Below, piece by piece: positions 1 to 56,885 of a stretch of 56,885 bases of DNA. Source of the stretch: Candidatus Parcubacteria bacterium. Lineage in GTDB: Bacteria > Patescibacteriota > Minisyncoccia > Phycocordibacterales > PALSA-1337. Location: assembly GCA_041158765.1 (NCBI GenBank), contig JBEBAU010000021.1, forward strand, positions 1 to 56,885, given 5' to 3'. A model generated the notes under the pieces. That model was not told the origin of the DNA. It saw nothing but the letters and a program-made list of their open reading frames with translations, and ran no database searches. The translations under genes and the position numbers were made by a program. The stretch's first letter is position 1. The number at the start of each line of letters is the position of its first letter.

Positions 1-52
1 GTATGAACAACTGATCAAGCTTGGATATACAGAGAAGTTGGTAAAAATATAA
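1..52 (+). CDS. 3' end of an unidentified CDS entering from the left edge (...YEQLIKLGYTEKLVKI*)
   Basis: Frame 2 is open from the window edge to TAA at 50-52 and is followed by a perfect hairpin. Too short to name. Confidence 0.3.
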   Translation, partial: YEQLIKLGYTEKLVKI

Positions 53-53
53 T

Positions 54-84
54 AAAAAACCTCGATATATTATCGAGGTTTTGG
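54..84. terminator. bidirectional intrinsic terminator
   Basis: Perfect 10-bp stem AACCTCGATA/TATCGAGGTT (58-67/71-80) flanked by an A-run and a T-run, between convergent ORFs. Confidence 0.6.
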
Positions 85-294
85 TTGTGGCAAGCCACAT
101 TCAGCTAATTCAATTGAGCGAAGAGTGTTTTCCCATATTCGCTGCATGCCTTTCATACAACCGGGGCAGTTTACAACCCCACAAGCGAAAATACTGGCTG
201 AAGTGTGGCCTTCTGGCCAACGATCTGGTGGATCAGAAGTAAAGCCACAGAGCGCCGCGTCTTTGCGAACAGCGTGTGTAATTTGTGAGAACAT
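70..294 (-). CDS. hypothetical Cys-rich protein (74 aa)
   Basis: ORF in the GC-rich island. Contains NCPGC plus other Cys. No family recognised. Its 3' end overlaps the hairpin. Confidence 0.4.
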   Translation of the reverse strand: MFSQITHAVRKDAALCGFTSDPPDRWPEGHTSASIFACGVVNCPGCMKGMQRIWENTLRSIELAECGLPQPKPR

Positions 295-335
295 ATCTTA
301 GATGTGTTTGCGGGAAACAATACCATACTTATATA

Positions 336-368
336 CAAATAAAAACCCCGCACTATTTAATATGCGGG
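336..368 (-). terminator. intrinsic terminator of the 301-aa gene
   Basis: On the minus strand, CCCGCA-N10-TGCGGG (347-368) is followed by GTTTTTATTT. The stop codon lies in the loop. Confidence 0.5.
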
Positions 369-1258
369 ATTGGGAAAGGCAGTTCCGGTGTAGGGTTGAC
401 TGCTTGTCGATATAACCATCGGACTTCGGCGACACCTTCGATCGCAGCGACGTCATTTTCCTCAAGTAATTGCGCAATGTGTCGTTGACCGTGCGCGATT
501 TGCTTCTTGGTGAACCTTGTCACACTGAGGATTTCAAACAAACGAGCTCGCACGTCTTTCTCCAATAGATAGACGACGATATTCCTCGTTCGTGAGAGAG
601 TCGCATTGGTGTCCGCGCTGTAGAACTCACGAAGCGTGATGCCCGCAGCCTTGCATGCAGCATAGACAAGCGTTTCTTTGAGCGTCTGAGCTTCATTCGG
701 ATCTGGAATCGGCTCCGTCTCCTCCACAATCCGGACAGTGAGCTTGGAACGGTCGAAGTCAGCTTTGATGCGTTCTTCAATACGCCGAGCGTGTTCAGGT
801 AGTGGCAGTATCGGACCAAGATTGAAAGACTTGCCACGCAACTTTTCGAGCGAAGCAATGTCTTTTTGTCTTTGTTTGAGATCAGAGGGTCCGGTGAGCG
901 GTGAATGAACAATACGAAGCATGAGCCAAATTTCATTCAGATGATCCTTGGCAGCTGCTGTTGTAAGTGGCACGACTGTTCGGCCATTCAAGCCATACGT
1001 CCCCTCAAAGAGGTCAATCGTGCGTTGGGGATATTCGACAGGGAAAACCCTAATCATCCCCAGTGCAGTCATAATTGGCTGTGCGGCTTTGTAGAGCCTC
1101 ACATCAATGATTGGATCGTAGACCTTGCACGCAGCGGCTTCACCCGCTCCGACCACTGAATCAAATTCAGTCGTCGGTGTGAAGTAGGGATCGAGGTTTC
1201 TCGGTGTATTCGGAGTATCATGACGACACCCCGTATGTATCGGTAGTGTTGTTTTCAT
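353..1258 (-). CDS. hypothetical protein with C-terminal DnaA-domain-IV-like helix-turn-helix
   Basis: 301-aa ORF in the GC-rich island. The C-terminal segment LVYAACKAAGITLREFYSADTNATLSRTRNIVVYLLEK...FTKKQIAHGQRHIAQLLEEND follows the DnaA C-terminal domain pattern. The N-terminal 200 aa are unrecognised. Confidence 0.6.
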   Translation of the reverse strand: MKTTLPIHTGCRHDTPNTPRNLDPYFTPTTEFDSVVGAGEAAACKVYDPIIDVRLYKAAQPIMTALGMIRVFPVEYPQRTIDLFEGTYGLNGRTVVPLTTAAAKDHLNEIWLMLRIVHSPLTGPSDLKQRQKDIASLEKLRGKSFNLGPILPLPEHARRIEERIKADFDRSKLTVRIVEETEPIPDPNEAQTLKETLVYAACKAAGITLREFYSADTNATLSRTRNIVVYLLEKDVRARLFEILSVTRFTKKQIAHGQRHIAQLLEENDVAAIEGVAEVRWLYRQAVNPTPELPFPIPHIK

Positions 1259-1475
1259 GATAGTGGTTATGAAATTCGATGAACGGCCTCATTGAGTGTA
1301 CGCTTATGAGAATTGTTAGTCAAAAAACAAGACACTGAAACAAAATCCTGTCTAGTATTGCAGACACATATCACCACGTGCTTTACTCTCTAGTAATACG
1401 AGTTCTTTGACGTCTACAAACAATGAACTCACAACTCTAACCAACTGCCTAACCATTGAAAGGAGCGGTATATCC

Positions 1476-2930
1476 ATGCCATCAGATGATGAAAACGAGC
1501 CACCGCATGTTCCAGGACGAATGCGTCACACCGAACATCGCGGAGGTCACTCGACGGAGAAACCCACCTTGGGGACTAAGACTTATAAGGTTGTTTCTAT
1601 CGAAGTTACCGTAGATCACCACGGGAAATCAGGACCGAATCCAAGCTTGTTTAACTTTGTTCGGGATATTCAACTCCGATCATTGCGAACAACTCGCACC
1701 GATAACCATTGGATTTTCGGCCTCGCACCGGAAGGCTTCTACAGCATGAACCTTGAACATTCAGGGGAAGAAAAATACACCAAGGGACGGTTTGCACTGT
1801 TCCTCCATCACGGAACCGCAAAGGATCCTGTTGATGAAGGCTCCTTGTTTATCGTTGAAAAAGAGATCAAAGCTGCTGCAGGACTTCCTGAAGGGAAAAT
1901 TGGAATTCGTTTCCATGGTAATGGCGCTCGCGGCCGTTCATGGGAAATCACCTGCATATCTCACGATGTGCCGGCTTCGCAAAAAACCAGTTCGCCGGCT
2001 CCGGTTGAAAAGCCTGAGCCCGCTCCGCAACCTCCTGTGTCAGCAACGCCAGAACCTGTGGTGGTAATTACAACACCACCCACACTGCCACCGTCTACGC
2101 CACCACCTGTGGTCGAAGACTCGCAGCAAAAAGTAGTGAAATCTGAAACAACGGCGGCTCCACCGCCACAACCGCAACAACCAAAGCCAACTGAAAAGAA
2201 GGCAGAAAGAGAACCGATGAAAAAATCAACAGCATTCAATCTGAAGCTGTTCACCGCAATCATGCAGTTTGTTTGCGCAAAGCTTGGCATTGAGGATCCC
2301 CAATCTATCAAGGAGGGTAGCAACCATCTTAATGCTAAAGCCCGACGGTTGGTTTGCCTGATTGCCGCTTCAAAAGAAGGGTTGGGTCAGCCAGTCACAG
2401 CCTGCGCGGAACAATTCGAGGACACCGAAGGCAATGTTTACCGCAATATCAACAAATGTCGCAACAAGGACCTCGCGACTGATGCGAAATTAAAAGAATG
2501 GGTTGATGACACCGTCATTCAACTCCGCAAGGAATACAGCATCACCGCCACCTCGGCCACAGAAGTTCCTGCTGAATCGGCGAATGGCCACGAACCGGCT
2601 CCGGCTGGACCGAAGCCTACTGCTCCTGTTGTGCGCAAGAAACGCGTTATCAAAGCGAAGAAGGTTGTGGTCAACAAGCGCAAACCGCGTGCTGTGGCAA
2701 AGGTAGATACCGTGCCGAGTGACATCTTTGTCCGGCTCGTGTATTTTGCCCGTAACACCGGCAAACTCAGCGTTGCGGAAATCGCCGAATTGGCAGAAAT
2801 CACTGAGGGTGCAGTCTTCGAGGGTCTCGGACGTGCGGGGGAATTATACACCGCCGACTCAAGCCCGACCCTTAAGGAAGCCTTCGCTGATTTGCTCCAA
2901 GCGGCGAAGCCCCACGAGGGAGTTCATTGA
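1476..2930 (+). CDS. hypothetical Pro-rich protein with DnaA-domain-IV-like HTH module(s)
   Basis: The ORF track starts at TTG 1407, but AGGAG (1461-1465) precedes the in-frame ATG at 1476. Contains a long P/T/Q-rich linker, then IMQFVCAKLGIEDPQSIKEGSNHLNAKARRLVCLIAASKEGLGQPVTACAEQF...NVYRNINKCRNK, plus a second C-terminal HTH-like segment. Confidence 0.65.
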   Translation: MPSDDENEPPHVPGRMRHTEHRGGHSTEKPTLGTKTYKVVSIEVTVDHHGKSGPNPSLFNFVRDIQLRSLRTTRTDNHWIFGLAPEGFYSMNLEHSGEEKYTKGRFALFLHHGTAKDPVDEGSLFIVEKEIKAAAGLPEGKIGIRFHGNGARGRSWEITCISHDVPASQKTSSPAPVEKPEPAPQPPVSATPEPVVVITTPPTLPPSTPPPVVEDSQQKVVKSETTAAPPPQPQQPKPTEKKAEREPMKKSTAFNLKLFTAIMQFVCAKLGIEDPQSIKEGSNHLNAKARRLVCLIAASKEGLGQPVTACAEQFEDTEGNVYRNINKCRNKDLATDAKLKEWVDDTVIQLRKEYSITATSATEVPAESANGHEPAPAGPKPTAPVVRKKRVIKAKKVVVNKRKPRAVAKVDTVPSDIFVRLVYFARNTGKLSVAEIAELAEITEGAVFEGLGRAGELYTADSSPTLKEAFADLLQAAKPHEGVH

Positions 2931-2941
2931 TTGCTCGTCAC

Positions 2942-2971
2942 AACCACTTATAACAAGTGGTTTTTTATTTT
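2942..2971 (+). terminator. intrinsic terminator
   Basis: 8-bp stem AACCACTT/AAGTGGTT with a 5-nt loop, followed by TTTTTTATTTT. Confidence 0.7.
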
Positions 2972-2983
2972 GGCACGCGATAT

Positions 2984-3922
2984 TTAATCAAAAATCCTCA
3001 CGAGATATGCATCGATTTTGCGCTGATCGAGTTCGTAGAAATTCTTATTTTCTTCATGAAGATAGGTTGAAAGAGAAGTACCAACGAAGCGCCAATGCCA
3101 TGGTTCGAATACGAAGTATCCATTATTTTTTGGATATGAAAGTATGAAACCAAAACGGTATGCATTTGCAATCATCCATTGATATGCAGGACTTTCATCA
3201 AAACCATCGAGACCTCCTCCAAGACCGGTAGTCGTGAAATCAACTGCAGTACCAAGCTGATGCTCAGAATATCCTTGATCTGCAGAGAATGAATTGGCAG
3301 TTCCAGCACCATACGTAATCGTATAATCACCCTTGAGCGCACGCTGTTCAGCAAATGAACGATATGCAGATGCAACATAGAGCTTCACACCCGTTGATGA
3401 AGCCGCTTCAATCATGGCCTTAAGCTGGAGAAGTGCATTACTCTGAAATAAGAATTGCTTAGTATTGCTATAGACATATGCATTTGGAATTTCACTCAAG
3501 TGTGCTGGAATGTACGTGTCACTGAGGAAATAGACTTTTGAATATTTTTTGAGAAGTTCTGGGTCAGTCTTCGAAAGCTTCTGGAGGGTATTGAGTGTTC
3601 CGGTGAAATCTCCAACTTTGTTTTGGAAATCTCCAAGCTGTTCAGCAATAGCGCCGACATTTTGCTTCTCAGCATTGAGCGCAACTGAGAGGGATGTATG
3701 TGTATCAGCAATTGCAGCCGAGAGGGCTTGAGTTGTAGAGGCGTTATCGAGGGTGAGATGTGTCACTTGTGATGAAAGGTCATTGACATGTGTTGTGAGT
3801 GATCGAAGTGCTACGTATGAGTATATCGAGTATCCGATAAGGATAATTGAAATTACAGACAAGCTACCAATAAATACCGGTGTACTGAGCTTGTTTTTGA
3901 TTTTTCCTTGGATATCTTTCAT
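2984..3922 (-). CDS. D-alanyl-D-alanine carboxypeptidase, peptidase M15B (VanY-like), membrane anchored
   Basis: N-terminal TM helix and coiled coil. C-terminal motifs SAYRSFAEQ, SEHQLGTAVDF and EPWHWRF are typical of the VanY/M15 family. Confidence 0.85.
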   Translation of the reverse strand: MKDIQGKIKNKLSTPVFIGSLSVISIILIGYSIYSYVALRSLTTHVNDLSSQVTHLTLDNASTTQALSAAIADTHTSLSVALNAEKQNVGAIAEQLGDFQNKVGDFTGTLNTLQKLSKTDPELLKKYSKVYFLSDTYIPAHLSEIPNAYVYSNTKQFLFQSNALLQLKAMIEAASSTGVKLYVASAYRSFAEQRALKGDYTITYGAGTANSFSADQGYSEHQLGTAVDFTTTGLGGGLDGFDESPAYQWMIANAYRFGFILSYPKNNGYFVFEPWHWRFVGTSLSTYLHEENKNFYELDQRKIDAYLVRIFD

Positions 3923-3949
3923 ATCAAATATGCTACCATATATGTATAT

Positions 3950-4528
3950 ATGAAAGAAACAATTGCTATCGTTGCAGCATTACTCGCCATTTTGGGAAAT
4001 ATTTCGTACTTAAAAGATGCATTTCGAGGAAAGGTTCGTCCGCATCCGTATACATGGTTTATTTGGAGCATTGTTTCTCTCGTCACCTTTTTTGGTCAAT
4101 TACAGAAGGGTGCTGGAATTGGCGCATTGCCAACAGGAATTGCTGAGGCTTTCACAATACTTATTTTCATTATTTCACTCAAATACGCTTTCAAGAATAC
4201 CGCTGAAAATATCAAGAAGTCTGATCATTATTTCCTTGTTGCTGCTTTGCTTGGTCTTATACCGTGGGCACTTACAAAAGACCCTACGATTTCAGTTATT
4301 GTTGTGGTAACAATTGATGTAATTGCATTCATACCTGCACTCCGCAAGACATGGATGGATCCTCGTTCAGAAAAGCCTGCATTATATGAAATGAATGTGC
4401 TTCGACATATACTCACGCTTTTTGCGCTCGGTTCATACAATACCGCAACAATGCTTCATTCTATTGCGATGATTTGTACGAATACGGTGATGACTATCTT
4501 CATTAATAAGCGAAAGTTCATGAAATAA
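3950..4528 (+). CDS. hypothetical integral membrane protein (about 6 TM)
   Basis: The ORF track starts at 3908, which would overlap the divergent VanY start. The in-frame ATG at 3950 (MKETIAIVAALL...) is preferred. Multiple hydrophobic segments. Confidence 0.6.
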   Translation: MKETIAIVAALLAILGNISYLKDAFRGKVRPHPYTWFIWSIVSLVTFFGQLQKGAGIGALPTGIAEAFTILIFIISLKYAFKNTAENIKKSDHYFLVAALLGLIPWALTKDPTISVIVVVTIDVIAFIPALRKTWMDPRSEKPALYEMNVLRHILTLFALGSYNTATMLHSIAMICTNTVMTIFINKRKFMK

Positions 4529-4587
4529 CTGCCGATTGGGGATAACTTGCGCTATTTGATGAAAGAGTGCGTTATAATGTAGCTAAT

Positions 4588-4836
4588 ATGAAACACAAAC
4601 TCACAATTGCAATTTTGATTCTCGTTATTATCGTCTCACTCTCAATTTGTGGATATATTCTTGTGAGAGAATCACGATTCGCGGCTCTTTCTGGACAGCC
4701 TGTGCCCGCTACATCAACTCGCATGACCGAAGAACAAAAAATCAGCACTCTTCTACATCTCGGCCAAACTTCTACTGCTCCACGACTCAGTTCTCAAGAG
4801 AAGATTACTATCCTCCAGTCGCTTCACAAAAAATAG
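4588..4836 (+). CDS. hypothetical small membrane-anchored protein
   Basis: ATG at 4588 lies 9 nt after TATAAT (4573-4578). One TM helix (LTIAILILVIIVSLSICGYIL). Followed by a strong terminator. Confidence 0.45.
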   Translation: MKHKLTIAILILVIIVSLSICGYILVRESRFAALSGQPVPATSTRMTEEQKISTLLHLGQTSTAPRLSSQEKITILQSLHKK

Positions 4837-4855
4837 CCTGAAATACAATGGAAAT

Positions 4856-4888
4856 AGCCCGCTGCAAGACGGGCTGTTTTTGTTTTTG
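4856..4888 (+). terminator. intrinsic terminator
   Basis: AGCCCG-N8-CGGGCT followed by GTTTTTGTTTTTG. Confidence 0.7.
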
Positions 4889-4902
4889 CAATGCTTTTCA
4901 CT

Positions 4903-6615
4903 TTATTCGTTCCTACGAATTGCAGCTCTGATATCTGCGAAAGTTCCACCGACTTTTTTGCCAGGGTTGAAAATATGCTCTGGATCAAAAATATCTTTTG
5001 TTTGTCTGAAAAGTGCCACGATGTTTTCACCAAACATCTGCACGAGATACGGTGTACGAATAATACCGTCATTGTGCTCTGCGGTAATTGAGCCATGATA
5101 TTCATGCACAAGGTCATACACCTTCTTCGAAAGCTCAAGAATAATATCAGCAGAATATGCATTATTGAGATCCATGAGAGGAATAATATGGAAATTTCCG
5201 TTACCAGGGTGACCTGCAATTGTATAAATAAGCTTATATTCATCAATTAATTTCTGCACGCGTGGAAGAAATTCGGGCAAGTATTCTGGCTTCACAATAA
5301 TGTCATCGATGAATGGTGCAGTACGCTTGCCGTGAACATGCTTACGAAGAAGATTGAAACTTTCTCGACGAACACGCCAATACTTTTCAGCTTCAAAACT
5401 GTTGCGAGTGATGTGTGTTTTGTATTTGAAATGAATAAGCTTCGCATTCAGTTGATTCAATCGCTCACGAATATCTTGTTCAGAAGAACCGGTGAATTCA
5501 ACCATGAGAATGAGCTTAGGGATACGACCAGCAACAGCAATGCTCCACATATCTGGAATGAAACGAAGACCGAGGCTGAGAGCACCGAAGAGACCGAGCT
5601 CTTTGAAAAAATCAAAAAAGAATTTGAAAGCGAGTTTCATGCTGTAGTCGTCATATGATTCGAGACTATCAGGATTGAAAGGGAGTATCTCAGTTATCAT
5701 ATCTCCAAGTCGTCGTACATCAGGAAGGAAAGCAACGAGCATATTAGAATACGGCTGTACTGGAGTGAGTTCGAAGGTTATTTCGGTGATAATGCCGAGC
5801 GTGCCTTGAGAACCAACAATAAGACGGCAGAGGTCAAAAGTTGCGTTGTCATCATTGCCATCAGGGCTTTTTTCATACACATCCCAGAGATAATAGCCGG
5901 CTGAGTTTTTTGAAACAGTAGGCTTTGCTGATTTGATAGCGTCGAGATTGTTGATGATGAGATCGTACATCTTCTGATAGAGCGTCGCTTCAAAGACTTT
6001 CACACCGAGACGTTGTGTACCCTGAATTTTTGCTTTGAGTTCAGCGAGAGAGAGCTTCGTAATGTGATATTCATTGCCATCGCTGAAAACAACTTTGAGT
6101 GCGCGAATGTGATCAGCAGTCTTGCCGTATTTGATGCTTTTTTCACCGCCACTATTGTTTGCAACCATTCCTCCAACTGCGCATATTTCTCGAGAAGCAG
6201 GGTATGTCGGCATGAATCTCTTGCGCTTCATGGTCTCGTGCTCGAAATCACGATAAAAGCAGCCGGGTTCTACGGTTGCGGTTTCGTCGTTGATTTCACC
6301 TATCGTATTCATGTAGCGGGTGAAATCTACGATAATAGAAGAATTGATTGCACCACCGCTCATATCAGTACCCGCGGAACGAGCAGTAATAGAAAGTCCG
6401 GGGTGATGAATTCGGTTTTTGTTTACCCAACGTACAAGCATTTGTACGTCAACAGAATTTCGAGGGAATACAACAACTTGCGGTTTTATTTCAAAAAGAC
6501 TTGCATCATGTGAATATGTTGCGAGCGTCTTCTCACTGTAATCGATGTCGCCAGTGAAATGGTCTTTCAAAGTATCAAAAAAGGCAGCTGTAGCTGACGA
6601 AGATGCGAAACTCAT
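4903..6615 (-). CDS. FAD-binding oxidoreductase (GlcD / D-lactate dehydrogenase-like, PCMH-type FAD domain)
   Basis: 570 aa. The N-terminal FAD-binding region (VVFPRNSVDVQMLVRWVNK..., ITARSAGTDMSGGAI) and a C-terminal oxidase domain resemble the FAD-linked oxidase family. Confidence 0.8.
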   Translation of the reverse strand: MSFASSSATAAFFDTLKDHFTGDIDYSEKTLATYSHDASLFEIKPQVVVFPRNSVDVQMLVRWVNKNRIHHPGLSITARSAGTDMSGGAINSSIIVDFTRYMNTIGEINDETATVEPGCFYRDFEHETMKRKRFMPTYPASREICAVGGMVANNSGGEKSIKYGKTADHIRALKVVFSDGNEYHITKLSLAELKAKIQGTQRLGVKVFEATLYQKMYDLIINNLDAIKSAKPTVSKNSAGYYLWDVYEKSPDGNDDNATFDLCRLIVGSQGTLGIITEITFELTPVQPYSNMLVAFLPDVRRLGDMITEILPFNPDSLESYDDYSMKLAFKFFFDFFKELGLFGALSLGLRFIPDMWSIAVAGRIPKLILMVEFTGSSEQDIRERLNQLNAKLIHFKYKTHITRNSFEAEKYWRVRRESFNLLRKHVHGKRTAPFIDDIIVKPEYLPEFLPRVQKLIDEYKLIYTIAGHPGNGNFHIIPLMDLNNAYSADIILELSKKVYDLVHEYHGSITAEHNDGIIRTPYLVQMFGENIVALFRQTKDIFDPEHIFNPGKKVGGTFADIRAAIRRNE

Positions 6616-6639
6616 ACAAATAGTATACCATACGCGTAC

Positions 6640-7452
6640 ATGCCGATTTCATTTTCCCCAATACAAAATCACATCTTGACGCAGCTCAAAAACGCCAAAT
6701 CGCTTCGCTATAGTGAAATGAAGCCTAAGGCCATTCCTAATGATCTATTCAATTATCACCTGCAGTTTCTAGTGAAAAAGGGTTTTGTTGAAAAAACTGG
6801 CGGAAAAACTGTCGAAAAAGCTGCCAAAGCTGCAAAAACTGCTGGAAGTGGTGCATATTGTTTGTCTGAGGTTGGTGTTCGACACGTCGCTGATGCATAT
6901 CCGCTCAACAAAGAAGAAGAAAAGAATGCGAGCCTTTTCAAAATAAATGTCATAACGATTGTCTCAAGAGTTGTGCAAGATCCAGCGAGTCCGCGATCAA
7001 AAAGCAGAAAAGGTTCAAAAAAGATTCAAATCTTGAATCAAATTCGTGGCGTACATCCTTCATATGGCAAAATCGGCGTTCCAGGTGGCGTTGTTCGCAA
7101 AGGCGAGCCAGTTCTCGCTGCTGCCACTCGCAAGCTCGAGGAAGAGACGGGGCTCGTTGCTGACTTTAATTTGCTCGGTTTCGAACGAAGAATGATGTAT
7201 GTGCAACATGAGCTTTTTTCAGATGTGCTTTTTCCAATTGCTTATTCAGATCAAACGCGCGGTGAATTATTGGCCGAAACAAAATTTGGCAAAAATATGT
7301 GGGTTGATATTGATCAGGCGATACAGCATGAATCAGCGGAATTCGATTCGCTCGTGAAGATTCGCGACGTTTTACTTTCAATAAAAAAGGGTAAGGATGC
7401 TATCAAAAAATTGCCATTCTTCTACGAAGAAAAGGTGCAAAGTGACGTGTAG
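6640..7452 (+). CDS. Nudix hydrolase with N-terminal winged-helix domain
   Basis: Nudix box GGVVRKGEPVLAAATRKLEEETGL. N-terminal wHTH-like segment ILTQLKNAKSLRYSEMK...LFNYHLQFLVKKGFVEK. Confidence 0.8.
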   Translation: MPISFSPIQNHILTQLKNAKSLRYSEMKPKAIPNDLFNYHLQFLVKKGFVEKTGGKTVEKAAKAAKTAGSGAYCLSEVGVRHVADAYPLNKEEEKNASLFKINVITIVSRVVQDPASPRSKSRKGSKKIQILNQIRGVHPSYGKIGVPGGVVRKGEPVLAAATRKLEEETGLVADFNLLGFERRMMYVQHELFSDVLFPIAYSDQTRGELLAETKFGKNMWVDIDQAIQHESAEFDSLVKIRDVLLSIKKGKDAIKKLPFFYEEKVQSDV

Positions 7453-7594
7453 GTAAAATTCTGACAACTGATTTGCCGAGGATGTCCTCACTATCGCGGT
7501 TTTTTCATATGGTTATAGTTATATTAGATTTGCTCGTGCAAATTATCGCAACAAAACAAACCCAGTAACCAACACTACTATCTCTATAAACTCT

Positions 7595-8440
7595 ATGAAA
7601 ATAAACTCATTTTCGAATATCACTAGCCTGCTCACAAATGGCTATTTACTTCTGAATTATCCAGTAGCACTTTATGATGCTGTTTACAAAGCATCGCGGT
7701 CATGGGATGCATTCTGTGAATTACCTGAGGAAATCAAGCGGGCAATTGGGTATAGCAATGGGGCAGCTGGTGTTGGTTGTGAAATAAAAAAAGGGGAGGG
7801 TGCAGCTGCTGATTTCAAAATCAACTTTGACATCGCACTCATTGGTGAATCATGGCTTCGTGAACGAATTGTAGCGATCAATAATCCTATCGTGACGGAA
7901 TTCGTGAATGATGCGCTCGCACTCGTGGCTGCGGTGACGCCGACGATTGCGCATTTTGCGGAAGAGTCGGAGCGTGCTTTTGGCCTCAAGGGCTTTGGAC
8001 ATGAGGTGAAAGATAATCCGGACACATTTTTCATTCGATTTATTCAGTATGTCGCGAATCCAAAAATCGGTGATGAAATCTGTGTGCCACATGTGGATCA
8101 GAGTGGTTTCACTTTACATCTTCGTGAAAGCGAACCGGGTTTTCAGATTCTCTCTGCGGCTGGGAAGTGGATTGATATTCCGATTACCTGTGGGCAGACG
8201 GTGATTATTCCTTCAATGCAAATGCAACTTCGTTCAGAAGGGATGCTGAAAGCCACATGTCATCGTGTGATTGCCAAGCCTCACGTGGGGGAGAAGCCAT
8301 ATCGCACATCTGCGGTGCTCTTTGGTCAGCTCGCACACACACCGAAATATGACAAAGCTCGCTACGGGCGACTTCAAGAAATGGCCCCGGGTTTCAACTA
8401 TGATATGCCTTTCAGTGACTTCGAGAAGATGTTCAAGTGA
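7595..8440 (+). CDS. 2-oxoglutarate/Fe(II)-dependent oxygenase family protein
   Basis: HxD...H facial triad context (VPHVDQSGFTLHL ... ATCHRV) and RTSAVLF, as in the isopenicillin-N-synthase-like 2OG oxygenases. Confidence 0.7.
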   Translation: MKINSFSNITSLLTNGYLLLNYPVALYDAVYKASRSWDAFCELPEEIKRAIGYSNGAAGVGCEIKKGEGAAADFKINFDIALIGESWLRERIVAINNPIVTEFVNDALALVAAVTPTIAHFAEESERAFGLKGFGHEVKDNPDTFFIRFIQYVANPKIGDEICVPHVDQSGFTLHLRESEPGFQILSAAGKWIDIPITCGQTVIIPSMQMQLRSEGMLKATCHRVIAKPHVGEKPYRTSAVLFGQLAHTPKYDKARYGRLQEMAPGFNYDMPFSDFEKMFK

Positions 8441-8494
8441 TAGCGTGTAATAGTGTTTGACATATGCTTGTTTTAGTGCTTTAATTATCTTCAA

Positions 8495-8914
8495 ATGCAC
8501 AAAGCCAAGCAAAACCATGGTTCAGCAGTAAAAGCGAGCGTGACCAGTCACATTCGTGTGCTCGTTGTTGAAAAAGCAAACCTAGCCGATATGTATCGAC
8601 AAGTGTTCGAAAAACACGGCTGGGAAGTCACCACAGCAACCACCGAAATAGATGCGCTCAGACTTATCGAGCTCGAACACTTCGATGCTGCGGTGATGGG
8701 TGAACACCTCGAGCTCAAGGGCTCAGCCTCCCACCTTGTGATTCCGGCATTCCGTGCCGCAAATCCCAAGTCACCGATGTTTATGCTTTCGGCAACCGAA
8801 GGCGAACGTCAGATGGATGCTGGTGGCAAAGATCATTGCTACTCGACGCCCAAGGGCTCAGGTGAGGTTCAAAAAATCGTTGGTGTAATGCGTGAGTATT
8901 ACCCGACGGCCTAA
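8495..8914 (+). CDS. receiver-like (pseudo-receiver) domain protein
   Basis: IRVLVVEKANLADMYRQVFEKHGWEVTTATTEIDALRLIE..FDAAVMGEHL follows the CheY-like fold pattern. The acidic pocket (DD) is EK, and the phospho-acceptor position is Gly rather than Asp. Confidence 0.5.
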   Translation: MHKAKQNHGSAVKASVTSHIRVLVVEKANLADMYRQVFEKHGWEVTTATTEIDALRLIELEHFDAAVMGEHLELKGSASHLVIPAFRAANPKSPMFMLSATEGERQMDAGGKDHCYSTPKGSGEVQKIVGVMREYYPTA

Positions 8915-8951
8915 AGAACCTCACAAACCCGCTTCGCACATTTAGCTCAAA

Positions 8952-8990
8952 CTCCCGACAATCCTTTGGATCGTTGGGAGTTTTACTTTT
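8952..8990 (+). terminator. intrinsic terminator
   Basis: Imperfect 13-bp stem CTCCCGACAATCC/GGATCGTTGGGAG followed by TTTTACTTTT. Confidence 0.6.
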
Positions 8991-9012
8991 CCATTTCAGG
9001 TTTTTTGTATCG

Positions 9013-9021
9013 TGCTATAAT
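9013..9021 (+). promoter_or_regulatory. extended -10 promoter element (TGcTATAAT) of gap, leaderless spacing
   Basis: TGCTATAAT ends 8 nt before the gap ATG (9030). No Shine-Dalgarno in between. Confidence 0.5.
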
Positions 9022-9029
9022 TTTACCAT

Positions 9030-10142
9030 ATGAACAAACATACAACTGTTGCCATTAATGGCTTCGGCCGAATCGGTCGCGCTTTTTTGAAAGTATCATT
9101 AGCAAATTCCGCTCTCAATGTTGTTGCCGTGAATGATCTCGGTGATATCAAGGATATGGCGTACTTGTTGAAATACGATACTGCATATGGTGTGAGCACG
9201 TTTGATGTGCAAGTGAAGCAGCCAACTTCGGGCGCCGCTGGTTCTGTTGTGTGGCCATCTCTAGTGATCAGTGGGTATGTATTTGATACACAGGGTGAAA
9301 AGGTTGCGGTGAATAAAGAGGTGATATTTGTGAGTGAAAAAGATCCGACGAAGTTGCCATGGAAATCTCTCAATGTTGATGTGGTTGTTGAATCTACCGG
9401 ACTTTTCACATCAAGTGAAAAAGCAATGGCGCATATTACTGCTGGTGCTAAGCGTGTTGTTGTTTCAGCTCCAATCAAGGATGAGCCGACTTCAACCGTG
9501 AAGGGTGCGACCTTGCTCATGGGAATGGACGAAGCAGCTGTGGTTGCAGGTTTCAAATCTTGTCCTATTTCATCTAATGCTTCTTGTACGACCAATGCTG
9601 GCAGTCCGCTTCTCGCAATTCTCGATGAAGCCATTGGAGTTGAAAAGGCCGTACTTAATACAGTGCATGGATACACTGCGAGCCAAGGTATTGTTGATGG
9701 CCCAAATAAGAAGGACTTCCGTGAAGGTCGAGCCGCTGCGCAGAATATCGTGCCATCTTCAACTGGTGCTGCAATTGCAGTGACCAAGGTTCTCAAGGGC
9801 CTCTCGGGACTTTTTGATGGAATATCTATTCGTGTGCCAGTTGTTGCGGGTTCGATTGTGGACATTACGTTCATCTCGAAGCGTGGCACTACTGCAGAAG
9901 AAGTGAATATTATTTTGAAACGCGCCGCCGCTCTCCCTCGTTGGAAGGGTATTTTCACTGTGACCGAAGAGCCACTCGTCTCTCACGATATCGTCGGTAA
10001 CCCTCACGCCTCAATCGCTGATCTCGCCATGACACGCGTCGTCGGCGGCAATCTCGTCAAAGTTCTTGGGTGGTATGATAATGAAATGGGGTATACGCAT
10101 ACGTTGGTGAGGCATGTAATCGAGGCGGGGAAACTAATATAA
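9030..10142 (+). CDS. gap: glyceraldehyde-3-phosphate dehydrogenase, type I
   Basis: INGFGRIGR Rossmann motif, catalytic SNASCTTN, and C-terminal WYDNEMGY. Confidence 0.95.
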   Translation: MNKHTTVAINGFGRIGRAFLKVSLANSALNVVAVNDLGDIKDMAYLLKYDTAYGVSTFDVQVKQPTSGAAGSVVWPSLVISGYVFDTQGEKVAVNKEVIFVSEKDPTKLPWKSLNVDVVVESTGLFTSSEKAMAHITAGAKRVVVSAPIKDEPTSTVKGATLLMGMDEAAVVAGFKSCPISSNASCTTNAGSPLLAILDEAIGVEKAVLNTVHGYTASQGIVDGPNKKDFREGRAAAQNIVPSSTGAAIAVTKVLKGLSGLFDGISIRVPVVAGSIVDITFISKRGTTAEEVNIILKRAAALPRWKGIFTVTEEPLVSHDIVGNPHASIADLAMTRVVGGNLVKVLGWYDNEMGYTHTLVRHVIEAGKLI

Positions 10143-10144
10143 TT

Positions 10145-10339
10145 ATGAAAAAAATTATTGTAGGCTTTGTAGTAATAATAGTGCTGCTGATAATATCAAG
10201 TTATATTGAAAGTTCTTACTGCCACAGTCTCAACAGATTGAATACTGTACCTCCATACGAATACAATAATTCAGTATTTTGTATGGCGAATTCATACCCC
10301 GCATTGATAGGATTATTGATTTATGGTTTGGTACGATAA
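10145..10339 (+). CDS. hypothetical small membrane protein (64 aa)
   Basis: AT-rich ORF starting 2 nt after the gap stop. N-terminal TM helix. Its 3' end runs out of frame into the duplicated gap fragment. Confidence 0.35.
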   Translation: MKKIIVGFVVIIVLLIISSYIESSYCHSLNRLNTVPPYEYNNSVFCMANSYPALIGLLIYGLVR

Positions 10340-10400
10340 TGAAGTAAGTTATATACGTGCTTTGGTGAGGCGTGTGATCGAGGCGGGAAAGTTGGTGTAA
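10329..10400 (+). pseudogene. displaced duplicate of the gap 3' end (WYDNEVSYIRALVRRVIEAGKLV*)
   Basis: 24 codons including the stop align codon-for-codon with gap 10071-10142 (WYDNEMGYTHTLVRHVIEAGKLI*). By hand count, 55/72 nt and 16/23 aa are identical. Confidence 0.8.
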
Positions 10401-10422
10401 CTATTATCATTAATAAAATATT

Positions 10423-10605
10423 ATGTGGAGAAAATTAACTAGTGTACAAAAGATCATTCTAAGCATAGCAGTTGTTTTCTTGTTTATTGGAGCATTGGCT
10501 GACTATATTACATTTATTCCAAAGCTCACATCAATTTTTTTGGCAGCAATTGGTTCAATTGCAATGTTTAGTTTTTGGGTCAATACAAAGGATACAAAAA
10601 AGTAA
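10423..10605 (+). CDS. hypothetical small membrane protein (60 aa, 2 TM)
   Basis: AT-rich ORF between the gap 3' duplicate and a possible third relic. Two hydrophobic helices. Confidence 0.35.
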   Translation: MWRKLTSVQKIILSIAVVFLFIGALADYITFIPKLTSIFLAAIGSIAMFSFWVNTKDTKK

Positions 10606-10624
10606 GCAGTAGGCTGTCACGGTG

Positions 10625-10657
10625 TGGCAATATGACGGGGTATACACAGAGCGTTAG
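10625..10657 (+). pseudogene. possible third, degenerate relic of the gap 3' end (WQYDGVYTER*)
   Basis: tggcaatatgacggggtatacacagagcgttag shares TGG, TATGA, the exact 9-mer GGGGTATAC and CGTT with gap 10071-10110, with indels. It is immediately followed by a strong terminator. Confidence 0.3.
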
Positions 10658-10670
10658 GCTTCAAAAAGAA

Positions 10671-10698
10671 AACGGCATCCTAGATGGGTGCCGTTTTT
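10671..10698 (+). terminator. intrinsic terminator
   Basis: AACGGCATCC-N4-GGGTGCCGTT followed by a T-run. Confidence 0.75.
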
Positions 10699-10737
10699 CA
10701 TTAGCGGTTTTAATTTACACATCATAATTTCGCATCA

Positions 10738-10766
10738 TTGACTTTTAAGCAAAACATTGGTATAAA
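10738..10766 (+). promoter_or_regulatory. sigma70-type promoter (TTGACT-17-TATAAA with TGg extension)
   Basis: TTGACT 10738-10743, a 17-nt spacer, then TATAAA 10761-10766. Gives a leader of about 80 nt with AAGGAG 7 nt before ATG 10851. Confidence 0.55.
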
Positions 10767-10850
10767 GTTCATAAATAGGCCTTTGTCAATTTTCAATTAA
10801 CAAAGGAGAACTTAGTCTCGGAAAACAAACAAAACTGAAGGAGAAAATAC

Positions 10851-11036
10851 ATGAAAATTGTATCTGCTGTTAAGCGGGCATGTAAGAGCCTGTGGCATAA
10901 TTTGCCCATGCTCACCATCGGTGGTGTAGCTGGTTGCGTGGTTGGCATCGCGATTGGCATGGTGATTGCTTACCACACCATTACCCATGAGGGTGTGATG
11001 GAGATCCTTGCCAAAATGTGGAGCGAATCGTTATGA
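10851..11036 (+). CDS. hypothetical small membrane protein (61 aa)
   Basis: Strong SD AAGGAG (10838-10843). One TM helix (LPMLTIGGVAGCVVGIAIGMVIAY). ATGA overlap with the next gene. Confidence 0.55.
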   Translation: MKIVSAVKRACKSLWHNLPMLTIGGVAGCVVGIAIGMVIAYHTITHEGVMEILAKMWSESL

Positions 11037-11782
11037 AAATGATTCTTACATTGGTCACTTCACTCGCTCTATTCCTCACTCCGTTCATTCAGGTCAAAGC
11101 GAGTGATATTCAAGTCAGTCAGACTGAAGAAAACACACAGCCTAAGCCAAACCTTCTTGCAGAATGCGGGTTGGCGGCTGTGGTCATCATTGTTGGCGGC
11201 ATTGTGATTATCAAAATGGTCCGTTTGTGTCAAAAGGTTCTTCCTCCGACACCTCCGCCGTCAACAAATAACGTTGCTTCGGTGACGATGAAGGCTAGTA
11301 ACGCCGAGAGTCTGCCTGAAACGGATATGTATGCCGCTCTGATCATTCTCGGGCGGGACAATTCATTTGGTGGCTCCGGTGTTTCTGGCACAATGGAAAT
11401 TCCATACACTACCGGCGTTTCAAACACTCCAGCTACGCTTGGTCAACCAAAATGGAATAACCCCTCAACAATGGTTTCGCAAGGATTGTTTGCGAGCCAG
11501 TTGGCTGAATATGGTCTAGGTTTCAGTCAAACGAGAACGAGCTATAGCTCAAACGCTATTCCTGTCACGGCACTCGATGCTATTCAATACACAAATGGAG
11601 TTCTTGTTGTTAAGGCGGGAAGTTCATCTGTTAGAACGACAAATGTGTTCGAGCGTTCAGTTGACATGGTCAATTGGACTCCAATTCTTACCAACATTGT
11701 AGTTGGCGGATCGGTTCAGGGGACAATAACTGACTCGACCATGTCTTCGGATACCGGTTTTTACCGGATAATCAGCAGGTGA
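11033..11782 (+). CDS. hypothetical secreted/membrane protein (249 aa)
   Basis: ATG 11033 overlaps the upstream stop (ATGA), with GGAG 9 nt upstream. Signal peptide MKMILTLVTSLALFLTPFIQVKA, a TM helix, and a PPTPPPS linker. C-terminal motif ...SVDMVNWTPILTN...GFYRIISR. Confidence 0.65.
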   Translation: MKMILTLVTSLALFLTPFIQVKASDIQVSQTEENTQPKPNLLAECGLAAVVIIVGGIVIIKMVRLCQKVLPPTPPPSTNNVASVTMKASNAESLPETDMYAALIILGRDNSFGGSGVSGTMEIPYTTGVSNTPATLGQPKWNNPSTMVSQGLFASQLAEYGLGFSQTRTSYSSNAIPVTALDAIQYTNGVLVVKAGSSSVRTTNVFERSVDMVNWTPILTNIVVGGSVQGTITDSTMSSDTGFYRIISR

Positions 11783-11798
11783 CTGGTCTCAGGTTGCG

Positions 11799-11834
11799 AT
11801 AGGCATCTCATACGAGGTGTCTATTTTATTTTTT
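11799..11834 (+). terminator. intrinsic terminator
   Basis: ATAGGCATCTC-ATAC-GAGGTGTCTAT (two G-T pairs) followed by TTTATTTTTT. Confidence 0.7.
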
Positions 11835-11951
11835 ATAGAGTTTAGATAATTAGTGTGTACAAATTTATCAAATCTTTATTACTTTTTTATAGAGATTTTA
11901 TTTCAATTTTGTATGATGGTGTTGTTAGTTTACGCTTTTGAACACACCAAT

Positions 11952-12308
11952 ATGCAGAATATACACAATCACCACATATTTGTGACACACGAAGACCTTC
12001 GGAGGTTGGAGTCGCGTATTGATGAGCGGTTTTGTGAGGTTGATGATAGATTCACTGAGCTGACCGAGATAATGATGTCGAATTTCGATCGTATACAAGC
12101 TGATTCTGATAAGATGTGGGCTCAGTTTGATAAGATTGACTCTAGGTTTGAAAAGATAGACTCGAAGTTCAAACAAGTAGATTCTCAATTCGAAAAAGTA
12201 TGGAGTAAGTTCGCCGCTATGGATAAACGTTTTGATCGAATAGAGAATACACTCGACCTTATTTTGAAACATTTCTCCATTACTGCTCAAAGTGGAACTG
12301 GTGGATAA
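11952..12308 (+). CDS. hypothetical coiled-coil protein with heptad F-x-K-[IV]-D-S-x repeats
   Basis: The ORF track starts at 11853. The ATG at 11952 (MQNIHNHH...) removes an implausible hydrophobic leader. Strong heptad periodicity. Confidence 0.5.
   Translation: MQNIHNHHIFVTHEDLRRLESRIDERFCEVDDRFTELTEIMMSNFDRIQADSDKMWAQFDKIDSRFEKIDSKFKQVDSQFEKVWSKFAAMDKRFDRIENTLDLILKHFSITAQSGTGG
12126..12251 (+). repeat. six tandem 21-nt (7-codon) repeats inside the coiled-coil gene
   Basis: FDKIDSR / FEKIDSK / FKQVDSQ / FEKVWSK / FAAMDKR / FDRIENT, read directly from the sequence. Confidence 0.8.
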
Positions 12309-12332
12309 TAGAGGACAATACCTGAGCAAAAG

Positions 12333-12341
12333 TGCTATAAT
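12333..12341 (+). promoter_or_regulatory. extended -10 element (TGcTATAAT) of rpiB, leaderless spacing
   Basis: Ends 6 nt before ATG 12348. No SD. Confidence 0.5.
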
Positions 12342-12347
12342 CACCAC

Positions 12348-12806
12348 ATGAAAAAGAGCAAAATACTAATAGCGAGCGATCATGCAGGCTTTGAACTCAA
12401 AAATATCCTCGGTATATATTTGAAAGAAAAAGGTTACGATGTTGAGGATATGGGTGCAGATAAGCTTGATTCCGAGGATGATTATCCTAAGATAATGGTG
12501 CCCGTAGCTACTCGTGTTCTCGCTGATCCACAAAATGTGCGAGCAATTATATTTGGCGGCTCAGGAAACGGTGAAGCCATGGTTAGTAATCGATTTCCAG
12601 AAGTGCGTGCCGCAGTATACTATGGTGGACCTCTCGAAATCGTGAAGCTTTCACGTGAGCACAATGATGCGAACATACTTTCACTCGGTGCACGTTTCAT
12701 TGATGAGAAAATCATGAAAGAAGCTGTAGATTTGTGGCTTACGACGCCATTTTCTGGAGAAGCGCGTCATGCACGACGTAATGAGCTCATTGATTCAATT
12801 GAATAA
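12348..12806 (+). CDS. rpiB: ribose-5-phosphate isomerase B
   Basis: RpiB/LacA/LacB family pattern: IASDHAGFELK, IIFGGSGNGEAMVSNRFPEVRAA. Confidence 0.9.
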   Translation: MKKSKILIASDHAGFELKNILGIYLKEKGYDVEDMGADKLDSEDDYPKIMVPVATRVLADPQNVRAIIFGGSGNGEAMVSNRFPEVRAAVYYGGPLEIVKLSREHNDANILSLGARFIDEKIMKEAVDLWLTTPFSGEARHARRNELIDSIE

Positions 12807-12812
12807 TTATTT

Positions 12813-13487
12813 ATGGAAATAATCCCCGCAATTTTGCCTCACGATTTCACTGATCTTGAAAATCGTATTAATCAAGTGAAAGGACTCGTACCTTTTGTTC
12901 AAGTGGACATTTGTGATGGGCGTTTTGTGCCGAGTTTCAGCTGGCCATACAAGAAGCACGATCATAATTTTGATGAAATTCTCAATGAAGAGCGTGGTTT
13001 GCCAGGTTGGGAAGATATTGATTATGAAATTGATCTCATGGTTTCAAACCCTGAAGAAGATATTCAGCGTTGGATGACAGCAGGTGCTGCGCGCATCGTT
13101 ATTCATATTGAATCCACAAATAATCTCGCAAAAGTTTTTGAACACGCAGGTGAACTCGTTGATATCGGTCTCGCAATTAATCTCAATACACCAATAGAGG
13201 CTCTCGATGAAGCTCTTGCAATTGGTGGCGAGCGAGTGAAATTCATTCAATGTATGGGTATTGGACGTATTGGTTTCCAAGGGCAGAATTTTGATGAACG
13301 AGTGTTTGAAAAGATCGCAGAAATCCGCACAAAGTATCCTACGATGCTTATTTCAGTTGATGGGGGCGTGAACGAAGACTCAGCTCCATTACTTATTGAT
13401 GCAGGCGTGAATCGCCTCATTGTTGGCTCAGCGATTTTTGAATCTGACAATATCCCTGAAGCAATCCACACATTTGAAAACATATAG
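12813..13487 (+). CDS. rpe: ribulose-phosphate 3-epimerase-like protein
   Basis: Divergent Rpe pattern: VQVDICDGRFVP, IDLMV, IHIE, ISVDGGV, VGSAIF. Operon context with rpiB and tkt. Confidence 0.75.
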   Translation: MEIIPAILPHDFTDLENRINQVKGLVPFVQVDICDGRFVPSFSWPYKKHDHNFDEILNEERGLPGWEDIDYEIDLMVSNPEEDIQRWMTAGAARIVIHIESTNNLAKVFEHAGELVDIGLAINLNTPIEALDEALAIGGERVKFIQCMGIGRIGFQGQNFDERVFEKIAEIRTKYPTMLISVDGGVNEDSAPLLIDAGVNRLIVGSAIFESDNIPEAIHTFENI

Positions 13488-13507
13488 GTGGTATAATAGA
13501 TATCAAC

Positions 13508-14371
13508 ATGGCTCTCACTGATCAAAAAATAAAAGAGCTCGAAGGGAAGGCGCTTGATATCCGCCGATCTATTATTGAGATGCTGATTGCAGCAAAATCT
13601 GGCCACACTGCCGGTGCACTCGATATGACTGACATTTTCACGTATCTCTATTTCACAAATTCAAAAACTGGTGCACACGGCCTCAATCACGATCCAAAGA
13701 ATCCAAACTGGACATATCGTGACAGACTCGTTCTTTCAAATGGGCATATCTGTCCTGTGTTGTATGCAACAATGGCGCACGCAGGATATTTCCCAGTAAG
13801 CGAGCTTAAGACACTTCGAAAATTCCGTTCACGACTCCAAGGCCATCCGCATCGAGAGTGGTTGCCAATGCTTGAAACTTCATCTGGTCCACTCGGTTCA
13901 GGACTTTCACAGACTGTTGGTATGGCAATTGCAGAGCGAATGGATACGGGGCGCACTGGTTCGAAACAGTTTTTTTGTATGCTCGGTGATGGTGAACTTG
14001 ATGAAGGTCAGAATTGGGAAGCAATTATGCTTGCTGCTCGTGAAAAGCTTGGCAACCTCACGGTGGTAGTTGATCGCAATAATATTCAAATTGATGGTTT
14101 CACCGAGGACATCATGCCGCTCAATCCTCTCGCAGACAAATGGCGTGCTTTCAATTGGCATGTTCAGGAAGTTGATGGGCATAATTTCAGTGCACTTGAT
14201 AATGCATTTGGACAAGCACGTGCTGTGACTGACAGACCATCTGTGATTCTTGCGTATACCATTTCATCAAAAGGCGTACCTGCTTTCGAAGGAAAATACG
14301 AATGGCATGGCAAACCCCCGACAACACCAGAGGAGATAGCAATCGCAAAAAAGTCTCTTGGTATGAAATAA
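13508..14371 (+). CDS. tkt: transketolase, N-terminal (TPP-binding) subunit
   Basis: GHTAGALDMTDIFTYLY, LSNGHICPVLYA and GDGELDEGQNWEA are typical of split transketolase subunit A. Confidence 0.9.
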   Translation: MALTDQKIKELEGKALDIRRSIIEMLIAAKSGHTAGALDMTDIFTYLYFTNSKTGAHGLNHDPKNPNWTYRDRLVLSNGHICPVLYATMAHAGYFPVSELKTLRKFRSRLQGHPHREWLPMLETSSGPLGSGLSQTVGMAIAERMDTGRTGSKQFFCMLGDGELDEGQNWEAIMLAAREKLGNLTVVVDRNNIQIDGFTEDIMPLNPLADKWRAFNWHVQEVDGHNFSALDNAFGQARAVTDRPSVILAYTISSKGVPAFEGKYEWHGKPPTTPEEIAIAKKSLGMK

Positions 14372-14382
14372 CTGTATATTTT

Positions 14383-15387
14383 ATGATAAACCCATTACAA
14401 AAACTCAATCCAAAACTTTTTGACACAGATGTCGAGCTTGTTGCGATACGAAAAGGTTTTGGTGAAGGCCTCCTCCAAGCGGCAATTCACGATTCTCGAG
14501 TCGTCGGCCTTTGCGCTGATCTTACCGAATCTACACATATGGATATTTTCAAGAAGCGATTCCCAGATCGTTTCATTGAAATGGGTGTTGCTGAACAAAA
14601 TCTCGCAAGCGTTGCAAGCGGTATTGCTGCAATGGGTAAAATTCCATTCATCACATCATATGCAATGTTTTCACCGGGTCGAAATTGGGAACAAATCCGT
14701 ACAACAATTGCATACAATGATAGACCAGTAAAAATTGCAGGTTCTCACGCGGGTATATCGGTCGGACCAGACGGAGGAACACACCAAGCAGTTGAAGACA
14801 TTGCAATCACTCGTGTAATCCCTCGAATGACGGTTATTTCTCCGTGTGATGCGATCGAAGCTCGCAAAGCAACTATTGCAGCATCTCAGACAAAAGATCC
14901 GACTTATATTCGTCTTGCTCGTAACAATACTCCAGTTATTACGACTGACGCTACGCCGTTTATTATTGGAAAAGCACAAATTGTGTTTGAACCAGCACAA
15001 AACAAGAAAGCTGACGTCGGAATCATCGCAACTGGAGCGCTTGTTTATAAGGCTCTCAAAGTTGCGCAAGCCTTTGAAAAAGAGGGTAAATCTGTTAAGG
15101 TAATCAATCTGGCAACCATAAAGCCCCTTGATGAAGAAGCGGTGTGGAAAATGGCTCAAGAGAGCGGTGCTTTGGTCACGGTAGAGGAGCACCAGATTGC
15201 TGGAGGAATGGGTTCAGCTGTAGCTGAGTGTATCGCTCAACATCAGCCAGTACCGATTGAATTTGTTGGTGTCCGTGATCAATTTGGTCAGTCTGGAACA
15301 CCCGAAGAGCTTCTTGAACATTACGGCCTAGGCGAATCACATATAAAGGCAGCAGTTGCTCGAGTGTTATTGCGCAAGAATGCATGA
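14383..15387 (+). CDS. tkt: transketolase, C-terminal (pyrimidine-binding) subunit
   Basis: The ATG at 14383 removes an out-of-context overlap with the upstream subunit. FIEMGVAEQNLASVASGIA and GGTHQAVEDIA motifs. Confidence 0.9.
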   Translation: MINPLQKLNPKLFDTDVELVAIRKGFGEGLLQAAIHDSRVVGLCADLTESTHMDIFKKRFPDRFIEMGVAEQNLASVASGIAAMGKIPFITSYAMFSPGRNWEQIRTTIAYNDRPVKIAGSHAGISVGPDGGTHQAVEDIAITRVIPRMTVISPCDAIEARKATIAASQTKDPTYIRLARNNTPVITTDATPFIIGKAQIVFEPAQNKKADVGIIATGALVYKALKVAQAFEKEGKSVKVINLATIKPLDEEAVWKMAQESGALVTVEEHQIAGGMGSAVAECIAQHQPVPIEFVGVRDQFGQSGTPEELLEHYGLGESHIKAAVARVLLRKNA

Positions 15388-18300
15388 AAAAGACCATACC
15401 TATTTTAATAAGTAGCATAATCGCGCTCACGGTAGCAGCGATTTTGTTAAGGCTGCCTTTTGCGCCAGTTGATATTTCAAACGTACTGCCTGATATACAA
15501 AAAGTCGCTGACACACAAAACGCGACAAACACACAAAAAGTATCTGATACACCGAAAGTATCTAGTATACAAAAACTATTTGGCACAAAAGTAAAAAATC
15601 AAACTGCGAGCGTTCTAGATGTACTCAATGCAAGTCCCGAACTCGTTGCTTGGTATAAGTTTGATGAAACATCAGGGACAGCTGTAGCTGATGCCAGTGG
15701 ACATAACAATTCAGGAACAGCAACTGGCACCGGCATCACATGGTCTGCCTCTGGCAATGATGCCGGTGCAATTTCTTTTGCAGGGAACGGCGGGTATGTG
15801 ATCGTGCCGGCAAATCTCAATGCTACTCCGGTAACATACGCTATCTGGTTCAAGACAACAGCTGGTGGAAATCTCCTCTCTGATTCAAATCAATCAAAAG
15901 ATTCTGGAACTGAGCCAACTACTTTCAGCCCTTTTCTTATTGTACGAAGTGATGGATATCTTGGCGGAGGATGGAATAATGGCAATTCATATCCAATGCG
16001 ACAAATCACCTCAACAACAAGAGTGAATGATGGTGATTGGCACCTCGGTGTTGTTTCAAATGATGGCACAACACAGAAGCTCTATCTTGATGGAGCACTA
16101 GTGGGTGAAGAAGCGGCGGGTACACTTGCAACAGGATATCTACAGGTTGGTAATGGTAATAGTGCACACTGGGATGGTGGGTATTACGGTTGGTGGGCAT
16201 ATACAGGTCTTGCAGATAATCTCCGAATTTTTAATCGTGCTCTGAGTGACTCTGAAGCAAATGCGCTTTACTCTGATCAATTTCTTGAAACAGCGACAGC
16301 GGTGTCGTGCGCAGAAGCAGATGTTGAAAGCGCAATGAACACGGTAGCGGTTGGTGGAACTCTCATTATTCCCGCTGGTACATGTACGTGGACATATCCA
16401 CTGCATATTACACGACCAATGACTATTCAAGGTTCGGGTATTGATACAACCAATATTATTGATGCACTTGATGTTTCGAGCACACTTATATCTCACGCTG
16501 TTTTCAATCTATCAACACCTTCTGGAGCACTTACACGTTTGACCAATTTAACAATCACCGCCAACGGAACAACTGATCTCTACAACAAAGGTATTATCAA
16601 AGTTGAGGTTGATGGTTCGGATTGGCGTGTTGATCATATTAAGGTTGTAAACAGTGCCGGTGCGGTGTTTGAAATATATTCATCAGGCGGAGTTATTGAT
16701 CACAATACATTTGATGTTACCGGAGCTCATCAGGTAATTCGAAGTTTCAATGGTGTTGGAGCTGCGACAGGCGGAGATTTTTATGGAGATGTGGCATGGT
16801 CACAAGGACTTAATCTTGGTACGCGAGATAATTTCTTCTTTGTTGAAGACAATACATTCAATCAGCTCGATCCGTCACACTATATTAGTAGTGCAAGCGA
16901 TGGTGAAACCGGACAGCGTGTTGTTTTCAGACATAATACACTCAACAATATGTCATGGAATAATCACGGCCTAGATTCAAGCGGCGTTCTTCGTGGTTCG
17001 CGTTCATTTGAAATATACAAAAACATATTTAATTATGTAACAACATCTGCTCCGGGTGCCGCAAACGGAGTTTCTCTTCGTTCGGGTAACGGTGTCATCT
17101 GGGGTAATCAATTCAACGGAGAGGGAGTAACGCCAGTACCACTCTATACTGATAACTATCGAGATTGGGCCGACTTTGCACCATGGGGAGCATGTGATGG
17201 AACAAGTCCGTACGATATCAATGACAATGTGATTTATAGAACCGGTACTGCATCTATTGCGAGTGCGGTCTCAGGTGGATATATTACGTTTACAGATTCA
17301 ACTGCTTCATGGACTCCGCATCAGTGGATAGGATATTCATTACACAATACAACTCTAGGTGGAGCTGGAAGTGTTATTGTTGAAAACACCGAGACAACTA
17401 TTACCCTAAAGAACGTCGATGCCGATTCAAATAGCGGCACACATAGAACTGGTGGGGCTATACGGTGGAGTCAGGGTGATGGATATAAGATTTTGCGAGC
17501 AACTTCTTGTCTCGATCAAACAGGTCGTGGACATGGAACACTGTTCACACGAAATGGACAGAGTATTCCAACAAATCCTGTTTCTTCTCAAATTTCAGAA
17601 CCTACATATCTCTGGGACAATACCAAGAATGGTGTTGCAGTTGGTATGCAAAGTGCTTCACCACACTCAATAGAGAATAGAGATTTCTATAATAGCTCTT
17701 GTCCTGCAGGATACACTCCATATACATACCCGCACCCACTCACCGGTCTTACTGCACAAAGTCAGTCTCTTAATTGTGATGGTTCAGACCCATTACCTGA
17801 AGCACCACCAGAAGTCATAATTCCAGCACAAGACACTACCGCACCGACCATTTCATCAATTAGTGCGGGTTCTATTACTACTTCTGGAGCAGTGATTTCA
17901 TGGACAACAAATGAAGCTGCTTCATCTCTTGTTGAATACGGACTTACTACTTCATATGGGAATAGTGCAGGAAGTAGCAGTGCTCTCGTAACATCACACG
18001 AAGCAACAATGAGTGGCCTTTCAGCTAGCACCGTGTATCACTATCGAATAACATCGACTGATAGTGATGCAAATAGCGCTGTTTCTGCTGATCAAACATT
18101 CACAACTTCTGCTGCAGTTGTTCAGTCTAGTGGTGGCAGTAGTGGTGGAGGTGGGGGCGGAGGAGGAAGCTCAAGTAGCGGAGGTGGTTCTAGTGGAAAT
18201 ACAACATCAGTCGTAACACGAACTGTAGCAACTTCATCTGTTTCAACTTCTACAAAAGCAGTTACAACAACAGTAATAACAACGCCAACAAAAGTTACTA

Positions 18301-19085
18301 TCTCTCCAATACCTGCACAGTATATCAACCTACCAAAATACACACGCTCAGCAGACAACGTTATCTTGCAGAATGCTCTTATAGCTCGCGGGTATCTAGC
18401 GCCAGGCCTCAATACTGGTTATTACGGTGAAATGACTGCAATTGCTGTGGTCAAATATAAGCAATCTCTTGGTAGTTCTGCTTCAAATACCATTACGCAA
18501 CCACCAGTACAAACAGCTACAGTATCAAAAACTCCTTCTAAAACTGTTGTAATACCGACATCATATGAAAAAATTCCTCTTTATTCACGAGGAGCGGCAG
18601 TAACTGAACTACAAAAGCTCCTCGTTTCAGCTGGATATCTTAATGCTGCGTATGTCACTGGATATTATGGACAACTCACAAAAGCAGCATTTGATGCATA
18701 CAAAGCAAAAGCGAATACAACTAGTGTAGCGCCAACTATTTCACCAAAAACCACAACAACAAAAACTGTCGCAACAACCACCACAAAAACTTCACCAATT
18801 GTCGTACCAAAAGCCGTAACCGCCACAACAACAGTATTTACTCGAACTATGTCAGAAGGCTCAACGGGTGCTGATGTGCTCGCACTCAAAACATTCCTCA
18901 ATACCCGTGGCTTCACGGTAACTTCATCTGGTAACACCTATGATGCCGCCACAACCAAGGCCGTCGCACAATTTCAGCGAGTATATTCTGCTGTTCTCTC
19001 AGATCCAAGCGGTATTGTAGGTGAATCAGGTACCGTAGGAGTTGCTACACTCAAACTCATCAATCAGATTAATGCGAAGAAATAA
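15384..19085 (+). CDS. large cell-surface protein: TM anchor, LamG-like lectin domain, beta-helix-like region, Fn3-like domain, G/S linker, three peptidoglycan-binding repeats
   Basis: ATGA overlap with tkt. LamG pattern LVAWYKFDETSGTAVADASGHNNSGTATG...LRIFNRALSDSEANALY. Fn3-like ISWTTNEAASSLVEYGLTTSYG...TVYHYRITSTD. Three PG_binding_1-like repeats (e.g. AVTELQKLLVSAGYLNAAYVTGYYGQLTKAAFDAYK). Confidence 0.8.
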   Translation: MKKTIPILISSIIALTVAAILLRLPFAPVDISNVLPDIQKVADTQNATNTQKVSDTPKVSSIQKLFGTKVKNQTASVLDVLNASPELVAWYKFDETSGTAVADASGHNNSGTATGTGITWSASGNDAGAISFAGNGGYVIVPANLNATPVTYAIWFKTTAGGNLLSDSNQSKDSGTEPTTFSPFLIVRSDGYLGGGWNNGNSYPMRQITSTTRVNDGDWHLGVVSNDGTTQKLYLDGALVGEEAAGTLATGYLQVGNGNSAHWDGGYYGWWAYTGLADNLRIFNRALSDSEANALYSDQFLETATAVSCAEADVESAMNTVAVGGTLIIPAGTCTWTYPLHITRPMTIQGSGIDTTNIIDALDVSSTLISHAVFNLSTPSGALTRLTNLTITANGTTDLYNKGIIKVEVDGSDWRVDHIKVVNSAGAVFEIYSSGGVIDHNTFDVTGAHQVIRSFNGVGAATGGDFYGDVAWSQGLNLGTRDNFFFVEDNTFNQLDPSHYISSASDGETGQRVVFRHNTLNNMSWNNHGLDSSGVLRGSRSFEIYKNIFNYVTTSAPGAANGVSLRSGNGVIWGNQFNGEGVTPVPLYTDNYRDWADFAPWGACDGTSPYDINDNVIYRTGTASIASAVSGGYITFTDSTASWTPHQWIGYSLHNTTLGGAGSVIVENTETTITLKNVDADSNSGTHRTGGAIRWSQGDGYKILRATSCLDQTGRGHGTLFTRNGQSIPTNPVSSQISEPTYLWDNTKNGVAVGMQSASPHSIENRDFYNSSCPAGYTPYTYPHPLTGLTAQSQSLNCDGSDPLPEAPPEVIIPAQDTTAPTISSISAGSITTSGAVISWTTNEAASSLVEYGLTTSYGNSAGSSSALVTSHEATMSGLSASTVYHYRITSTDSDANSAVSADQTFTTSAAVVQSSGGSSGGGGGGGGSSSSGGGSSGNTTSVVTRTVATSSVSTSTKAVTTTVITTPTKVTISPIPAQYINLPKYTRSADNVILQNALIARGYLAPGLNTGYYGEMTAIAVVKYKQSLGSSASNTITQPPVQTATVSKTPSKTVVIPTSYEKIPLYSRGAAVTELQKLLVSAGYLNAAYVTGYYGQLTKAAFDAYKAKANTTSVAPTISPKTTTTKTVATTTTKTSPIVVPKAVTATTTVFTRTMSEGSTGADVLALKTFLNTRGFTVTSSGNTYDAATTKAVAQFQRVYSAVLSDPSGIVGESGTVGVATLKLINQINAKK

Positions 19086-20876
19086 TTAGCTCTTTCTCTT
19101 CTGTTTGAGCAACATTTCAACAGCGTGTTCCATAGAACCTGCTGGAGTAATTGTGCCACTATTCACGAAGAATATTTCATCGGCATTCTCAATAGTGTTG
19201 AGACGGTGCGCGATAATAACGACTGTCGTATGTGCAGGAAGTTTGCGTAGGATTGCATCAAGAAGCTGTTCGGTAACTGTATCAATATTAGCAGTTGCCT
19301 CATCAAGAATGAGCAAATCAGGCTGACGAAGTACTGCACGAATGAAAGCAATAAGTTGGCGCTGTCCGAGTGAAAGCGTCTCTGCATTGCCAGCGACTTT
19401 GGTATCAAGACCACCTTCGAATCTATCAAGAAGGGTATCGAGACCTTCTTCTTTCAAAAGTTTTGAAAGTGTTTCGGCTGAATCACCAATGTGCTTAGAA
19501 TTTCCATAGAGAATATTTTCACGAACTGTACCACTAAAGAGGAATGGATCTTGGAGGATGAAACCAATCTTGCTAGCGCGTTCTTCTGGCGTATACGTAC
19601 GAATATCTCGTCCGTCAAAGCGTATTACACCTGATGTTGGATCAAAAAGCCGTGCGATAAGTGATGCGGTGGTAGTTTTGCCTCCACCAGTGGGTCCTAC
19701 GAGGGCATATGTTTTGCCTTTTTCAAGGTTGAAAGTAATGTTTTTCAATACGGTCTTCTCAGGTGAATACTGAAATGAAACATTCTCGAACTGTACAAGT
19801 GGTGTTGATGACGCTGAGCCTTTTTGTGTTGTTGTGTCACTTGCTTGTAACGGAATAGTTACGAGATCTGATTTCATATGTATGATTTCTGAAATTCGAT
19901 CCCATCCTGCGAGGGCAATCTGCATTGTTGACCAGAAGCTCGCAAACTGACGAAGTGGATCGTAGAAGCGTCCGATATAAATGAGGAAGCTGATCAGAAT
20001 ACCAATAGCGAGTTGTCCTTGTGTAATAAGATATATTCCATAGATGAAAACAATAAGCTGAGCGATATTTGCAGCAAAATCATATACCGGCATGAAGAGA
20101 TTACTACCGAGTCCTGCGAGCACTGATGCGCGGAAATTAGTAAGGTTTGCAATAGAAAACTTCTGTTTGAAATAATCGCGTCGATTGAATGCAATAATTG
20201 CTTTGAAATTACCGAGGCTTTCTTGAATTTCAGAACTCAAATTACCTTCAGCCCGAAGACTTCGAAGCGTGGTTCTTTTCACCCAACCAGATACGAATTG
20301 TGTGAAGATAATGAGTATTCCTGCGGGTATAAGTGCAGCGAGTCCAAGTCTCCAGTTGATTATGAGAATGAAAAGGGCAGCACCAATAATGGTAAAGGCA
20401 TTTCCTGTAAATTGCATGAGTGATTGTGAGAAGAAATGATTGAGCTTGTCAGTGTCATTATTGATACGTGAAATAAGATCTCCGGTCTTATTCTGATTGA
20501 AAAATGCAACAGGAAGTTCCTGCAATTTTGTGAAAACACTATCCCTTAATCGGAAAAGGGTGCGTTGACCGACACCGCCCATCACGCGGGTTTGTACATA
20601 TCCTCCACAAAATGCAATTGCGTATACTCCCACAAGAATTCCTGAGAATACCAGTACTCCATGGAAATCTCGTCCAGATATATAGGTATCAATCGTATAT
20701 CCCACAAGGAGCGGGCCGAGGAGGGTCATACCGGAGTTCACAATAATAGCTGCAATTGCAATAGCAATATTCTTCTTTTCATATGAAAGAAGCCCTATCA
20801 TTTTTGCGAAGGCTTTCCAGACCGAAGTCTTCGCCTCAAGTTCAGAATCGTTAGTTGTATTGAGTTTATAGTTCAT
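19086..20876 (-). CDS. ABC transporter ATP-binding/permease protein (type I exporter half-transporter)
   Basis: Six-TM domain plus an NBD with Walker A GPTGGGKTT, signature LSLGQRQ and Walker B LLILDEAT. Confidence 0.9.
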   Translation of the reverse strand: MNYKLNTTNDSELEAKTSVWKAFAKMIGLLSYEKKNIAIAIAAIIVNSGMTLLGPLLVGYTIDTYISGRDFHGVLVFSGILVGVYAIAFCGGYVQTRVMGGVGQRTLFRLRDSVFTKLQELPVAFFNQNKTGDLISRINNDTDKLNHFFSQSLMQFTGNAFTIIGAALFILIINWRLGLAALIPAGILIIFTQFVSGWVKRTTLRSLRAEGNLSSEIQESLGNFKAIIAFNRRDYFKQKFSIANLTNFRASVLAGLGSNLFMPVYDFAANIAQLIVFIYGIYLITQGQLAIGILISFLIYIGRFYDPLRQFASFWSTMQIALAGWDRISEIIHMKSDLVTIPLQASDTTTQKGSASSTPLVQFENVSFQYSPEKTVLKNITFNLEKGKTYALVGPTGGGKTTTASLIARLFDPTSGVIRFDGRDIRTYTPEERASKIGFILQDPFLFSGTVRENILYGNSKHIGDSAETLSKLLKEEGLDTLLDRFEGGLDTKVAGNAETLSLGQRQLIAFIRAVLRQPDLLILDEATANIDTVTEQLLDAILRKLPAHTTVVIIAHRLNTIENADEIFFVNSGTITPAGSMEHAVEMLLKQKRKS

Positions 20877-22599
20877 GTTGTGTAGTGCTACGTTGTGAAT
20901 CGTATATCTGTACGTATTCTGGTGAAGTATTCATGAGCTCCTCGTGTGTGCCTTTTGCAAGAAGCTCTCCTTCCATGAGGAGAATGATCTGATCAAAATC
21001 TTCAACAGAATTGATTTTTTGAGTTACTGAAATAAGTGTGATATCGGGATAATTAGCGCGAACATTTGCAAGAATTTTTGTTTCGGTTGCGCTATCAACA
21101 CGTGCGGTGAAATCATCGAGCAAAAGGATTTTGGGATTGAGAGCAAGTGCTCGAGCGAGCATAATGCGTTGTTTTTGACCTCCAGAAAGGCTTGTGCCTC
21201 GCTCCATAACCATAGCATCGAGGCGACCTGGGAGTGTATCAACGAACTCACTTAGTTCAGCGGTATCGAGTGCTTTTTTCAAACTCGCATCCGTTACCGA
21301 AGTGTTGAAAGCGATATTTTCTCGAAGACTCATATTGAACATAATGCTGTCTTGGAATACGATGCCGATATGTTGGTGGAGCGATTCGGTTTCGTATTCA
21401 GTTATGGGCCGACCGTCGTAGAGGACTTGACCGGATGTTGGAGGAAGGATGCCGGTGAGGAGGTAGAGGAGATGAGTTTTGCCGGCAGCGGTCGGCCCAA
21501 GAATAGCTGTACGAGAACCACCTTTTATTTTGAATGAAATATCCTTCAATATGGTTTTTTCCCCAATAACAATTGATACGTCACGTATCTCGATATCACC
21601 AGTAAGATTTGCGACGACGGTGCCTGTTGTTTTTTCAACATGAGCATTGAGTGTTTCAGAAACACGACCATATGAAGCTGCTGCACGAGTGATTGAATTC
21701 ATGAGAAAGCCAATCATAATGAGCGGGAATATAATGATTCCAAGATATGAAACAAATGCTGTGAATGTACCAATAGTCATTGAACCGACAATAATGAAAT
21801 GCCCACCAAGTATCAAGATAACAAGTGTCGAGAGTCCAGCAATAAAACCAATAGAAGGGAATGTGAAAGCGAAGACGTGGGCAATCTGAATACCAATTTG
21901 AGCTGATTTACCATTCGCTTCAGCGAATTTTGTGTTCTCGGTGTTCTTTGAATCAAGGACGCGAACAACAGCTGCTCCGAGAATGCTTTCATTAATGATT
22001 TTGTTGAGCCAGTCAATAACTTCTTGGCTTTTTTTGAAAACAGGGCCGAGGATTTTGAAAACAACAGCGAATACAATAGTAATAAGTGGGAGCGTAGCAA
22101 GTACGGCAGTTGCAAGTCTCCAATCAATCATGAGCATAAGTATGGCAGCACCAATTACAAGAAATAGTGATGAAATGAGGGTAACTACTGCTTGTCCTGC
22201 AAATTGCTTGATATTATCAATATCTGAAGTGAGGTTAGTGAGAAGTTTGCCTGAGCCGAGCTTGGCAACGTAGCTATAGCTTTGTTCAGCGATTTTTGAA
22301 ATAATTTGTTCTCGAAGATTTCGAGCGATTTTTTCTGAAGCGTAGGTTTGCGCAATACTCTGAAAATACGCAAAAATAAATGTTCCAAAGGATATAAGTG
22401 CGAATTCCCAAACGAGCACCCACAAAATAGTATTTGTTTGTGTGTAGGTGTCGATACCGCGAGCAATTATCTTCGGCAAGAGTAAGTTCAGGCCATTTGT
22501 CGCAAAACCAAGCAAAATAAGGCCGATCATGAGTGATCGGTACGGCTTGAGAATACCAAAAAGGCTCGGATTTGTTGGCTGTTTGGGTTTCATATTCAT
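20866..22599 (-). CDS. ABC transporter ATP-binding/permease protein (partner half-transporter)
   Basis: Walker A GPTAAGKTH, signature LSGGQKQR, LLLLDDFT. The start is moved to ATG 22599, which lies 8 nt downstream of TGcTATATT. The longer ORF reads through an intergenic inverted repeat. Confidence 0.85.
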   Translation of the reverse strand: MNMKPKQPTNPSLFGILKPYRSLMIGLILLGFATNGLNLLLPKIIARGIDTYTQTNTILWVLVWEFALISFGTFIFAYFQSIAQTYASEKIARNLREQIISKIAEQSYSYVAKLGSGKLLTNLTSDIDNIKQFAGQAVVTLISSLFLVIGAAILMLMIDWRLATAVLATLPLITIVFAVVFKILGPVFKKSQEVIDWLNKIINESILGAAVVRVLDSKNTENTKFAEANGKSAQIGIQIAHVFAFTFPSIGFIAGLSTLVILILGGHFIIVGSMTIGTFTAFVSYLGIIIFPLIMIGFLMNSITRAAASYGRVSETLNAHVEKTTGTVVANLTGDIEIRDVSIVIGEKTILKDISFKIKGGSRTAILGPTAAGKTHLLYLLTGILPPTSGQVLYDGRPITEYETESLHQHIGIVFQDSIMFNMSLRENIAFNTSVTDASLKKALDTAELSEFVDTLPGRLDAMVMERGTSLSGGQKQRIMLARALALNPKILLLDDFTARVDSATETKILANVRANYPDITLISVTQKINSVEDFDQIILLMEGELLAKGTHEELMNTSPEYVQIYDSQRSTTQHEL

Positions 22600-22664
22600 G
22601 AAGATTAAATATAGCACAAATAAGGGTATTTTTCGTCGTGATTTCGGGGTAATACTGCCTATCA

Positions 22665-22723
22665 GGAAAAATTCGGACAACTGAATTTGCATATCGTGTA
22701 TATGCAGTTGTCCGAATTTTTCC
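22665..22723. repeat. inverted-repeat element, copy A (19-bp perfect arms, 21-nt spacer)
   Basis: GGAAAAATTCGGACAACTG (22665-22683) and CAGTTGTCCGAATTTTTCC (22705-22723). Same core as the copies at 34031 and 44059. Confidence 0.85.
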
Positions 22724-22813
22724 TTTTTCATTTTTTCATACCAAACCTCGACGAGGTCAAAATTCTTTTCCAAAAACCCTATATTCTGTTATATTTACTG
22801 TGCAACACACTAT

Positions 22814-25168
22814 ATGAATGAAAAATTCCTAAAACCCTATAACTCCGCTGAAGCTGAGGAGCGAATCAGTAAACTCTGGGATGAGAGTGGCTTTTTCAAT
22901 CCAGATAATCTTCCGACTAATACCGGTGCACTCGATAGTGACGGCCAGCCACGCTTCAGTAAGCCTTTTTCTATTATTCTTCCGCCGCCGAATGTTACAG
23001 GGACACTTCATGCGGGACATGCAATGATGCTTGCGGTGCAGGACATCATTATTCGTTTTGAACGTATGCGTGGCAAAAAAACCCTCTGGCTTCCTGGAAC
23101 TGATCATGCCGCAATCGCTACTCAATCAAAAGTCGAAGGAATTATCTACAAAGAAGAGGGAAAACGTCGCCACGACCTTGGGCGCGAAGAACTTCTCAAG
23201 CGCGTTGAGCAATTTGCACAAAACAGCCACGACACTATCGTGAGTCAAGTGAAGGCTATGGGTTCATCAGTAGATTGGTCTCGAGAGGCTTTCACCCTTG
23301 ATGAAATTCGAAACAAAGCCGTGCGCACAGCTTTCAAACAAATGTATGACGATGGCATCATATATAGAGGATATCGTATTGTGAATTGGGATGTGAAAGG
23401 TCAGACAACAATTTCAGATGATGAAATTGTCTACGTTGAACAAAAGAGCAAACTATACACATTCAGATACGGCAAAACCGAGACCGGAGAGCCTTTTCCA
23501 ATTCCTATTGCCTCAGGAAGACCTGAGACAAAAGTCGGCGACGTAGCTGTTGCTGTTCATCCTGATGATGCTCGATACAAGCAATATATTGGTAAAGAAT
23601 ACAAAGTTAATTTTGCTGGTACACAACTTACAATCAAGGTTGTTGGTGATGAGGCTGCTCAACCTGAATTCGGTACAGGAGCTGTCGGTGTTACACCATG
23701 TCATAGCATGACGGACTGGGATATTGCAGAGCGACACGGTTTGCGAAAAGATCTCATTGTTATTAATGAAGTTGGCAAAATGACCGAAGCAGCGGGCCCT
23801 ATGGTTGCCGGCAAAAAAATCGCAGAAGCTCGCACAACTATTGTTGAATGGCTCAAATCTGAGGGTTTACTGGAAAAAGAGGAGGATATTGTACAAAATG
23901 TCACAACTGCTGAGCGAACAGGAGGTGTTATCGAACCATTGCCGAAGCTTCAGTGGTTTGTAAGTGCAACCAAGCGTTTCACTCAGAAGTTCGGGCCGAA
24001 TGCTGGCAAAGAAACCTCTCTCAAAGAGCTCATGTTGGGCGCAGTACGTGCCAATGGTGGAGAAATTGAAATAATTCCAGATCGTTTCGAGAAAACCTAT
24101 CTTCACTGGATAGAGAATCTTCGTGATTGGTGTATTTCGAGACAAATTTGGTATGGGCATCGGATTCCGGTTTGGTATCGAACTGATGCTTCTGGCAAAG
24201 AAGAAGTTTTTGTTGGAGTAGAAGCACCACAAAATAGTGCAGATGGTGTTGGTGCATGGAAACAAGACGAGGATACACTTGATACATGGTTTTCATCGGG
24301 TCTTTGGACATTCTCAACGCTTGGTTGGCCAGACGCTTGGGATCCACAAGCAAATGGTGGCAAGGGTGGAGCACGTCCTGGTACAGATTTGGCGCTCTAT
24401 CATCCAACCGATATTCTCGAGACTGGTCGCGACATTATCTTCTTCTGGGTTGCGCGTATGATTCTCATGTCAACGTATTTGATTGGTGAAATTCCTTTCA
24501 AAACTGTGTATCTTCATGGTCTTGTTCTCGATGGTGCTGGCAAAAAAATGTCAAAATCCCTTGGAAATGTCATTGATCCACTTGCCATGAAAGAAAAGTA
24601 TGGCGCCGATGCTTTCAGACTTTCACTCATTATCGGCACTGGCCCAGGTAATGACAGTCGTATTTCAGATGACAAAATTAAAGGATACAGAAACTTCGCA
24701 AATAAGTTATGGAATATTGCGCGTTTCATTCTTTCGAATACCACAGGAGAAAGCGAGACGAATAAGCCGTCTGCTGGCATACTCATTCCTCCTGCAATTG
24801 ATTATGATCCGGCTTTCAGCGCGTTTTCAGATGCAGACAGCAAGCTTATCGAAGAACTTGATGCGCTTATTGTTGAAATTACAAAGGAAATGGAGGAGTA
24901 CAAGTTCTATATTGTTGCCGAAAAGCTCTATCACTATGCATGGGATAAGCTCGCAGCTGATATTCTCGAGGATAGCAAGAAGATTTTTGCAGCAGGAGAT
25001 GCAGCTGCGATACGTTCACGTCAACAATTCCTTTTGCGAGCGCTCGATCGCTTGCTTCGTGTTCTACATCCTTTCATTCCGTTTGTGACGGAGGAGATTT
25101 GGTCTCATATACCAAAATCAAAAAATCGGACAGTTGGCTTACTCATGATTTCTGAATGGCCAGAGTAA
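22814..25168 (+). CDS. valS: valine--tRNA ligase (short form lacking the C-terminal coiled coil)
   Basis: PPPNVTGTLHAGHA (HIGH), KMSKSLGN, CP1 editing region. Ends shortly after ...HPFIPFVTEEIW.... Confidence 0.93.
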   Translation: MNEKFLKPYNSAEAEERISKLWDESGFFNPDNLPTNTGALDSDGQPRFSKPFSIILPPPNVTGTLHAGHAMMLAVQDIIIRFERMRGKKTLWLPGTDHAAIATQSKVEGIIYKEEGKRRHDLGREELLKRVEQFAQNSHDTIVSQVKAMGSSVDWSREAFTLDEIRNKAVRTAFKQMYDDGIIYRGYRIVNWDVKGQTTISDDEIVYVEQKSKLYTFRYGKTETGEPFPIPIASGRPETKVGDVAVAVHPDDARYKQYIGKEYKVNFAGTQLTIKVVGDEAAQPEFGTGAVGVTPCHSMTDWDIAERHGLRKDLIVINEVGKMTEAAGPMVAGKKIAEARTTIVEWLKSEGLLEKEEDIVQNVTTAERTGGVIEPLPKLQWFVSATKRFTQKFGPNAGKETSLKELMLGAVRANGGEIEIIPDRFEKTYLHWIENLRDWCISRQIWYGHRIPVWYRTDASGKEEVFVGVEAPQNSADGVGAWKQDEDTLDTWFSSGLWTFSTLGWPDAWDPQANGGKGGARPGTDLALYHPTDILETGRDIIFFWVARMILMSTYLIGEIPFKTVYLHGLVLDGAGKKMSKSLGNVIDPLAMKEKYGADAFRLSLIIGTGPGNDSRISDDKIKGYRNFANKLWNIARFILSNTTGESETNKPSAGILIPPAIDYDPAFSAFSDADSKLIEELDALIVEITKEMEEYKFYIVAEKLYHYAWDKLAADILEDSKKIFAAGDAAAIRSRQQFLLRALDRLLRVLHPFIPFVTEEIWSHIPKSKNRTVGLLMISEWPE

Positions 25169-25321
25169 TCTAGCTCATAATTTATTACAGCGAAGTTACT
25201 GTGATACTCTCTCCACAAGCAAATTCCTTTCGAATATAAGTAATAAGATTTCCACCTATTTATTTTTATTTAAGAGTCTATAGTAAAAGAAACATCACAT
25301 TTATTAGATTAAAAGAGGAGA

Positions 25322-25468
25322 ATGAAAATAAAGATTAAGAAATCTCCGTTGACGGTGATAGTTCAGGTTTTTAACATGCAAGAAAGACATAATATGATTC
25401 TGGGAGTAGGTAACGATGAGAGAGTTTATCGTTACAACATAGAAGATAGGATTTGGTATTTAATCTGA
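25322..25468 (+). CDS. possible small ORF (48 aa)
   Basis: ATG preceded by AAGAGGAG. MKIKIKKSPLTVIVQVFNMQERHNMILGVGNDERVYRYNIEDRIWYLI. No family recognised. Below the ORF-track cutoff. Confidence 0.2.
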   Translation: MKIKIKKSPLTVIVQVFNMQERHNMILGVGNDERVYRYNIEDRIWYLI

Positions 25469-25584
25469 ATTAACTTTTTTTAGTTAATTACCAATCAAAA
25501 AACACAATTAAAAGACCTATGCAGGGGATAGGCGACTATGGTATAATCACCCCACTAGTAAAGTAATAAATAAATCAAACACAT

Positions 25585-25833
25585 ATGGCAACTTCTGCAT
25601 TTATGAAACCAATGACTGTAAGCGCTGACCTCGCTGCTGTTGTAGGAAAGGGTCCTATGCCTCGATCAGAGGTTGTTAAGGCTCTCTGGGTATATATCAA
25701 GAAGAACAATCTTCAGGATCCTTCAAACAAGCGCAATATCAATGCTGATGCTGCTCTCAAGAAGGTTTTTGGTGGAAAGGACGTAGTAAACATGTTTGAA
25801 ATGACAAAGCTCGTTTCAAAGCACCTTTCATAA
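25585..25833 (+). CDS. SWIB/MDM2 domain protein
   Basis: 82 aa. LAAVVGKGPMPRSEVVKALWVYIKKNNLQDPSNKRNINADAALKKVFGGKDVVNMFEMTKLVSKHL matches the SWIB fold pattern. TGgTATAAT at 25539-25547 upstream. Confidence 0.85.
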   Translation: MATSAFMKPMTVSADLAAVVGKGPMPRSEVVKALWVYIKKNNLQDPSNKRNINADAALKKVFGGKDVVNMFEMTKLVSKHLS

Positions 25834-25851
25834 TCTGTAATTTTCAAAAAA

Positions 25852-25977
25852 ATGAAACGAAAAGGAACAAATGCGAAGAATAAAACTTCTCGCTCAAAGA
25901 AAACAAAGAAGCGTCTAGCTATAAAGCACGCTCGCAATGCAGCAAAAGCTGCAAAGAAGTTCCGAAAAGGACGATAA
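25852..25977 (+). CDS. possible small highly basic peptide (41 aa; MKRKGTNAKNKTSRSKKTKKRLAIKHARNAAKAAKKFRKGR)
   Basis: In the same frame as the SWIB gene, separated by one TAA and six sense codons. Followed by a terminator hairpin. No SD. Confidence 0.3.
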   Translation: MKRKGTNAKNKTSRSKKTKKRLAIKHARNAAKAAKKFRKGR

Positions 25978-25985
25978 ATAATAAA

Positions 25986-26016
25986 AACCGCTCTCATTCG
26001 AGGGCGGTTTTGCTTT
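25986..26016 (+). terminator. intrinsic terminator (overlaps the 3' end of the convergent ORF)
   Basis: AACCGCTCTC-ATTC-GAGGGCGGTT followed by TTTGCTTT. Confidence 0.6.
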
Positions 26017-26290
26017 CGTGTGCTTCTAGAAGTGCGAAGTATTGGTCCCGATTTGCAAAAATAGGCCGGTATCGGATTTGGTAATCCTTGCCTTTTGGCG
26101 TATGAAGACGATCATTCGGTCCCACCCGCAAAGTTGAGAGTCCTTGCTTGCGCATCATATTAACGTTGAAGCCAAGAACTTCGCAAGCCTCGTCTCCAAT
26201 CCAGATTTCGCCTTCTTGTAATTCCGGATCATCGAACATTGCTGGATAATTCTTGCGCATTTCTGCTTCACGTTCTGCTCGGTTGAACAT
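25994..26290 (-). CDS. hypothetical protein (GC-richer orphan)
   Basis: The ORF is open to TTG 26314. The ATG at 26290 is preceded by GAAAGGA 9 nt upstream. No family recognised. Confidence 0.45.
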   Translation of the reverse strand: MFNRAEREAEMRKNYPAMFDDPELQEGEIWIGDEACEVLGFNVNMMRKQGLSTLRVGPNDRLHTPKGKDYQIRYRPIFANRDQYFALLEAHESKTALE

Positions 26291-26428
26291 ACTATTGGGT
26301 CCTTTCAACCCCAAAATAACTGTATAATAAAAAAATACAACTTTTATAAATTATTGTCAATGAAATACTAGGATAATCCTTTTTTACCAAAAAATGATAT
26401 ACTAAGCACCATATAAAGCCCCAATATC

Positions 26429-29344
26429 ATGCAACCGTACGATCACTCAAAGATTGAGCCAAAATGGCAAAAAAAGTGGGAAAAAGCACAGGCCGGCAAA
26501 GCCAAAACTCCTTCACAGAAGAAAAATGGAGGTGATGAACAGAAGAAATTCTTCGGTTTGATAGAATTTCCATTTCCATCTGGTGACGGTCTCCATGTTG
26601 GACATATTCGCAGCAATACCGCTATGGATATTATTGCTCGTAAGCGACGTCGCGAGGGGTATAACGTGCTCTATCCGATTGGTTGGGATGCTTTTGGTCT
26701 TCCTACAGAAAACTATGCGATCAAGACAGGGCTTCACCCAACAGTTGTAACCAAACGCAATACGGATAATTTCCGCCGTCAGCTCAAATCACTCGGTTTT
26801 TCTTTTGATTGGTCACGTGAAGTAGATACGTCTGATCCCAAATACTATCGATGGACACAGTGGATTTTCCTTCAGCTTTTGAAAAAAGGCCTTGCATACA
26901 AACAAAAGATGTTCATCAATTGGTGCCCGAAGGATCTTATTGGCCTTGCTAATGAAGAGGTAATTGATGGCAAGTGTGAGCGTTGCGGTACGGCAGTAGA
27001 GAAGCGTGAAAAAGAGCAGTGGATGCTTGCTATTACCAAGTATGCGGATCGTCTTGATCGTGATCTTGATGATGTGAATTTCCTTGAAAAAATAAAAATC
27101 CAGCAAAGAAATTGGATTGGTAAGAGCGAGGGCGCAGAAATTACTTTCAAAATCACAGCGGGTGACAAAAAATCAGATAGTAATGTGAGTACAGCCGAAA
27201 GCGTCACTGTTTTCACAACTCGACCTGATACGCTCTTCGGTGTGACATATATTGTGCTTGCACCTGAAAATAAGCTTGTTGCTTCACTTCTTTCACATAC
27301 AAAAAACGCAGATGAAATCAAAAAGTATATTGCTGAAGCAAAAATAAAGTCTGAAATTCAACGCACGGATGCGGGGGCAGAGAAGACCGGTGTTGAGCTT
27401 CGTGGAATTACCGCAACAAACCCAGCAAATGGGGAGCAGGTTCCTGTCTGGATTGCTGATTATGTCCTCGCCGACTACGGAACAGGTGCAGTCATGGCCG
27501 TGCCAGCACACGATAGTCGTGATTTTGCTTTTGCAAAAAAGTACAGATTACCAATACGCCAAGTTATTGCGCCGTATTTTGAAAATACCACTGATCTTAT
27601 TCCAAAAAAGGATTTGCCTATTTCAAAACGAGCTATTGTACACGCAATTGTGAAGCATCCTAGTCAAGATAAGTATCTTTTTATTTCATGGAAGGATCAT
27701 GCGTGGAATTCACTCATCACTGGAGGTATTGAAAATAATGAGACCCTCGCTGAAGCCGGAAAGCGTGAAATTCTCGAAGAAACTGGATATAAAAATGCCC
27801 GTTTCATTGATACTTCTGGAAGTTCTTGGGAGATTCACTCGTATTTTTATGCTGAGCATAAGAATGAAAATCGCTACATGGTTGCTCGAGGTGCATTCTT
27901 TCAACTTGAAAATGAAGAGTGTGTCGAAATAACTGAGGATGAAAAAAAGAAGCATGATATTGTATGGCTCGATGCAATAAAAGCACGTGATTTCCTCACT
28001 CATATCAATCAAAAGTACATTTGGGATATCATTCAAAAAGAGTCTGCGTATGAGGGAGACGGCAAGCTTATTAATTCTGGCAAATTTACCGGTCGTTCAT
28101 CTCAAGAGATATTGAAAGAGATTACAGAATTTGCTGGAGGAAAATGGGTTGAAAAATTCAAACTTCGTGATTGGATATTTTCACGACAGAGATATTGGGG
28201 TGAACCAATACCAGTTATTCATTGTGAGAAGTGCGGCACTGTCCCTGTTCCAGAGAAGAACCTTCCCGTGAAGCTTCCGAAGGTGAAGAATTATAAGCCA
28301 ACAGAGAATGGCGAATCGCCGCTGGCTGCAATAACAAAGTGGGTTAATGTAAAATGCCCAACATGTCGTGGCAAGGCTCGCCGAGAGACGGATACAATGC
28401 CAAATTGGGCTGGTTCTTCTTGGTATTATCTTCGCTATGCTGATCCAAAGAACAAGAAGGCTATTGCTTCACCTGAAGCTCTCAAATATTGGACTCCGGT
28501 AGATTGGTATAACGGTGGTATGGAGCATACGACGCTTCACCTCCTATATTCTCGTTTCTGGCACAAATTCCTCTTTGATATTGGTGTTGTTCCTACAAAA
28601 GAACCGTATGTGAAGCGAACCTCACATGGGCTTATTCTCGCAGCCGGTGGAGAAAAGATGTCAAAATCAAAAGGTAATGTGATAAATCCAGACGCTACGG
28701 TCACAACAGTTGGTGCAGATAGTCTACGTCTCTACGAAATGTTCATGGGGCCTTTTGACCAACATATTGCTTGGGATGAAAACGGCATTGTGGGTACTCG
28801 ACGTTTCATTGAGCGTGTTTGGCGTCTCCAGGAAAAGCTTGCAACAGCGACAATTATTGCGACCGATACCACTGCAGCTGGAACAAAAGACACACTTATT
28901 CACAAAACCATCAAAAAAGTCTCTGAGGATATCGAAGAGATGCGTTTCAACACTGCCATTAGCACCATGATGATTGCAGTGAATGAACTTGAAAAAGAAA
29001 CAGCGGTCTCTATTTCACATTATGAAAATTTATTGAAATTACTCGCTCCATTTGCACCTCATGTAACTGAAGAGATTTGGCAAACAACACTCAAGCACAA
29101 AACATCTATCCACGACGAAGCATGGCCAAGTTATGATCCGACAAAAATCGCAGACACTATTTCAACTATCATTGTTCAAGTAAATGGCAAAATGCGTGCA
29201 TCATTTGAAACAAGTGCCACCGCAACCGAAAATGAGATACAAGAACAAGCACTCAAGCTTCCAGAAACCATCAAGTGGATTGGCGAAAAACCGGTGAAGA
29301 AAATCATCGTCGTAAAAGGAAAAGTAGTTAATATTGTTGTATGA
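26429..29344 (+). CDS. leuS: leucine--tRNA ligase with an inserted Nudix-like domain
   Basis: HVGH (HIGH), KMSKSKGN, CP1 editing motifs (TTRPDTLFGVTY, AVPAHDSRDFAFAKKY), and RDWIFSRQRYWGEPIP. Residues about 381-544 are an extra segment containing GGIENNETLAEAGKREILEETGY. Confidence 0.95.
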   Translation: MQPYDHSKIEPKWQKKWEKAQAGKAKTPSQKKNGGDEQKKFFGLIEFPFPSGDGLHVGHIRSNTAMDIIARKRRREGYNVLYPIGWDAFGLPTENYAIKTGLHPTVVTKRNTDNFRRQLKSLGFSFDWSREVDTSDPKYYRWTQWIFLQLLKKGLAYKQKMFINWCPKDLIGLANEEVIDGKCERCGTAVEKREKEQWMLAITKYADRLDRDLDDVNFLEKIKIQQRNWIGKSEGAEITFKITAGDKKSDSNVSTAESVTVFTTRPDTLFGVTYIVLAPENKLVASLLSHTKNADEIKKYIAEAKIKSEIQRTDAGAEKTGVELRGITATNPANGEQVPVWIADYVLADYGTGAVMAVPAHDSRDFAFAKKYRLPIRQVIAPYFENTTDLIPKKDLPISKRAIVHAIVKHPSQDKYLFISWKDHAWNSLITGGIENNETLAEAGKREILEETGYKNARFIDTSGSSWEIHSYFYAEHKNENRYMVARGAFFQLENEECVEITEDEKKKHDIVWLDAIKARDFLTHINQKYIWDIIQKESAYEGDGKLINSGKFTGRSSQEILKEITEFAGGKWVEKFKLRDWIFSRQRYWGEPIPVIHCEKCGTVPVPEKNLPVKLPKVKNYKPTENGESPLAAITKWVNVKCPTCRGKARRETDTMPNWAGSSWYYLRYADPKNKKAIASPEALKYWTPVDWYNGGMEHTTLHLLYSRFWHKFLFDIGVVPTKEPYVKRTSHGLILAAGGEKMSKSKGNVINPDATVTTVGADSLRLYEMFMGPFDQHIAWDENGIVGTRRFIERVWRLQEKLATATIIATDTTAAGTKDTLIHKTIKKVSEDIEEMRFNTAISTMMIAVNELEKETAVSISHYENLLKLLAPFAPHVTEEIWQTTLKHKTSIHDEAWPSYDPTKIADTISTIIVQVNGKMRASFETSATATENEIQEQALKLPETIKWIGEKPVKKIIVVKGKVVNIVV

Positions 29345-30252
29345 CCACCGCCATTTTTCTTATTGCTTTAGCTGCGCCATTTCTGTGGTCAATAGTAAAT
29401 CATGCGGATAAATTCCTTCTTTCAAAATACTTCAAAGCTGGAGGTGTAGGAGGATTGGCAATTCTATCAACGCTATTTTCTATAGTATTACTTCCGATAA
29501 TTTACTTTTTTGATCAGAGTATTCTCTCGATCAATCCGCAAGGCGCACTTATCCTCATGCTTGCTGGAGTCTTCAATGCTTTGGCAATTTTGCTATATCT
29601 ATACGCTCTTCAAGAGGACGAAACAAGTGTAGTCGTGCCTTTCATGCAACTCATACCTTTTTTCACATTTGTATTTGGATACTTCATTCTTGGTGAAACA
29701 CTAAGCGCAATTCAAATAATTGGTGGATGTATTATCACTATCGGAGTGTTGATTTTGTCACTTGTGAAAGAGAAAGGGATGAAAATGGTTTTTAAGTGGA
29801 AAGTTTCTGCTCTCATGATTGCAACTTCGATACTTTTTGGTTTATATGGCGTGCTATTCAAATTTGTCAGCTTATCAGACGGCTTTTGGGCGGGAGCATT
29901 CTGGGAAGCTGTTGGTCTTATTCTTTTTGGTATTGTGTTGTTCTGTATATCATCATATAGAAAAGAGTTCTTTTCATTATTCAAACAAAACTCTGTTCCT
30001 ATTATTGGTCTTAATCTCGCGAGTGAAATGATGACAATAGCTGGTAATTGGCTTATGGCATATGCATCACTTTTTGTTACAGTAGCCCTCGTTATGCTCG
30101 TATCCGCATATCAACCAGTATTCGTTCTTCTTATTGGAACGGCACTCAGTGTATTCTTGCCACATCTAGTCAAAGAGGATATTAGGATCAAAGCTCTCGC
30201 ACAAAAGGGAATTGCAATAGCAATTATTGTATTTGGAACATACTTACTTTAG
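29341..30252 (+). CDS. EamA/DMT-family transporter
   Basis: About 10 TM segments in two EamA-like halves. ATGA overlap with leuS. Confidence 0.8.
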   Translation: MTTAIFLIALAAPFLWSIVNHADKFLLSKYFKAGGVGGLAILSTLFSIVLLPIIYFFDQSILSINPQGALILMLAGVFNALAILLYLYALQEDETSVVVPFMQLIPFFTFVFGYFILGETLSAIQIIGGCIITIGVLILSLVKEKGMKMVFKWKVSALMIATSILFGLYGVLFKFVSLSDGFWAGAFWEAVGLILFGIVLFCISSYRKEFFSLFKQNSVPIIGLNLASEMMTIAGNWLMAYASLFVTVALVMLVSAYQPVFVLLIGTALSVFLPHLVKEDIRIKALAQKGIAIAIIVFGTYLL

Positions 30253-31542
30253 GTAACCCCACTCTATGAGTTTGGCCTTATGAGATGTGTCGAATTTGCT
30301 ACCAATATCATTTCGATACATTTTTCTTGGTAATACGATTTTTTCAATAATTGGATAGACGGTTTTGTGAGCTTCTTGAATTGTTTTGCCAACGCCAGTT
30401 ACATACAAAACAAAACCATTACGATCAGTTACGAAGTATTTTGATGGATCATTAACTCTAGCTGAAATACCTTCGAAGTGAACATGTTTCATTTCATCTT
30501 TTGAAAGATGGTCGAAAAAAACGCCAATTCCATACGTAGAATCCTCTGGTAGCTTATTTTTGAATGGAAAGGGAGGTGCTGCAAGAAGAACTACGATTCC
30601 ATAGCCTTCTTTCCATTTGAGATCATAGTGCTTGCCACTAGCAACTGCATGAAGAAATTCTCCCCACGGAGATATATTGAGTTCATCGTGCAAATGGATA
30701 ATTGGTGAACCAAATCTCGTTGTTGCTTCAAGTGGGAACACACCGTCGGCATTTACAATGCAGTTTATTTCAAAATCTCCTCTAAAATCTGTCTTTTTTA
30801 GAAAATCCTTGAAAAGCCCGATCGTATTCATATACAAAGGGATTGATTCATCATTGCTATACCAAGCAAGAGTACCCATTTCACTTGTTGTAGGTCCAAC
30901 ATCACCAGGGAACATTTTGGTATGCTCAAGATTGAACTCAATTGGCCCAACCCAATCTGTTCCATTGAAATAACGACCAATTCCTATTTCTATACCATCA
31001 ATTCGCTGCTGAAGAGTAATTCGCTCATTCTTTATCTTTTTTGTGATAAGGAAGTTGAGCAATACACTAATGCCATCACTACCATCAGCAAGTTCTCCTA
31101 CGTAGCTCAAGGCTTTTTTACCATTGTTTTGTTTGATTACCCACTGATTTGGATTAGCTTTTGCAAATTCAAGCGCATCATATACCGTATCAAAATCCTT
31201 AAGAGGAACGGTTTTCATACCGTGCTTCCTGAAGACCTCTTGTCCATATTCTCGATCCATCTCAAGCTTTTCAGCACCTCTCGAGCCGCCAAACACCGTA
31301 TAACCCTCTTTTCTTAGCTTATTCTGGATAGAACCATACCCGACATCATCAAAGACAATAAGACCGGATTTTCCAACCCAGCCTAGCTCATTTTTCCAAT
31401 CATCTGTCTTGTCTACTATATTAGAAAAATTTTCTCTATCCGACTTAGACCCAATAAAAAGTTTTACTTCGTGGCCTTCATTCTTCAGGATTCTTGCAAT
31501 ATCAGCTGCAATCAGATTTTTGGAAATAAACAGTATATTCAC
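30244..31542 (-). CDS. ATP-grasp enzyme, PurD (glycinamide ribonucleotide synthetase)-like
   Basis: The N-terminal pre-ATP-grasp and ATP-grasp pattern (FGGSRGAEKLEMDREYGQEVFRKHGMKTVP...WVIKQNNG) resembles PurD. Substrate not inferable. Confidence 0.65.
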   Translation of the reverse strand: MNILFISKNLIAADIARILKNEGHEVKLFIGSKSDRENFSNIVDKTDDWKNELGWVGKSGLIVFDDVGYGSIQNKLRKEGYTVFGGSRGAEKLEMDREYGQEVFRKHGMKTVPLKDFDTVYDALEFAKANPNQWVIKQNNGKKALSYVGELADGSDGISVLLNFLITKKIKNERITLQQRIDGIEIGIGRYFNGTDWVGPIEFNLEHTKMFPGDVGPTTSEMGTLAWYSNDESIPLYMNTIGLFKDFLKKTDFRGDFEINCIVNADGVFPLEATTRFGSPIIHLHDELNISPWGEFLHAVASGKHYDLKWKEGYGIVVLLAAPPFPFKNKLPEDSTYGIGVFFDHLSKDEMKHVHFEGISARVNDPSKYFVTDRNGFVLYVTGVGKTIQEAHKTVYPIIEKIVLPRKMYRNDIGSKFDTSHKAKLIEWGYLK

Positions 31543-31583
31543 GACACGAGTACTATACCATGTTTTGGTGTATAATTAAAAAT

Positions 31584-33395
31584 ATGCCAAAAAAGAATAA
31601 TATATTGATTATTTTTTTCACTCTCGCAATTTTAATTTCAATTGCATCAACATTCTACACAACAGTTATTAAGCATAGCTTCACTACAGAAGGGAGTGCT
31701 CTCATGTGCGATGATGCCGCCCCTAATCTATATGGGTTATTTGATACAAGTATTGCGCCAAGCTTCTTGTACTATTCATATCTACCGATAATTCTCATAG
31801 CTCTAGCCCTTGGTTTGTTTGTGTTTAGAAAAAACAGGACATCAATTCATTCAAAATCCTTGATTGCGATTGCGCTACTATTTTCTATTTTTATCATAAA
31901 TGAAATAGGAATGTGGATTACTTCTGAAGCTGATCTTGTACACTTCGAGTGGCAATTATCTGCAATTCTCCAGACACTGGTGGCTCTTTCAATAGTATAT
32001 TTTGTGTGGACATATTTTCACAAAGGTGACATATCATTTTCATCAAAAGCACTTCTCGTACTTGTATCACTACCGATAATAATTCTAGCCCCAACAACCT
32101 TGAATATGTCTGGCTTCGATATATCACAATGTGAAAGTACAAATGGAGCACTCTGGTCATATATATATGTTATCCAAATATCTCTAATTGGACTTGTTGC
32201 GCATCTTTGTTTCACCTATTACAACAAAGCGACGAAAATGCTCGACAAAAAGCAAATTCTCTTCATTGGTATAGCTTCTGTGCTTTGTTTGGGTATCTTT
32301 TCAGCAACAAATATTCTTGGTGACACAACCTACATATATGAATTCAATCTATTTGGCCCATTAGGAATCTTGCTCTTCATATCGATTCTCACATACATGA
32401 CTGTTCAGTTTAAACTCTTCAATATCAAGATAATTGGCGCGAATGTGCTTACCGGTGCACTCATACTTGCGATTGGATCATTACTATTCATAGAAGACAT
32501 TAGTACAACCAAAATCATTGTTGCAATTACATTAATTGTTTCAATTGTCCTTGGATATTTATTAAGTAACGGTGTGAAAAAGGAGGTCTCTCAGCGTGAA
32601 AGAATCGAGCAACTCGCTACTAATCTCCAAAAAGCCAATAGCAGACTCCTTGAATTAGACAAACAAAAGTCAGAATTCGTTTCATTTGCTACACACCAAC
32701 TCCGCGCTCCGCTTACTGCGATGAAAGGGTATGCATCTCTTATTCTTGAGGGTGATCTCGGGCCTGTAGAAGCACCTGTACGTGATGCGGTGGCGCGTAT
32801 TGCTGATTCATCGAAGACACTTGCATCGGTTGTTGATGACTATCTCAATGTGTCTCGTATTGAGCTTGGCACAATGAAGTACACGCTCGAGAAGCTCGAT
32901 CTCAAGAAGATGATTGAATCTGTTATTGCTGAAATCAAACCTAATATTGATCAAAAAAAGGACGTTGTATTCAGCTTCACTACTTTGCCTGAAAATAATT
33001 CAGTGACTTCTTCGACAGCTTTATCAAACGTTCCAGCAACGAGCTACATGGTTAATGCCGATCGTGATAAGTTCAAGCAGGTCATCGAAAATCTTATTGA
33101 TAATTCACTCAAATACACACCAAGTGGTAGTGTGCGCACAACACTTGAGCATAGAGGTGACAGCATTAGATTCACTTTGAAAGACACTGGCGTCGGTATT
33201 CTACCTGAAGTCATGCCGAAGCTCTTCAGCAAATTTACTCGCGCTTCAAATGCAAATGCAGTAAATATTCACGGAACTGGTCTCGGTCTCTTCGTCGCAA
33301 AAGACGTTGTCTTGGCTCATAACGGCAAAATCTGGGCTGAATCAGACGGAGAAGGTAAGGGTTCATCATTCATTGTTGAATTGCCAGCGGTATAA
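31584..33395 (+). CDS. sensor histidine kinase with multi-TM N-terminal domain
   Basis: ATG 31584 lies 7 nt after TATAAT (31571-31576). H-box FVSFATHQLRAPLTAM, N/G boxes NLIDNSLKYT and GTGLGLFVAK. Confidence 0.85.
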   Translation: MPKKNNILIIFFTLAILISIASTFYTTVIKHSFTTEGSALMCDDAAPNLYGLFDTSIAPSFLYYSYLPIILIALALGLFVFRKNRTSIHSKSLIAIALLFSIFIINEIGMWITSEADLVHFEWQLSAILQTLVALSIVYFVWTYFHKGDISFSSKALLVLVSLPIIILAPTTLNMSGFDISQCESTNGALWSYIYVIQISLIGLVAHLCFTYYNKATKMLDKKQILFIGIASVLCLGIFSATNILGDTTYIYEFNLFGPLGILLFISILTYMTVQFKLFNIKIIGANVLTGALILAIGSLLFIEDISTTKIIVAITLIVSIVLGYLLSNGVKKEVSQRERIEQLATNLQKANSRLLELDKQKSEFVSFATHQLRAPLTAMKGYASLILEGDLGPVEAPVRDAVARIADSSKTLASVVDDYLNVSRIELGTMKYTLEKLDLKKMIESVIAEIKPNIDQKKDVVFSFTTLPENNSVTSSTALSNVPATSYMVNADRDKFKQVIENLIDNSLKYTPSGSVRTTLEHRGDSIRFTLKDTGVGILPEVMPKLFSKFTRASNANAVNIHGTGLGLFVAKDVVLAHNGKIWAESDGEGKGSSFIVELPAV

Positions 33396-33476
33396 ATAGT
33401 GTGATCACACAAAAAAATAATCCCCGGCATGTCTTTTGGACTTGCTAGGGATTTTTGTGCTCAATCAATTCCACTT

Positions 33477-33842
33477 TCAATCTTCGGGTGGAGTATCCAC
33501 GAATTCGTGGCGTCCGGGAATCTTTTCCCAGTTTCTACCACCGTGATAGCGATGGACTCGGCCATCGACAACAGCTTTTTTGCGAGGGAGCTGAGGCTCT
33601 TCGCCGAAAAGACTTGCCTGTTTTGAAACAGGTGGAGTTTGTTGCCGAGGCTGAGAAGGCTGAGGTTCAAGCTGCAACTTAGTAGGTTGCGCTTCTTGTT
33701 GCTGTGCAGATGCTGTGAACCGGGACACAATACTGATGCCCAGCTCGCGCATCCAGTCTTCAAAAGGTTTTCCAGACCCTGAAGACGTCCATCGCGAAAC
33801 ATAGTGCTCGCGAGAGGCTTCACCGTAAGTCATTGTCTTCAT
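33477..33842 (-). CDS. hypothetical protein (GC-richer orphan with Q/P-rich linker)
   Basis: Preferred among four overlapping ORFs. The ATG at 33842 (MKTMTYGEASREHYVSRW...) lies downstream of a consensus promoter. No family recognised. Confidence 0.4.
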   Translation of the reverse strand: MKTMTYGEASREHYVSRWTSSGSGKPFEDWMRELGISIVSRFTASAQQQEAQPTKLQLEPQPSQPRQQTPPVSKQASLFGEEPQLPRKKAVVDGRVHRYHGGRNWEKIPGRHEFVDTPPED

Positions 33843-33947
33843 AACAAAGTGCAAACGTTGGGGTTGAGGGTTAGGTAAAAGGGGTTAAGGAGAGGTCACC
33901 TGCATTCAATCTTTCAGAGATTTAGAATTTCAGGCTTCTGGATATAT

Positions 33948-33976
33948 AGTATACTACTATTGACACTATATGTCAA
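33948..33976 (-). promoter_or_regulatory. consensus sigma70-type promoter (TTGACA-17-TATACT) reading leftward
   Basis: On the minus strand, TTGACA (33971-33976), a 17-nt spacer, then TATACT (33948-33953). Confidence 0.55.
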
Positions 33977-34030
33977 GTTGTTGTTATATATGAAAAACAA
34001 GCCTAAAAAAGCTTGTTATTTTCACGAAAA

Positions 34031-34093
34031 GGAAATTTTCGGACAACTGACTTGATTTCCTTTTAGAATTTATTTCAGTTGTCCGAATTTTAC
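34031..34093. repeat. inverted-repeat element, copy B (24-nt spacer)
   Basis: GGAAATTTTCGGACAACTGA (34031-34050) and TCAGTTGTCCGAATTTTAC (34075-34093). The 13-bp core is perfect. Confidence 0.85.
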
Positions 34094-34135
34094 AATACTG
34101 CTACTAGCTGGCTACGGATAGCCCAAAAAATCCTT

Positions 34136-34621
34136 TTATACACTCGCAGCAACAATCGCATCAATCACAGCCTTCACATCAGCACCGTCAGCCTTGCCTT
34201 TGAATTCGCGCATGATTTCACCCATGAATTTGCCTGAGCTAGCCTTATCGAGCTTACCACCTGGCAATTGTCCGATTTTTGCCAAGACGACTTTTTGAAT
34301 TTCATCTCTACTCATAGAAGCAGGGAGGTATGCTTCTAGGTGCACCAACTCTGCGCGTTCTTTGTCTGAAAGATCCTTTCGGCCACCTTTTTCAAACTGG
34401 TCAATCGAATCCTTGTGTTGCTTCACGCTACGCTTCACAATTGCGAGGGCGTTTTCATCATTAATAAGCTCAGCATTACTCTTGTCGGCAACAGTAGTAC
34501 CTTTTGAAATAAGCTCATTTGAAAAAGCCGTAACAAGGCTTCGAAGCACATCGAGACGCACGCTATCTTTGGCGCGCATCGCATCTTTTATTTGATTTTT
34601 GATGGTTTCATGTAGTGTCAT
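34136..34621 (-). CDS. yqeY: GatB/YqeY domain protein
   Basis: MTLHETIKNQIKDAMRAKDSVRLDVLRSL... is the typical YqeY N-terminus. The start is moved to ATG 34621. Confidence 0.8.
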   Translation of the reverse strand: MTLHETIKNQIKDAMRAKDSVRLDVLRSLVTAFSNELISKGTTVADKSNAELINDENALAIVKRSVKQHKDSIDQFEKGGRKDLSDKERAELVHLEAYLPASMSRDEIQKVVLAKIGQLPGGKLDKASSGKFMGEIMREFKGKADGADVKAVIDAIVAASV

Positions 34622-34625
34622 ATAC

Positions 34626-34635
34626 TGATATACTA
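34626..34635. promoter_or_regulatory. overlapping divergent -10 boxes of yqeY and rmuC
   Basis: TGaTATACT on plus (TATACT 34629-34634, 7 nt before ATG 34642). TGaTAGTAT on minus (TAGTAT is the complement of 34630-34635, 8 nt before the start at 34621). Confidence 0.5.
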
Positions 34636-34641
34636 TCACAT

Positions 34642-35706
34642 ATGACGACAATTCTCATCGTACTTGTAGTTGTGGCTTTTCTTGTGATTATTGGGCTTCT
34701 TGTTGTGCTTTTTTTGAAACAAAAGGCGACAGCTGGGCAACCAAATCAAAATGATATCGGCCTCAAGCTTATTCTCGAGCAAGTTAATGAGCTTTCACGT
34801 ACTGTCGACAAAAAAATCTCCGAAAGTAATCGCCATATGAGCGACAGTGTTCACCGCCAATTCTCTGAATCAAAACAGCTCATCACCGACGTCACTGAGA
34901 AGCTTGCGAAGCTCGACGAAACAAATCGCCAAGTGGTTTCATTCGCAGATCAACTCCAAAGCCTCCAAGATATTCTCAAGAATCCAAAGCAGCGTGGTAT
35001 TCTCGGCGAATATTATCTCGAAACGCTTCTCAAGAACGTACTTCCTCCAGGCAATTATCAAATGCAGTATCCATTCAAAAATGGTGAAATTGTGGACGCA
35101 GCAGTTTTTGTGAAAGACAAAGTAATACCAATTGATTCGAAGTTTTCACTCGAAAACTATCAGCGAATGCTTGATGAACGCGATCCAGCTGAACGTGAGC
35201 GTCTCGAAAAAGCTCTTCGCAACGATCTCAAGCTTCGTATTACCGAAACCGCAAAATACATTCGTCCAAATGAGGGCACTATGGACTTCGCTTTCATGTT
35301 CATTCCGCATGAAGCAATATATTATGATCTCCTTGTGAATAAGATTGGTGAAAGTGATGAAGAAAATCAGAATTTCATCCAACGAGCAGCTCACAAATAC
35401 AAAGTCATCATCGTTTCACCGACATCATTCCTTGCATATCTCCAAACTGTCCTTCAGGGTCTCAAAGCGCTCCAAATAGAGGAGACAGCCAAGGATATTG
35501 TGAAGCGTGTCGAAGAACTCGGCAATCATTTGAAAAAATACGAGGAATATCATGCGAAATTGGGCACAACGCTCGGCACAGCGATAAATCACTACAATGG
35601 TTCATCAAAAGAGCTCAAAAAGGTAGATAAAGACGTTTTGCGCATTACTGGACAGGCTCCTGGTATCGAATCATTGCAACTGGATAAGCCAGATATTGAG
35701 GAATAA
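34642..35706 (+). CDS. rmuC: DNA recombination protein RmuC
   Basis: N-terminal TM helix, coiled coil, and a C-terminal RmuC nuclease-like region (VDAAVFVKDKVIPIDSKFSLENY..., FAFMFIPHEAIY). Confidence 0.85.
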   Translation: MTTILIVLVVVAFLVIIGLLVVLFLKQKATAGQPNQNDIGLKLILEQVNELSRTVDKKISESNRHMSDSVHRQFSESKQLITDVTEKLAKLDETNRQVVSFADQLQSLQDILKNPKQRGILGEYYLETLLKNVLPPGNYQMQYPFKNGEIVDAAVFVKDKVIPIDSKFSLENYQRMLDERDPAERERLEKALRNDLKLRITETAKYIRPNEGTMDFAFMFIPHEAIYYDLLVNKIGESDEENQNFIQRAAHKYKVIIVSPTSFLAYLQTVLQGLKALQIEETAKDIVKRVEELGNHLKKYEEYHAKLGTTLGTAINHYNGSSKELKKVDKDVLRITGQAPGIESLQLDKPDIEE

Positions 35707-35765
35707 TAGAGTGATAGGGCGTAGCAGCGTGAAAGGGCTTGCCATTTCAACACATATAGTATAGA

Positions 35766-36125
35766 ATGACTCCCACTATGGCTACATCAGCAAAGGCAAC
35801 AACATCAAAGGAATTCGCAATCGTTCAGGACGGTGGTAAGCAGTACCAAGTTTCTGTTGGCGATTCTATTAAGATAGAGAAGAAGATCGGTGAATATAAG
35901 GAAGGCGATGCTATCGTTTTTGACAACGTTTTGCTCGTGGATAATGGTTCTGAGACAACCGTTGGTGCTCCTTTCATCGCAAAGGCTTCTGTTTCAGGCA
36001 AGATTGTGAAAATCGGCCGAGCAGCTAAGGTTAATGTCATCAAATACAAGCAGAAGAGCAAGTATTTCAAGAAAAACGGCCACCGACAACCATTCTTCGA
36101 GGTCAAGATTGAATCAGTGAAATAA
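35766..36125 (+). CDS. rplU: 50S ribosomal protein L21
   Basis: FAIVQDGGKQYQVSVGDSIKIEK ... KVNVIKYKQKSKYFKKNGHRQPFFEVKI. Confidence 0.9.
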   Translation: MTPTMATSAKATTSKEFAIVQDGGKQYQVSVGDSIKIEKKIGEYKEGDAIVFDNVLLVDNGSETTVGAPFIAKASVSGKIVKIGRAAKVNVIKYKQKSKYFKKNGHRQPFFEVKIESVK

Positions 36126-36158
36126 GCTCTCTCTCAGAGCTTTCAGACAAAAGAAAAA

Positions 36159-36193
36159 ACCGTACGAACCAGTGATGGTACGTGCGGTTTTTC
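36159..36193. terminator. bidirectional intrinsic terminator between convergent genes
   Basis: 13-bp stem (one mismatch, one G-T) ACCGTACGAACCA/TGGTACGTGCGGT flanked by an A-run and a T-run. Confidence 0.65.
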
Positions 36194-36213
36194 TGAATCG
36201 GAATTGTTATTGA

Positions 36214-37215
36214 TTATGGGATACTCTCGCGGAGCCGAAAATAGGCTTTTTCTCCGTATTTGGTCATATTCACCATAGCGGGCATTTCTTTCAGCACAGT
36301 AGTGTTGTCAGCTGAAATAAATCCGACATCTTCCCAATCAACCAAGTTGGTGCTTGCTTCGACACTGTAGGCAATATTCGGTCTTTTAACACCAAACATT
36401 GCAACCAATTTAATTGGTCCATCATAATCCATCAAGAAAAAATTCTCGATGCGGGCGAGTTGATTCGTTGCCGAAGGGCTCGCAGCAAGTGGACTTGCAT
36501 CGTAAACATTGAATGCGAGTTCACCGCCAACTGCGCCCGTATCAACTTTCACCGAGAAGGAGGCTGTTTGCCCAACTGCAACCACATGCGACAAGTCGCG
36601 AAATGTTGTGATTGCATGTGGCCGATAAGTCGGGGACACAGCTTCCAACGAATTCATGCTGCCACGAGTCAGTGGCCCAACAAATCCTGTTACCGGTAGG
36701 CTATGTAAAGTTTGATACTTAATCACAGCGGCTTCTACCGCAGCGTCAAAGATCGCATTTTCATAGCCCGGCGAGTGTGGACCAGAAGCTGCAATCTGTG
36801 TATTCGTATCAGTATTTAAGATTCGCTGAAGCTCGAATACCTGCAGTCCCGTCGAACCGACTTGCATATCAACCACAAGCGTTCGCTGGGGGATAATAAG
36901 CTGTTCAGCGTCGAGCAGGGTTGAACCTTGATAGAGGTAGGCTGCTGTCAGATTCGTAATCTCGGCTAACGTGCCTTCGACTACAACAGACAGTGAATCA
37001 ACCGGGGTGGGGTTAATGACCGTAGTGGCATTAACGATAATCCGACCCACAAGTGCCTGATCCGAATCAGGCGGAATGTTACCAGAAGTAACAGTCCCGT
37101 CTTTGTCGAGCAGGGCACCGGACTGAAGGATGAACTGTTGCGCGTGTGCGAGGTTCGTGACGATGGTGAATAGCCCTTGGATAACCAAGGCCAATAGGAG
37201 GATGGACTTTTTCAT
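36214..37215 (-). CDS. hypothetical secreted protein with peptidoglycan-binding domain (GC-richer)
   Basis: Signal peptide MKKSILLLALVIQGLFTIVTNLAHA. PG_binding_1-like LQVFELQRILN...AAVIKYQTLHSLPVTGFVGPLT. C-terminal ...STNLVDWEDV...YFRLRESIP. Confidence 0.65.
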   Translation of the reverse strand: MKKSILLLALVIQGLFTIVTNLAHAQQFILQSGALLDKDGTVTSGNIPPDSDQALVGRIIVNATTVINPTPVDSLSVVVEGTLAEITNLTAAYLYQGSTLLDAEQLIIPQRTLVVDMQVGSTGLQVFELQRILNTDTNTQIAASGPHSPGYENAIFDAAVEAAVIKYQTLHSLPVTGFVGPLTRGSMNSLEAVSPTYRPHAITTFRDLSHVVAVGQTASFSVKVDTGAVGGELAFNVYDASPLAASPSATNQLARIENFFLMDYDGPIKLVAMFGVKRPNIAYSVEASTNLVDWEDVGFISADNTTVLKEMPAMVNMTKYGEKAYFRLRESIP

Positions 37216-37362
37216 AATTTTTTCCGTATTCAGATGTCGAGGAACTGCTTTAGTTCGTTGAGTTTAAGGTTTTGAACAGTTTCGGCCTACCATATGGCAG
37301 GTCGTATGCTACATATTATAGCACATATTTCTGTATAATGCAAGTACGGCTCAATATAGCAG

Positions 37363-37986
37363 TTACGCGCGATTCATGAAAGCACTTCGAATGGTCTCTC
37401 CATCAGCATATTCAAGCTCACTTCCAGTTGAAAGACCTCGGCCGAGAATAGTGACCGTAATGCCTTTTTCTAGTGCAATCTCTTTTGTGATAGATCGAAT
37501 GAAATCAGTAGTGTGTTCGCCATCAGGAGTAGCTGAAAATGAAAGCACGAGTTCTTTGATTGGCGTAGCACCAGTTTCAAATGAACTCATAAGTCGAGCG
37601 ATTAGTTCACGTGACCTCACGCGATTTTCTGGATTCTTTTCAAGTATTGGAACAACACCACCAAGAATGAAATAGAGACCTTGATGCACATGCGTCTTTT
37701 CAATTGCTTCAAAATCAGCGTCTTTGCTCACAACAAGCAAGACTGATTGATCGCGATTTCGGTCAGTACAAATAGGGCAGAGTGAGGCATTTGATTGCGT
37801 ATTGAAAAAGCGAAAACAGCGATTGCAAACATGTACCTGCTTCTTTATTTCAAGTATAAGACGTGAAAGTTCCTCAAGAGCGGCAGTATTGCGTGTGAGA
37901 AGATAATAGACGAAACGCCTCGCTTGGCGTGGGCCAATACCAGGAAATTCGCGGAAATATTCAGTCAGTCGAGAAATAGGATCCAT
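37363..37986 (-). CDS. recR: recombination protein RecR
   Basis: EFPGIGPRQARRFVYYLL helix-hairpin-helix, a CxxC...CxxC zinc finger, and a Toprim region. Confidence 0.93.
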   Translation of the reverse strand: MDPISRLTEYFREFPGIGPRQARRFVYYLLTRNTAALEELSRLILEIKKQVHVCNRCFRFFNTQSNASLCPICTDRNRDQSVLLVVSKDADFEAIEKTHVHQGLYFILGGVVPILEKNPENRVRSRELIARLMSSFETGATPIKELVLSFSATPDGEHTTDFIRSITKEIALEKGITVTILGRGLSTGSELEYADGETIRSAFMNRA

Positions 37987-38012
37987 GCAGGAAATTATAA
38001 CGCTTGTCAGAA

Positions 38013-39425
38013 TCAGAAGCTACCGCCACCAGAGCTACCCGCATCAAAATCACCGAATTCGCCCTTTTCCATAGTGATGAATGATGTCTTTTCTTTGTCG
38101 AAGAAGAGTTTGACGACACCAGTAGGTCCGTTTCGGTGCTTTTCAATAAGAATTTCTGCTTCTTGCTTGCGACCTCCACCCTCATCATTCGATTCGCGGT
38201 GAATGAACATAACAACATCGGCATCTTGCTCGATAGAACCGGAATCTCGAAGGTCGGAGAGACGAGGCTTACCACCACGCTGTTCAACAGCTCGGGAAAG
38301 CTGTGAAAGTGCGATAACAGGCACATCAAGCTCTCGGGCAAGGTGTTTCAACGATCGAGATATTTCGGTAACCTGCTGAACGAGATTGTCGGCTTTGTGT
38401 TGACCAGTCGGCACCATAAGTTGGAGATAGTCCACGATGATGAGACCGAGACCTTTTTCACTCTTGAGACGGCGCGCAACTGAGCGCATTTTCAAGATAT
38501 TGTTACTTGATTGATCATCTATATATATAGGTGCGTGCGCGAGACGATCCATAGCCTCACGAATAGCCTTGAAATCGTTTTCAACTGAGAGATTGGCACC
38601 TGTTCGAATCTTCCATGAATCAACCTGTGATTCCGCCGAAAGCATACGATCAACAAGCTGCTGTGAGCTCATTTCGAGAGAGAATATACCGATTGGGACA
38701 TTGTGCTCGATCGCAGCTTTGCGAGCAATATCAAGAGCAAGCGATGTCTTTCCCATAGATGGTCGAGCAGCGAGAATAATGAGGTCAGACTTTTGGAAAC
38801 CAGAGAGCATCTTATCGAGATCTCTGAATCCAGAACGTACACCACGCAATTCACCCTGAGACTTGCTTAGCGTATCAATACGTTCCATTGCTGAGACGAG
38901 TTCATCACGAATTGCGACGAATTTGTGTGTGCCGGTGAAATTAGTAACATCATATACACGCTTCTCAGCTTGATCGAGGATTTCTTCGATATCACCCTCT
39001 TCGTCGAATCCAAGATTCCCAATGTATTCAGATGCGCTAATAAGATCACGCATGAGATGCTTTTTCTGGACAATATCGGCGTAGTGCTTGGCATTACTTG
39101 AAGAAGGAACGCTATTCACGAGCTCCGTGAGATAACTCATACCACCAGATTGTTCAAGAAGCTCTTTTTCTTTCAATCGAGATGAGAGGGAAAGGAGGTC
39201 AATTGGAATTCCCTTATTCTGAAGCTCGAGCATAGTTGCCCAAATATTGCTGTGGCGATTGGCATAAAAACTTCTTTCATGAATCACGTCGACAATTTCA
39301 TGGAAGACTTCTGGACGAATCATCACAGAACCGAGGAGGGCTTTTTCAGCTTCGAGAGATTGCGGAGGGATGCGAAGATCCTTCGCTTTGAAATAGGGTG
39401 AAGCTGTGCGAGCTGTTTCATTCAT
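38013..39425 (-). CDS. dnaB: replicative DNA helicase DnaB
   Basis: PPQSLEAEKALLGSVM N-terminal domain, Walker A ARPSMGKTSLALDIA, LIIVDYLQLM, and SRSLKHLARELDVPVIALSQLSR. Confidence 0.95.
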   Translation of the reverse strand: MNETARTASPYFKAKDLRIPPQSLEAEKALLGSVMIRPEVFHEIVDVIHERSFYANRHSNIWATMLELQNKGIPIDLLSLSSRLKEKELLEQSGGMSYLTELVNSVPSSSNAKHYADIVQKKHLMRDLISASEYIGNLGFDEEGDIEEILDQAEKRVYDVTNFTGTHKFVAIRDELVSAMERIDTLSKSQGELRGVRSGFRDLDKMLSGFQKSDLIILAARPSMGKTSLALDIARKAAIEHNVPIGIFSLEMSSQQLVDRMLSAESQVDSWKIRTGANLSVENDFKAIREAMDRLAHAPIYIDDQSSNNILKMRSVARRLKSEKGLGLIIVDYLQLMVPTGQHKADNLVQQVTEISRSLKHLARELDVPVIALSQLSRAVEQRGGKPRLSDLRDSGSIEQDADVVMFIHRESNDEGGGRKQEAEILIEKHRNGPTGVVKLFFDKEKTSFITMEKGEFGDFDAGSSGGGSF

Positions 39426-39617
39426 GTAATCATTCTAACATGAAGAAAAAATGTGCAATCAGTCGCGCAAACTAAAAAAGTTGATAGATTGTGTATAACT
39501 TGTGAAAAGGCTCTATTTTCAAGCGTACATTTTATTGAAAATTGAGATTTTCTTTATAGAAAATTCATTTCGAATTGCTATGCTTATTTTATTATTGGTA
39601 TAATTTCAAAAAAATTC

Positions 39618-39878
39618 ATGGATCAGGAACACAAACTAACTGAAGCAGTACGTAATGTTGTACGTGAGGATACAATTAGAATTATGTATGAAAACATAAC
39701 ACCAATTATTGAGGCGGTTACGCACAGAGAATTCGAAAAGTTTAGAAAAATCATCCGTGAAGATGTTCGTAATGATGTTATAGAAATCATTGGCGCAGCT
39801 TTTGAAGAATTTTCTGAAATTATCGACAAAAAAATCGATACGAAAATAGCCACATTAAAATCAGAGCTCGCGCACTAG
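39618..39878 (+). CDS. hypothetical small helical protein (86 aa)
   Basis: ATG lies 13 nt after TGgTATAAT (39596-39604). Charged helical sequence loosely similar in style to the ORF at 54648-54962. Confidence 0.45.
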   Translation: MDQEHKLTEAVRNVVREDTIRIMYENITPIIEAVTHREFEKFRKIIREDVRNDVIEIIGAAFEEFSEIIDKKIDTKIATLKSELAH

Positions 39879-41252
39879 GAAACCATCTTCAGTATCCTTG
39901 AGGCCATAACCGCGGTCCTCAATCTCTTTTCGGAGAGCATCTGCTTTTGACCAGTCTTTTGCTTTGCGAGCTTCATCACGGGCTTCGGCAAGTACCAATA
40001 TTTCTGGAGGAATATCACCGGTAGCGAGGACAGCGTCTGCACTAGCACCCTCAATGTGTTTCAATCCGGCCAAACCAAGACCGAACACTCGATCAAAATC
40101 AAGCAGTGTTGCGCGCTTATCAGCGTCAGATACTGTTTTGTCTTTCACCAATTCCCACACAAGAGCAATTGCTCGAGGCATATCAAAATCATCACTGATG
40201 AAATGCACGAACTTCTCTATATATGCCGGAGCAACATTGCCACCCTCACTCCAACCAACAAAATGCTCAGCGAGACGAATGAATGCCTGTTGCGCAGCTT
40301 TCACCGCATCAATAGTGAAATTTACTTGTGAACGATAGTGAGAAGTGAGAAGCCAATATCGATATCCGAGTGGGGAAATAATTTCAGCTTCAATATCTGC
40401 GAGCTTGAGGAAATTACCCTTAGACTTCGACATTTTCACATCCTGTACATTCATGAAGCCACCGTGAATCCAATAATGCACGAAGGGTTTGCCTGTTGCG
40501 GCTTCGGATTGAGCGATTTCATTGGTGTGATGGGGGAAGATGAGATCGCTACCACCTGTATGGATATCAATAGTATCGCCAAGCGCTCGAGTAGCCATCG
40601 CTGAACATTCAATATGCCATCCTGGACGACCATTACCAAATGGCGCCTCCCAAACTGCTTCACTTATCTCACCATCGCTGAACTTCCAAAGCGCAAAATC
40701 TCGAGGATTCTCTTTTTCATATTCATCATTCGAAATACGCTCTCGCAAAGATTCACTTGAAGTTGTCGCGAGACCTCCAAGCTTGGCAAGCGAACCATAA
40801 CCAATAGACTTACCAATGCTGAAATAAATGCCGTCTTTGCTTGGATATGCAAATCCTTTTTCAATCAAGATACTGATCATTTCAATCATATCTTTCACAT
40901 GATCTCGCGCTCGCAACACTCGATGTGGTTCAAGAATATTAAGTGATTGTATATCTGAAAGGAAAAGCTTCTCATATCTGCGAGTTAACTCATCGAGCGT
41001 AGTGTGTTCATCGCGACTGCGGTTGATAGTCTTATCATCAACATCAGTAATATTCATGACTTGTGTCACAAAATAACCCTGATACTCAAAAACTCGGCGA
41101 ATAATATCGTCCATGACAAAAGTACGGAGATTTCCAATATGTGCAGTGTCATAGACCGTTGGTCCACACTGATACATACCCATTCGCCCTGATTCGATTG
41201 GTTTGAAAAGCTCTTTTTTGCCACTAGCAGTATTGTGTATGAAAATTTCCAT
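39861..41252 (-). CDS. cysS: cysteine--tRNA ligase
   Basis: MYQCGPTVYDTAHIGN (HIGH region), KMSKSKGNF, and WHIECS zinc/cysteine site. Confidence 0.95.
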   Translation of the reverse strand: MEIFIHNTASGKKELFKPIESGRMGMYQCGPTVYDTAHIGNLRTFVMDDIIRRVFEYQGYFVTQVMNITDVDDKTINRSRDEHTTLDELTRRYEKLFLSDIQSLNILEPHRVLRARDHVKDMIEMISILIEKGFAYPSKDGIYFSIGKSIGYGSLAKLGGLATTSSESLRERISNDEYEKENPRDFALWKFSDGEISEAVWEAPFGNGRPGWHIECSAMATRALGDTIDIHTGGSDLIFPHHTNEIAQSEAATGKPFVHYWIHGGFMNVQDVKMSKSKGNFLKLADIEAEIISPLGYRYWLLTSHYRSQVNFTIDAVKAAQQAFIRLAEHFVGWSEGGNVAPAYIEKFVHFISDDFDMPRAIALVWELVKDKTVSDADKRATLLDFDRVFGLGLAGLKHIEGASADAVLATGDIPPEILVLAEARDEARKAKDWSKADALRKEIEDRGYGLKDTEDGFLVREL

Positions 41253-41264
41253 GAAAGAATGCGA

Positions 41265-42185
41265 TTATATCCACTTACGATACCTGAAAAATGCAATCAT
41301 ACCAAATGCACCAATAATCATTGCTCCGAAAATAATTTCAAAATCAAATGGCATTCCAATAATCGGCGTACGTGATGTCGGCATTGAGAAAATATCAGTG
41401 AAAAGGGAAAGAGGGAATGTGATGAATGCCATGAGGGTGAGCATTTTCATTGTCTCATTCTGTTTTGTTGAAAGAAGGGAATCGTTGGTCTCTCGAAGCT
41501 CACGCACAAGTTCATAGAGATTCTCGGCGGTACTTGAGACTTTTTTGTACTCAGCAACAATATCATCAGTGTGATATCTAAAATTAGGACTGAAAAATTT
41601 CTCCATAGCAAGACCGACAAGCTCGAGCACTTCATCATGAGTTCGGAATATCTGCTGTACATCAATGACTTCACGACCAATATTAGAGAGTACGAGCACC
41701 ATGCGCTTCTCTTGTCCTTCAAAAATCCGTCGCTCTGCATGTGAAAGGTCATCTCGAAGGTTTTTGAGATCTCGATACGCATGCGTATAGAGTTTTTTCA
41801 TCATGTAGTAGAAGACGAAACCTGCATGTTCGCCAATGCCTTTTTTATCAATAATTGAATTTGTTTCAAAGACTTTTGAAAAAGCGTGCAACGGCTCAAT
41901 TGTGCTGTATCTTGTTGTGATAATGAAATCTTTGCCAACAACAAAATCAATCTCCTTTTTTGATATGAGACCTTTGCTGCCTTCTTTTGTGCGAGAAGGA
42001 ATATCGAGGGAAACGTACACACAATTTTTGAATAATTCGACACGAGGTTCAGAGCTCGGTGTTGCAAGTTCGTCTCCAATTGTTGTGTGGAGGTCGTACT
42101 TCTTGATGATATCTGAGATTTCGGTCTGCGTTGGAGATTCGAGATCTATCCAAACAAGATCATTGTAGCTGTATGTGTGTACCAT
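41265..42185 (-). CDS. CorA-superfamily metal transporter with non-canonical pore motif
   Basis: CorA-like cytoplasmic domain and two C-terminal TM helices ending ...FFRYRKWI. The position of the YGMNF motif reads FSMPT (SMP at 41379-41387). Confidence 0.75.
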   Translation of the reverse strand: MVHTYSYNDLVWIDLESPTQTEISDIIKKYDLHTTIGDELATPSSEPRVELFKNCVYVSLDIPSRTKEGSKGLISKKEIDFVVGKDFIITTRYSTIEPLHAFSKVFETNSIIDKKGIGEHAGFVFYYMMKKLYTHAYRDLKNLRDDLSHAERRIFEGQEKRMVLVLSNIGREVIDVQQIFRTHDEVLELVGLAMEKFFSPNFRYHTDDIVAEYKKVSSTAENLYELVRELRETNDSLLSTKQNETMKMLTLMAFITFPLSLFTDIFSMPTSRTPIIGMPFDFEIIFGAMIIGAFGMIAFFRYRKWI

Positions 42186-42225
42186 ATTTCATAAGTATAC
42201 TATAATAAGGCGCACAATACATAGT

Positions 42226-43479
42226 ATGAATACACACAAAGAAACAAAAATCATCGTTTGGACTGTTGGAATATTAATCGCAATAATTCTATTTTGGGTA
42301 GGTTTTACTACAGGCAAATATTCTGAAAAGGTTGCAGCAATTGAACACCCTAAGGTAAGCGCGTCAAACACAGTTGTTACCGAGGCTCAACTTGCACCAT
42401 TTTGGAAGGCATGGGCAATTCTCGATCAAAAATTCGTAACAGCAGGAAGCACAACAGCTCAAGATAAGATTTGGGGTGCAATAAAAGGCCTCGCTGCTGC
42501 AGAAGGTGATCCATACACGGTGTTTTTCCCTCCAGCTGAAAATACTGCTTTCAAGGAAGAGATCAGTGGTAACTTCGAAGGTGTCGGTATGGAAATCGAC
42601 TCAAAAAATGGCGTACTCACTGTCGTAGCACCACTCAAAGGTAGCCCAGCCGAAAAAGCCGGCATACACACCGGTGATATTGTTTCAAAAATCAACGGCA
42701 CCTCAACAGAAAACATGACCACCAATGCCGCTATCAAACTCATCCGAGGCCCGAGCGGCACTACAGTAACTCTTACTATTATTCGTGAAGGGCTTACCGC
42801 TCCAATCGAGAAGACCATTACTCGCCAGATTATCAATATTCCTACAATTGAAACAGAGAAGAAGGATGGGGTATTCATTATTCGACTCTTTAGCTTTACC
42901 GCTCAATCTCCAGAGCTTTTCCGTGGAGCACTTCGAGAATTCGTACTTTCAGATACCAATAAGCTCATCCTCGACCTTCGAGGCAATCCAGGTGGATATC
43001 TTGATGCTGCATGGGATATGGCGAGTTGGTTCCTTCCTGCAGGCAAAATCGTTGTGACCGAAGACTTTGGAGGCAAACAGGATCCAGTTTTCTATCGAAG
43101 CAAGGGCTATAACATCTTCAATGACAATCTCCGTATGGCCATTCTCGTAAACGGAGGATCAGCGTCAGCAGCCGAAATTCTTGCTGGAGCTCTTCGAGAG
43201 AATGGAATTGGACAGCTTGTCGGAACCAAAACATTCGGTAAGGGCTCAGTTCAAGAACTCATACCAATTACCGAAAACACATCCCTCAAGGTTACTGTTG
43301 CTCGATGGCTCACTCCAGCAGGTCACAATCTCTCTCATGACGGCCTCGTTCCCGATTTCATCGTTGCTGATCCTAAGCTTGATGCAAGCGCCACATCAAC
43401 AACTCCAGCGTCAGTCAAAGCTGCCAATTTGAAAGTTGATGCTCAGCAAGACAAAGCTATTGAAATCCTCAAAAAATAG
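42226..43479 (+). CDS. carboxy-terminal processing protease (peptidase S41) with PDZ domain
   Basis: GVGMEI...[45 protein letters not shown], and FGKGSVQ. ATG 42226 chosen. Confidence 0.9.
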
Positions 43480-43525
43480 CAGTACCATACAAATATCAAT
43501 TACACAGTTAATCATTCACACATAT

Positions 43526-43978
43526 ATGAAAGTTATTTTTCTGAAAGACGTGCCGAAAATAGGCAAAAAATACGAAACCAAAGAAATCGCTGATGGATAT
43601 GCGATCAATATGCTCATACCAAAAGGTGTCGCAATAGCTGCTACTCCTGCCGCTGTGAAGCGAATTGATCTTGAAAAGGCACGCTTGATGGGTGAGCAGA
43701 AGGTTCACGAAGAGCTTCTCATGAAGAATCTCAAGGAGATTGATGGGGTGAGCATTGTTATTTCAGAGAAGGCCAATGAAAAGGGTCACCTCTTCGCTGG
43801 TATTCACAAGCCTGAGCTTATTCTCAAGATTCAACAGCAGACACGTGTTCAAATCGCCCCAGACTATATTGTGCTCGACAAACCAATCAAAGAGACTGGC
43901 GAATACACTATTCAAGTGAAAGCAGGGGATCAAGCTAACAAAACCGCCAAGTTCAAGCTCACGGTGAAGGCTGCCTAA
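43526..43978 (+). CDS. rplI: 50S ribosomal protein L9
   Basis: [37 protein letters not shown]. The start is moved to ATG 43526. Confidence 0.9.
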
Positions 43979-44058
43979 CGAGCAAGTGCCAAGCAAAACA
44001 CTAAAGGTACGACGTTTTTTGCGACTACACCTCCGGGAATATGAGATAGTAGCAATAA

Positions 44059-44105
44059 GGAAATTTTCGGACAACTGACTTGGTTTCAGTTGTCCGAAAA
44101 TTTAC
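44059..44105. repeat. inverted-repeat element, copy C (7-nt spacer; tight hairpin)
   Basis: GGAAATTTTCGGACAACTGA (44059-44078) and TCAGTTGTCCGAAAATTTAC (44086-44105). 19/20 positions are complementary. Confidence 0.85.
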
Positions 44106-44153
44106 ACATCATAGTAATAGAGGAAATCGCCTACAAAAATAAGTGGTAGACAA

Positions 44154-44183
44154 CAAAAAAACCTCTGAAATGGAGGCTTTTTT
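44154..44183. terminator. bidirectional terminator between rplI and rpmA
   Basis: Short stem AACCTC/GAGGCT flanked by AAAAAAA and TTTTTT. Confidence 0.5.
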
Positions 44184-44206
44184 GATTTCTATTTCTGTGT
44201 GTTGTG

Positions 44207-44488
44207 TTATTTTGCTGGAACGACGTGAACAATCTTCTTGCGCATGATTGTATTGTCGAAGTGAACCTTACGCTTGCTTCCGAATTTCACAATACCGTCC
44301 TTGAGAGCAAAGAGGGTATGATCCTTGCCCATGCCGATATTTCGGCCAGGAAGAACGTCAGTACCGCGCTGTCGCACGATAATAGAACCAATCTGTGCCA
44401 TTTCACCATCATTAACCTTCACACCGAGATACTGTGGTCCCGAATCTCGGCCGTTTTTTGTTGATCCTCCTGCTTTTTTGGTTGCCAT
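44207..44488 (-). CDS. rpmA: 50S ribosomal protein L27
   Basis: [24 protein letters not shown]...[10 protein letters not shown].... Confidence 0.93.
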
Positions 44489-44497
44489 AGTGGGAAT

Positions 44498-44506
44498 AGT
44501 ATAGCA
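44498..44506 (-). promoter_or_regulatory. extended -10 element (TGcTATACT) of rpmA, leaderless spacing
   Basis: The complement of 44498-44506 reads TGCTATACT. 9 nt separate it from the start codon at 44488. Confidence 0.5.
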
Positions 44507-44659
44507 GAGAGCCCAAAAAAAGCAATAGCCGGAAGCTGAAATAGCGATTTCTGCTCATTTCAACAAAGTGAATAAGCCACCCCTTGAAAAGTCCCAAATA
44601 GTATTGTCCAAAAACCTATATTTTACAACGTATAATCATGATTTTGGGACTATAAGCAC

Positions 44660-44688
44660 TTGACACGCGTTTTCAAAAATGCTACTAT
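44660..44688 (+). promoter_or_regulatory. sigma70-type promoter (TTGACA-17-TGcTACTAT)
   Basis: TTGACA 44660-44665, a 17-nt spacer, then TACTAT 44683-44688. Confidence 0.55.
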
Positions 44689-44741
44689 ATACCCATGGAT
44701 GACGTACTGGGCAGTTGCCTGGATACGTCGTTTTAAATTAT

Positions 44742-45239
44742 ATGATTGAACTTATTACCGGCATTTCGATCCTTGCTTCGACGGTATCGCTTCACATGAG
44801 CGCTATTGGCGCAGCAACATCGACTGCTTCTACGACAGACGCCGCAACTACAACAGCTACGACGACCGTACAGGAGCAAACCATGGATCAGACTCAGGTT
44901 GAACGTCTCGTATCTTATAAAACTCACGTAACAGCTTATTTTGCAGATACACCAATGCTTATTGACATTGCACGCTGTGAATCAGAATTCCGACAGTATG
45001 ATCGCCAAGGAAATCTCATTCGTGGCAGAGTAAATGATCAAGATGTTGGTATTATGCAAATTAATGAAAAATACCACCTCGAAAAGTCGAAGTCACTCGG
45101 CTACGACATATATACCGTTGAAGGCAACCTCGCATATGCAAAATACATATACGAAAAACAGGGAGGTGCTCCTTGGTCAGCTTCACAAAAGTGCTGGTCA
45201 AAGTATTCACCAACAGATGCTTCAATTGCAATGAAATAA
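44742..45239 (+). CDS. lytic transglycosylase-like (lysozyme-fold) secreted protein
   Basis: N-terminal hydrophobic segment, A/T-rich linker, IDIARCESEFRQY ... DVGIMQINEKYH (an SLT-like catalytic Glu-Ser context). The start could be TTG 44715. Confidence 0.65.
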   Translation: MIELITGISILASTVSLHMSAIGAATSTASTTDAATTTATTTVQEQTMDQTQVERLVSYKTHVTAYFADTPMLIDIARCESEFRQYDRQGNLIRGRVNDQDVGIMQINEKYHLEKSKSLGYDIYTVEGNLAYAKYIYEKQGGAPWSASQKCWSKYSPTDASIAMK

Positions 45240-45277
45240 TTTGGCAGAAAAATAAAACCCCCTAAACAAAAAGAAAA

Positions 45278-45310
45278 CCGGCACACAGTGATGTGTGCCG
45301 GTTTTCTTTT
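45278..45310. terminator. bidirectional intrinsic terminator
   Basis: CCGGCACAC-N6-GTGTGCCGG followed by TTTTCTTTT and preceded by AAAAGAAAA. Confidence 0.75.
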
Positions 45311-45334
45311 ATATATAATAAAAAATCACACATT

Positions 45335-45913
45335 TTATGATGTATGATTGGGTTTCCAATTGTCTGGCGGCACAAAAATTTCATAACCGCGACGCTCGGG
45401 GTTCTCTTTTTTCCAAGTGATTCTCATAATGAAGAGAATTTTCCATCCTGTGTAATCAAAGCCTACAGCACCACAACTATCATAGAAGGTATTGGCAGTG
45501 CTTATGACATCCTTTACGGACATCTTTTCGGTAATTGGTGACCACGATTGACGGGATATCCCTGGCAGAAGTTTGGGTAAGTGATAAATCACCTCATACA
45601 GGACTCCATTTCCAATGAAGGCGGGGATGAGACCGCCCACTGAATCGAAGAAATTTTTCCCGTATTTACTTTTGCCAAGCCACTTTCGCGACCTCGCATT
45701 CATCTTCCAAGTGCTCGTTGCTTCCATGTTGAGGTTTTCGAATGGTCGAACCGCAACAAAAGACGTATTTGCGGCAAGCTTGTCGTAATATGCTTTTTCT
45801 TCACCGGACATCCAGCAATGGCAGATGCCAATGCATGGTCCACCAATCATGGGGTGTCGGAAAAAGGACATTCCGAATTTATTGTCGAGGACTCTGTATT
45901 TGTTAGTTTTCAA
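45335..45913 (-). CDS. hypothetical protein (GC-richer orphan, 192 aa)
   Basis: TTG start with AGGAG 4 nt upstream (complement of 45918-45922). No family recognised. Confidence 0.5.
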   Translation of the reverse strand: MKTNKYRVLDNKFGMSFFRHPMIGGPCIGICHCWMSGEEKAYYDKLAANTSFVAVRPFENLNMEATSTWKMNARSRKWLGKSKYGKNFFDSVGGLIPAFIGNGVLYEVIYHLPKLLPGISRQSWSPITEKMSVKDVISTANTFYDSCGAVGFDYTGWKILFIMRITWKKENPERRGYEIFVPPDNWKPNHTS

Positions 45914-46013
45914 GTTACTCCTATCGTATAGATGAGGTTTGTTATCTTTGGACCCAGGGTATACCCGGTGTTAATCCAGCAGTAACCTTAACCAAAGAGT
46001 TCAACAAAAGCAA

Positions 46014-46817
46014 CTAGATTGTAAGAGGCGTCTCTATTTCACTATTAACACTTTCATCGTGTCCATGTTCATGAGCGCCAAGCATACCGACGGCAATCAT
46101 TACTGCTGCTCCAAGCAAAATTGCCCAGATATACATGAAAACTTTTTTTGAAGACTTGATCGATCGCACAGTAGAGGGAATTAAATCTTGAAGAAGCACT
46201 GACAAAAAGCCTCCGGCAGCTAAGCCCAAAAGGGTAGATTCATATTGCTCAAAGAAATCAAGAAAATAGAACGATCCGACTGCACCAATCAGAATTGTTG
46301 TAGAAACCAAGAAGTTTCGAATCAATGCCTGTTTTGTGCTATATCCGGACTGCTTGAGAACAAAAAACTCTGTTGCTTCTTGAACTAGCTCATGAATCAA
46401 AACCGAAAGCGCAATTCCGATACCAACTGATCCGCCAGCGAGAAATGAAGCAGTAATAAGTATACCGTCAGCAATGTTATGCAATCCGTCACTTACAAGA
46501 ATACGTGTAGCACTTCTGCGTGAGTGTGGGTGTTCTGTATCTTCTGTGTGGTGGTGATGAAATTCTGGAATAAGATTTGAAAGTCCAATTGAAATAAGCG
46601 CACCAATTAATACCCAAATTACTGTTATCCCTAATTCTCCATGCCCACTCGATTCTTGAAAGAGGAGGAAAGCGACCACTCCAAATACGCCAATTGCAAA
46701 ACTAGTAAGTAAACTAAGATTCTTTTCAACGAATATATGAACCTTGGTAGAAATTGTGAATATTCCAACCAAAGAAGCGAGCATTATAATACAGCTTGTT
46801 ATAAGAATTTCTAACAT
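46014..46817 (-). CDS. ZIP-family divalent metal (zinc) transporter
   Basis: Eight TM segments. His-rich loop EFHHHHTEDTEHPH. HNIADG and HELVQE motifs are typical of ZupT/ZIP. Confidence 0.88.
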   Translation of the reverse strand: MLEILITSCIIMLASLVGIFTISTKVHIFVEKNLSLLTSFAIGVFGVVAFLLFQESSGHGELGITVIWVLIGALISIGLSNLIPEFHHHHTEDTEHPHSRRSATRILVSDGLHNIADGILITASFLAGGSVGIGIALSVLIHELVQEATEFFVLKQSGYSTKQALIRNFLVSTTILIGAVGSFYFLDFFEQYESTLLGLAAGGFLSVLLQDLIPSTVRSIKSSKKVFMYIWAILLGAAVMIAVGMLGAHEHGHDESVNSEIETPLTI

Positions 46818-46879
46818 AATTGATGTCTATTATTTGTATAAATGTATAATTATGTACAAGAATACATGATATGAAACCC

Positions 46880-46900
46880 AAATGCAACTAATTTGCATTT
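46880..46900. promoter_or_regulatory. candidate metalloregulator (Zur/Fur-type) operator upstream of the ZIP gene
   Basis: AAATGCAACT-A-ATTTGCATTT is a 10-1-10 palindrome with 9/10 complementary positions, 63-83 nt upstream of the ZIP start codon. Confidence 0.4.
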
Positions 46901-47145
46901 ATACGATATCGAATTGTCCAAACTATTTTATAGAGATACGAATGACTTCAAAAATATTCTGCTGCAGTACACGTATCGCAACGAGTGATAGATCATGTGG
47001 GGAATTAACTGTCCGAATTTTTGAAAGCGACACATATAGATACACCCAAACACCCGAAGGGCAATGTAAATCGAGCCAAACTAACCCCGCCGTCTCTATT
47101 GTGGTCGTGTCGCACAATATATCTTTTACGACTCTACTATAGAGG

Positions 47146-47182
47146 AGAAAAGGCTCCAAAGAGGTCTATACCTATTGGAGCC
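47146..47182 (-). terminator. intrinsic terminator of the 126-aa gene
   Basis: On the minus strand, GGCTCCAA-N15-TTGGAGCC is followed by TTTTCTCC. Confidence 0.55.
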
Positions 47183-47218
47183 TGCCACACATCTTCTCCT
47201 TATCTTTGAATACTCGGG

Positions 47219-47599
47219 TTAATTCGCGCTTGGCATTGGCAACTGTGGAGCCATGTTAATGAGATCTCCTCCTGCGCCGTTCTGAGCACTTGGTCCACCA
47301 GCACTGCCACTCATAATACCTTTTGAACCATGTTGCATGACATCAAGCGCTGTTGCCCAAATATATTTCAAAAAAATTTCATTCCAAACATACATAACCG
47401 GTGTTTTCAAAAATGTATTCCAAACACCTGACACAAATTCTGTTACATAACTAAAATTACTGTGCGTTGTCGGTGACTCTACTGTCTTACGAAGATCAAA
47501 ACCATAATAACTGAGTACAAGGAGGGCAATAACAAGGATGATAATAATCTTCACTATTCCCTTCTGGCCCCCATTATTTGCATTGAAATAATTTTTCAT
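47219..47599 (-). CDS. hypothetical membrane-anchored protein (126 aa)
   Basis: One N-terminal TM helix (IVKIIIILVIALLVLSYY). G/S/A-rich C-terminus. No family recognised. Confidence 0.5.
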   Translation of the reverse strand: MKNYFNANNGGQKGIVKIIIILVIALLVLSYYGFDLRKTVESPTTHSNFSYVTEFVSGVWNTFLKTPVMYVWNEIFLKYIWATALDVMQHGSKGIMSGSAGGPSAQNGAGGDLINMAPQLPMPSAN

Positions 47600-47634
47600 G
47601 GTGAAATTATATCATGAATTATTTGTGTGAAAGA

Positions 47635-48957
47635 CTAGAGATATGAAAGTGGATTCAGATACGCTTTTGGATCAGCGAGTGGGATAGTTGCTCCGACACA
47701 ATTGCGGCTTTGGCTAGCGCTAAGGGTCGTTATACGAACTCCTTGAGTTGCATATACGCCATAATGGAGGTGCGGGCCTGTAGTGTATCCAGTATTACCG
47801 CTATATCCGATGATTTGACCCGTTGATACTGCTTGACCGACGCTCACGCTCTGGAGTGAAAGGTGCGCGTAGAGTGTTGATAGACCGTCTCCATGCTTCA
47901 CCATGATCCACTTTCCGAATGAATAGCATCCTCGTGCAAGATCAGTGTTAGCGACGCCAACAACAGTACCTGAGAGCGAAGCTCGCACCGGAGTACCAAT
48001 AGATGCAGCAAAGTCCACACCAGTATGCCCTTGACCCTTATAAATCTGAGGATTAAGTGTAGCAAAAGGTGTATTACCGAAATACTGCGTTATACGAACA
48101 TTATCAAGTGGATATGAAAGCACTCCAGAGCCTGTATGCGGAATACTGCTTGGATCAATGGCAATACGAAGTGCAGATTCGAGGTCATTAATTTCAGATT
48201 GAAGAGCTGCTTGTTGAGCCTTTTTTGTTGCGAGGGTTTTTTGATATCCAGCTTCAGTATCTTTTGTTTGCTTGAGAAGTGAATTCTGTTGAGCTGTGGT
48301 GTCGAGTACGATCTTTTTTTGGCTTTGCAATTGATTGGTGAGCGTCACGAGTTCAGCCTTCTTCTGTTCGGTTGCAGCCTTATTTGTTTGGAGTTGTTGC
48401 TTTACATTTTTCAATAAAATAATCTTCGAACGAACTCCATCCTGTAAAAAAGCAAGACTATCTACTGAAGCAAGAATGTGTGAAAGACTTTTCTGCTCAA
48501 GAACAGTTTCAATAAGAGACTGATCTGATGATTGATAGAGCTTATTTAGCGATTGCGCAATGATGGTGCGATCAGTATCAATATTGTTTTGTTTGGTATT
48601 AATATCGAGACCAAGACGCTGTATTTCGAGGTTTGTTTGATCGATTTTTGCTTGAGTTACTTTTATATTTGCTTCGAGTTTTTTGCGTGAAAGGTCAAGT
48701 TCGGCAATTGTATTCTTGAGCGAATTTGCTTGTTTGCCAAGACTATCAATATCAGCTTGATAACCTTTTATTTCAGCTTCGAGCTTAGAGATACTTGCAT
48801 TTCTATCAGTAATTTTGGCTTGAATATCAGTTACGGTATCCGCATGTACCGAATATGTGAAAGACCCTGCACACACAGCAACTGCTATCACCAATAGCAA
48901 AGCAAAAATATATGTGTGTTGTTTCGGAATTTGTATTTGGAGTTTTTTAGAGGGCAT
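47635..48957 (-). CDS. M23-family peptidoglycan metalloendopeptidase with long coiled coil (EnvC-like architecture)
   Basis: N-terminal anchor, about 250 aa of coiled coil, and C-terminal HTGVDFAA...GTVVGV...HLHYGVY (LytM/M23 motifs). Confidence 0.88.
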   Translation of the reverse strand: MPSKKLQIQIPKQHTYIFALLLVIAVAVCAGSFTYSVHADTVTDIQAKITDRNASISKLEAEIKGYQADIDSLGKQANSLKNTIAELDLSRKKLEANIKVTQAKIDQTNLEIQRLGLDINTKQNNIDTDRTIIAQSLNKLYQSSDQSLIETVLEQKSLSHILASVDSLAFLQDGVRSKIILLKNVKQQLQTNKAATEQKKAELVTLTNQLQSQKKIVLDTTAQQNSLLKQTKDTEAGYQKTLATKKAQQAALQSEINDLESALRIAIDPSSIPHTGSGVLSYPLDNVRITQYFGNTPFATLNPQIYKGQGHTGVDFAASIGTPVRASLSGTVVGVANTDLARGCYSFGKWIMVKHGDGLSTLYAHLSLQSVSVGQAVSTGQIIGYSGNTGYTTGPHLHYGVYATQGVRITTLSASQSRNCVGATIPLADPKAYLNPLSYL

Positions 48958-50341
48958 TATATGCTCGATTCAAACGAGCGAGCGTCTCGTCCTTTCCGAG
49001 GATTTCAGAGATGATGAATGGATCTGGGGATTTTTGTTGACCAGATAGGGCATAGCGCATAGGCCACAAAACACTTCCCCTACCTCCCTGCTCCTTTGGA
49101 ATACTTGAAGCAAAATCCCAAATCGCGGCTTTCACTTTTTCAGCAGAAAATGTAGCGGAATCACCATCGAGTACAGAGAGAAGTTCAATGACTTTTTTCA
49201 GAGATGTTTTGACCTTTGAAATATCCGTCTCCCCTTTCCAGAGAAGCGCTGTTGGATCGTATGGAAGTGCACTACCAGTTGCACCACCACTGAAATCAAT
49301 AGTCATGAATGCAAGCTCTCCACCTGGTGCAAGCAATGTTCGAATATCTCCGAAAGAGCTGATTTTTTCTTGGAGAAGTGGTGCGATAGTAGTGAATGAA
49401 GGAAGATCCACAACTTCTGGAGCGCACTCTTTCACATGAGAAATAAACTCGGCCTTTGATAGCTTCGCAATGTACTGCTTATTAAACCAAGCGAGCTTTT
49501 CATCATTGAAAACTGCTCCGCCCTTCTGGACTTTTGTGAGATCGAATGCCTGTACAAGTTCATTAAGTGAAAAAAGTTCTTGTTCAGTACCCGGATTCCA
49601 ACCAAGAAGCGATATGAAATTGAGCACAGCCTCAGGAAGATATCCTCGAGTACGATATTCAGTAAGTGGTAATGCGCCTTTGCGTTTAGAAAGCTTGGAA
49701 CGATCTTCACCGAGAACAAGCGGCAAGTGTGCATAGAATGGGGTCGTAGCTCCAAGTGCCTGCTGAATAAGAATCTGTCGTGGAGTATTCGAAATATGAT
49801 CCTCTCCACGAATCACATGCGTCACACCCATAAGGTAATCATCGAGCACAACAACAAAGTGGAATATCGGTTCTTCAAGAGATTTTGCAATAACGAAATC
49901 ACCAAGCTCAGTCGTATCAAACTCAATATCACCACGAATCAAATCATGGAATAGAACCTTTTTGTTTGGATTTTTGAAACGGATAACCTCGGTGCGACCA
50001 CCTGGCTCTTTTGGAGTCTCTTTTGAAATATACGCTGTGCCATTCGTAATAAGCTTATTGAGCCACTCCTTGTAAATCTCAGTACGCTCTGACTGTCGAT
50101 ACATTGCATCATAATCGAGATGGAGCCATTTCAAGCTTTCAATAATATTATCTTCATTAGCTTTTGTTGAACGAATCTTATCTGTGTCTTCTATGCGAAG
50201 GATGAAATGTCCAGCGTGCTTACGAGCAAATAGATACGCAAAAACCGCTGTACGATAGCTACCAGCATGAAAAAGTCCCGTTGGAGACGGTGCAAATCGG
50301 GTTACAACCTTTGAATTGTTCGTGCTTTTTTCTACAGACAT
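48947..50341 (-). CDS. gltX: glutamate--tRNA ligase
   Basis: RFAPSPTGLFHAGSYRTA (HIGH-type), ILRIEDTD, and KLSKRKG. Confidence 0.93.
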   Translation of the reverse strand: MSVEKSTNNSKVVTRFAPSPTGLFHAGSYRTAVFAYLFARKHAGHFILRIEDTDKIRSTKANEDNIIESLKWLHLDYDAMYRQSERTEIYKEWLNKLITNGTAYISKETPKEPGGRTEVIRFKNPNKKVLFHDLIRGDIEFDTTELGDFVIAKSLEEPIFHFVVVLDDYLMGVTHVIRGEDHISNTPRQILIQQALGATTPFYAHLPLVLGEDRSKLSKRKGALPLTEYRTRGYLPEAVLNFISLLGWNPGTEQELFSLNELVQAFDLTKVQKGGAVFNDEKLAWFNKQYIAKLSKAEFISHVKECAPEVVDLPSFTTIAPLLQEKISSFGDIRTLLAPGGELAFMTIDFSGGATGSALPYDPTALLWKGETDISKVKTSLKKVIELLSVLDGDSATFSAEKVKAAIWDFASSIPKEQGGRGSVLWPMRYALSGQQKSPDPFIISEILGKDETLARLNRAYNAL

Positions 50342-50384
50342 GTGTGAAATAAGTATAGCATTTATCAGCCTTTTTTGGAAAACA

Positions 50385-50447
50385 AAAAGAAAACACCTTT
50401 TGTTCAGAGACGTCCGGGGAGTCTCTTCAAAAAGGTGTTTTCTTTTT
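50385..50447 (-). terminator. long compound hairpin terminator
   Basis: 13-bp outer stem GAAAACACCTTTT/AAAAGGTGTTTTC and inner stem AGAGAC/GTCTCT, with T-runs on both sides. Lies downstream of the 166-aa gene. Confidence 0.7.
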
Positions 50448-50454
50448 ATTTCTG

Positions 50455-50955
50455 TTAGCCCTTGATTTCAGCAGCTGCTGATGTAGCGTGGAAGATTTTC
50501 ATGATGACATTGCCTGCAGCATCCTTCAGAGGAAGGTCTTTTGTTGCATCAAATGCATTGTCGCCATTTTCATTTGCGAGAACTGCGTAATAGGTACCTC
50601 CTTCAACTGTAGACTGAGTGAGGTTAACCTTGCCTGGATTGATACCCTTTGCAAACCACTGCTGACCAATGATCTTGCCTGGTACGCCAGCGGCATCAGT
50701 ATAGATTACAACCCAACCTGGAGCTGCAAGCTGAACTGATGACACGTATACAACGTTACCTGGGAACTGGTCTGAAACGATAATTCGATTTACAGATGCT
50801 GCTGTGCCAGAGTTGTCAGACTGATCTGTTCCGTCTGTTGTTGGAGCAACAGTCTTGCTACCACCGAACATATAGAAACCGAGCGCAATAATAATCACCA
50901 CAACGATACCAATAATACCCCATGTAGCCGGCTTTATTCCTTGATTCTCTTGCAT
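50455..50955 (-). CDS. hypothetical membrane-anchored extracytoplasmic protein (166 aa)
   Basis: N-terminal TM helix, T/S/D/G linker, and a probable beta-sandwich domain (VYVSSVQLAAPGWVVIYTDAAGVPGKIIG...). Family uncertain. Confidence 0.6.
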   Translation of the reverse strand: MQENQGIKPATWGIIGIVVVIIIALGFYMFGGSKTVAPTTDGTDQSDNSGTAASVNRIIVSDQFPGNVVYVSSVQLAAPGWVVIYTDAAGVPGKIIGQQWFAKGINPGKVNLTQSTVEGGTYYAVLANENGDNAFDATKDLPLKDAAGNVIMKIFHATSAAAEIKG

Positions 50956-51015
50956 AAATAATTAGAAAAAAATAAATAAACGAGTAATACATCGACCCCT
51001 ATAGTATAGCACCTT

Positions 51016-52161
51016 TTATTTTTCGTGTTCAAGACCAATAGCTAACAACGCATCAGCAAGTGCGAGAGCGGCATCAGGACGGCGGAAAGCTTGGGTTTTT
51101 GACTTCATGCTATCTTGTGTGTTCTTATTTTCAATAATCTTTTTTATCTCTGCAGTAAGAATATGTGAACTCAAATTGTGTTCAGCAATAACGACACAGG
51201 CACCCGTTCGCGCATATGCAAAAGCATTTTTTGTTTGATCATGACTAATTGCTTCTGGAAGCGGAATAAGGATTGATGGTAAGCCCCAGTTTGCAATTTC
51301 AAATATTGTTGAGCCAGCTCTTGAAACAACAACTGAGCTCACACCTGCCGACATTCGCATAGCGAGATCATTGAGATATTCAAATGCATGATATCGAGAA
51401 GCGTTAGGATTATCCTTGAGAACAACTTCTGCGGTAGCACTCACTTCTTTGAAATTCTTTTTTCCGGTTTGGTGAATAATCTGAATCGTCTTCACAAGCT
51501 CTGGCAAGCTATCTATCACTGCATCATTAATAACCGCTGAACCAAGTGAACCGCCAAGAATCATGATACATGGCACACCCTCCTCGAGATTAAGGAATTC
51601 AATAGCACCATTTGAAAGTGGTAAACGAATACCATCACGAATTGGATTACCAGTATACGCGATTCTTTCAACAGTCTTGGGAGAGATCTTTTTGAATTCA
51701 TCTGCTGCGTCTGGATATGACAAGGCTATATAACGAGCAAATTTTGCGGCCCATGCATTCACTCGTCCAGGATGACTATCTGATTCATGAATAACAACTG
51801 GAATGCGAAGTAATCGTGCAGCAAAAAGCGTTGGGAAGCTCGCATAGCCACCTTTTCCAAAGACAACATCAGGATACACACTAAAAAGCGATATGATTGC
51901 TTTCACAATACCAATTGCTGTAACGAATATATCGGTGAAATTAAGAATTGAAAAATATCTGCGAATCTTCCCTGCTGGGACTTGTACGAATTCAATTTCA
52001 TTATCAAAAAGCGCTCGAGGATTATAGCGACTCGTAGAAAAATAGTAGATTTTTGGTGGAATAATCTTGCGATCCTGTGCGTGCTTCCGGATTGCCTCAA
52101 CAATAGCAATCATTGGATAGAAGTGTCCTCCGGTTCCCCCTCCTGTAAATACAATTTTCAT
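51016..52161 (-). CDS. murG: undecaprenyldiphospho-muramoylpentapeptide beta-N-acetylglucosaminyltransferase
   Basis: MKIVFTGGGTGGHFYP N-terminus and a GT28 C-terminal domain. Adjacent to ftsW. Confidence 0.93.
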   Translation of the reverse strand: MKIVFTGGGTGGHFYPMIAIVEAIRKHAQDRKIIPPKIYYFSTSRYNPRALFDNEIEFVQVPAGKIRRYFSILNFTDIFVTAIGIVKAIISLFSVYPDVVFGKGGYASFPTLFAARLLRIPVVIHESDSHPGRVNAWAAKFARYIALSYPDAADEFKKISPKTVERIAYTGNPIRDGIRLPLSNGAIEFLNLEEGVPCIMILGGSLGSAVINDAVIDSLPELVKTIQIIHQTGKKNFKEVSATAEVVLKDNPNASRYHAFEYLNDLAMRMSAGVSSVVVSRAGSTIFEIANWGLPSILIPLPEAISHDQTKNAFAYARTGACVVIAEHNLSSHILTAEIKKIIENKNTQDSMKSKTQAFRRPDAALALADALLAIGLEHEK

Positions 52162-52176
52162 AATAATGGTAATAAA

Positions 52177-53268
52177 TTAATTTCGGTGTCTAGACACATT
52201 CGCAATAAATCCAACTGCTGCAAGTGTAATAATAAGTGCGGTACCTCCATGACTTACGAACAATAACGGTTGTCCCGAAAGCGGCACAATACCAAGCATC
52301 GCACCAATATTCATGAAGGACTCTATAATAATAAGTATAGCAATACCAAGCACAGCGAGTCCACTGAACGAATCTGGTGATCGAGCTGAAATCTGAAAGG
52401 AACGAAATACAAAGAGAAGATACCCCAAAATGAGTATTATGCTTCCGAGGAAACCGAATTCTTCAGCCGCTACGGCAAAAATAGAGTCCCCAATTGGTTC
52501 TGGCAAATAATTAAATTTCTGAACACTTTGACCGAAACCACGGCCAAGCATTCCTCCAGATCCAATTGCAATCAACGACTGATTGACTTGATATCCCGCA
52601 CCGCGTACATCCGCCTGAGGGTTCAGGAATGTCATGATGCGCGCTCGAGCGTACGGTCGCGTTGCTGCAACTGAAGCAATTGCAATAAGACCAATTAGTA
52701 TGAGCAATATGATATGTTTCCATCGAGCACCCGCGGCAATGAGCATTGCGATACCTGCTCCGAGCATAACAATGAGCGCATCAGTATCACGTTGCCCGAG
52801 CATAATGCCACCAACAATTGCTGCAAGGAGAATATACGGGAGTATACCCATTTTGAAAGTGCGTATCTGATCTTTCACTCCTGATAGCCATGCAGCAAAA
52901 TAAATAATGAAAGCAATTTTCAAAAATTCTGAAGGTTGAAATGTAATAAAACCGAGATTAATCCAACGCGATGCGCCACCGTGATGTAGTGCCACCCCTG
53001 GTACAAATACGAGTAAGTTGAGTATCAAAACACCAATAAAAATATAAAAAGAGTATTTTCTCCATAAGGTATACGGAATTTTTGACATTACAAGGAACAG
53101 AACCGCACCAATCATGAGTCCGAGAAACTGATACGTTGTTACTGATTCATATACTGCCCCCTGTCGAGCAAGCAGACCAAGAGATGCTGAACTAAAAATA
53201 ACAAAACCACCTATCGTAAGGAATAGTATTGATGCCAAAAATGGCTTATCAATTGTTCTGAGCCTCAT
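52177..53268 (-). CDS. ftsW: SEDS-family peptidoglycan glycosyltransferase (FtsW/RodA)
   Basis: About 10 TM segments. RWINLGFITFQPSEFLKIAFIIYFA is a SEDS signature. murG context favours ftsW. Confidence 0.88.
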   Translation of the reverse strand: MRLRTIDKPFLASILFLTIGGFVIFSSASLGLLARQGAVYESVTTYQFLGLMIGAVLFLVMSKIPYTLWRKYSFYIFIGVLILNLLVFVPGVALHHGGASRWINLGFITFQPSEFLKIAFIIYFAAWLSGVKDQIRTFKMGILPYILLAAIVGGIMLGQRDTDALIVMLGAGIAMLIAAGARWKHIILLILIGLIAIASVAATRPYARARIMTFLNPQADVRGAGYQVNQSLIAIGSGGMLGRGFGQSVQKFNYLPEPIGDSIFAVAAEEFGFLGSIILILGYLLFVFRSFQISARSPDSFSGLAVLGIAILIIIESFMNIGAMLGIVPLSGQPLLFVSHGGTALIITLAAVGFIANVSRHRN

Positions 53269-53863
53269 TGCTTTTATCTATTGCTCCAGTCTCATCTTGT
53301 GTTGCTGTTTTGAAATTAGTGATTTCATTCCGTACGGTAGTGTATTCAGGCATTTCGTCGACCTTAGTAATGCCGAGATGCGCTATGAGTTCGAGTGTTG
53401 GAGCATAGAGGAATGAACGCTGGTCCTTTGGATTTTCACGTCGCTCAATGAGACCACGAACAAGGAGATTACGAATAATAAATTGCGAATTAACTCCACG
53501 AATATAATCAACTTCAGCACGAGTAATTGGTCCTTGATAGATAATAATTGAAAGGGTTTCAAGTCCGGCTTTGCCGAGATCACGCATGAGCTCGTCTTTT
53601 GTAAGCTGCTCAATGAGACCTGAGAGAGCTGTTGCAGTACCGAGTGTTACTTCATCATTGGCTTCGATCACCGTAATACCTCGGTTGTTTGTGATAAGTG
53701 ATGCTTTGAGTTCAGCAATAGCTTCACGAATTTTTTCTTCAGAAGTAGCACAAAGTGAAGCGAGCTTTTTTATTGAAATAGGTTCAGCCTTCCAAAACAA
53801 AATCGCCTCTATCTGTGCTGAAAGTGTTGCCTGTACTGATGTTGAAGCTGTTATTGGATTCAT
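53249..53863 (-). CDS. scpB: segregation and condensation protein B
   Basis: Tandem winged-helix pattern: IEAILFWKAEPISIKKLA... and LETLSIIIYQGPITRAEVDYIRGV. Confidence 0.88.
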   Translation of the reverse strand: MNPITASTSVQATLSAQIEAILFWKAEPISIKKLASLCATSEEKIREAIAELKASLITNNRGITVIEANDEVTLGTATALSGLIEQLTKDELMRDLGKAGLETLSIIIYQGPITRAEVDYIRGVNSQFIIRNLLVRGLIERRENPKDQRSFLYAPTLELIAHLGITKVDEMPEYTTVRNEITNFKTATQDETGAIDKSNEAQNN

Positions 53864-53872
53864 AACTATATA

Positions 53873-54598
53873 TTAAGTATACCTTGGAACACCAACTTCG
53901 CCTGTTTCCATGTGAATATCACCAAACGACCCTTCTTGATTCACCTGAATGACTCCCTGCTTCACAAGTTCGAGCATAGCGAGGAAGCTCACAATAACAT
54001 TCACCTTCTCTTCTTTGTGTGCTTTTGTAAATTCACGGAAACTCATACGGAGACCCGCAGTCACACGCTCTGTAAGTGAGACAATTACTTCTTCGAGATT
54101 GAGGACTTTTCGAATGACAGCCTTCGGTATCACCTCCTTTTTTGGAAGGTTACGAATAATATCGCGAATAGCATGGAGGAGGCTAGCTGAAGTCATTGAA
54201 GGATGTGGAGAAAACACAACGGTAGCTGGTCGAGCTTGTGTGGGAGTATAGATAACAGATTCACCGTACATACGCTTCACGTGTACGCTCATGTCTTTCA
54301 TTCGCTGATAGATTTTCAGTCGAGTTTCAAGATCTTGTATTCCCTGCTGCTCATCTTCAGTGAGAGTAAGAGCTGGCAAAAGTGATTTGGACTTAATAAG
54401 TAGTAGTGTAGAGGCAATGAGAATGAAATTCGCTGAATCCTCAATAGGAAAATGCCCGAGCTGCTTCACATGCTCAACATAATCGTCTGCCACCTTCGAC
54501 AAAGCAATATCGTTGATGAACAGTTTGCGTTTTTCAACAAGAGAAAGAAGCAAATCGAGAGGTCCTTCGAAAACCTGCGTTTTTATCGTAAACGACAT
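53873..54598 (-). CDS. scpA: segregation and condensation protein A
   Basis: FEGPLDLLLSLVEKRKLFINDIALSKVADDY N-terminus. C-terminal winged helix. Confidence 0.88.
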   Translation of the reverse strand: MSFTIKTQVFEGPLDLLLSLVEKRKLFINDIALSKVADDYVEHVKQLGHFPIEDSANFILIASTLLLIKSKSLLPALTLTEDEQQGIQDLETRLKIYQRMKDMSVHVKRMYGESVIYTPTQARPATVVFSPHPSMTSASLLHAIRDIIRNLPKKEVIPKAVIRKVLNLEEVIVSLTERVTAGLRMSFREFTKAHKEEKVNVIVSFLAMLELVKQGVIQVNQEGSFGDIHMETGEVGVPRYT

Positions 54599-54647
54599 GC
54601 ATATAGTATAACAGATTTTCGCAGTTTTTTGGCTAATTTATGCCGGT

Positions 54648-54962
54648 TTATGCGACCTTTCTTTCGAGACGAGTTATCCTTACTTCGTGATTAGAGAGTT
54701 TTTTATTAATTGATGAAATTTCAGTCTTAATTATGGCGATATCAGATCGAATTGGCCTCAATTCATCGTGTAGCTCCTCACGAACAATATCTCTAACCTC
54801 AGAGCGTGTTGGGAATTGTTCGGTCATAGCCTTCAAATCGTTTTGAAACTTTTCAATTATGATATCCCTATCATGTGCCATTTCAGCATGAAAAATAACC
54901 CGCTGCTTCTCTATCGCTTGATCAATATATTCTGAAATCTCTGGTGGTATAGCTCTTTTCAT
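54648..54962 (-). CDS. hypothetical small coiled-coil protein (104 aa)
   Basis: Charged helical sequence ending ...IKTEISSINKKLSNHEVRITRLERKVA. No family recognised. Confidence 0.5.
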   Translation of the reverse strand: MKRAIPPEISEYIDQAIEKQRVIFHAEMAHDRDIIIEKFQNDLKAMTEQFPTRSEVRDIVREELHDELRPIRSDIAIIKTEISSINKKLSNHEVRITRLERKVA

Positions 54963-55061
54963 AAAAAATAGTATTTTTATTAATATAATAATAAAAAAAG
55001 TATACAGAGCAGAGATAAAATCTTAATAAAATTAAGATAAAAAAATCTAGTTCACCATAGA

Positions 55062-56036
55062 TTAAGCAGAAACGCCAATAGCTTTTTTGACCTCAGCGAG
55101 CTTCTTATCCGCTTGAAGACGAGCACGAGCCGCACCATCAGAGAGAATTTGCATAATAGCATCTGTATCCTGTGCAAGAAGTGCACGCTTTTCACGCATA
55201 GGCTTTATGAAAACTTCAAGATCTGCAATAAGCGCTTCTTTGAGAGCTTTATACTTACCCTTATTAGCATCGTATAGTGGCGCAAGCTCAGCTGGAGTTT
55301 TGATAAGTGAGTGAATTGCGTATACATTCTTCGGTATTCCCCCCTCTTCTGGTCCACCTGAATCAGTGACAATACCCATCACGGCTTTCTTGATTTCTTC
55401 ATGTGTTGCGAATAGTGGAATGGTATTGCCATAGCTCTTACTCATCTTCTGTCCATCAATACCAGGGACTACAGCCACTTCTTTCATAATAAGAGGTTCT
55501 GGCAACTTAAATGTTTCAGTCTTGAAAATGTGATTGAACTTCTGTGCAGTATCACGAGAATATTCAACATGTTGCTTCTGATCTTGTCCTACCGGTACAA
55601 TATCTGTGTCATAGAGAAGAATATCTGCAGCCATAAGCATTGGATAATTGAAAGTACCAACACTAATCTCTTTGCTCTTCGCTTCAGCATCCTTGTATGC
55701 ATGTGCACGCATAAGGTATGGCATTGTAGTAATCGTATCGAAAATCCATGCAAGTTCAGTATGAGCCGATACATCTGACTGTTTGAAAATCACTGATTGC
55801 TTCGGATCAATACCTATAGCGAGATAATCGAGAGCGAGATCAACAATATTGTCTCGCATTTCTTGTCCGTTCTGGATGAAATTGAGACCGTGATAATCCG
55901 CAATCATAAAAAACTTATCAGCGTTTTTTGTATCAGGAGCATTCTGCAAATCCACAAATTGCTTCATGGCACCAAAATAATTGCCGATATGAGGTCGTCC
56001 TGTTGGTTTAACACCGGAAAGTAAGATTTTTGACAT
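55062..56036 (-). CDS. trpS: tryptophan--tRNA ligase
   Basis: GVKPTGRPHIGNY (HIGH region), KMSKS, and a length typical for bacterial TrpRS. Confidence 0.95.
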   Translation of the reverse strand: MSKILLSGVKPTGRPHIGNYFGAMKQFVDLQNAPDTKNADKFFMIADYHGLNFIQNGQEMRDNIVDLALDYLAIGIDPKQSVIFKQSDVSAHTELAWIFDTITTMPYLMRAHAYKDAEAKSKEISVGTFNYPMLMAADILLYDTDIVPVGQDQKQHVEYSRDTAQKFNHIFKTETFKLPEPLIMKEVAVVPGIDGQKMSKSYGNTIPLFATHEEIKKAVMGIVTDSGGPEEGGIPKNVYAIHSLIKTPAELAPLYDANKGKYKALKEALIADLEVFIKPMREKRALLAQDTDAIMQILSDGAARARLQADKKLAEVKKAIGVSA

Positions 56037-56093
56037 ACGAATATAGTAGCAAATTCTACAGGTAAAACAACGCCGCGCCGACTGTCGGCGCGG

Positions 56094-56675
56094 CTATACA
56101 AAACTCGCTAATTTCACAATAAGGTAAATTCCGAGCACATTCATAACGAATGAAATCGGCATAAGTACCGCTGTTCTAACGCGTGACATGCCCATAAGTG
56201 AAATACCGAGCTCGTCAGGTAATGGTGAAGCAATGATCAATGCACCGAGTACTGGAGATAGCCATTTGAGAAAACCGAAGTGAAATGTGTGGAGAATACG
56301 AGCTGCAAGTCTCTTCTTGAATACATGTCGAATATCGTCGAGGAAACGATCCCGTATGAAAAAGAATAGGATCAAATCACCGCACATTGCTCCAAGCCCA
56401 CCCCAAAAAGCAACCCACGGAAATGGTGCATGCTCAGCGATTTTGACTAGAGCAATAGATGCTGGAGCAAGTGAAAATACCGAGGTGAAAAAGATTCCAG
56501 CAATAAAAGCAGCGATCATGTAATAATCTCGAACAAGACCGATGGCCATATCAAGTAATCCGGTCTTCACGAATACCATTGCTATTGCTATACCCAAAAT
56601 AATAAACAAAACATCATGAATAAGCGCATTACGATAATGCTTTTTTGTTGGAGTCATTCGATCACTATATGACAT
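56094..56675 (-). CDS. hypothetical integral membrane protein (about 5 TM)
   Basis: Multiple hydrophobic segments. Loosely DedA/VTT-like. Not confidently assignable. Confidence 0.55.
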   Translation of the reverse strand: MSYSDRMTPTKKHYRNALIHDVLFIILGIAIAMVFVKTGLLDMAIGLVRDYYMIAAFIAGIFFTSVFSLAPASIALVKIAEHAPFPWVAFWGGLGAMCGDLILFFFIRDRFLDDIRHVFKKRLAARILHTFHFGFLKWLSPVLGALIIASPLPDELGISLMGMSRVRTAVLMPISFVMNVLGIYLIVKLASFV

Positions 56676-56699
56676 ACGTAAGTATTATAGCAAAACTTC

Positions 56700-56885
56700 T
56701 TACATTCCCTCTTTTTTCAATTCTTCAATAAGTTTTGCTGCATTTTTTGAAATCTTTTTTGGCATATCAACATGGGTGATGATAAGAATATCTCCTCTTC
56801 GTCCATCAACACCTCGTTCAGTCATTGGCACGCCTTTCCCTTTCACTCGAAGGATTTCACCATGAGTTGTGCCTGCAGGAACCTT
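56700..56885 (-). CDS. dnaJ: chaperone DnaJ, C-terminal fragment (gene continues beyond the right edge)
   Basis: The minus-strand frame is open from the window edge: KVPAGTTHGEILRVKGKGVPMTERGVDGRRGDILIITHVDMPKKISKNAAKLIEELKKEGM*, matching the DnaJ C-terminal domain II/dimerisation pattern. Absent from the ORF track because it has no start in the window. Confidence 0.75.
   Translation of the reverse strand, partial: KVPAGTTHGEILRVKGKGVPMTERGVDGRRGDILIITHVDMPKKISKNAAKLIEELKKEGM

Follow-up and report, generated by a model that had tools for sequence, protein, structure and literature searches.

Integration at the 3' ends of genes

In Escherichia coli, e14 and phage 21 insert at the 3' end of icd and leave the icdC pseudogene behind (PMC13626634). 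The 3' end of fda is occupied by ICESt1 and ICESt3; CIMEs, which keep their att sites, lose the integrase and gain neighbours, give rise to arrays (PMC5704250). Islands at the 3' ends of tRNA and tmRNA genes, including the Prochlorococcus tycheposons, occur in streamlined genomes as cargo modules split by partial copies of the target end, with tyrosine recombinases (bioRxiv 10.1101/2020.12.28.424599). Prophages were reported in ~20% of CPR MAGs in one survey. CPR lysogeny and gene flow are poorly characterised, and no CPR prophage attachment site is described in the literature that could be searched.

We find that in a 56.9-kb stretch of DNA (the whole stretch that was analysed, hereafter the window) the 3' end of gap recurs downstream of the gene, and that this duplication is most likely a known kind of event, phage insertion in a gene end, at a new target. 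At icd, a prophage with a tyrosine integrase enters the final codons of a gene of central metabolism, provides a slightly different replacement end and turns the displaced C-terminal fragment, now on its far side, into a pseudogene (PMC13626634); the gap prophages of Paceibacteria behave likewise. The target gene and the host phylum are different, the relics here are stacked, and the inserts of the window are cut down to ~260-290 bp with a single small ORF. Among e14-type features, co-oriented direct repeats of the target end are found in the window, in nine other loci and in an intact provirus; a recombinase beside the att site is absent from the window and present in the L083 and L088 elements; and an element-borne gene end is seen in L001, where the gap end equals the phage-2 arm at 48 of 50 nt.

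Like ICESt1 and ICESt3, the elements at gap use the 3' end of a glycolytic gene, and their tandem accumulation is seen directly, as tandem prophages; the active elements at gap are tailed phages, whereas ICESt elements are conjugative. Units a and b of the window resemble CIMEs in that they are att-flanked, carry one small ORF each and have no integrase or virion genes, yet CIMEs are kilobases long and these units measure ~0.26-0.29 kb. The tycheposon-type islands differ in that gap is a protein-coding target and no recombinase is left in the window array. Integron cassettes resemble the units as short, co-oriented, promoterless single-ORF units packed at a recombination site past a fixed entry, but the window has no IntI, attI or Pc and its repeat is a coding gene end. 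A search for intI with attI and a cassette promoter found no tyrosine recombinase in the 56.9-kb window, and neither copy folds into an attC-like hairpin, since on either DNA strand the folding energies (-0.3 to -1.8 kcal/mol) did not exceed those of shuffled sequences.

Copies of the gap end in the window

Table 1. Features of the gap-rpiB region, with positions in the window
Feature	Position	Strand	Basis or remark
gap (GAPDH), proposed integration target	9030..10142	+	Gp_dh_N and Gp_dh_C matches
Putative host-side att arm, codons WYDNEM, within functional gap	10071..10088	+	77/77 functional ends fit TGGTAYGAYAAYGARATGGGNTAY; L091 equals the L096 host-left sequence up to the core
Crossover core GGGTATAC, functional copy	10089..10096	+	GGGTAYAC is the sole segment common to three junction types (host + phage 2, host + phage 1, phage-1 arm + phage 2)
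Present gap end, last 15 codons and stop, putative P' arm of youngest insert	10097..10142	+	By analogy: L001 end versus L088 phage-2 arm
ORF1, 64-aa small membrane protein, sole cargo of unit a	10145..10339	+	Stop codon inside relic 2
Relic 2	10329..10400	+	54/72 nt, E=8e-5; two residues invariant in functional ends altered
Relic 2, left part, resembling an element P arm (WYDNEV)	10329-10346	+
Relic 2, degenerate core AGTTATAT	10347-10354	+	5/8
Relic 2, right part, putative displaced former gap end	10355-10400	+
ORF2, 60-aa small membrane protein, cargo of unit b	10423..10605	+
Relic 3, probable eroded att block: exact core 10638-10645 and ~12 nt of older gene end	10625..10657	+	9-mer GGGGTATAC; alignment weak
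Intrinsic terminator, read as that of an old phage-type P' arm	10668..10698	+	-21.9 kcal/mol, z=-4.6
Three accessory ORFs (61, 254, 151 aa), from array to rpiB	10851..12308	+	Absent from ancestral gap-rpiB junction
rpiB	12348..12806	+	LacAB_rpiB match; now 2206 nt from gap

The gap gene of the window is 60-74% identical to Paceibacteria gap genes, its frame is intact and every invariant residue is kept; an exact-protein look-up of its GAPDH returned no record. Formal alignment of copy 2 (relic 2) with the gap end at 10071-10142 confirms the repeat reported in the preliminary description, including the stop, at 54 rather than 55 of 72 nt and with 16 of 23 amino acids the same, codon for codon. 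The likeness is supported by tblastn (E=8e-5) as well as by an nhmmer search with a profile built from 75 gap ends (E=9e-4), and it breaks off sharply 5' of the TGG. Logan contigs from two independent runs cover positions 9743-11500 and 9743-11359 with zero differences and even depth, so that the duplication is reproduced in both run assemblies and an assembly artefact is ruled out.

The third, more degenerate copy that had been proposed stands in part. Its alignment score of 21, compared with 14.4+/-2.4 for shuffles (maximum 28), is matched by 31 of 2272 contig windows and is not significant, and nhmmer with the gap-end profile gives no match. The 9-mer that it shares exactly with gap occurs only twice on both strands of the window (10088 and 10637; 0.08 expected) and includes the crossover core mapped independently from prophages, which is exact in gap, matched at 5 of 8 positions in copy 2 and exact again in relic 3. 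Because this rare exact 9-mer contains the prophage-defined core, the sequence suggests that relic 3 is probably real. The strong terminator after it was rightly recognised, but its interpretation, together with the rightmost relic, as the original gene end is not supported: in ~25 relatives rpiB follows gap by 0-35 nt with no terminator, an ancestral adjacency spread widely over the gap tree, and in 8 of 8 prophage attL arms a terminator lies 25-60 nt past the supplied stop. Since all eight phage-supplied ends have one, relic 3 and its terminator look like an old phage-type P' arm.

Both small membrane ORFs of the preliminary description are present, and they are unrelated to each other. ORF2 has no homologue among 5.8 billion proteins, and a PHROGs search of the small ORFs of the window gave no match. 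ORF1 is kept in two other contigs, with 78% identity in L086 and 43% in L003, and its junction with the relic is conserved in all three places, in front of displaced ends that are not the same. A Pfam search of 30 ORFs and a scan of all six-frame ORFs with an integrase HMM detected no recombinase, integrase or phage gene in the 56.9-kb window, in keeping with the earlier remark that the units have no recombinase; the window would therefore hold a remnant only. tRNA and Rfam scans of the window found nothing.

Prophages at gap and the position of the crossover

Extra gap ends, one to four each, were detected at 8 of 75 Paceibacteria loci. Besides the window, extra ends are carried by L003, L005, L007 (four copies), L011, L028, L045 and L071, and further by L086 and by L090, the one contig obtained in a scan of metagenomes for close relatives of the locus. 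All extra ends are co-oriented (+ strand) and sited between gap and rpiB, and with the exception of L045 they begin at profile position 1-3, the TGG of WYDNE; the repeat architecture occurs in more than 10 independent assemblies. The comparison with relatives that the preliminary description had proposed reveals the same pattern at gap in some genomes and empty gap-rpiB junctions in others. WYDNEMGY is kept in 77 of 77 functional ends; relics differ at 1-5 of those 24 nt and some of them start with a stop codon, and judged by these changes the relics are under relaxed constraint.

The site is occupied by intact phages. IMGVR_UViG_3300014208_001117 contains a 38.4-kb provirus between the full gap and a gap-end fragment, flanked by a 59/60-nt direct repeat of the gap end, and a PF00589 tyrosine integrase (E=4e-21) and an HTH ORF adjoin attR. 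In IMGVR_UViG_3300025323_000513, a 37.4-kb prophage and at least 22 kb of a second lie in tandem at gap, and one phage of the tandem pair has a portal protein (E=1e-63). PF00589 integrases are located at 8831-10003 of L083 and at 2465-3643 of L088. In relatives, then, prophages that encode tyrosine integrases occupy exactly this site. Two earlier proposals, that the locus is a decayed integration hotspot and that integrative elements entered the 3' end of gap one after another, each with its own substitute for the gene end, are supported by these intact and tandem prophages.

One host sequence is found in two states, carrying only phage 2 in L091 and both phages in L096/L088, the breakpoints lying in GGGTACAC. 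When four junctions are compared, the crossover maps to the G-Y-T codons, GGGTAYAC, and not to the core suggested earlier, ATCGAGGCGGG, which lies ~30 nt further 3'. The states compared are those of L091 and the L096/L088 host and of the ~25 empty relatives; for the window's own species no empty or alternative state of the locus was seen. L088 was also considered as a free phage attP, a possibility rejected on contig coordinates, which are those of the middle site of the tandem prophage pair. The 48/50-nt match of L001 lies right of the core and holds for the phage-2 arm of both L088 and L091; the functional gap end of L001 is of phage origin.

These results define one Paceibacteria integration system, consisting of the gap 3' end, the 8-nt core GGGTAYAC and matching tyrosine integrases, in which the phage arms bring a replacement gene end and a terminator. 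The att site and its integrase are a candidate pair for directing DNA to a specific site in Paceibacteria, and with the relic signature past lysogeny events in MAGs can be counted and dated. For annotation there is also a warning, as GAPDH may have a C-terminus of phage origin in these genomes.

Formation of the array

How did the array of the window arise? The gap-end repeats are probably a decayed serial-integration array left by temperate phages and related elements. The gap 3' end would be the attB of Paceibacteria temperate phages and related elements with a tyrosine integrase, strand exchange would take place in the 8-nt core, the G-Y-T of the invariant WYDNEMGYT, and the element would bring the new last ~15 codons and stop as its P' arm. 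As the element supplies a replacement gene end, gap would stay intact, and the old end would be moved downstream and joined to the element's own ~18-nt imperfect copy of WYDNEM, the P arm. As further elements entered the functional core, such units would pile up, the latest lying closest to gap. Three layers would accordingly be present in the window: unit a (10089-10346, 258 bp, ORF1), unit b (10347-10637, 291 bp, ORF2), and relic 3 with its terminator as the leftover of an older phage-type arm. By analogy with L001, the current gap end was presumably supplied by the most recent insert, and the surviving cargo, small membrane-protein genes, would be transcribed by read-through from gap. We infer this order of events, as well as the descent of the mini-units from larger elements.

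Most likely the array is an old remnant that no longer moves, similar in kind to decayed CIME-type elements, because there is no integrase, the core of copy 2 is degenerate and invariant residues have been lost from the displaced end. Eroded cargo and an eroded relic are likewise found in L026 and L003. Several findings speak against the main reading. The end of the cargo ORF lies -19 to +6 nt from the relic in 12 of 13 cases, a flush fit that simple random deletion does not predict, since at this side intact phages have a non-coding P arm of 128-194 nt as well as xis and int. The window also has no integrase or phage gene, and ORF1 and the family-B ORFs have no relative on any viral contig of IMG/VR.

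This fit, with only 2-25 nt from the supplied stop to the ORF start, favours a reading that we consider unlikely but worth weighing, in which units of 260-500 bp (gap end, one promoterless small ORF and ~18-nt P arm) are mobile miniature cassettes without an integrase, moved by phage-type integrases acting in trans at GGGTAYAC or carried along by tandem accretion. In accordance, L090, L011 and L007 show the minimal arrangement of gap end, family-B ORF and relic; L090 and L007-7270 agree in the first 24 relic nt, in front of different displaced ends, as with the conserved ORF1-relic junction; the displaced ends of L007a, L071 and L090 still read as normal gap ends; and units a and b are without the terminator that phage arms bear. 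However, neither circular forms nor presence/absence polymorphism were found, no cassette was seen in near-identical form in two genomes, every mini-unit relic is 20-30% diverged from the functional end compared with 59/60 in the intact prophage, the core of copy 2 is degenerate, and the mini-units leave no room for arm-type integrase sites. Family-B ORFs (202 matches) often stand directly after gap or between transketolase genes without a relic and may be plain resident genes; a search of the transketolase-N gene end beside them found no analogous duplication. If the cassette reading is true, the end of a housekeeping gene would be an integron-like platform for cassette capture and expression in ultra-small CPR bacteria.

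We give very little credence to a local tandem duplication of the gap end and a small ORF, by slippage or unequal exchange, followed by divergence without any mobile element. Each relic does resemble the gap end of its own lineage, and the ORF after the relic of L011 has a family-B-like C-terminus (GWIYVKIRGQK), so that a duplicated pair of end and ORF is conceivable there. Yet the left boundary is the same in all lineages (TGG of WYDNE, +0-8 nt) and coincides with the prophage att repeat, ORF1 and ORF2 of the window are unrelated, relic 6776 of L007 is nearest to the end type of another clade, and full-size prophages produce exactly this structure. Least probable of all is an assembly artefact of collapsed strain variants or a selected unit, e.g. 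alternative GAPDH C-termini, for which nothing more can be cited than that copy 2 has an intact frame and is preceded, at a distance of two codons, by an ATG (10323). Against it stand identical run assemblies with even depth, more than 10 independent assemblies of the same architecture, and relics that have lost invariant residues, some of them opening with a stop codon.

The array lies in a gap-rpiB junction that is a hypervariable slot, where genes of toxin-antitoxin or defence type gather along with small membrane proteins. L086 contains a larger, 1.2-kb ORF1 unit with NTP_transf_2, Fic and ORF1. A minus-strand ORF family of 260-335 aa in several gap-rpiB inserts was considered as candidate integrases and rejected, as its sequence reads as diaminopimelate epimerase and PF01678 marks the L101 context. 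In the window, the three accessory ORFs may be what is left of the oldest insert, although we infer their membership of the array; the 151-aa coiled-coil protein matches PHROGs of unknown function, and L010 has a homologue of it in this slot. A promoter-like site lies at 12312-12341, 5' of rpiB.

Duplication of the gap end in the window and in relatives

The gap gene of the window, most similar to those from MAGs of Paceibacteria/Parcubacteria (60-74% identity), is followed by a second copy of its own 3' end. Positions 10329-10400 repeat the last 24 codons of gap (10071-10142) codon for codon, stop included, which confirms the preliminary description; 54/72 nucleotides and 16/23 amino acids are identical, and the copy is recovered by tblastn (E=8e-5) and by nhmmer with a profile built from 75 functional ends (E=9e-4). 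The likeness breaks off sharply 5' of the TGG of WYDNE. Logan contigs of two runs span 9743-11500 and 9743-11359 with even depth and zero differences, and therefore an assembly artefact is ruled out. A 174-bp Logan contig of another study (run X3), identical to 10662-10835 (the terminator and the next intergenic region), probably represents the same organism at ~3x depth; the flanking genes are not recovered in that run.

Features of the gap locus in the window and in compared loci (L numbers denote gap loci or contigs of relatives, or IMG/VR viral contigs; family B is a small membrane-protein family)
Locus	Feature	Position	Strand	Remarks
Window	gap (glyceraldehyde-3-phosphate dehydrogenase)	9030-10142	+	Gp_dh_N and Gp_dh_C matches
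Window	ORF1	10145-10339	+	64 aa; between the two gap-end copies; stop codon inside the second
Window	ORF2	10423-10605	+	60 aa; after the second copy
Window	terminator hairpin	10668-10698	+	13 pairs and U-run; -21.9 kcal/mol, z=-4.6
L003	extra gap-end copy			17-nt stub
L005, L011, L028, L045, L071	extra gap-end copy			1 each
L007	extra gap-end copies			4
L007	family B	5610-5822 and 6860-7288
L011	family B	5030-5308
L036, L090, L097-L101	family B
L007	toxin genes of AbiEii type, each with a small upstream partner	5900-6771 and 7674-8577		two pairs
L099	AbiEii-type toxin gene with small upstream partner	3176-3736

Searching relatives with the same profile reveals extra gap-end copies in other loci, and further ones were found later on contigs L086 and L090. 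All are on the same strand as gap, always between gap and rpiB, and with the sole exception of L045 they start at the TGG of WYDNE. The pattern TGGTAYGAYAAYGARATGGGNTAY is fitted by 77/77 functional gap ends; the downstream copies are relics without function and carry 1-5 departures from it, TGG to TAG among them. The relics of L071 and L028 adjoin the rpiB start, as a normal gap end does, and in L007 one relic adjoins a 100-aa gene found directly 3' of gap in five other genomes. Thus the old downstream neighbour stays with the distal copy, and the insert lies between functional end and relic. Given that rpiB follows gap by 0-35 nt in ~25 relatives' loci scattered across the whole gap tree, the two genes were ancestrally adjacent; 2206 nt separate them in the window. 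A strong sigma-70-like site (AGGACA, 18 nt, TG-TATAAT; 10/12 matches) lies directly 5' of rpiB at 12312-12341, and rpiB, split from gap by inserts and terminators, now seems to have its own promoter. In relatives the two genes are co-transcribed.

Prophages at gap and the site of crossover

A pattern scan of IMG/VR for viral contigs starting or ending in gap yields an intact provirus at this gene, IMGVR_UViG_3300014208_001117. It carries a complete gap at 255-1292, of which residues 340-370 alone recur 38.4 kb downstream, and both sites share a direct repeat of 59/60 nt starting CA|TGGTATGA. The proximal site is followed by phage replication genes (AAA_24, PD-(D/E)XK, IstB-like loader) and the distal one adjoins a small HTH ORF and a tyrosine recombinase of 390 aa (PF00589, E=4e-21); the window holds no recombinase anywhere. 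A related phage family is located directly 3' of gap in genomes (L001, L019) and in IMG/VR contigs (L081, L082, L084, L091). The L001 ATPase shares 97% identity with its counterparts in L082 and L088, and L082 also has a gene for a portal protein (E=1e-63). IMGVR_UViG_3300025323_000513 (59.9 kb), one end of which lies inside gap, reads as a 37.4-kb prophage ending in int and an xis-like ORF, a gap-end fragment, and at least 22 kb of another prophage. Here serial insertion is seen with elements of full size. In its main thrust, serial insertions at a gene end and a decayed integration hotspot, the interpretation proposed earlier is right. That the middle site of the tandem (L088) is a free attP is ruled out by its contig coordinates, between the prophages. 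At the contig end (L096) phage 1 brings a gap end that lacks a stop in the usual position, and the host GAPDH would be ~28 residues longer (…AAASYLLPEEEGRQMRINAGIWTNGRDGQK); this host has WYDNEIGY in place of the otherwise invariant WYDNEMGY.

Four junctions were compared: those of one host with only phage 2 (L091) and with phage 1 (L096), that of the phage-1 arm with phage 2 (L088) and that of another host with phage 2 (L001). The host-left sequences of L091 and L096 are identical through GGGTACAC, this included, and to its right the two phage arms differ. In L088 a degenerate left arm, TGGTACAGCAATGAACTA (WYSNEL), precedes GGGTACAC and the phage-2 arm, which matches the functional gap end of L001 at 48/50 nt. 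The comparison places the exchange within GGGTAYAC, which spans the G-Y-T codons at nt 19-26 of the block; the core suggested in the preliminary description, ATCGAGGCGGG, represents merely conserved IEAG codons. The phage supplies the last ~15 GAPDH codons, and ~18 nt at the left of a relic derive from the element instead of from gap. Such an origin explains why it is the WYDNEM codons, invariant elsewhere, in which relics depart most from gap, and why the family-B relics L090 and L007-7270 have their first 24 nt in common (TAGTATGAYAACGAACTAATGTAT) and different displaced ends.

Proposed layers of the window

The core is exact at 10089-10096 and 10638-10645 and degenerate (AGTTATAT) at 10347-10354. 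On both strands of the whole window the 9-mer GGGGTATAC occurs only at the two exact cores (0.08 expected). The 8-mer GGGTAYAC is somewhat commoner in general (7 in the window vs 0.77 expected from shuffles) and is in excess outside the locus too: two of the seven fall in att blocks, and another two make up a palindrome (45957-45966). The third gap-like stretch (10625-10657) is insignificant by alignment, the nhmmer profile included, yet it has the exact core 9-mer and is probably a real, eroded att site. It had been read, with its terminator, as the original gene end. However, an intrinsic terminator lies 25-60 nt past the supplied stop in 8/8 prophage proximal arms examined, while no terminator follows the ancestral gap end, since gap there runs into rpiB; this relic and the terminator therefore look like an old phage-type P' arm, the replacement gap end brought by an element, and not like the original end of the chromosomal gene.

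Unit a, with ORF1 and a core-to-core length of 258 bp, would be the youngest layer if elements insert at the functional core. Unit b (291 bp, with ORF2) would form another, and an older arm would follow, possibly including the three accessory ORFs between 10851 and 12308. The product of 11853-12308, a coiled-coil protein of 151 aa with DSxFxKxD repeats, could be a remnant of phage origin: it gives weak matches to DUF16 and to several PHROGs without assigned function (best E=1e-9). A homologue is present in the gap-rpiB insert of L010.

Nature of the mini-units and other cargo of the slot

We favour the view that these mini-units are immobile, decayed remnants, CIME-like. In the close relative L086 the order is gap end, NTP_transf_2, Fic, ORF1 (78% identical) and relic, a larger version of unit a that argues for decay from larger elements. 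Likewise, the L003 relic is reduced to 17 nt overlapping ORF1, and L026 retains, between Fic and rpiB (1712-1780), a collapsed family-B gene (MKQKRYWL*...IYGKIKNRNK), direct evidence of deletional decay in this slot. Divergence from the functional end amounts to 20-30% in every mini-unit relic, as against 59/60 identity of the intact prophage repeat. Alternatively, the units could be mini-cassettes mobilised in trans. Cargo ORFs end -19 to +6 nt from the relic in 12/13 cases, and ORF1-relic and family-B-relic junctions are kept across lineages with different displaced ends; moreover, phages at the same place carry a 128-194 nt non-coding arm, xis and int, unlike the mini-units, and units a and b have no phage-arm terminator. 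Nevertheless, family B, a large Patescibacteria family (202 hits), often occurs without any relic, right after gap or between transketolase genes. Mobilisation in trans is therefore unlikely. ORF1 and family B do not occur on viral contigs of IMG/VR, and ORF2 is an orphan without homologue in 5.8 billion proteins.

Among known systems, e14 and phage 21 of E. coli, which sit at the 3' end of icd and go with the icdC pseudogene (PMC13626634), come closest. ICESt1/3, which use the 3' end of fda, decay to CIMEs and accrete in tandem (PMC5704250), are near analogues too. Cargo arrays with partial target copies between them, in streamlined genomes, recall tycheposons (bioRxiv 10.1101/2020.12.28.424599). 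Integron cassettes are similar only in their compact, promoterless look; the gap-end repeat does not fold like an attC, and IntI is absent. Patescibacteria MAGs are known to carry prophages, but no paper in the searchable literature was found to describe gap as the site where they attach.

Family-B proteins, widespread in Patescibacteria, have an N-terminal xYWLRGG and a C-terminal GWxYGKIKNRNK; typically the gene is the first past gap or lies between split transketolase genes, and in L097 two copies in tandem precede HicAB. The slot's other cargo (AbiEii pairs in L007 and L099, Fic, HicAB) is typical of prophage-adjacent hotspots. The Fic genes after gap in L086 (240-1219) and L026 (1155-1703) are 84% identical in amino acids and 80% in nucleotides, with homology from a TATAAT-like box 16 nt 5' of the ATG to the stop, whereas the GAPDHs of these loci are far more diverged (that of L026 is 62% identical to the window's, the partial one of L086 close to it), which suggests that Fic cargo was exchanged horizontally into the same slot.
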